This document shows positions 1 to 26,185 of a DNA stretch of 26,185 bases, in pieces. Below the pieces are notes generated by a model. That model was not told the origin of the DNA. It did not search any database and worked only from the letters and a program-made list of their open reading frames with translations. Position 1 is the first letter of the stretch, and each line of letters starts with the position of its first letter. The position numbers and the translations under genes are program-made. Location: NCBI GenBank assembly GCA_034408725.1, contig JAWXCN010000149.1, positions 1 through 26,185 of the forward strand. Reading direction: 5' to 3'. Origin of the DNA: Candidatus Hydrogenedentota bacterium. Its GTDB lineage: Bacteria > Hydrogenedentota > Hydrogenedentia > Hydrogenedentales > SLHB01.

Positions 1-2
1 CC

Positions 3-149
3 CCTTGGGTGCGGGACGCCGAGCGGTCGCTTGCATACAATGATCCTGAAATAGGGATTGAATGGCCGATTCCAGTTACGGTGATTTCGCCCAAGGACGA
101 GGATGCGCCGCGCCTGTCGATGGCGGAGCGCAATTTTACGTTCCAATAG
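3..149 (+). CDS. rmlC: dTDP-4-dehydrorhamnose 3,5-epimerase, C-terminal fragment (5' end outside the window)
   Basis: Frame 3 translated by hand: PWVRDAERSLAYNDPEIGIEWPIPVTVISPKDEDAPRLSMAERNFTFQ*. This matches the RmlC C-terminal pattern 'E..i.wnDP.igI.WP....lS.KD..AP.L'. Nucleotide-sugar genes lie nearby. Confidence 0.85.
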   Translation, partial: PWVRDAERSLAYNDPEIGIEWPIPVTVISPKDEDAPRLSMAERNFTFQ

Positions 150-155
150 CCGCTA

Positions 156-1172
156 TCACTCCCGCAAGAGCACATCGCAGGTCAGTTGCACCTTCTTGAG
201 AATTTTGCGTAACGGACCTTGTTTTCGAGCCTGGGCACGAAGCTTTACAATCAACTTCCGTTGAAGCCGGTAGCGGTCCATCGGCGCGCGTTTGGGCGCG
301 GCGCCGTTTCCCGATCGGCTATCGAAGGGTTGCCAAATCGAATCCGGGGGGTAACCGCAGGTTTCCAAATCTTCGGGCGCGAGTTGCGCGATGACTTCGC
401 GCATAAGTTTTTCCTTGGCTGGGTCCGCGGCGAGGTCTTCAACCCATTTTTTGACTGATGCGGTGGTTGGGCGGGAATGCTGCTGCACGCCGATGGGATC
501 GCCGAGGCCCTTGGTCTCGCGCTCGCCACCGGCGTGATCGCCGTAGTCGATGGATTCTTTTTCAAATGGCACGCCGATATAGGTGTACATCTTTTCCATC
601 CACGTCTCCGGGTCTTTCACGAGGTCCTCGTAGCGCACCTGAAAAAACGGGACGTCTTTCTGGCGCAAAAACGAAGCCATCGCGGGCACGTACCGGTTCA
701 GAATGGGGTTATAGTTCTGAGCTGTCTGGTAGTCCCCGTCGAAAAATGAATTCGCATACGATGCGAACGTAGCCAGGGGATGGCGCGTTAGCAACACGTA
801 TTTTGCGTCTGGAAATACTTTCGCGATGAACGGGAGTATGAGGCCATACGCCGGCGTCTTGTCGAGGCACACCGTTTTGCCGCTGCCCTCCATGAACCGG
901 CCGTATAACACATCGCAATAGGAACGGCACGCGGCCCAGTAATCCTGTTCTTTATTGGGCAGGCTATCGATAAACAGTTTTTGAGATTCGGCGGCGAGCA
1001 CATGGTCGTAAGGCGCTTTATCCACCTTGGCCCACGGCCCAAGGTGGGCAAGAGGCGTCAACAAGTGGGGTTCGGGACCTCCCTTGATCATCGAATGCGA
1101 CTCCAGCATTCGTTCGAGCATGGTGCTGCCCGATCGCGGCGAACTTACGACGAAAAGCATTTGTGGTGACAT
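156..1172 (-). CDS. PAPS-dependent sulfotransferase (Sulfotransfer_3-like)
   Basis: 5'-PSB loop SSPRSGSTML, DKTP, 3'-PB motif RHPLATFAS and VRYEDLV. Start moved from 1202 to ATG 1172, which has GAAGGA 6 nt upstream. Confidence 0.9.
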   Translation of the reverse strand: MSPQMLFVVSSPRSGSTMLERMLESHSMIKGGPEPHLLTPLAHLGPWAKVDKAPYDHVLAAESQKLFIDSLPNKEQDYWAACRSYCDVLYGRFMEGSGKTVCLDKTPAYGLILPFIAKVFPDAKYVLLTRHPLATFASYANSFFDGDYQTAQNYNPILNRYVPAMASFLRQKDVPFFQVRYEDLVKDPETWMEKMYTYIGVPFEKESIDYGDHAGGERETKGLGDPIGVQQHSRPTTASVKKWVEDLAADPAKEKLMREVIAQLAPEDLETCGYPPDSIWQPFDSRSGNGAAPKRAPMDRYRLQRKLIVKLRAQARKQGPLRKILKKVQLTCDVLLRE

Positions 1173-1209
1173 AGCGGTTCCTTCATCAAAAACAATGGAC
1201 AAGGCCTAG

Positions 1210-1238
1210 ACTGTAGTGTCCGTTGCCGCGCCGTTCAA
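1210..1238 (-). promoter_or_regulatory. putative sigma70 promoter for the sulfotransferase
   Basis: Minus strand reads TTGAAC (1238-1233), 17-bp spacer, TACAGT (1215-1210). Confidence 0.5.
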
Positions 1239-1265
1239 GTCTGATTTAATTGGAACTGCCCGTGT

Positions 1266-1295
1266 TTGCCCGTGCTTTTCCGTGCGTGTTAAACT
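1266..1295 (+). promoter_or_regulatory. putative sigma70 promoter (extended -10) for the flippase-sulfatase operon
   Basis: TTGCCC (1266-1271), 18-bp spacer, TGt-TAAACT (-10 at 1290-1295). Confidence 0.45.
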
Positions 1296-1360
1296 GTCAC
1301 GTTGCCCCTTGAACAGTGGCGGCTGGTGTGAGGAATAAAGGGCGGGAAGTATCCATCGGC

Positions 1361-4300
1361 ATGAATCAGAATGTAAAAAAATCACTTTTACTGGCGAAAA
1401 GAGTGCTTCTATTCGCAATAAAGATCAGCTTGGCGGTGGGTATGTTCTCGCTGTTGTTCTACCCCGAATTTTTTGGGTTGGACCCCGAAAAGTTTCAGCG
1501 GGTAAAGCCGGGCGACATGCTCGAGGAAATTCGTCAAGCGGGCGCGCCAAGTCTCGCGTTCTGGCTGATTTTGGCTGTACTGGTGCGGGTCACCGGCATG
1601 CTATGCGGTGTGCTGCGCTGGCGCATACTGCTGCGCGGCCAAGGCCTGCGCATACCGTTCTGGTACATGGTCGGAAGCTGGTTCATCGGCAGAACCTTCG
1701 GAATTTTTCTGCCAGGCACGCTCGGCCTTGATGGCTACCGCCTATACGACTCGTCCATGTACACGGGTGAGGTCATCAAGTGCACCACGGTTATTGCGAT
1801 TGAAAAGTTGATTGGTTTCATCGCGCTGACCTTCCTTGTTTTCGTTACATTTCCGTTTGGCTTCAAACTGTTGAGTTTCAGCCTGCCGATGCTCGCGATT
1901 ACGCTCCTGGTGCTGGGCGGGTTTGTTGCCGTTTCCTTTGTAACGCTGCTCAACCCGCGCGTCATACAAGTCCTTGTGATGGCGTTTCCCACCCCCGGAT
2001 TCATCCGGTCGAAGGTCAACAAATTGGGCGCGTCCATTACGGCGTACAGCGGAAAACGCTCGGACCTTTTGCTGGCGGTGTTTTACGGTTTCATCGTACA
2101 CGCGGCCACCGCGCTGATGTATTTCTGCACGATGATGGCCATTCGAACCGAGCACACAAGTATCTTCGACGTACTATTCGCAAGCCCGCTGGTCATCTAT
2201 TCGACCGTTCTCGCGCCGACCATAGGCGGCCTCGGCGCCCGCGAAATTGTCGGCGTGGCTCTGCTTGGGGGACAGTCAGGCGCGGCGGCCGCGCTCACGT
2301 TCTTCCACCTCGGTTGGTGGGTGGGAGACGTCACGCCGTATCTCATCGGATTGCCAATTCTTGCGTTCCGCTCGCGGCCTCGCGCCGCGGATGTGCAGGC
2401 GAAACTCGCGGAGCTGCGGCAGGGCGCGGGCGATGAACCCGACCTGATGCAGTTGTCCAACAACGAAATCGCCTCATACCGAAATAAGCTCGCCACTTAT
2501 GGCGTGGCCGGCATCGCCGCGGGTCTCATTGCCGGGGCGTTGACCGGGCTGGTGGAAGCGGGATGGTTGGTGAGCCATGCCGCGGGGTTGAAGGAAGCCG
2601 TTGCATTTTGGTGGGGACCGCTGGTGTATGGACTTTGTTTTGCCGGGGTTGGCCTTGGCGTGGCGGGTGCACTCGCCTTTCTTGCGCTATTGAGAGACAG
2701 ATTTGCGGGGGCGAAGCTGGTTTTCGGAATTTGTCTGGGCGCGAGCCTTGCCGTGGCTACCGTTATCATAGGCCGGTTTCGCTACTTCCAGGACGTGCTC
2801 GGCGAGCAGCCTCTCTCTACAACTGAGAACGTAACGCTACTCGCAATTGCAGCGGGATTGTTCGTCGCGGGATTTCTCATTGGATGGATTGCCCTGGCGT
2901 TTGCTCGTGGTTCATTGAAAACGGGAATCGCCGCCGGCGCCGGCGCATATATTGTCCTCGTACTACTGGGTGTTATCTTTTCCGCGACGCGCGTACCGGT
3001 GGCCAAGGCGCTCGATCATGTGCCCGCGCAACAGACCACCGGCCCGAACATTATATTGATTGCGGTCGATACGTTGCGCGCGGACTACCTGAAAATCTAC
3101 GATCCGGCTGCGAAAGCGAATACCCCCACCATTGATGCGTTACGCGCCGATTCGGTGCTGTATCAAAAATGTATCGCGCAGTCTTCGTGGACCAAAGCGT
3201 CGTTCGCAACGATTTTCTCCGGGCAGTATCCAGAGACGCACACGGCCATGATGAAGAGTTCCGTTCTTCCCGATTCCGTGACGACGTTTCCCGAGTTGTT
3301 GCGGGAGAGCGGCTACTACACGCAGGGATTTTGCAACAACCCCAATATCGCCGCGACGTACAACTACGACCAGGGTTTTGTGGATTACACCTATCTCAGC
3401 CCGCGCTATCTCTTTGGCGCGCAGCAGTCCGCCGAAAAAATGACGCTGTATAAAGTGTTGCGGCAGGTATACGCAAAAGTCACGGGTAAACTGCCCCTGC
3501 TCAAAAACCGGATTAACGTCCACGACTTCTACCAGCCCGGAGACGTGGTGACGCAACGTGGATTGGAGTGGTTGGACAGTGCGGCGCGGCCCACGGAATC
3601 ACCGTTCTTCCTGTTCATGCACTACATGGATCCGCACGATCCCTATATGGACCACACGCAACCCGGCGTTGGTTATGCACGTGTACGGTTGGGGTCGAAG
3701 ATTGACCCCGCGACGATGAAAGAGACGTTGCAGAATGCGTACACCGGCGAAATAGAATTCACCGACCAACAACTGGGTACGCTGGTCGCCGGCTTGAAAG
3801 AACGCGGTTTGTACGACAATTCGATCATTGTCTTTACCTCCGACCACGGCGAGGAATTTCACGAGCATGGCGGCTGGTGGCATGGATTGAGTCTGTATGA
3901 CGAACAGATTGCCGTGCCGCTGATGTTCAAACTGCCGCAGAACCTCATGGCTGGGAACACGAGTACCTACCTCGGCCGGCACGTCGATATTGGTCCCACC
4001 GTGCTGCAGTTTGCGCAGACGGATCCCACAAGAATCGCGGAAGCGAAGATGCAGGGTGAGCCGCTGTTTATGTCGACCGGCGCGTCTACATTGATCGACG
4101 CGGCACAGGGCCACGTGTACTCTCATCTGAATTTCGAAGGCTACGAATTGCGTTCAATCCGAACGCCTGAGTACAAGGTTATTCATTCCAATGAGAACGA
4201 TCGCTATAAACCCGTAGAGGTATATAACGTCGCCCAGGACCCTGATGAACAGAATAATCTTGCGGGATCGGGTGATCCCAACGAGCAGGAGTTGGGCGTC

Positions 4301-4414
4301 GCGCTGGAATCCATGAGAAAGTACACCTCGGAAAATGCGCAAAAACCCGAATTCGCGGACGCGGACGCGGCGCTCGAGGAACAGCTTCGCGCAACTGGAT
4401 ACGCCGGCGAATAG
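1361..4414 (+). CDS. fusion protein: UPF0104/lysylphosphatidylglycerol-synthase-TM flippase-like domain + 5-TM bundle + sulfatase-like (alkaline phosphatase superfamily) hydrolase/transferase
   Basis: The N-terminal part has RWRILL...FLPGTLGLDGYR...IEKLIG...PTIGGLGARE, typical of UPF0104. The C-terminal part has PNIILIAVDTLRAD, SSWTKASFATIFSG, HYMDPHDPY, FTSDHGEEF, HGLSLYDEQIAVPL and DPDEQNNLA. ATG 1361 preferred over GTG 1316. Confidence 0.85.
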   Translation: MNQNVKKSLLLAKRVLLFAIKISLAVGMFSLLFYPEFFGLDPEKFQRVKPGDMLEEIRQAGAPSLAFWLILAVLVRVTGMLCGVLRWRILLRGQGLRIPFWYMVGSWFIGRTFGIFLPGTLGLDGYRLYDSSMYTGEVIKCTTVIAIEKLIGFIALTFLVFVTFPFGFKLLSFSLPMLAITLLVLGGFVAVSFVTLLNPRVIQVLVMAFPTPGFIRSKVNKLGASITAYSGKRSDLLLAVFYGFIVHAATALMYFCTMMAIRTEHTSIFDVLFASPLVIYSTVLAPTIGGLGAREIVGVALLGGQSGAAAALTFFHLGWWVGDVTPYLIGLPILAFRSRPRAADVQAKLAELRQGAGDEPDLMQLSNNEIASYRNKLATYGVAGIAAGLIAGALTGLVEAGWLVSHAAGLKEAVAFWWGPLVYGLCFAGVGLGVAGALAFLALLRDRFAGAKLVFGICLGASLAVATVIIGRFRYFQDVLGEQPLSTTENVTLLAIAAGLFVAGFLIGWIALAFARGSLKTGIAAGAGAYIVLVLLGVIFSATRVPVAKALDHVPAQQTTGPNIILIAVDTLRADYLKIYDPAAKANTPTIDALRADSVLYQKCIAQSSWTKASFATIFSGQYPETHTAMMKSSVLPDSVTTFPELLRESGYYTQGFCNNPNIAATYNYDQGFVDYTYLSPRYLFGAQQSAEKMTLYKVLRQVYAKVTGKLPLLKNRINVHDFYQPGDVVTQRGLEWLDSAARPTESPFFLFMHYMDPHDPYMDHTQPGVGYARVRLGSKIDPATMKETLQNAYTGEIEFTDQQLGTLVAGLKERGLYDNSIIVFTSDHGEEFHEHGGWWHGLSLYDEQIAVPLMFKLPQNLMAGNTSTYLGRHVDIGPTVLQFAQTDPTRIAEAKMQGEPLFMSTGASTLIDAAQGHVYSHLNFEGYELRSIRTPEYKVIHSNENDRYKPVEVYNVAQDPDEQNNLAGSGDPNEQELGVALESMRKYTSENAQKPEFADADAALEEQLRATGYAGE

Positions 4415-4439
4415 CGTCCGGCGTTGGAGAGATACGGCT

Positions 4440-5747
4440 TTGAGAATCGCAGTAATCGGAACCGGACACGTCGGGCTTGTCGTTGGCACGGGCCTGGCCG
4501 AGACGGGGCATTTTGTCACGTGCGTTGACTCCAATCGCGATCTGATCAAATCGTTGAACGAAAATGTGCTGCCGTTTTACGAACCCGGACTCGAGGAACT
4601 CATTGCGCGCAACGTCGAGGAAGAACGTCTCAAGTTCACGACGGATATCAATGCCGCGCTCGCGGAAGTGTTGCTGATTTTCATTTGTGTGGGAACGCCC
4701 GCGAGCGATTCCGGCGAAGCGGATACATCCGCGGTATTTTCCGCGCTCCAGAGTATTGGCAAGGCGATGACCGGCTACCGCATCATCGTGAACAAGAGCA
4801 CGTGCCCGGTGGGCACGACAGAGGCGATTCGCTTCACGCTAAAAAGCCTCACTGACCATCCTTTCGACGTAGTGGTCAACCCCGAATTTCTGCGACAGGG
4901 CGCCGCGGTGGACGATTTTATGCGGCCCGACCGGATCATTGTCGGTTGCGATGACGTCCGTGTCGAGGAGATCATGAAAGAGTTGTACGCGCCATTCCTG
5001 CGAACTGGCAAGCCGTTGCTGATGATGAGCATTCGCAGCGCGGAAATGGCGAAGTACGCGGTCAACGCGATGCTCGCAACGCGCATCTCCTTCATGAATG
5101 AATTCGCAAAAATATGCGAGGCGTATGGCGCGGACATCGCCGAGGTCCGGGAAGGACTCGCGGCGGATTCGCGCATTGGCGCATCCTATCTGTTCCCCGG
5201 CATTGGCTTCGGCGGGTCCTGTTTGCCGAAAGATGTGCTTGCCTGCGCGCACCTCGCCGCAAACCGCGGCATTTCGAGTCCGCTACTCGAAGCCGTGAGC
5301 GCGGTGAACGAATCACAGCAACGGGATTTCGTCAAACGCATCCTCGAATACTACGGCGAAGACATTGCGCGCAAGCGTGTGGCCGTGTGGGGAGCCAGCT
5401 TCAAACCCAAGACCGACGATCTGCGCGGCGGCCCTGCTTTGCGGGTCATCGACGCCTTGCTCGATGCGGGCGCGTCCGTCGTTGTTTACGACCCTGTTGC
5501 GGAAGGAACGTTGCGCGAACAGTACGGCGACAAAATATCCATAACGCATAAGAACTATGCCGCGCTTGAGGGCGCGGACGGACTTGTCATTTGCACGGAA
5601 TGGAACGAATTCCGCCGGCCCGACTACGAGCGGATGGCCTCCTTATTGCGAGAGCGCGTCATCTTTGACGGTCGAAATCTGTATACAGCGAAATCTCTTG
5701 CTCAACATGGGTTCCGATACTTCAGTATCGGGCGGCCCGCGGTGTAA
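4440..5747 (+). CDS. ugd: UDP-glucose/GDP-mannose 6-dehydrogenase
   Basis: RIAVIGTGHVG Rossmann motif, CVGTP, KSTCPVGT, NPEFLRQG, catalytic GFGGSCLPKD and FKPKTDDLR. Likely start is TTG 4440, after GGAGAG at 4426-4431. Confidence 0.92.
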   Translation: MRIAVIGTGHVGLVVGTGLAETGHFVTCVDSNRDLIKSLNENVLPFYEPGLEELIARNVEEERLKFTTDINAALAEVLLIFICVGTPASDSGEADTSAVFSALQSIGKAMTGYRIIVNKSTCPVGTTEAIRFTLKSLTDHPFDVVVNPEFLRQGAAVDDFMRPDRIIVGCDDVRVEEIMKELYAPFLRTGKPLLMMSIRSAEMAKYAVNAMLATRISFMNEFAKICEAYGADIAEVREGLAADSRIGASYLFPGIGFGGSCLPKDVLACAHLAANRGISSPLLEAVSAVNESQQRDFVKRILEYYGEDIARKRVAVWGASFKPKTDDLRGGPALRVIDALLDAGASVVVYDPVAEGTLREQYGDKISITHKNYAALEGADGLVICTEWNEFRRPDYERMASLLRERVIFDGRNLYTAKSLAQHGFRYFSIGRPAV

Positions 5748-5752
5748 CGCAC

Positions 5753-6682
5753 ATGCCGCGCGTAGCACTCATCACGGGGGCGCAAGGGTTTGTTGGACGT
5801 GTGCTTTCAGCGCGGCTGAAAGAGGACGGCTGGCTCGTCCGCGAGTCAGTCATGCCGGGGCAGCCGGAAGGGCCAGGCAGCTTCGCGTGTGACATTACTG
5901 ATCTCGCCCAGGTGCGAAAACTTGTCGGCAACTCTGACGGACTCACGCATGTGTTTCATCTTGCCGCAGTGACATTCGTGCCTGCGTCGTCGGCCGATCC
6001 GGGCGGTACGTTTGAGGTAAACGTGAACGGAACGATAAACCTCGTGGAATGCACCCGCGCCTTGCAGCCCAAAGCGCGGTTTCTGTTTATTGGCAGTGCG
6101 GCGGTGTATGGCACGCCCCGCATCACGCCCGTCTTGGAGACCCATCGGTTTGCGCCCCGCGAACCCTATGCCATCTCGAAGGCCGCGGCGGACTGCTATT
6201 GCGACTATGCCGCTCGCGCATACCCGATTGAGATTTTGCGGATGCGGCCATTTAACCATTCCGGCGCGGGTCAATCCGATCAATTTGTTCTCTCGAATTT
6301 CGCGCGGCAAATCGCGCGCATCGAACGTGGGGCGCAACCACCCGTGCTCAAGGTTGGTAACATCGACGCTGGGCGGGATTTTCTCCACGTCGAAGACGTG
6401 GTACGCGCGTACGCGGAGGCCGCGCTTCGCGGAAAAGCCGGCGAAGCGTATAACGTGTGTTCAGGAAAAGCGATCACCATTCGCGCCGCGTTGGACGCTT
6501 TGCTTGCCAAGTCTCCCGCGAAAATCGAGGTGGTGCGGGAATCGACCCGCTTGCGATCGTCCGAAGTATCAACGATCTCCGGTTCTTACGAAAAGCTCCA
6601 GGCTGATACCGGGTGGAAACCCACGCTATTGTTCGAGCGCGTGCTCGACGACCTGCTCGCGTATTGGCGGGGTCAACCGTAA
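5753..6682 (+). CDS. extended SDR, GDP-4-dehydro-6-deoxy-D-mannose reductase (Rmd)/GDP-mannose dehydratase-like
   Basis: ITGAQGFVG, HLAA, catalytic YAISK, RPFNHSGAGQ and VGNIDAGRDFLHVEDVVRAY. Confidence 0.8.
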   Translation: MPRVALITGAQGFVGRVLSARLKEDGWLVRESVMPGQPEGPGSFACDITDLAQVRKLVGNSDGLTHVFHLAAVTFVPASSADPGGTFEVNVNGTINLVECTRALQPKARFLFIGSAAVYGTPRITPVLETHRFAPREPYAISKAAADCYCDYAARAYPIEILRMRPFNHSGAGQSDQFVLSNFARQIARIERGAQPPVLKVGNIDAGRDFLHVEDVVRAYAEAALRGKAGEAYNVCSGKAITIRAALDALLAKSPAKIEVVRESTRLRSSEVSTISGSYEKLQADTGWKPTLLFERVLDDLLAYWRGQP

Positions 6683-7671
6683 TGCCGTCGCCGCTTCCGC
6701 CCGAACCCGCGGGCGGTGCCGCAGGCCCGCCCCCTCCCTCTTCCAAATCCCGCGTGACCTGGCGTATTGCGCTGCGGAACACCGCGATCATATCGCTGAT
6801 CACAATCATACTGGTGGAGATTATTCTCCGCGCGCTCGGTGTTGCGAACCCGGTGTTGTACGAACGCGACGTAAACACAGGATATCGCCTTAAACCCAAT
6901 CAGCACGTCACGTATTTCGGCAACACGATTCACATCAACGAACACGGTGTGCGAGACGCGCGAACGCTTGAACGGCCTGACCCATTCCGCAAGCGGGTTC
7001 TGGTCCTAGGCGATTCCGTGACTTGGGGTGGCGTTCTTCTGCCGCAGGATGCCTTGTTCACGTCTGTCGCCGAATCGCATTTGGAATATACGGATATTAT
7101 TAACGCGGGTGTGAACGGATATTCCGTGAACCAAATGGCCAAACTTTACCGGACACACCTAGAAAGCCTTCGCCCGGACATCGTCATCGTATGCGTTATT
7201 CCGCGCGACTTCGAGCGTCCTCCCATCACGCGCCTCAGTGGCAAGGGGGTAGCGTTTCCCGAAACGCGCCCGGCGTTGGCGTTGCTTCATGCAATGGCCA
7301 TTTGCCGACAGGTGTTGCAGGACCGGTATCATTGGAAATGGCTATCGGTCTCGCCGGCAACTGCCGTTGAGGCGCAATCGGAGTTTACATATGAGGACGT
7401 AAATGTCCGGTCAATTTCGGAGTTACGTAAGGAAATACACTGCCCGTTACTCTTGGTTTTCCTTCCGTCGCAGGACACCGAATCCGAGCGGAAGGTTCGA
7501 CAAACTCAAATCGCGGAACTTCCACGCATTGGAGTTTCCGCGATAGACATTGGTGGACAGTTAGAAACTTCACCCCGCGACTTTATAGATCGGGTCCATC
7601 TATCGGCGGATGGGCACAAAAAAATTGGAACGGCACTTGCCGCCGTGATACAGGATTTCGCGGGTGAATGA
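6682..7671 (+). CDS. membrane-anchored SGNH/GDSL family esterase or acyltransferase
   Basis: N-terminal TM ending in VEIILR, block I LGDSVTWG, block II NAGVNGYS and block V DRVH. ATG 6682 overlaps the upstream stop (TAATG coupling). Confidence 0.8.
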   Translation: MPSPLPPEPAGGAAGPPPPSSKSRVTWRIALRNTAIISLITIILVEIILRALGVANPVLYERDVNTGYRLKPNQHVTYFGNTIHINEHGVRDARTLERPDPFRKRVLVLGDSVTWGGVLLPQDALFTSVAESHLEYTDIINAGVNGYSVNQMAKLYRTHLESLRPDIVIVCVIPRDFERPPITRLSGKGVAFPETRPALALLHAMAICRQVLQDRYHWKWLSVSPATAVEAQSEFTYEDVNVRSISELRKEIHCPLLLVFLPSQDTESERKVRQTQIAELPRIGVSAIDIGGQLETSPRDFIDRVHLSADGHKKIGTALAAVIQDFAGE

Positions 7672-7725
7672 GTAGGACTGGCTAACGGAACCGATGACGC
7701 AACCGATTCAAAGCTTCTCGCAAGG

Positions 7726-9333
7726 CTAATTCGATTCGGTAATTTCATTGGTTGCCATCCTGGAATCTGCCGTGGAGATGGCTTGTTTTTTTAGAGCCCT
7801 CGGTTTGCGCTTAACGGCGGGATTACCGGTTCCGTTGCCGCGGTTCTCGTGTTCCTCCTGATCGCGCATCGCGTGACGCATTTCGACGACATGCCGTTCG
7901 TTCACGGACGCCGCGGCGCGTAGTTCGAGAAACGATTCGCGCACAAACTCGATGAGCGAGTCCACGTCCGGTGCTGCATTGCCATCCGCGATCAACGAGA
8001 CGAAAAGCCGTTGGTCATAGCTGGTGACACCACAACTGATGCCCATTTCAAGCGCAATCGGGAGCAGTGGGTAATAGCTCAATAGCCGTTTTCCTACGCA
8101 GTAAAGCGGAATCTGTGGTCCCGGCACATTGGTGCAAATGAGATGCATGGGCGGCACTTGCCATGCCATGCCGAGAATTTTCTGCACGAGTGGAGTTGCG
8201 ACACTCCCGAGGGACAAAGCCTGCACCGGGGCTGGAACGCCCTGCAACGCGGAAAACATAAGGCTAACGGCTTCGCTGACGCGCGACTTTTTCAGTTCTG
8301 TTGTGTTCTCATTGATGATGCGCAGCCGTTCGACCGGGTCTTTGACTTCCAGAGGCACTTCTAACGGTAAGAACGAGATGCGATTGCCCATGTCGCCGCG
8401 CTCGTCTTCCGTGCGAATGTTCACCGGGACCAGCACGCGCAAATAACGTTTACGCAGACTCTCACCGTGGAGTTGCAGATACCGCTGGCACGCGCCGCTG
8501 AGCACCGTCAGGACTACGTCGTTCAACGTCCCACCGCAAGCCGCCCGAATTGCGCGTGCTTCCGCGAATGAGAAATCCGCGAACGCCAGTTTACGTTCGC
8601 CGGAAAACGGTTTGTTGAACGGCATGCGTTTGGCCGGGGCAAGAAAGTCGCGCATGGTCGCCGCAAATTCCTTCGCAGCCGCCTTGGTTTGCGTGGGGTC
8701 TAAGCCCTTTGCATAGTCCACAAGACCCTTCCGGAACCGCGACCAATGGTCTACCGCATCTGTCGCATTGTCACGCAGTGCGTCATACAGGAGCTGGCCC
8801 GAGTTCGGGATTGGCGGGGGAAGATATTTTTCCTTTTTGATTTTCTCCGATTTCGGCCATGCATCGAAAATAACATACAAGAGGCCGATTCCCGCGACGC
8901 CATCGATCATGCAATGGTGTACCCGCGCGAACATCCCTGTTCGATTGCCCTTCATGCCCTCGACGACGTAGATTTCCCACAGTGGCCGGTTGCGGTCGAG
9001 CATGCCGCGAAACAATTCAGAGCATAACGCGTGAAAAGCTTTCTCATCCCCGGGATCGTCGCAGGTGATCAAATGGACGTGATTGTTGATATCGAAATCG
9101 GGATCGAATTCCCAGGTGGGCATGCCGATATTGAAGGGCGCGGGGACGACACGCTGGCGGTAGCGGGGAATGAGGTGCAAGCGGGAATCAATGTGTGACA
9201 CGAACCGTTTGAACGGCACTCTTCCATCGAACTGCGCAACGCACCCGACATTCATCGGTTCTTCTTCCCGTTCGCTGAACAGGAAGAACGCATCCATCGG
9301 CGACAACCGCCGCTTTAGGGTGCTCGATGACAT
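7726..9333 (-). CDS. wax ester synthase/diacylglycerol acyltransferase (WS/DGAT)
   Basis: LSPMDAFFL, PRYRQRV, LDRNRPLWE, catalytic HHCMIDG, GTLNDVVL and TNVPGP. ATG 9333 follows GGAG/GAAGGA. Confidence 0.93.
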   Translation of the reverse strand: MSSSTLKRRLSPMDAFFLFSEREEEPMNVGCVAQFDGRVPFKRFVSHIDSRLHLIPRYRQRVVPAPFNIGMPTWEFDPDFDINNHVHLITCDDPGDEKAFHALCSELFRGMLDRNRPLWEIYVVEGMKGNRTGMFARVHHCMIDGVAGIGLLYVIFDAWPKSEKIKKEKYLPPPIPNSGQLLYDALRDNATDAVDHWSRFRKGLVDYAKGLDPTQTKAAAKEFAATMRDFLAPAKRMPFNKPFSGERKLAFADFSFAEARAIRAACGGTLNDVVLTVLSGACQRYLQLHGESLRKRYLRVLVPVNIRTEDERGDMGNRISFLPLEVPLEVKDPVERLRIINENTTELKKSRVSEAVSLMFSALQGVPAPVQALSLGSVATPLVQKILGMAWQVPPMHLICTNVPGPQIPLYCVGKRLLSYYPLLPIALEMGISCGVTSYDQRLFVSLIADGNAAPDVDSLIEFVRESFLELRAAASVNERHVVEMRHAMRDQEEHENRGNGTGNPAVKRKPRALKKQAISTADSRMATNEITESN

Positions 9334-9394
9334 TGTCCTTCGTCTCCGTGGAAACAATCATTCCAACACAGGTGATCGCAGACGGTCAAGCGCG

Positions 9395-10477
9395 TTACTC
9401 CGCTTCGAACACCTGAACACCCTGCAATTCAAGCACGAAATCCGGGCCGAATGCCATCGACGGCGTTAACGCTCCCGGAGGCAATGGAGTGCGTGCAACG
9501 CGCTGGAGTATGGTCACTGCGGCGTCTACCGTAAGCGCGTATCCCTCCGGCGTGCGCATGCGAAGCGCTTTCTTCTGGCCGGCATCGTTTGTTACCTCTC
9601 CCCAAAGCAGTGTCTCGTTGCGCGCGCGATCACTTTCCGTCGGACCTTTTACGTGCTTTGTAATTCTATTTTTTAGAAACCGCTGCACGAAACCAAGACC
9701 AAGGATAGGTCGGAGTGCGGCGGCGCGCCTCATCATTTTGAATTGCTTCTCCGGAACACCCGTATACACTTCAATATTCGGAATGCCGGTCGAATAATAC
9801 GCGGTGGATACATCGCCCCATGGAATTCCTACAGCGAGCTCAGGCGAATTCCGGAACGGAATCATGGCCGTCATGGATGCGGAGGGAACGGAAATCAGCT
9901 TGCCCTCCTTGCGTATGCGCGAACCCTTGGGCAAACCCTCGACCACGGTCTTCGCAGTGCCGGGGCTAAACTTGCCGTCGCGCGATTGAAACGCAAGTCT
10001 CAAGCGTGTTGCATCCGGCAAGGCGCGCTTCAACATCGCGGCGAGGCAATCCGAAGGCACGACATCGAACCCGACGCCGGGCATTGCAACCATTCCGGAT
10101 CGTTTCCAATGGGCATCGCGCGAGTGAACATACTCGAATACATCAATCTCGCCGGTGATGTCGAAATAATGGCAGTGCGCATGTTCGCATGCGGAGAGCA
10201 TCGGGACGCTGGTAGCCGAGAACGGCCCCGCGCAATGCAGCACTGACGTAATGCCGCCGAGGTTGTCCGCCACGACGCGGGGATCGTCGAGCGTGAACAC
10301 GCGGAATTCGAGACCCAACTCACGCGCAAGTTCGCCCAACGCGGTGGCGTTGCGCCCGCCCAGCACTGGGCGCATGCCGCGCTGGACGGATTCGATGGCG
10401 CAAAGGCGTCCGGTATAGCCATTCGCGCCGTAGACCATCCACGGACGATGTTTTTCGATTGCGGGCGCGGTTGCCAT
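9395..10477 (-). CDS. saccharopine dehydrogenase-like NAD(P)-binding oxidoreductase (trans-acting enoyl reductase family)
   Basis: VYGANGYTG, HCAGPF, YFDITGE, GFDVVPSD, SPGTAKT and WGDVSTAYYSTGIPNI. Confidence 0.85.
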   Translation of the reverse strand: MATAPAIEKHRPWMVYGANGYTGRLCAIESVQRGMRPVLGGRNATALGELARELGLEFRVFTLDDPRVVADNLGGITSVLHCAGPFSATSVPMLSACEHAHCHYFDITGEIDVFEYVHSRDAHWKRSGMVAMPGVGFDVVPSDCLAAMLKRALPDATRLRLAFQSRDGKFSPGTAKTVVEGLPKGSRIRKEGKLISVPSASMTAMIPFRNSPELAVGIPWGDVSTAYYSTGIPNIEVYTGVPEKQFKMMRRAAALRPILGLGFVQRFLKNRITKHVKGPTESDRARNETLLWGEVTNDAGQKKALRMRTPEGYALTVDAAVTILQRVARTPLPPGALTPSMAFGPDFVLELQGVQVFEAE

Positions 10478-10496
10478 GGATTACACCGTCACCGGA

Positions 10497-12017
10497 TTAT
10501 CGGCGGCCACGCCGCGTGATTGCATAATCAAAGTATGAATGTTCATTGACCACCGATTTGTGCAGTTCCGAAGTATATGTGGAATCGTCCAATGCGCGTT
10601 CAGTCGTAATTTTGTCTTTTGACACGGTCACCGATGCAGGCTCCGGTCCGTCTTTCAAAAGTTCCGCCATGACCCGGCCATCCATTGGTGCGGGCGGGCT
10701 AATGCCGAGGACGCGGCACACTGTTGGGGCAATGTCTACGTTCGCCGTGGGTACATTGCTTTTCATCCCCGTTTTCAATGCCGGACCGGCTGCAATAAGC
10801 GTGTTATGAATATCAAAAGGGCTCGACGTGCCGTGGCCGGCAATGCCTCCTTGCGCCGTCATGCCTTTCCAGCCATATTGATTCGCTTCGTCAGACCAAG
10901 TCACATCGACCAAAATATCTCCGGAGCGTTCGTGGTTCCAATTGATGCTGTCGAACGAAAACGTCCCCGGAACGCGGCCTTGGGCATCACCTGGTTTCGC
11001 AGCCGCGGTGAACACGGGACCTATCCAGGGCGTGCGATGAAGCACATCCACGATTCTGTTTATCGTGGCGTCATCGTGATTGTCGACGTAGATCGCGCCT
11101 TCGGACACGATTACGTCCGTGCTGGCGAGGCTTTTCTTCACACCTTCCTGCACGAGCAACTGCATGAGGTTGGCGGGCCCGGAGTGCGTCGAGAACCCAT
11201 GATCGGATGTCACGAAGATGTTCAACCGCTCCGATAATTTGCGGGCTTCCAGTTCTGACAAAAGCCTGCCGACTTCCTCGTCGACATGCTTAAGGGCGGC
11301 GACGGTGTCCGGTGTGCCGATGCCTTTTGAGTGCGCGGTGTGGTCGGGATCAGTGATCCAAAGAAACGACACGCGCGCGCCGACTTCCGCAATGCCCATT
11401 TGCACGAGGGCGTCTACCGCGCGGCGATTTCCCGCCACTTGCGGATAAGCCTCCGCCGGTTCCGGGCCGAACCGTTTTTCGACTCCTTCACGAGTGGACT
11501 CTGGCAGCACCATTTCGGAATTTACGATGCCACCGCCCTTCACCTTATGGTTGAGCAGATACGACGATCCGCTCGAACCGGCGCTCGCGACGAACAACTT
11601 GATGCCAGCGCCGTCCAGAATCTCACCGAGCGAAGGTGCTGTGAGCAGTTTTCCGCCGGTGGCATCCTCGACCTTCATCAAGTTCTGCGCGTTGCCGGTG
11701 CTGAATGGTTTTTGGGAATCCACCTCGGGCACGTAAATCGTATTGCCAAGGATGCCGTGCCGCGCCGGATAGCAGCCGGTTGCGAAGGACGATGCGTTTA
11801 CCCGCGTAACCGTGGGAAACACGGAGTGATGATTCGCGCACACGACGCCGCGTTCACCGAGCGCGTGCAGATTCGGCATGAGCTCGGACGTGACATAGTC
11901 TGGCCGCAGCCCATCCAACACAATTACGAGAGCGCTCTGCTGCTCTTCCGCCACGGCGGGACACAATCCAGCGGAGAATACGAAAGCCAGGATTGAGAAC
12001 GCGGTGGTGAGCTTCAT
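10497..12017 (-). CDS. secreted alkaline-phosphatase-superfamily nucleotide pyrophosphatase/phosphodiesterase
   Basis: Signal peptide (AVA|EE), LDGLRPD, Thr nucleophile in FPTVTRVN, DPDHTAH, TSDHG and GHG. Confidence 0.85.
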   Translation of the reverse strand: MKLTTAFSILAFVFSAGLCPAVAEEQQSALVIVLDGLRPDYVTSELMPNLHALGERGVVCANHHSVFPTVTRVNASSFATGCYPARHGILGNTIYVPEVDSQKPFSTGNAQNLMKVEDATGGKLLTAPSLGEILDGAGIKLFVASAGSSGSSYLLNHKVKGGGIVNSEMVLPESTREGVEKRFGPEPAEAYPQVAGNRRAVDALVQMGIAEVGARVSFLWITDPDHTAHSKGIGTPDTVAALKHVDEEVGRLLSELEARKLSERLNIFVTSDHGFSTHSGPANLMQLLVQEGVKKSLASTDVIVSEGAIYVDNHDDATINRIVDVLHRTPWIGPVFTAAAKPGDAQGRVPGTFSFDSINWNHERSGDILVDVTWSDEANQYGWKGMTAQGGIAGHGTSSPFDIHNTLIAAGPALKTGMKSNVPTANVDIAPTVCRVLGISPPAPMDGRVMAELLKDGPEPASVTVSKDKITTERALDDSTYTSELHKSVVNEHSYFDYAITRRGRR

Positions 12018-12031
12018 GGTCTGAACTCGCG

Positions 12032-12460
12032 TTAAACGCGGAGATGATCGGCTTGCCAGTTGGTCACCAACTGCTTGATATCCTTCGAGCGCATCGACTT
12101 GTTTGCCAGGACCTTTTCTACGAGCGCTGGCAGCTCGGCGTCCGAAGCGAACCGCAGACCGATGATCTGGCCCAATTCGAGCTCACGGGCACGCGCGGCG
12201 ATGCTATCGGGCAACACCCGTTCGAGGCGCTGGCCCATTTCCATGCGGATGATTCGATCTTGCAGACGTGTAGCATATCGCCGCATCCGCAGCACCACCA
12301 TCACGACCGCGATCGCGAGAAAGGTGACCGTAAGCTTGCTCAGCACGGGAATTGTCACCAGACTTGCGATGATCGCCAAAAGGCACAAGATTCCAATTAT
12401 GACCAACTGTGGATCGTAAGTTCGATGGTTCGCGTAATTCTGCACCGGTTCTGCCGACAT
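12032..12460 (-). CDS. small membrane protein, DUF6526-like
   Basis: QNYANHR, two hydrophobic segments, RRYATRLQDRIIRME, QIIGLRFASDAEL and WQADHLRV. Strong RBS GGAGGAG. Confidence 0.7.
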   Translation of the reverse strand: MSAEPVQNYANHRTYDPQLVIIGILCLLAIIASLVTIPVLSKLTVTFLAIAVVMVVLRMRRYATRLQDRIIRMEMGQRLERVLPDSIAARARELELGQIIGLRFASDAELPALVEKVLANKSMRSKDIKQLVTNWQADHLRV

Positions 12461-12606
12461 TGTAGACTCCTCCGCTTATGGTTGGCGCCTGTAGTTTGAA
12501 CACATGGAATTCGACTGGCAATCCGCACTTCCCATCAAGATCATAAAGGATCGGATACCGTCTTGTCTCACAGTGGCAACGGATGCCCGCGGATAAAGGT
12601 AGGACG

Positions 12607-13212
12607 CTACGAGAAGTCCTGAAAGAACTGCTTCACCCGCTTCCAAACAAACCACGTCAGCGTGCGCACGCTGTCGTTGTCCACCTCGACAAAGCGCACT
12701 CCGAACCGCGGCCGAGAAGCCGGCTTGCCCGTCGAGAAATGCACCAGCTCTCCCAACACCGTTACCGCCGGGTCATCGGCAATCTGGACTTTTAACTGTT
12801 CGCCATGTTCGAGTTCCGGTAGCGTTTCGCTCTCCATGAGCGCGCCGCCCGAACTGATATTCAGCAGTTTGGCCTGAAACTGGGCGGGAGAATCGTCCAG
12901 CATGAGTGTCACTTTTATTTCCGTGGGTACGCGCAGAAACGAGCGGAGCTCGTCGCAGTTCAAATTGGCGGAGCGCAGCAACACCAATTCGGTGTGAGCG
13001 TCTGGGGCCGAAGTCAAAAATCGCGTGAAGTAAGCAGCCGTACCCTTTGGTCCGTCAAATTCGACGACAATGCCGCGGCCTTCAGGAGCAAAACCGTCTT
13101 CGGCGCAACGTATTCGGACGACGCGGTCTCGCACATCCAGCACCTCGGCCGGAATGCGCTTGCCATTTATGCGCATGTGGCATTGACTGCCTTTTTCAAA
13201 ACAACCCGGCAT
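12607..13212 (-). CDS. PilZ domain (c-di-GMP receptor) protein
   Basis: RSFLR (RxxxR) and NISSGG (N/DxSxxG) motifs plus GVRF, preceded by a YcgR-like N-terminal region. Start could be ATG 13176. Confidence 0.8.
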   Translation of the reverse strand: MPGCFEKGSQCHMRINGKRIPAEVLDVRDRVVRIRCAEDGFAPEGRGIVVEFDGPKGTAAYFTRFLTSAPDAHTELVLLRSANLNCDELRSFLRVPTEIKVTLMLDDSPAQFQAKLLNISSGGALMESETLPELEHGEQLKVQIADDPAVTVLGELVHFSTGKPASRPRFGVRFVEVDNDSVRTLTWFVWKRVKQFFQDFS

Positions 13213-13335
13213 ACCGCGACACCCTTTAGAGGTTGGAGATTGACCCCGTGCTCACTAATCGGTTTTTCAGCACCTTTAACATAAGCATACCATGCAACGA
13301 GTTGGCGATCCAGCCCCTGCGAGTTTACGCCGAGT

Positions 13336-13365
13336 TTGCTCCCGTCGTGCCCATGCCGCTACGAT
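13336..13365 (+). promoter_or_regulatory. putative sigma70 promoter for the metallophosphoesterase-TPR pair
   Basis: TTGCTC (13336-13341), 18-bp spacer, TACGAT (13360-13365). Confidence 0.4.
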
Positions 13366-13401
13366 CCAAACCGTTGAATTCGGAATTGGAGCACATTAGC
13401 C

Positions 13402-14139
13402 TTGGAAAAGAGAACTCGCGCCGGGTACGTCGTTTCCGACCTCCATATGTTTTCGAAGCGGTCAGATTTTGCCGTTCATGAGGACGCAATATTCGACCAT
13501 GCAAGCCGCGCCGATGTTTTTATTTTGAATGGAGACACGTTCGACTTTCGTTGGACCGTTCTTCCCTCGATGGACGAGACGGTCATGGCGGCGATTCGCT
13601 GGCTGCGGTATCTGACCGAGCGATTTCCGCGGTGCGAGTTTCATTTCATTTTGGGCAATCACGATAACAACCAGGCTTTCATCGAGGAATTGTCGCGGTT
13701 GGCCGTGGAAAAGGACAACCTGGCCTGGCACCCGTACTATTTGAAGCTGGGCGATACGGTGTTTCTGCATGGCGACGTTTCCGACAAACCCATGATGGGC
13801 CCGGCGGGCCTCGAGAAACACCGCGAGGAATGGCTACACGATACGGTGCGCCGCCCGATTTATCATCGGCTGTATGACATGGCAATGAACGTGGGCCTGC
13901 ACAGAATGGCGCAAGCAGCGAAGTATCCGCGCAAGCGCGTGGTGCGTCGTGTGCTCGCCTATCTTGATGACCTTGGATTGGGCGCGGAAAATGGTTTGAA
14001 GCACGTGTACTTTGGTCATACGCATGGCGCGATGCAGAATTTTGGGTACGGGGGGCTGCTCTTTCACAACGCGGGTTCGCCGATGAAAGGGTTGAAGTTC
14101 AGCGTTTTGCCAGTGGAGATTACGGAGACAACACAGTAG
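13402..14139 (+). CDS. calcineurin-like metallophosphoesterase (LpxH/UDP-2,3-diacylglucosamine hydrolase-like)
   Basis: All five motifs present: SDLH, GDTFD, GNHD, HGD, GHTH. TTG start with GGAG upstream. Confidence 0.85.
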   Translation: MEKRTRAGYVVSDLHMFSKRSDFAVHEDAIFDHASRADVFILNGDTFDFRWTVLPSMDETVMAAIRWLRYLTERFPRCEFHFILGNHDNNQAFIEELSRLAVEKDNLAWHPYYLKLGDTVFLHGDVSDKPMMGPAGLEKHREEWLHDTVRRPIYHRLYDMAMNVGLHRMAQAAKYPRKRVVRRVLAYLDDLGLGAENGLKHVYFGHTHGAMQNFGYGGLLFHNAGSPMKGLKFSVLPVEITETTQ

Positions 14140-14147
14140 GAGTTTTC

Positions 14148-15104
14148 ATGCGAAGTCGATTGATAACCGCAGTCATGCATACTCTTGTCGCGTTTCTCGC
14201 CGCGCCGTTTTTGATGGCTTGTATCTGGTATCACGGCACAGCACCGGATGGTACCTCGAAACAATATGAGCCCCTTAAGATTCATGGGGCCGGGTTCGTG
14301 GTTCTCCGCGCAACTGCCGACACATTCAGGCAGATCATCAATTCGGACAATTCGTCGTGGGAGGTTAAGGTTTCGGAACTCGCGACGAAATCCGGCTTTG
14401 CAGCCCGAAACGATTACGCGGTCGCGCTAATCTACACCGGCGACTATGAACAGGCCATCAAGGTACTACACGAATTGGAGGAGCAGGCCAGCAATCCATC
14501 ATATGAGGTCGCGGCTAATCTTGGCACGGCCTATGAGCTTTCTGGAAATTTAGATCAGGCTTTGAAGTGGATCACAGAGGGAATGAAGCGCGATCCGAAG
14601 TCTCACTACGGCACAGAGTGGCTTCACCAGCGAATTATTCAAACCAAGCTTGATGGTAAATCGGAAGTGTTTGAACTCGAAAATCCGCTCGACTTTGACA
14701 ATCCACAAGCCCGGTATACGGCCGGCGAGCAAACTTTCACCTCGGAAGAATTGATTACCGCCATTCTGTACCAGACATCGGAACGGGCTGCGTTTGTCAA
14801 ACCGGAGGATGGTGTCATGGCGAACTTGTTCGCGATGGGTGGGAATGTCATAGCATCGACCGTAGCGCTGGAACCGGCCATCGATATGTTTGAACTTGCG
14901 GTTTTATATGGACATCCAAAATCACAGGAAATTCAGGCTTGGTTTCCAGAAGCCAGAAAGATTATCGCCTGGAATAACAACATGCGCAGCTTGCGAAACG
15001 CAGGCCTCTGGGCTGCCGGGATTGGCGCATTCATCGTCGCGGCATACCTGGCGGTGCGATATCAACGAAAGAAACGAAATCTACCCCCCGTCCATCACGA
15101 ATAA
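14148..15104 (+). CDS. exported TPR-repeat protein with C-terminal membrane anchor
   Basis: N-terminal signal-like segment; TPR-like NDYAVALIYTGDYEQAIKVL and ANLGTAYELSGNLDQALKWI; C-terminal TM followed by RYQRKKR. RBS AGGAG. Confidence 0.75.
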   Translation: MRSRLITAVMHTLVAFLAAPFLMACIWYHGTAPDGTSKQYEPLKIHGAGFVVLRATADTFRQIINSDNSSWEVKVSELATKSGFAARNDYAVALIYTGDYEQAIKVLHELEEQASNPSYEVAANLGTAYELSGNLDQALKWITEGMKRDPKSHYGTEWLHQRIIQTKLDGKSEVFELENPLDFDNPQARYTAGEQTFTSEELITAILYQTSERAAFVKPEDGVMANLFAMGGNVIASTVALEPAIDMFELAVLYGHPKSQEIQAWFPEARKIIAWNNNMRSLRNAGLWAAGIGAFIVAAYLAVRYQRKKRNLPPVHHE

Positions 15105-15130
15105 CTTGCGTTCGAAGTCTTGGCTGCGGA

Positions 15131-15940
15131 TCAGTGAATCTGCGCCCCTTGCCGGACGACAGCCTGCTTCGGTGCGAGCCGATCGTGAATCACGCGCTTG
15201 AACGCTTCGAGCGCGGCGACCGGGTCTGGATCGCCCCAAATGTTCCGGCCGATGGTTGCGCCGCTTGCGCCGGCGGCGATAGCGCCATCCATTAAGTCAA
15301 GCGCTTCGAGCAGCGAATTGGCCTTTGGCCCGCCCGCCGCAACTACCGGCACCGGTGAGGTCGCAATGATTTCACGGAACGATTCGATATCGCCGGTATA
15401 GGGGACTTTAATTACGTCCGCGCCCAGCTCGACGCCTACGCGCACGGCGTACAGAATATTTTCCGGATCGTGTACGACCTTCGGTTCGCCCGAAAAGTCG
15501 CGCGGGTAGATATGCGCTATCACGGGAAGTTCATACTGCGCGGCTTCCTCAACGATTCCCGCCAGCATTTTCAGGTAGTCGCCTTCGCGCGCGCTCCGCA
15601 GCGCGATCGCGGCGGAAATGGCGTCCGCGCCGAGACGCATGCACTCGTGTGGGCGCGCGTGCTGGTGCATGATGGCGTCATCCAGCGTAAATGCAACGCT
15701 TGTAATGATGAGCGGTATGCGTCCCGCGTATGGCGCGAATGCGTGTTCCGCCATCCCCTTGTACATCGTGATGGCATCCGGTTTACCCTGGACGAGTGTC
15801 TTGATCGTTTCCGGCACATTACGCAGACCGGGAGGGAGGCCGTGCTGATATGCCACGAGGTGGTCGACAGCCACGGAACACAGCCGACAGGAAGGATGAG
15901 CAAAAATACGATTTAGACGAACGAGTTTACCGAGTGCCAC
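15131..15940 (-). CDS. class I aldolase, DhnA/LsrF family
   Basis: GKLVRLNRIF, VAVDH, HIYPR, Schiff-base Lys in ELGADVIKVPY, AAGGPK and GRNIW. GTG start after AAGGA. Confidence 0.88.
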   Translation of the reverse strand: MALGKLVRLNRIFAHPSCRLCSVAVDHLVAYQHGLPPGLRNVPETIKTLVQGKPDAITMYKGMAEHAFAPYAGRIPLIITSVAFTLDDAIMHQHARPHECMRLGADAISAAIALRSAREGDYLKMLAGIVEEAAQYELPVIAHIYPRDFSGEPKVVHDPENILYAVRVGVELGADVIKVPYTGDIESFREIIATSPVPVVAAGGPKANSLLEALDLMDGAIAAGASGATIGRNIWGDPDPVAALEAFKRVIHDRLAPKQAVVRQGAQIH

Positions 15941-15988
15941 GATAAGGTCCTTTTCCTGCGATTAAAGGTGAGCATGTACAAGTGCGGA

Positions 15989-16678
15989 TCACGTTTCCTT
16001 TTTCATGATGAACAGGTAGTTAAATCCCCGCAAAAAATAATTCCCCGCTACAGCTTCCGTGTGCCAGTGCCGGCGTTTCAACGTCTTGTTGTGGCGTACG
16101 ATTGCAACGATGTCCACTGGCTCGAAATATTTTTCCAGGATTGAGAACAAGCGGAATCCAATGGGTGCGAACTGTTTTTTCTTCTGCCACGAATCGCAGA
16201 CGTACAGAGCCATATAGCGTTTCGGTTTGAGAATTCGGTGCATCTCGCGGATCGCCTTTTCCATTGCTTCGTAATACGCCGGCGTAAGCGCATCCAGTTT
16301 GCCAATGCACGCGGGGTCGTCGGAATAGTCTATATGCGTCGAATACGGGGGATCGACGAACACAAAGTCCGCCTTGCCGTCTTCCAGCGGCAACTTGCGC
16401 GCGTCCGCCCGAAATACATCCTTTCGGAATGGCGCAATATCGTATCCCAACGCGCGTCGCCCCAGGTCTCGCGCGACATCCAGCGTGGTTCCACTCCCGC
16501 ACATCGGGTCTACGACGAGGTCGTTTTTCCGCGTATAACGCTCCAGCAAGTTCCAGATGATGTAAGACGGCGTGGCGCCGATATACTCTTTGCTGCCTTG
16601 CTCGGTCGAGCCATAATGTTGCGACGGATATTCCCATAAAGTCGTGGTTTGCAAGGTCAATTCTGGCTTCGTCGGCAT
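15989..16678 (-). CDS. SAM-dependent amino-methyltransferase (N6/N4 DNA methylase or Trm11-like)
   Basis: Motif I VVDPMCGSGTT, then GYDI, DAR and motif IV FVDPPY. ATG 16678 preferred over TTG 16699. Confidence 0.8.
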   Translation of the reverse strand: MPTKPELTLQTTTLWEYPSQHYGSTEQGSKEYIGATPSYIIWNLLERYTRKNDLVVDPMCGSGTTLDVARDLGRRALGYDIAPFRKDVFRADARKLPLEDGKADFVFVDPPYSTHIDYSDDPACIGKLDALTPAYYEAMEKAIREMHRILKPKRYMALYVCDSWQKKKQFAPIGFRLFSILEKYFEPVDIVAIVRHNKTLKRRHWHTEAVAGNYFLRGFNYLFIMKKET

Positions 16679-16846
16679 TTTGGATCCCCGTATCGTCAAT
16701 GATTGCAGACACCAAGTATACCCAAGGCGGGCCTGTCGAACGACGATACGTTTCCGTTCCGCAGTTCAAGGAAGAACTCAATGCACTTTCCGATGCAGCT
16801 CCATACAGGCTTCTTCCCACAATGTCGTGATTGGAAAGAGCGCTAT

Positions 16847-16889
16847 TTGGACTGCGGTGGCGAAGCGGGTAGCGCAGACACCGCTTTGG
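16847..16889 (+). repeat. REP-like extragenic imperfect palindrome
   Basis: ttGGACtGCGGTG-gcgaagcgggtagcgcaga-CACCGCtttgg; stem 16854-16859 pairs with 16879-16884. Same outer pattern as the hairpin at 22351-22378. Confidence 0.4.
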
Positions 16890-17010
16890 CTGATTAGGGG
16901 AGAAGTCTTTGTGCGCGGACAGCAAGGGTAGGACACTTGTGATGAGCAGCACGGTGCGCCTGCTACCGCTGCCCGGTAGCCGTAGTGCGTTGTTCGCGCG
17001 CGAGGCTAAG

Positions 17011-17040
17011 TTGACAGTTCTGGCCTTTATTCGCTACGAT
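17011..17040 (+). promoter_or_regulatory. sigma70 promoter of the tRNA operon
   Basis: Perfect TTGACA (17011-17016), 18-bp spacer, TACGAT (17035-17040), ending 12 bp before tRNA-Gln. Confidence 0.75.
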
Positions 17041-17052
17041 CCTTTTACCTTA

Positions 17053-17128
17053 TGCCGGATGGCCAAACTGGTAAGGCACCTGCCTCTGGAGCAGGGGATT
17101 CTAGGTTCGAATCCTAGTCCGGCAACCA
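17053..17128 (+). tRNA. tRNA-Gln (anticodon CTG)
   Basis: Acceptor stem TGCCGGA/TCCGGCA (U1-A72), D-arm GCC...GGC, anticodon arm CCTGC-CT-CTG-GA-GCAGG, T-arm CTAGG-TTCGAAT-CCTAG, encoded CCA; 76 nt. Confidence 0.97.
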
Positions 17129-17143
17129 TTTTATGCCAGCATC

Positions 17144-17170
17144 CGAAGCCGCAGCGCGGCTTCGTTTTGT
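17144..17170 (+). terminator. terminator-like hairpin in the inter-tRNA spacer
   Basis: Perfect 9-bp stem CGAAGCCGC-agc-GCGGCTTCG followed by TTTTGT. Confidence 0.5.
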
Positions 17171-17172
17171 GT

Positions 17173-17247
17173 GGCCCGTTCATCTAGGGGTTAGGATGCG
17201 GGATTCTCAGTCCCGTCACAGGGGTTCGAATCCCCTACGGGCTACCA
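17173..17247 (+). tRNA. tRNA-Glu (anticodon CTC)
   Basis: Acceptor stem GGCCCGT/ACGGGCT, anticodon arm CGGGA-TT-CTC-AG-TCCCG, T-arm AGGGG-TTCGAAT-CCCCT, encoded CCA; 75 nt. Confidence 0.97.
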
Positions 17248-17348
17248 TTTTCAACTCCGCAATATCTCTGTGGTATTGTATTTGAGAGCATACGCGCCGC
17301 TTACACTAATGGCGATTTGCCAGCGCTATATACCGGGATAATTATCGG

Positions 17349-18299
17349 ATGGTGGTGGAGGAGAAGCCTGCGGAGTCACAACCCGAAGTCCGGGTCCGCT
17401 GGGCGAATGTAGAACGCCTGCGCATCTTGGCGATGTTCGAGATTATTGGGTTTCATTCCGCGAGTGAACGTCTGATTTTGCTCGGGGGTATCGGGCTTCC
17501 CATTTTTCTCATTCTAACGAACCTCTTCAATTGCACGGTCTCTGACCGGCGAGGTTTTCGACAATTCGCACGAGACAAATTTAGCCGCCTGTTTTACCCC
17601 TGGTTGTTTTGGTGTGCAGTTTACGGCGTCGCGCACGCGGCGTTCGCTATGCGAAGAGATGTCCCGCTATCAAAAGTTTTTGACCCGTTGATGCTGCTCT
17701 ATGGAACCAATCTTCATCTGTGGTTCGTACCTTTTGCGCTGGTATCGGGAGTGTCGGTCGCTTACGTCCAATCGCTTACGCGAAAACAATCTCATGGCCG
17801 CATGATTTTCCTCTCGGCAAGCGCCGGCGCGGTGCTGCTGCTCGCAACAGCCTACGTTCACACGCTCCGCGGGTTTCCTGCGCCTTTTTCGCAGTATATT
17901 TACGCGGCTTCGTCGCCATTTATCGGATTCGCGATGGGAAGGACTTTGCTCGTCAATCCCGAAAAACGTTTCGCCGCTTTCAGTGTTCTTTGCATCGCCG
18001 GAGCGGTATTCGTTCCGATTGCTCTTGCGCTGCCCATCAAACTGTTCGCGGTCCGTTTTGCGGTCGCGGCAGTTTTTGTTGGGCTTGCCCTGATGTGGCC
18101 CGGCACGAGTGACTGGTTGACCAAGAAGCTGGCGCCGTTGCTTCTGGGTATATATCTTATCCATCCGCTGCTGATCCGTTTTACAAAGCGGGGGGCTGTT
18201 GTGGATGACTATATTGTGTTGTATATTTTTGCGGTCTTTCTCTTGTCCGCGCTTGCAATTTTTTTCATGCGAAAGACGCCGCTAAAGCGGTTCACGTAA
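17349..18299 (+). CDS. acyltransferase-3 family integral membrane O-acyltransferase
   Basis: VERLRILAMFEIIGFH (RxxA...H), PIFLIL, KFSRLFYPWLFW, HLWFV and GIYLIHP; about 10 hydrophobic segments. Confidence 0.85.
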   Translation: MVVEEKPAESQPEVRVRWANVERLRILAMFEIIGFHSASERLILLGGIGLPIFLILTNLFNCTVSDRRGFRQFARDKFSRLFYPWLFWCAVYGVAHAAFAMRRDVPLSKVFDPLMLLYGTNLHLWFVPFALVSGVSVAYVQSLTRKQSHGRMIFLSASAGAVLLLATAYVHTLRGFPAPFSQYIYAASSPFIGFAMGRTLLVNPEKRFAAFSVLCIAGAVFVPIALALPIKLFAVRFAVAAVFVGLALMWPGTSDWLTKKLAPLLLGIYLIHPLLIRFTKRGAVVDDYIVLYIFAVFLLSALAIFFMRKTPLKRFT

Positions 18300-18377
18300 G
18301 GCGCATGGTTGCAGCGCCTCCGGTTCCAGTGTCATTTCATGTACCATCACTTGGGTAGACCATAGAGGGAACAAAGC

Positions 18378-19466
18378 ATGTCTCGACCCCGCGGCTCCTG
18401 GAGCGCCCGTCTCCTGATTCATCTGCTGACGATTGCTCTGGGTGTGTTGGTATTTTGGATTCTCGGGTTTCTCATGAGCGACCTGGAGAGCATCCCCGGG
18501 CCGGATTATACGGCGATATTGAATCGTCATCTTGACCAGTCACTGGTCGCAAAGCGGGATGCGCTCATAACCCAAAGCGCGGATTTGGACCGCAAGCTGG
18601 CCAATGCGCGCGACGAGTCCCAACTGGTGCGCGACAGCTCCCAGAACTTTCAGAGCACGATAAACCAGTTATTGGAGCTTCAGCGGCAGAGCATAGAAAA
18701 ACAAGTCGTTCAATCAGAACGCGAGAAGACCGATTTGTCCGCGAGTCTCAACCATTTTCTCGATAGCCAGAAAAAATATCAGGAACTCAACCAACGCATC
18801 ACGGAGATGGCCGCGGAAAAAGCGCGCGTGGACGAGGAGAAAGTTTCGCTCGATCTTGCTCTGGAAGCGCAATCGGCGCCTGCACAACGCGAGTATGAGG
18901 ATAGTTTTAGCGCCCACCGCGTCCGGCTTGCCGCATACCAGTTGGCGATCCTGATTCCCGTGCTGCTGGTTGCGGGTTATTTCCTGGTGAAGCGCAAGGG
19001 CAGCATTTATTATCCACTCTATCTCGCCGTTGGAGGTGGCACGCTCGTTCGCGTGGTTTTGGTCATTCACGAATACTTTCCAGCGCGCTACTTCAAATAC
19101 ATTCTCATTGTTGCGCTGTTGATCTTCGTTGTCCGGATTCTGCTGCACGTTATCCGCCTCGTCGCACATCCAAAAGCAGAAACGCTGATGCGACAGTATC
19201 GGGAAGCGTATGAGCGGTTTCTCTGCCCGACGTGCGATTATCCCATTCGAACGGGACCGCGCAAATGGTTGTACTGGACGCGCCGGACTGTTCATAAAGT
19301 TTTGCCGGTATCCAGCGGGCCGAGCACAGAGGAGCCGTACACCTGTCCTTCGTGCGGATCAATGCTCTTTGAACCCTGCGGCGCCTGTCAGCGCATCCGG
19401 CACGCCCTGTTGCCGCACTGTGAGCATTGCGGCGCGGCGTCGCCGTCACCGGCAAAACCCGCGTGA
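18378..19466 (+). CDS. membrane protein with long coiled coil and C-terminal multi-CxxC zinc ribbon
   Basis: N-terminal TM, about 140 aa rich in Q/E/L with heptad character, three TMs, then CPTC, CPSC, CGAC and CEHC. RBS AGAGGG. Confidence 0.75.
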   Translation: MSRPRGSWSARLLIHLLTIALGVLVFWILGFLMSDLESIPGPDYTAILNRHLDQSLVAKRDALITQSADLDRKLANARDESQLVRDSSQNFQSTINQLLELQRQSIEKQVVQSEREKTDLSASLNHFLDSQKKYQELNQRITEMAAEKARVDEEKVSLDLALEAQSAPAQREYEDSFSAHRVRLAAYQLAILIPVLLVAGYFLVKRKGSIYYPLYLAVGGGTLVRVVLVIHEYFPARYFKYILIVALLIFVVRILLHVIRLVAHPKAETLMRQYREAYERFLCPTCDYPIRTGPRKWLYWTRRTVHKVLPVSSGPSTEEPYTCPSCGSMLFEPCGACQRIRHALLPHCEHCGAASPSPAKPA

Positions 19467-19475
19467 ATAGTCAGG

Positions 19476-20948
19476 CTACAAGAACGAGTCCACCAGCCTG
19501 CACATATTTTGAAACGCGCGTAACATAAATGACCGTTTGTTCCATTCCTCGAGGGTCAGTTCGTCGCAGCTTTCCAGATAGCGCGCCTCGATTGCGCGTT
19601 GCCGCTGGACGATTTCCTTATCGTAGATGACAAGGCTGACCTCGCTATTCAATGCAAACGATCTGATATCCACGTTGCTCGAGCCGACCACCGCGATAGA
19701 ATCGTCGATGCTCATATGTTTGGCGTGCAGAAAACGTGGCTTGTACAGATGAATCCGCACTCCACATTCGAGCAGTTCTTCGTAAAACGATTGTTGCGCA
19801 AACCCCACCAGAAACTGGTCCCGTTCATGCGGGAGGATCAGATGCACCTCGACACCGGACATGACGGCGGTCTGCAAGGCCTGGAGCAAGGGTTCATCCG
19901 GCACAAAATATGGCGTAGTGATCACGATGCGTTTTTCCGCGTCGTGAATCAGCGCTACGACGAGGTGCTGCACGCTCGCCCCCGTATATCCGGGTCCGCT
20001 TGGCAGGAGTTGCGCCGTCACCGAGCCCGCGGGCTTGATCATTGGAAACAAGCCTTCGCCGCCGATTTCAGATTCGACTTCACAATAGCGGTCTGCCAGA
20101 AATGTCACTTGAAGTTGCGAGACCACCGGCCCTTCCACGCGAGCAACCAAATCTTCGAATATGAGACCGGGTTTAAACTCCGAAATGACAAGATTCTGTG
20201 AGCCTATGTATCCAACTTGCCCGTCGATGACCACTATCTTGCGGTGGTTTCGCAGATCAAAACGCGCCGCCTTCGCACGAAACATCCCGACCGGCAGCAT
20301 GGCGGAAACTTCAATGCCCATCCCCGTCATGACGGGTGCAAGGTGAGTTAGGCCGGGCCGCGATCCCAGATAGTCCATCAATACGCGGCACGCCACGCCG
20401 CGGCGCACTGCGCGTCCAAGTGCCTCGACAACTTTGCGCCCAACCGCGTCGTCGGCGATGATGTAGTATAAAAGATGGATATGATGCTCCGCGGCGTCGA
20501 TGTCTCCGATCAATCGCAAAATGGCGGTGTCATATTCATCCAACAATTCCACGGCGTTGCCACCGAGGGGCGCGAATTCGCCCAGACGCTCCACAAGTTT
20601 TGTGGTGTGATGAACGAGCGGCGGCACCTCGCGTTTCTGCAAGGGCCATCGTGTATTCCATTGGTGCGTAGCCCGTCTTACGAACGTCGCCGCCCGGCCA
20701 TGCAATTCGTGCCGCTTTTTGGGCAGGTAGATGCGTCCAAACCACGCATAGAGCAGCACGCCGACTACGGGAAGGAAAAAGATGAACAATAACCACGTGC
20801 GCGCGGCGGCGGGCGTTTTGCGATGCGGCACATAGAAGAGCATCACGATGCGGAGAGTCCACTCGATGATCAGGTAAAGCGCCGCCACCGATGGAAACAG
20901 AAACGCGGCGTGCGAACTTTGAAATGCCTCACTGCTTTCGCCCAGCAC
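19476..20948 (-). CDS. cls: cardiolipin synthase (PLD superfamily, ClsA-like)
   Basis: Two N-terminal TMs (RKTPAAARTWLL...PVVG...Y..FG), two HKD motifs (RNHRKIVVIDG, LHAKHMSIDD), SGP, TPYFVPD and GSSNVDIRSFALNSE. Start codon uncertain. Confidence 0.92.
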   Translation of the reverse strand: MLGESSEAFQSSHAAFLFPSVAALYLIIEWTLRIVMLFYVPHRKTPAAARTWLLFIFFLPVVGVLLYAWFGRIYLPKKRHELHGRAATFVRRATHQWNTRWPLQKREVPPLVHHTTKLVERLGEFAPLGGNAVELLDEYDTAILRLIGDIDAAEHHIHLLYYIIADDAVGRKVVEALGRAVRRGVACRVLMDYLGSRPGLTHLAPVMTGMGIEVSAMLPVGMFRAKAARFDLRNHRKIVVIDGQVGYIGSQNLVISEFKPGLIFEDLVARVEGPVVSQLQVTFLADRYCEVESEIGGEGLFPMIKPAGSVTAQLLPSGPGYTGASVQHLVVALIHDAEKRIVITTPYFVPDEPLLQALQTAVMSGVEVHLILPHERDQFLVGFAQQSFYEELLECGVRIHLYKPRFLHAKHMSIDDSIAVVGSSNVDIRSFALNSEVSLVIYDKEIVQRQRAIEARYLESCDELTLEEWNKRSFMLRAFQNMCRLVDSFL

Positions 20949-21016
20949 GCGCGTGCCCTACCGTACCGCAGCAACAAAGATGGTGGCGGAATCGCGTAAT
21001 GTTTGCGCGCGTTGGA

Positions 21017-21814
21017 TCATCCGCGAAGCTCGTTCTCGTATCGCGCATCCGTCCAACAGAAATCTCCGAGCAGTTCTGTCATGGGATCGGCGTTCTCTGC
21101 GCAGAACCCGAGATGTAGGTGGCGCCGCCAGCCTTCCGCGAATTCAAACCGTGTTGAAAGCCGGCCCACTTCCCGGCTCATGTCTTCCATGGTAACGAGA
21201 TAACTATCGAGCCCCTGGCTACGGTCGAGCCATTCCTTCTGACTTATGTGCGCGGCGAGCGCGGCGCGCTTCGCCGTTAACGCCGTCGTGATATCGACAT
21301 ACTGGCCGGCGCGTATGACCCGGCGCAACGGATCGCGCAAACCCCAGGGCAAGGCGTGATACAGCGTCACATCACTCTCAATCGGTTCGGTTGTGGGCTC
21401 GGTGAAAAAATTGCGCATGCCCCGAGCGAACGCCGCGGTTACTGCCAGCCGGCACGCGATCATGTGGTCCTCCATATAATCCTGCGGCGACTGCACCAAC
21501 ATGATCGTTGGCTGCACCGCGCGCACGATTGCCGAAAGTTTCCGTAGCGCGGTCCGATCGTACAAGAGATCGAGATCGTCCGCCAGCGGCGGATGCCACG
21601 TTGCTCCCAGCAATCGCGCCGCCTCCCGCGCCTCATCCGCGCGCGTCGCGACGATGGCGTCCCGCGAAAGTTCCGCGGTACCCAGGCAACCGTTGCAGAG
21701 ATTGATGTAATGTAACTCGCAGCCCGCGCGGCCAAGCATCACCATCGTGCCCGCCATCATGAGTTCGATGTCGTCAGGGTGGGCGGCAACCGCGAGTACA
21801 ACAGTACGTCCCAT
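21017..21814 (-). CDS. PIG-L/LmbE family deacetylase
   Basis: AAHPDDIE, R..EA..AA..LG, YMEDH, VDIT, HISQ and FAEG. RBS AAGGA. Confidence 0.9.
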   Translation of the reverse strand: MGRTVVLAVAAHPDDIELMMAGTMVMLGRAGCELHYINLCNGCLGTAELSRDAIVATRADEAREAARLLGATWHPPLADDLDLLYDRTALRKLSAIVRAVQPTIMLVQSPQDYMEDHMIACRLAVTAAFARGMRNFFTEPTTEPIESDVTLYHALPWGLRDPLRRVIRAGQYVDITTALTAKRAALAAHISQKEWLDRSQGLDSYLVTMEDMSREVGRLSTRFEFAEGWRRHLHLGFCAENADPMTELLGDFCWTDARYENELRG

Positions 21815-21931
21815 GTCTTTCCTTTTAATTCTTGATTGCGTTCGGAACGCCTTGTTGGGAATCCCAAGACCAAGAACGCGGTTATGATGTCAGATGTCGG
21901 GTTGATTCGACAATTAAGGAGGCGACCACCC

Positions 21932-22306
21932 ATGAAACACGCGCCCAGATTTCTCGCCATCGTGAACGATGCGCGTTCGAGGGTCCGCGAATGTACGGTC
22001 CAGGACGTTCAACAGCGGATTAACGCGGGGGAGGAATTCCATCTCGTCGATGTGCGCGAGGATACCGAGTTCGCCGAGTCGCACGCGCCCAAGGCCATGC
22101 ATATCGGAAAAGGCGTGATCGAACGCGATATCGAAAAGAAAATTCCAGATGCAAACGCCCCAATCGTCGTCTACTGCGGAGGTGGTTTCCGTAGCTCCCT
22201 CGCGGCGGACGCGCTCCAAAAAATGGGCTACACCAACGTCATTTCGATGGACGGCGGGTTTCGCGGCTGGAAAGAGGCAGGATTCGATGTTGAACCTTCG
22301 GGATGA
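21932..22306 (+). CDS. single-domain rhodanese (sulfurtransferase)
   Basis: LVDVRE, active-site loop YCGGGFRS and SMDGGFRGW. ATG 21932 follows AAGGAGG. Confidence 0.92.
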   Translation: MKHAPRFLAIVNDARSRVRECTVQDVQQRINAGEEFHLVDVREDTEFAESHAPKAMHIGKGVIERDIEKKIPDANAPIVVYCGGGFRSSLAADALQKMGYTNVISMDGGFRGWKEAGFDVEPSG

Positions 22307-22350
22307 ACTCAACGACAAACGAATCGCATTGGCCGCCACGCGCAAACTCC

Positions 22351-22378
22351 GAAGAGCGGTCGAGGACGACCGCCCTCC
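22351..22378 (-). repeat. REP-like GC hairpin between convergent genes (possibly also a terminator)
   Basis: Minus strand reads GGAGg-GCGGTCG-tcct-CGACCGC-tcttc: perfect 7-bp stem, no U-tract. Confidence 0.45.
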
Positions 22379-22384
22379 GCGGGA

Positions 22385-23380
22385 TCAGCGCCGCGGAGGT
22401 GTCGCGCCGTAGGTCTCGAGTTCGGCTTCGTAAATGAGCTTGAACGATTCGTAGGCGTCCTGCGTCAAGGGCGTTGGCGCGGACACGTAAGGGTTCTTTC
22501 CCGCGTCGCGCGCGTAGGTCGATACGGGATACCCGCGCTCGGTGATATACCGCTTGAACCACTCGACGGTCGCGACGCCCTTTTCGACCAACATGTTCGT
22601 CGAACGCTGCGCCTCGATGGCCGACTCTCGATCATCGGCCTCGTAAAAGTCCTGAATGGCCTTTACAATCGCGGGGTTCAGCGTACACCCCTGGCCGATG
22701 CAGCCACAGGCTCCCGCGTAGAGTGCCGTGAGAAATGCGCATTCCGATCCGGCAATAAAATGAAATCCGTTCGGCACCATTGTGTAGCACAGATTGTGAA
22801 TGTACTGCGCATCAACCGTCGAAACCTTCATCGCCGTCACCTGCGGAATCTGGGCAAGGGATTCCGCCAATTCCATGGTGACGCAATATTCCGGCTGGGT
22901 GCCCGGCGGCTGATAGAGAATGATGGGAATCGTGATCGCGTCGCTCACGCGCTCGAAGTAGCGCAGGATGACGTCTCGGTGCGTTTCGCCGCCTTTCGGC
23001 GCGAGCGCTTCAGGCAGGGTCAGCACTATGCCCGCGGCGCCCTGTTGTTCAGCGAACTGGCTTAACTCGCAGGCCTGCCTTGTGAAAACTTCCGTGTCCG
23101 GCCGGCGATCGAGATTGCGATCCCAAATACCCGATGTGCCCACGATGACAGGCCCGCGTCCCTCGAGATGCCTGCACGCAAGTACGGCCATCTTTTTTAC
23201 GTCGTCAACGTCGTAGGTATACATCTGGCCCATGCCAGACCGCACGAAATATGAACAGACCGAGCCGTTATCGTGGATATAATCGATCAGGTTTCGCTGG
23301 CCGTTTTCGTCGATCCGACCCTGCTCGTCCCAGACGGTAAAAACATTTGCGATGGCGCCCCGAACAATCGCCGGTATCAT
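22385..23380 (-). CDS. dihydrodipicolinate synthase/N-acetylneuraminate lyase family protein (atypical)
   Basis: FTVWDEQGRID, GPVIVG, GAAGIVL, catalytic Tyr in IILYQPP, Schiff-base Lys in AMKVS and GACGCIG. ATG 23380 preferred because it avoids overlap with the upstream gene. Confidence 0.8.
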   Translation of the reverse strand: MIPAIVRGAIANVFTVWDEQGRIDENGQRNLIDYIHDNGSVCSYFVRSGMGQMYTYDVDDVKKMAVLACRHLEGRGPVIVGTSGIWDRNLDRRPDTEVFTRQACELSQFAEQQGAAGIVLTLPEALAPKGGETHRDVILRYFERVSDAITIPIILYQPPGTQPEYCVTMELAESLAQIPQVTAMKVSTVDAQYIHNLCYTMVPNGFHFIAGSECAFLTALYAGACGCIGQGCTLNPAIVKAIQDFYEADDRESAIEAQRSTNMLVEKGVATVEWFKRYITERGYPVSTYARDAGKNPYVSAPTPLTQDAYESFKLIYEAELETYGATPPRR

Positions 23381-23390
23381 CCCGCTAGCT

Positions 23391-23849
23391 TTATCCTTTC
23401 GGGCGGACGGCGGGCATCGGCGGTCGTACACTCGATCCCAGACCCTTCCGCAACACCTCGCGCTTCGGCAGAGGCTTTTGGGTTTTCATGGGACGGTACC
23501 GGAACATTGCGCCAATTATCAACACGACGGCGGCGAGTTCGACATAGAACAACCACTGCGGGTTGTATTGATCCATGAGCCAAGGCGTCGAAAGTGGCGT
23601 TTCATAGTTCATGCGCACTTTCTCGTCCACCAACATCTTCATCTGGGATTCGAACTGAAACCAGTCCGTGAGCATCACCGCAAAATGCGTGACGGTATGG
23701 AAAATCCCGAAATAAATGATCAGCTCAAGGAACCATTGAATGGGTCCCCAGGTCCACCGGCGCGTCGCATATAGTAGCGGAATTATGATCGCTGCAACGA
23801 CGCCGCACTGAACGGCATTTTCGTGCAAGAAAACGATGACGGAATCCAT
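23391..23849 (-). CDS. hypothetical membrane protein (about 3 TMs, basic C-terminal tail)
   Basis: ORF with RBS GGGAGGG, three hydrophobic segments and a 10-bp gap to the next gene. Confidence 0.7.
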   Translation of the reverse strand: MDSVIVFLHENAVQCGVVAAIIIPLLYATRRWTWGPIQWFLELIIYFGIFHTVTHFAVMLTDWFQFESQMKMLVDEKVRMNYETPLSTPWLMDQYNPQWLFYVELAAVVLIIGAMFRYRPMKTQKPLPKREVLRKGLGSSVRPPMPAVRPKG

Positions 23850-23883
23850 TTGAACGGTCCCTCCCCTGCCACGGTCCGGAAAC

Positions 23884-23912
23884 AGACTACCATAATTTAT
23901 GCTTTATGACAA
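23884..23912 (-). promoter_or_regulatory. putative sigma70 promoter (extended -10), leftward
   Basis: Minus strand reads TTGTCA (23912-23907), 17-bp spacer, TGg-TAGTCT (-10 at 23889-23884). Confidence 0.6.
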
Positions 23913-23971
23913 GGATTATCGGTGTTATCAGCTAATACAAGGTAATTTATAATATACTATTATTTGACGTG

Positions 23972-24001
23972 TTGACCGTAAATGATTGCTGGTGATAGTC
24001 T
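23972..24001 (+). promoter_or_regulatory. putative sigma70 promoter (extended -10), rightward
   Basis: TTGACC (23972-23977), 18-bp spacer, TGa-TAGTCT (-10 at 23996-24001), with an AT-rich UP-like region upstream. Confidence 0.55.
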
Positions 24002-24030
24002 TACGCCGAAAATCAAAAGAGGCGAAGCTC

Positions 24031-25068
24031 ATGCAAGCTATACATATTCAAGCCAACGGCGAGATTGATCAGATCCGGTTCGGGGACGTACCCGATCCGA
24101 AACCGCGCACCGGCGAGGCGCTGCTTCAGGTCACTGCGGCCGCGCTTAATCACCTCGACATCTGGGTGCGGAAGGGACGGCCCGGCCAACAACCGAAATT
24201 TCCTCACGTGTTGGGTTCGGATGCAACGGGCCGGGTGATAGGCGTTGGGGAGGGTGTGGACGCTTCGATTCTCGGAAAAACCGTGTTGCTAAATCCTGGG
24301 CTCTGGTGCGGCGTCTGCGAGTGGTGCGTCCGGGGCGAGCACAGCGTATGTGCGTCGTACACGATCATTGGTCTTGGACGCTGGGGGACATTTGCCGAAA
24401 GAGTGACGGTTCCCGCGGTGAACCTTGCGCCTGCGCCGGACCATCTATCCGCGCACGAAGCCGCGGCGTTGCCGCTCGCATACCTAACGGCGTGGCGAAT
24501 GCTCACTACGCGCGGCCAATTGAGAGCTGGGGAGACACTACTGATTCACGGGATCGGCGGAGGTGTCGCCATCGCTGGCCTGCAATTGGGCAAACTGATG
24601 GGCGCGCGCGTGATCGTAACCTCATCGGGCGAAGAGAAACTTGCGCGCGCCGGAGAACTTGGCGCGGACGACGCCATCAATTATGCGAAGACCGATGACG
24701 TTGCCGCGGAAGTGCGCCGGCTAACCAAAAGCCGCGGCGTGGACATGGTGCTCGACACCACTGGCGCGGGCACGTGGCCCATCAATTTTGCGTGCGTGCG
24801 CAAGGGCGGCAGGATTGTTCATTGCGGCGTGACGACGGGCAAAACGGCGGAAGTGGATTTGTCTGCTCTATACTGGAACCATATCACCGTTATGGGTTCG
24901 ACGATGGGGTCGCAAGAAGAATTTCGCGCCCTCATCCAGGCGGTAAGCGCTGCGAAAATGAAACCGGTAATTGACAAGGTTTTCCCGCTCGCTGAAGGCC
25001 GCGCAGCCCAGGCGCGAATGGAAGATGGGCAGCAGTTCGGGAAGATTGTTCTGGATGCCGCCGGATAG
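24031..25068 (+). CDS. medium-chain dehydrogenase/reductase, zinc-binding (quinone/enoyl reductase-like subfamily)
   Basis: ALNHLD and PHVLGSD (no catalytic-Zn C/GHE), structural-Zn CGVCEWC...C, HGIGGGVA, GSTMG and QFGKIVL. ATG 24031 follows AGAGG. Confidence 0.9.
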   Translation: MQAIHIQANGEIDQIRFGDVPDPKPRTGEALLQVTAAALNHLDIWVRKGRPGQQPKFPHVLGSDATGRVIGVGEGVDASILGKTVLLNPGLWCGVCEWCVRGEHSVCASYTIIGLGRWGTFAERVTVPAVNLAPAPDHLSAHEAAALPLAYLTAWRMLTTRGQLRAGETLLIHGIGGGVAIAGLQLGKLMGARVIVTSSGEEKLARAGELGADDAINYAKTDDVAAEVRRLTKSRGVDMVLDTTGAGTWPINFACVRKGGRIVHCGVTTGKTAEVDLSALYWNHITVMGSTMGSQEEFRALIQAVSAAKMKPVIDKVFPLAEGRAAQARMEDGQQFGKIVLDAAG

Positions 25069-25104
25069 AAGTGTCGCTACGTAAATTTTATCGAGGAGAC
25101 TGAC

Positions 25105-26019
25105 ATGTCCCGCAAAGTGCGTATTACGGCGTTGACCGACATCAACCGCGAGAAAGGCCGCGATGTAAAGGCCAATCTTGATTGGACGTGCTGGATGATC
25201 GACAAGTTGTCCGTCGAGAAACCGGACATAGTCTGTCTCACGGAAACCTTCGATACGCGCGAAACGCCGCTCGATCATCCCCACATGGCGCAGACGCTCG
25301 AGGGCGAGACGGTTTCGCGCATGAAGGAAAAAGCGAAGGAATATAACTGTTACATCATCTGCGCATTTATCGAGCAGCGCGATAATGGGATCTACAACAC
25401 CGCGGCGGTCATCGATCGCGGCGGAAACGTTATCGGCAAGTATGACAAGATTCACCCTACAATCTCTGAGGTTGACGACCACGTCCTGCCCGGCGCCTGC
25501 GCGCCCTCTGTGATTCAAACCGATTTTGGCAAGATCGGTTGCATGATTTGTTTCGATGCGAACTGGCCCGGCGACTGGAAGGCCCTCAAGGACGCCGGCG
25601 CCGAGATCATATTCTTTCCTTCGGCGTTCTCCGGCGGGCGCATCTTGCAATCGCTCGCGACGATTTATAATGTTCCCATTGTGTGCGCGTGTTTTGAACA
25701 ATGCTGTCGCATCATTGATCGCGATGGGCTGATCATCAACCGGCAGGGTGTCTACCAAAAATGGGTCACTGGCGTGATCGACCTCGACAACCCACTGTTT
25801 CACCTTGATTTTCAATTCGAGAAAGTAGAAGCCATCCGCAAAGCCTACGGACCGGACGTTCATATCCAGGTCTACGAAGAAGAAGGATGGTGGCGCGTTC
25901 TTCCTCAGCGCTTGGAACTCGATATCCTCGACATCATCAAGAAATATGAATTGGAAACGCTCGATGCCTATATCGCGCGAAGCACTTCGGTTCAGGACAA
26001 GAATCGGTTGAACGCGTAG
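25105..26019 (+). CDS. carbon-nitrogen hydrolase (nitrilase superfamily)
   Basis: Catalytic triad E (CLTET), K (YDKIHP) and C (ICFDANW), plus YNTA and GAEIIFFPS. RBS GAGGAG. Confidence 0.9.
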   Translation: MSRKVRITALTDINREKGRDVKANLDWTCWMIDKLSVEKPDIVCLTETFDTRETPLDHPHMAQTLEGETVSRMKEKAKEYNCYIICAFIEQRDNGIYNTAAVIDRGGNVIGKYDKIHPTISEVDDHVLPGACAPSVIQTDFGKIGCMICFDANWPGDWKALKDAGAEIIFFPSAFSGGRILQSLATIYNVPIVCACFEQCCRIIDRDGLIINRQGVYQKWVTGVIDLDNPLFHLDFQFEKVEAIRKAYGPDVHIQVYEEEGWWRVLPQRLELDILDIIKKYELETLDAYIARSTSVQDKNRLNA

Positions 26020-26023
26020 ACCG

Positions 26024-26185
26024 TTAAGCCAACACTTCCTGCACAACCTTCCCGAACACATCCGTCAAGCGGAAGTCCCGCCCCTGGAAATTGTAGGTGA
26101 GGCGATCGTGGTTGATGCCGAGACAGTGGAGGATGGTGGCGTTCAGGTCGTGAATGTGGACGGGGTTTTCGACGATGTTGTAGCC
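26024..26185 (-). CDS. DUF1501 family protein, C-terminal fragment (5' end outside the window)
   Basis: Translated by hand: [53 protein letters not shown], the characteristic DUF1501 C-terminus. Confidence 0.85.

Follow-up and report, generated by a model that had tools for sequence, protein, structure and literature searches.

A conserved pairing of a PAPS-type sulfotransferase with a flippase–sulfatase-like membrane fusion in Hydrogenedentota

The core of a locus found in a Hydrogenedentota MAG is a conserved two-gene module, consisting of a cytoplasmic sulfotransferase and a membrane fusion protein of ~1000 aa that joins a lipid-translocator-like domain to five transmembrane (TM) helices and a sulfatase-like domain. 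The joint travel of this pair across bacterial phyla points to an undescribed envelope-lipid modification pathway. One tentative reading is that a conserved membrane lipid would be sulfated in the cytoplasm, flipped in the manner of MprF, and then subjected to head-group transfer or cleavage outside the membrane. No account of such a sulfotransferase plus flippase–sulfatase-like pathway was found in print, in agreement with an earlier note on this DNA, which knew of no pathway with this arrangement.

Near its start, the window, i.e., the whole stretch of 26,185 nucleotides that was analyzed, contains two divergently oriented gene groups. The sulfotransferase gene (338 aa) lies on the minus strand at positions 156–1172, with an ATG start at 1172, and is separated by a 188-bp intergenic region (1173–1360) from the fusion gene on the plus strand (1361–4414, ATG at 1361). 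Following the latter on the same strand are ugd, encoding a UDP-glucose/nucleotide-sugar 6-dehydrogenase (4440–5747), a gene for an Rmd-like GDP-4-keto-6-deoxy-sugar reductase of the SDR type (5753–6682), and a gene for a membrane-anchored SGNH/GDSL-like hydrolase or acyltransferase (6682–7671), with gaps of 25, 5, and -1 bp along the operon as read from the sequence. The ORFs and family matches confirmed this gene set and its spacing, including the divergent spacer that had been put at ~190 bp. When five congeneric species were aligned, the intergenic region showed a block of invariant columns, TTTGCC (1265–1270) and TG-n-TAAACT (1287–1295) with a spacer of 18–19 nt, which looks promoter-like for the fusion operon. 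A consensus promoter scan gave a single weak candidate, located at 1377–1348 on the minus strand.

The sulfotransferase matches Sulfotransfer_3 with 119.5 bits (cut-off 27) and belongs to the CurM-ST/TPST-like branch of that family. Its best solved relatives, with which it has the PAPS-binding loops in common, are the ST domains of CurM and olefin synthase (OLS) (4gbm and 4gox; phmmer E 1.8e-17 and 4.9e-17 against the PDB) and the tyrosylprotein sulfotransferases (TPST1, 1e-9). In Foldseek, TPST and CurM ST entries scored at about E 3e-9, with human TPST1 and TPST2 as the best matches (TM-score up to 0.73 on the target). The CurM and OLS ST domains sulfate a beta-hydroxyacyl chain. Unlike them, the present enzyme stands alone, outside any PKS, and carries a conserved basic C-terminal tail of two helices (residues 300–315 and 321–337) ending in CDVLLRE, with the peak amphipathic moment at residues 320–337; no longer, fused form of the protein was found. 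The PRSGxT and RHP...S columns are invariant among its homologs, and an APS kinase gene in the genome provides for PAPS supply. A hydropathy scan found no TM segment, in line with what the earlier note had seen. Identity among orthologs is 54–85% within the phylum and 41–56% in other phyla, a level of conservation that would fit a conserved substrate better than the decoration of variable surface glycans. The latter role, advanced in the earlier note, is not supported, as such identity would be unusual for enzymes of that kind.

The fusion protein comprises three parts. Residues 1–343 (1361–2389) form an MprF/YbhN-type lipid-translocator-like domain (PF03706, “PplT”), as indicated by Pfam, TM segments, and conservation across 16 aligned homologs. 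Residues 344–540 (2390–2980) comprise a basic linker and then a module of five TM helices, judged from hydropathy, charge counts, and a structure model (pLDDT 90) in which five long helices are seen. Residues 541–1017 (2981–4414) make up an S1-sulfatase-like domain of the alkaline-phosphatase (AP) fold, recognized through Pfam Sulfatase and SGSH_C and through Foldseek. The predicted topology has the linker in the cytoplasm, the five helices in the membrane, and the AP domain facing outward. The underlying Pfam matches, LPG_synthase_TM at residues 47–329 (75.4 bits, cut-off 33.4; E 7e-21) and Sulfatase at residues 577–900 (131.8 bits, cut-off 25), are counted from an ORF beginning with GTG at 1316, and 15 must be subtracted for the numbering from ATG 1361. 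The fusion belongs to a large family of ~1000-aa proteins (of 8000 candidates scored, 510 matched at E ≤ 0.001), and its 5TM+AP part is found on its own as well, in ~630-aa homologs that align from query residue ~380.

The outer domain had been described beforehand as having a sulfatase fold, and in fold and sequence that description holds. The top Foldseek matches were choline sulfatase and BT4656 (E ~5e-21), and both the fold and the sequence correspond to those of S1 formylglycine sulfatases (choline sulfatase 6g5z, BT4656 5g2v, EfAS 9koq), with metal ligands of the PMH/EfAS type, D...D-H, in common (PMC12421950). The formylglycine motif C/S-x-P-x-R is absent from the domain, however, and Thr611 (codon 3191–3193; motif SWTKASF) occupies the formylglycine position. 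HMMER aligned TKASF with SGPSR of 5g2v, such that T-K-A-S-F stands in place of C/S-x-P/A-x-R and the motif Arg is a Phe; the Lys that follows the DHG block in S1 enzymes aligns with Gly842, beside His841, and the fusion differs from these enzymes further in being membrane-anchored. Thr was found at this position in all 77 loci with an alignable segment (best match per locus), while D570, H759, D828-H829, H836, and H841, which make up the metal-ligand and His positions, do not vary among 40 homologs. Because of the Thr, sulfatase activity is unlikely, and the candidate role of canonical sulfatase was rejected.

Of 135 phylum genomes, 120 contain the sulfotransferase and 121 the fusion: both occur in 116, the sulfotransferase only in 4, the fusion only in 5, and neither in 10. 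The two genes lie within 5 kb of each other in 37 of the 116 genomes that have both, and within 600 bp in 23; 32 of the 37 linked pairs are divergent and 5 tandem, with a tight divergent arrangement in 22 genomes. Linked pairs are spread over 7 of the 13 families having both genes, and since the flanking genes differ among loci, the pair appears to have been kept while its neighbourhood changed. Among 20 loci with an unlinked sulfotransferase, no other gene family recurred beside it in at least four. The conserved linkage whose absence was to speak against the earlier note's proposal is thus present, and both linkage and co-occurrence extend beyond the phylum. Outside the phylum, 12 of 15 genomes with the fusion or the 5TM+AP protein (labelled Polyangiaceae, Myxococcota, delta proteobacterium/Deltaproteobacteria, Binatia, Thermodesulfobacteriota, Proteobacteria, and unclassified) likewise encode a full-length ortholog of the sulfotransferase (43–56% identity); no sulfotransferase was found near a full-length fusion there, and the neighbours are variable. 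Among 201 sampled Myxococcota genomes, the sulfotransferase occurs in 28 and the 5TM+AP protein in 31, with both in 27, one only in 5, and neither in 169, so that 1 of the 170 genomes without the AP gene has the sulfotransferase. Only 1 of the 27 co-occurring pairs is adjacent. In the Myxococcota locus L047, 9 kb hold a stand-alone PF03706 gene, a sulfotransferase gene (47% identical), and, in divergent orientation, a 5TM+AP gene.

The phyletic module includes a third gene, which encodes an NPP-like enzyme with a probable role on the cytoplasmic side. It lies directly 3′ of the 5TM+AP gene in 9 loci, and the ortholog in the present genome, 49% identical, is cytoplasmic and located on another contig, unlinked to the pair (G000:C222:1890-3461). 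Sulfotransferase, fusion, and NPP-like genes are all present in 112 and all absent in 8 of the 135 phylum genomes; in the 201 Myxococcota genomes, all three are found in 21 and none in 168. Counting against coupling, 4 Myxococcota genomes possess the AP and NPP-like genes without the sulfotransferase, and 9 phylum genomes carry only one gene of the pair.

In the tentatively favored scheme, the PAPS-dependent sulfotransferase, with its basic amphipathic tail, would act at the cytoplasmic face and place a sulfate on a hydroxyl, either of a conserved membrane lipid or of a head group that is lipid-linked; the PF03706 domain would carry the product to the outer leaflet, as MprF does with aminoacyl-phosphatidylglycerol; and the external Thr/metal site would attack the head group, passing it to an envelope acceptor or cleaving it in an LtaS/EptA-type manner. 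All of these substrates and chemical steps are inferred. The logic of modifying, flipping, and then engaging an external AP-fold enzyme comes from the earlier note, and it fits the domain order and the predicted topology. MprF has the same type of translocator domain and, as proposed here, a head group modified at the cytoplasmic face and moved outward by a coupled translocator; the present system differs from it in lacking an aminoacyl-PG synthase domain, the cytoplasmic enzyme being a separate sulfotransferase. Because the translocator is instead joined to the five TM helices and an outer catalytic domain, a further step outside the membrane is implied. We know of no sulfatase-fold enzyme with a Thr nucleophile that acts on a sulfated lipid. 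In mycobacterial sulfolipid-1 (Stf0, MmpL8) and synechan, cytoplasmic PAPS-dependent sulfation is followed by export of the product through MmpL or Wzx/Wzy-type machinery; these systems differ in that neither a PF03706 translocator nor an external Thr-type sulfatase-fold enzyme is known to take part. Both belong to the known bacterial sulfation routes (PMC3318749, PMC8205485). The scheme also fits what is published on PF03706/PplT domains, which occur in fusions or shared operons with enzymes that act on lipid head groups in the cytoplasm (10.1101/2022.03.11.483950). Precedent is offered by GpgSDF of Pseudomonas aeruginosa and also HexSDF of Clostridium difficile, in which soluble cytoplasmic head-group enzymes are encoded beside a predicted UPF0104/YbhN (PF03706-type) flippase; those enzymes add and deacetylate an amino sugar, with neither a sulfotransferase nor an external AP-fold domain (PMC12713373).

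Other explanations can be offered for the same observations. The two enzymes could be parallel modifiers, an LtaS/EptA/OpgB-like fusion that takes a phospho-head group such as phosphoglycerol or phosphoethanolamine from an ordinary phospholipid supplied by its own translocator domain and places it on an envelope glycan or lipid, and a cytoplasmic sulfotransferase that sulfates the same end product or its precursor, with no sulfated lipid donor involved. LtaS, EptA (MCR), OpgB, and YejM are membrane-anchored alkaline-phosphatase-superfamily enzymes in Pfam Sulfatase, and a Thr nucleophile, D/D-H ligands, and five TM helices are the LtaS/EptA arrangement. The fusion recalls this layout, with five TM helices followed by an extracytoplasmic PF00884 domain bearing the Thr, the metal ligands, and invariant His residues, and NCBIfam gives weak EptA, LtaS, and YejM matches (E 1e-6 to 3e-8); a shared target would, moreover, lead one to expect the observed co-occurrence. 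Nevertheless, true sulfatases resemble the outer domain far more closely than LtaS/EptA do (5g2v at 7e-29 versus 4uop at 7e-8), and no LtaS/EptA entry appeared among the Foldseek matches listed down to rank 50. This proximity also counts against the transferase-like step in the sulfated-lipid scheme. The fusion further differs from LtaS/EptA in retaining SGSH_C, in its added translocator domain, and in co-occurring with the sulfotransferase and the NPP-like enzyme, and the 22 tight divergent pairs, the split cluster of L047, and the lack of any other recurrent sulfotransferase neighbour suggest closer coupling than a common end product would give. Parallel modification is rather unlikely. It is a good deal less probable that the two genes serve unrelated processes, with adjacency reflecting inherited gene order and co-occurrence a clade effect. 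They are on separate contigs in 77 of the 116 phylum genomes with both (among them every genome of families f3, 20 in number, and f8, 8 in number) and non-adjacent in 26 of the 27 Myxococcota, where co-occurrence could be one clade's inheritance, as the kinship of the sample is not given and related genomes are non-independent. Against this stand the adjacency in seven families although every flank differs, its recurrence in Myxococcota with the fusion split into separate genes, the co-occurrence under multiple lineage labels outside the phylum, the near-confinement of the myxococcal sulfotransferase to genomes with the AP gene, and the joint absence of all three module genes from 8 phylum genomes.

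A sulfated-lipid substrate is also made less certain by the sulfotransferase itself, since TPSTs are as close to it in structure as CurM ST, so that the acceptor may be a peptide or protein. In a TPST/RaxST-like role, the enzyme would modify a peptide or the cytoplasmic part of an envelope protein, with the fusion off-pathway or serving as a dock, and the conserved C-terminal tail does resemble a docking element. By sequence, though, CurM and OLS ST score better, neither a conserved small ORF nor a gene for a candidate substrate is a repeated neighbour of the sulfotransferase, its sole recurrent neighbour carries a lipid-translocator domain, and Y373, conserved in the linker of the fusion, is missing from the columns that are conserved in the stand-alone 5TM+AP forms; this role is very improbable. 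Nearly as improbable is a seven-gene glycan system, in which the sulfotransferase would act on a uronic acid or 6-deoxyhexose of a lipid-linked sugar, itself a product of ugd, rmd, and rmlC. The fusion would then flip this sugar and transfer or edit it on a surface glycan, and the SGNH protein would edit acyl groups. The close spacing of the operon favors such a system, as does the recurrence of the block in genera g1, g17, and g18. Family matches were obtained for ugd (TIGR03026, 435.5 bits, cut-off 189.8; TTG start with GGAGAG upstream) and the Rmd-like SDR (GDP_Man_Dehyd, E 3e-55; nearest structure 2pk3, a GDP-6-deoxy-D-lyxo-4-hexulose reductase, E 6e-59, and 6x3b, E 4e-53). The SGNH-like protein has one N-terminal TM segment and the motifs GDS (residue 110) and DRVH (residue 303), and falls just below the GDSL_2 cut-off (31.9 versus 32.9 bits), with no usable relative found in the PDB. 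As for rmlC, reported to abut the locus, the C-terminal 48 codons of a gene for an RmlC-like sugar-nucleotide 3,5-epimerase are indeed present as a reading frame on the plus strand at 3–148, the 5′ part being cut off because the window begins at the contig end (C149). Relatives have a full dTDP_sugar_isom gene in this position (PF00908, E 2.7e-66; L108, L114), and tblastn matched rmlC at the equivalent place in L108–L117 and L122. Yet among 36 pair loci, ugd was found in 11, an adjoining Rmd-like gene in 10, and SGNH (copies 41–47% identical) in 7, all in genera g1, g17, and g18, and rmlC is likewise linked to the pair in these three genera only. The four genes are consequently not part of the core, contrary to the integral role first assigned to them, and their block is missing from L047. 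In addition, the rmlC and rmd genes of relatives neighbour SIS, NTP_transferase-HAD, GHMP-kinase, and DegT genes; a nucleotide-heptose-type pathway of this kind can do without a sulfation module. Sugar-related genes do recur loosely near the pair or the fusion elsewhere: L009 has a ugd gene that converges on the fusion, L092 an NTP_transferase gene after the fusion, and L106 a PMT_2 GT-C gene near the sulfotransferase. Under the preferred lipid-sulfation reading, the Ugd, Rmd-like, RmlC-like, and SGNH proteins, and the heptose-pathway genes of relatives, may supply or edit a local acceptor.

The sulfotransferase at the edge of the window and the membrane protein encoded divergently from it are the recurrent elements of this locus. 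The window is the opening 26 kb of contig C149 in a 5.17-Mb MAG of 280 contigs, its nearest protein relatives bear Candidatus Hydrogenedentota/Hydrogenedentes labels, and each gene named in the earlier note was recovered by ORF listing and family scans. A Sulfotransfer_3 protein of 338 aa (156-1172, minus strand) is separated by a spacer of 188 bp from a plus-strand operon encoding a 1017-aa membrane fusion (1361-4414), a nucleotide-sugar 6-dehydrogenase (ugd; TTG start, 4440-5747), an Rmd-like SDR related to 2pk3 (5753-6682), and a membrane-anchored SGNH-like protein (6682-7671). Direct reading of the sequence gave the same tight operon spacing as first described, with gaps of 25, 5, and -1 bp. 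The rmlC gene said to abut the locus is present there as a whole gene in relatives, whereas here only its last 48 codons remain at the contig edge. Within the spacer, alignment revealed a block (1265-1295) that is kept in five species of the genus and lies ~65 nt 5' of the fusion's start codon. With TTTGCC, a spacer of 18-19 nt, and TG-n-TAAACT, its sequence resembles an extended -10 promoter; the remainder of the spacer is unconserved, and a sigma-70 scan of it returned one weak site only, on the minus strand.

All 135 genomes of the phylum were searched with each protein, and positions were then compared. The sulfotransferase occurs as a single copy in 120 genomes (54-85% identical) and the fusion in 121; 116 genomes carry the two together, 4 have only the sulfotransferase, 5 only the fusion, and 10 lack both. 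These and later co-occurrence counts are uncorrected for kinship, with related genomes not independent and MAGs incomplete. The two genes share a contig in 39 of the 116 genomes and are on separate contigs in the other 77. Linkage across genomes, on which the earlier note had made its proposal depend, is conserved, with the pair less than 5 kb apart in 37 of the 116 (32 divergent and 5 tandem) and less than 600 bp apart in 23. By family, linked pairs were found in 20/47 genomes of f1, 3/6 of f2, 1/1 of f6, 5/12 of f7, 1/1 of f9, 5/13 of f10, and 2/4 of f11; the pair is unlinked in f3 (0/20) and f8 (0/8), and no linked pair was found in f4, f5, f12, or f13 (one genome each). The flanks of the adjacent pair vary by family, and include SecDF/YajC/TGT genes, a GT-C glycosyltransferase, or a GH95 gene, the last with a T2SS ATPase gene sitting between the sulfotransferase and the fusion. 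Because the flanks differ in this way, adjacency is maintained rather than merely inherited as gene order. Around 20 unlinked sulfotransferase loci on long contigs (±8 kb), no fusion ortholog was found nearby and no neighbour family recurred in at least four loci, in a survey where the ORF choice was sometimes antisense and weakly conserved neighbours could be missed. Overall, the sulfotransferase and the fusion probably act in one pathway.

The sugar genes of the operon have a much narrower distribution. They had been proposed as part of the system but do not belong to its core: of 36 loci with the pair, 11 gave a match to ugd, 10 to the Rmd-like gene beside it, and 7 to the SGNH gene, all of them in three genera (g1, g17, and g18). 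The ugd product scores 435.5 bits against a cut-off of 189.8 for TIGR03026 and has all three Pfam domains; its sugar specificity is provisional, since the TuaD and AglM equivalog cut-offs were not reached. The Rmd-like protein is a putative GDP-6-deoxy-D-lyxo-4-hexulose reductase: it matches 2pk3 (E 6e-59, residues 5-306) and 6x3b (E 4e-53), and its scores stay below every curated-model cut-off. The SGNH-like protein has GDS at 110 and DRVH at 303 as candidates for blocks I and V (GDS...DxxH), its GDSL_2 score (31.9 bits) falls just below the cut-off of 32.9, and no relative of it was found in the PDB. In close relatives, SIS (GmhA-like), NTP_transferase-HAD fusion, GHMP kinase, and DegT aminotransferase genes lie upstream of the RmlC-like gene (L108:4558-7853 and L114:12137-18209), a set that constitutes a nucleotide-heptose-type pathway. 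RmlC-like and Rmd-like enzymes act in such pathways, and given these neighbours the "rhamnose" genes of the locus may act on a nucleotide-heptose. In other loci, too, sugar-nucleotide genes are found in loose proximity to the pair or to the fusion, which is compatible with an envelope theme and is no proof of it.

The pairing also extends beyond the phylum. In a Myxococcota locus (L047), a sulfotransferase 47% identical to that of the window is divergent from a 624-aa gene corresponding to the C-terminal parts of the fusion, namely five TM segments and the sulfatase-fold domain (5TM+AP), with PF03706 encoded by a gene of its own 6 kb away; what is one fusion here is thus two genes there, clustered with the sulfotransferase. 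When 201 evenly sampled Myxococcota genomes were searched for the sulfotransferase and 5TM+AP, each at E <= 1e-50, the former was found in 28 and the latter in 31: 27 genomes have both, 1 just the sulfotransferase, 4 just 5TM+AP, and 169 lack the two; the two genes are adjacent in 1 of the 27 co-occurring pairs. Moreover, a full-length sulfotransferase ortholog (43-56% identical) was found in 12 of 15 further genomes behind related loci, whose labels include Polyangiaceae, Binatia, Thermodesulfobacteriota, and Deltaproteobacteria. A locus labelled Nitrospirales (L010) was rejected as an independent case, since its contig proved to be G048:C2, with a matching gene layout, from the window's own order; its record label, "uncultured Nitrospirales bacterium", disagrees with that placement in the collection.

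A third partner emerged from the split-gene lineages, where a PF01663 (NPP-type) gene of ~555 aa is directly 3' of the 5TM+AP gene in nine loci. The ortholog in the present genome lies outside the window on another contig (G000:C222:1890-3461, or L146:1492-3072 on the minus strand) and encodes a full-length protein of 526 aa (49% identical, E 1e-143). With no signal peptide or TM segment, and beginning at its metal-binding strand, this NPP-like protein, which carries a T-F-P nucleophile motif, is predicted to be cytoplasmic. The gene is present in 122 of the 135 phylum genomes and 26 of the 201 Myxococcota genomes. All three genes occur together in 112 genomes of the phylum, with a partial set in 15 and none in 8 (genera g26, g28, and g29; families f14 and f15); the Myxococcota sample contains all three in 21, 5TM+AP plus NPP in 4, sulfotransferase plus 5TM+AP in 6, one gene in 2, and none in 168. 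By this pattern of presence and absence, the conserved system is a three-gene phyletic module, two members of which are in the window. The window has an NPP/alkaline-phosphatase-family protein of its own (10497-12017, minus strand; Phosphodiest E 7e-43), secreted-looking with a hydrophobic N-terminus, which was rejected as the partner because it is unconserved near the pair and is not close to the co-occurring NPP-like gene. As a side observation, the NPP-like protein ends in ...RLRDLGY, similar to the ...L-x-A-L-G-Y terminus that is conserved among the fusions.

The sulfotransferase itself scores 119.5 bits for Sulfotransfer_3 against a cut-off of 27, and hydropathy agrees with the initial view that it lacks a TM segment. 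Two invariant motifs, P12-R13-S14-G15-x-T17 and R130-H131-P132...S138, align to the same PAPS-binding loops of CurM ST, those for the 5'-phosphosulfate and the 3'-phosphate. Its best solved relatives are CurM (1.8e-17) and an olefin-synthase sulfotransferase domain (4.9e-17), followed by tyrosylprotein sulfotransferases, which come next by sequence and are about equal by fold. PAPS supply in this genome is predicted from an APS kinase gene at G000:C253, which exceeds the PF01583 cut-off with 226 bits. The sulfotransferase ends in a basic C-terminal tail (RYRLQRK...CDVLLRE) that is kept even in the Myxococcota ortholog; the tail is modelled with low confidence as two helices, includes the segment of strongest amphipathic character, and would fit a membrane- or partner-docking element. 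The strong conservation of the sulfotransferase favours a conserved substrate over a variable glycan. A tyrosylprotein-type acceptor in the fusion's linker was considered and rejected, as Y373 is invariant in 16 fusions and falls in an unconserved column in 40 stand-alone forms. Fused, longer forms of the sulfotransferase were not found at E <= 1e-20, which is weak evidence, and a complex prediction of the sulfotransferase with fusion residues 1-560, run without controls, scored 0.00 and counts neither way.

The membrane fusion proved to have three parts rather than two. Residues 1-343 form a PF03706 translocator-type domain (MprF/YbhN, "PplT") scoring 75.4 bits against a cut-off of 33.4 and covering profile positions 15-290 of 302; this TM domain is shared with MprF and PplT above the curated cut-off. 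The Pfam and NCBIfam matches of the fusion include no aminoacyl-PG synthase domain of MprF proper, the C-terminal part being sulfatase-like instead. A basic linker is followed by five TM segments at aa 377-540, and then by a sulfatase-fold domain (541-1017) that is predicted from charge distribution to lie outside the cytoplasmic membrane. An AlphaFold model of residues 365-1017, built with 40 homologs (pLDDT 90, pTM 0.90), has five long helices ahead of a globular domain, an order of five TM helices and then a predicted extracytoplasmic catalytic domain that is also seen in LtaS/EptA/OpgB-type transferases. The fusion family comprised 510 matches among 8000 scored candidates, nearly all of them ~1000 aa long and sharing four Pfam families, and an exhaustive representative search returned the fused form together with a ~630-aa form without the translocator domain. 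Around full-length fusions from other phyla or from distant members of this one, gene content varies, with no recurrent neighbour. In two loci of family f10 (L100:13001-15103 and L124), the fusion is followed immediately downstream by a second TM-anchored, sulfatase-like paralog of 700 aa, which shares 27-28% identity with the outer part of the fusion; L100 also has a T2SS/T4P ATPase gene between the sulfotransferase and the fusion, and L124 likewise has one intervening gene. In a Fermentibacteria MAG (L015:6379-9394), the fusion is ringed by several Phosphodiest (NPP-type) genes, and the 5TM+AP gene of the Myxococcota locus L047 lies amid several of the same type, in a locus that also encodes a large membrane protein resembling spermine synthase and a short GT2.

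By sequence and fold, the outer domain is nearest to true S1 sulfatases rather than to LtaS or EptA. Pfam assigns it to Sulfatase (E 4e-38) and SGSH_C (E 4e-12), and it shares with S1 sulfatases both the fold and the C-terminal SGSH_C-type subdomain. Its best HMMER sequence match is 5g2v at 7e-29, compared with 7e-8 for LtaP 4uop, and choline sulfatase leads its Foldseek matches (E 5e-21, TM-score up to 0.80 on the target), among which no LtaS or EptA entry appears in those listed to rank 50. The NCBIfam models for EptA, LtaS, and YejM reach 27-34 bits against cut-offs of 561-970. Membership of the LtaS/EptA family is therefore unsupported, kinship by score and fold being closer to the sulfatases.

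The active site departs from that of sulfatases. The formylglycine motif, C/S-x-P/A-x-R, is gone, with T-K-A-S-F aligned by HMMER to S-G-P-S-R of 5g2v (codon checked). W-T-K is invariant in 16 fusions and the threonine in 40 stand-alone homologs, and threonine occupies the formylglycine position in the best match of 77/77 related loci alignable over the segment, a result that describes this Thr-type clade and not all sulfatases, as the loci were gathered with two of its motifs. A sulfate-binding set of R65, K110, H112, H220, and K324 (EfAS numbering) is described in the accessible part of one report (PMC12421950). In our sequence alignment, the motif arginine corresponds to F615 and the late lysine to Gly842, the K110/H112 region is unaligned, and the H...H-D-P block is retained. 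Since threonine is not convertible to formylglycine, the canonical sulfatase mechanism is excluded. A threonine nucleophile with acidic and histidine metal ligands defines LtaS and EptA, and the outer domain resembles them in this respect (D570, T611, D828, and H829); its invariant residues are D570, T611, H759, D828-H829, H836, and H841. Members of the clade carry source names such as "arylsulfatase", "arylsulfatase A-like enzyme", or "sulfatase-like hydrolase/transferase", and may have been tallied as sulfatases in genome and metagenome surveys; if so, the potential for degradation of sulfated polysaccharides would be overestimated.

LtaS and EptA work with this same arrangement, in which five TM helices precede an outside domain that has a threonine nucleophile. 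The main rival to a sulfate-specific function draws on it: the fusion would be an ordinary phospho-head-group transferase, with the sulfotransferase independently modifying the same target. The active-site likeness and the co-occurrence of the two genes would fit it, the outer domain's greater kinship to sulfatases speaks against it, and we consider this explanation comparatively unlikely. PF03706 domains are elsewhere coupled, by fusion or operon, to cytoplasmic lipid head-group enzymes, as described for MprF in the accessible text of the PplT preprint (10.1101/2022.03.11.483950) and for GpgSDF/HexSDF in that of a second report (PMC12713373). This pattern makes sulfation, flipping, and then transfer or removal the most economical reading. 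By analogy with these systems, the target of the sulfotransferase would be a membrane lipid, or a head group linked to one, that is conserved; the PF03706 domain would flip the sulfated lipid, and the external Thr/metal site would transfer or remove the head group. We favour this sequence of events tentatively, at somewhat less than an even chance in the form stated.

A bolder alternative is a trans-membrane relay of sulfate itself, in which the formylglycine-less sulfatase fold would move flipped, lipid-borne sulfate via a sulfo-threonine. PAPS is confined to the cytoplasm, and since it cannot exit, sulfate would have to be loaded onto a membrane lipid carrier, which the PF03706 domain would then flip. 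The sulfatase fold would act as a PAPS-independent sulfotransferase, passing sulfate or a sulfated head group to periplasmic or outer-membrane acceptors. Such a relay would explain the loss of formylglycine despite an invariant metal site and sulfotransferase co-occurrence, and would do for sulfate what undecaprenyl-phosphate-sugar and phospholipid donors do for sugars and head groups; we nonetheless regard it as improbable.

Whether read as sulfation, flipping, and head-group transfer or removal, or otherwise, the module is one of known logic and new parts. No description of this fusion, of the Thr-type sulfatase-fold clade, or of the sulfotransferase pairing was found in our literature searches. 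The main text of the PplT preprint, in its accessible portion, covers other PF03706 fusion partners with no mention of sulfatase (10.1101/2022.03.11.483950), and the accessible portion of a Hydrogenedentes metagenome paper mentions sulfotransferase genes only in a list, where they are taken to indicate that sulfated polysaccharides are made. The module is present in most of the searched phylum genomes, recurs in Myxococcota and several other lineages, and joins three uncharacterised, strongly conserved proteins: an orphan sulfotransferase, the Thr-type sulfatase-fold clade, and a cytoplasmic NPP-like enzyme. Sulfated bacterial envelope molecules are known, and we know of no route that brings sulfate chemistry to the outer face of the membrane. 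Identification of the product would give function to thousands of genes and could reveal a novel class of membrane lipid or mode of envelope decoration.

Other lipid-related genes lie in the window. A wax-ester synthase/diacylglycerol acyltransferase (7726-9357, minus strand; TIGR02946, above its cut-off) is convergent with the operon, and copies 56-74% identical to it occur near the gene block in three related loci (L108, L109, and L115). Finally, an ORF at 19476-20948 (minus strand) looks by eye like a cardiolipin synthase/PLD-type protein with two HxK-like motifs, and would be one more putative lipid head-group enzyme in the window.
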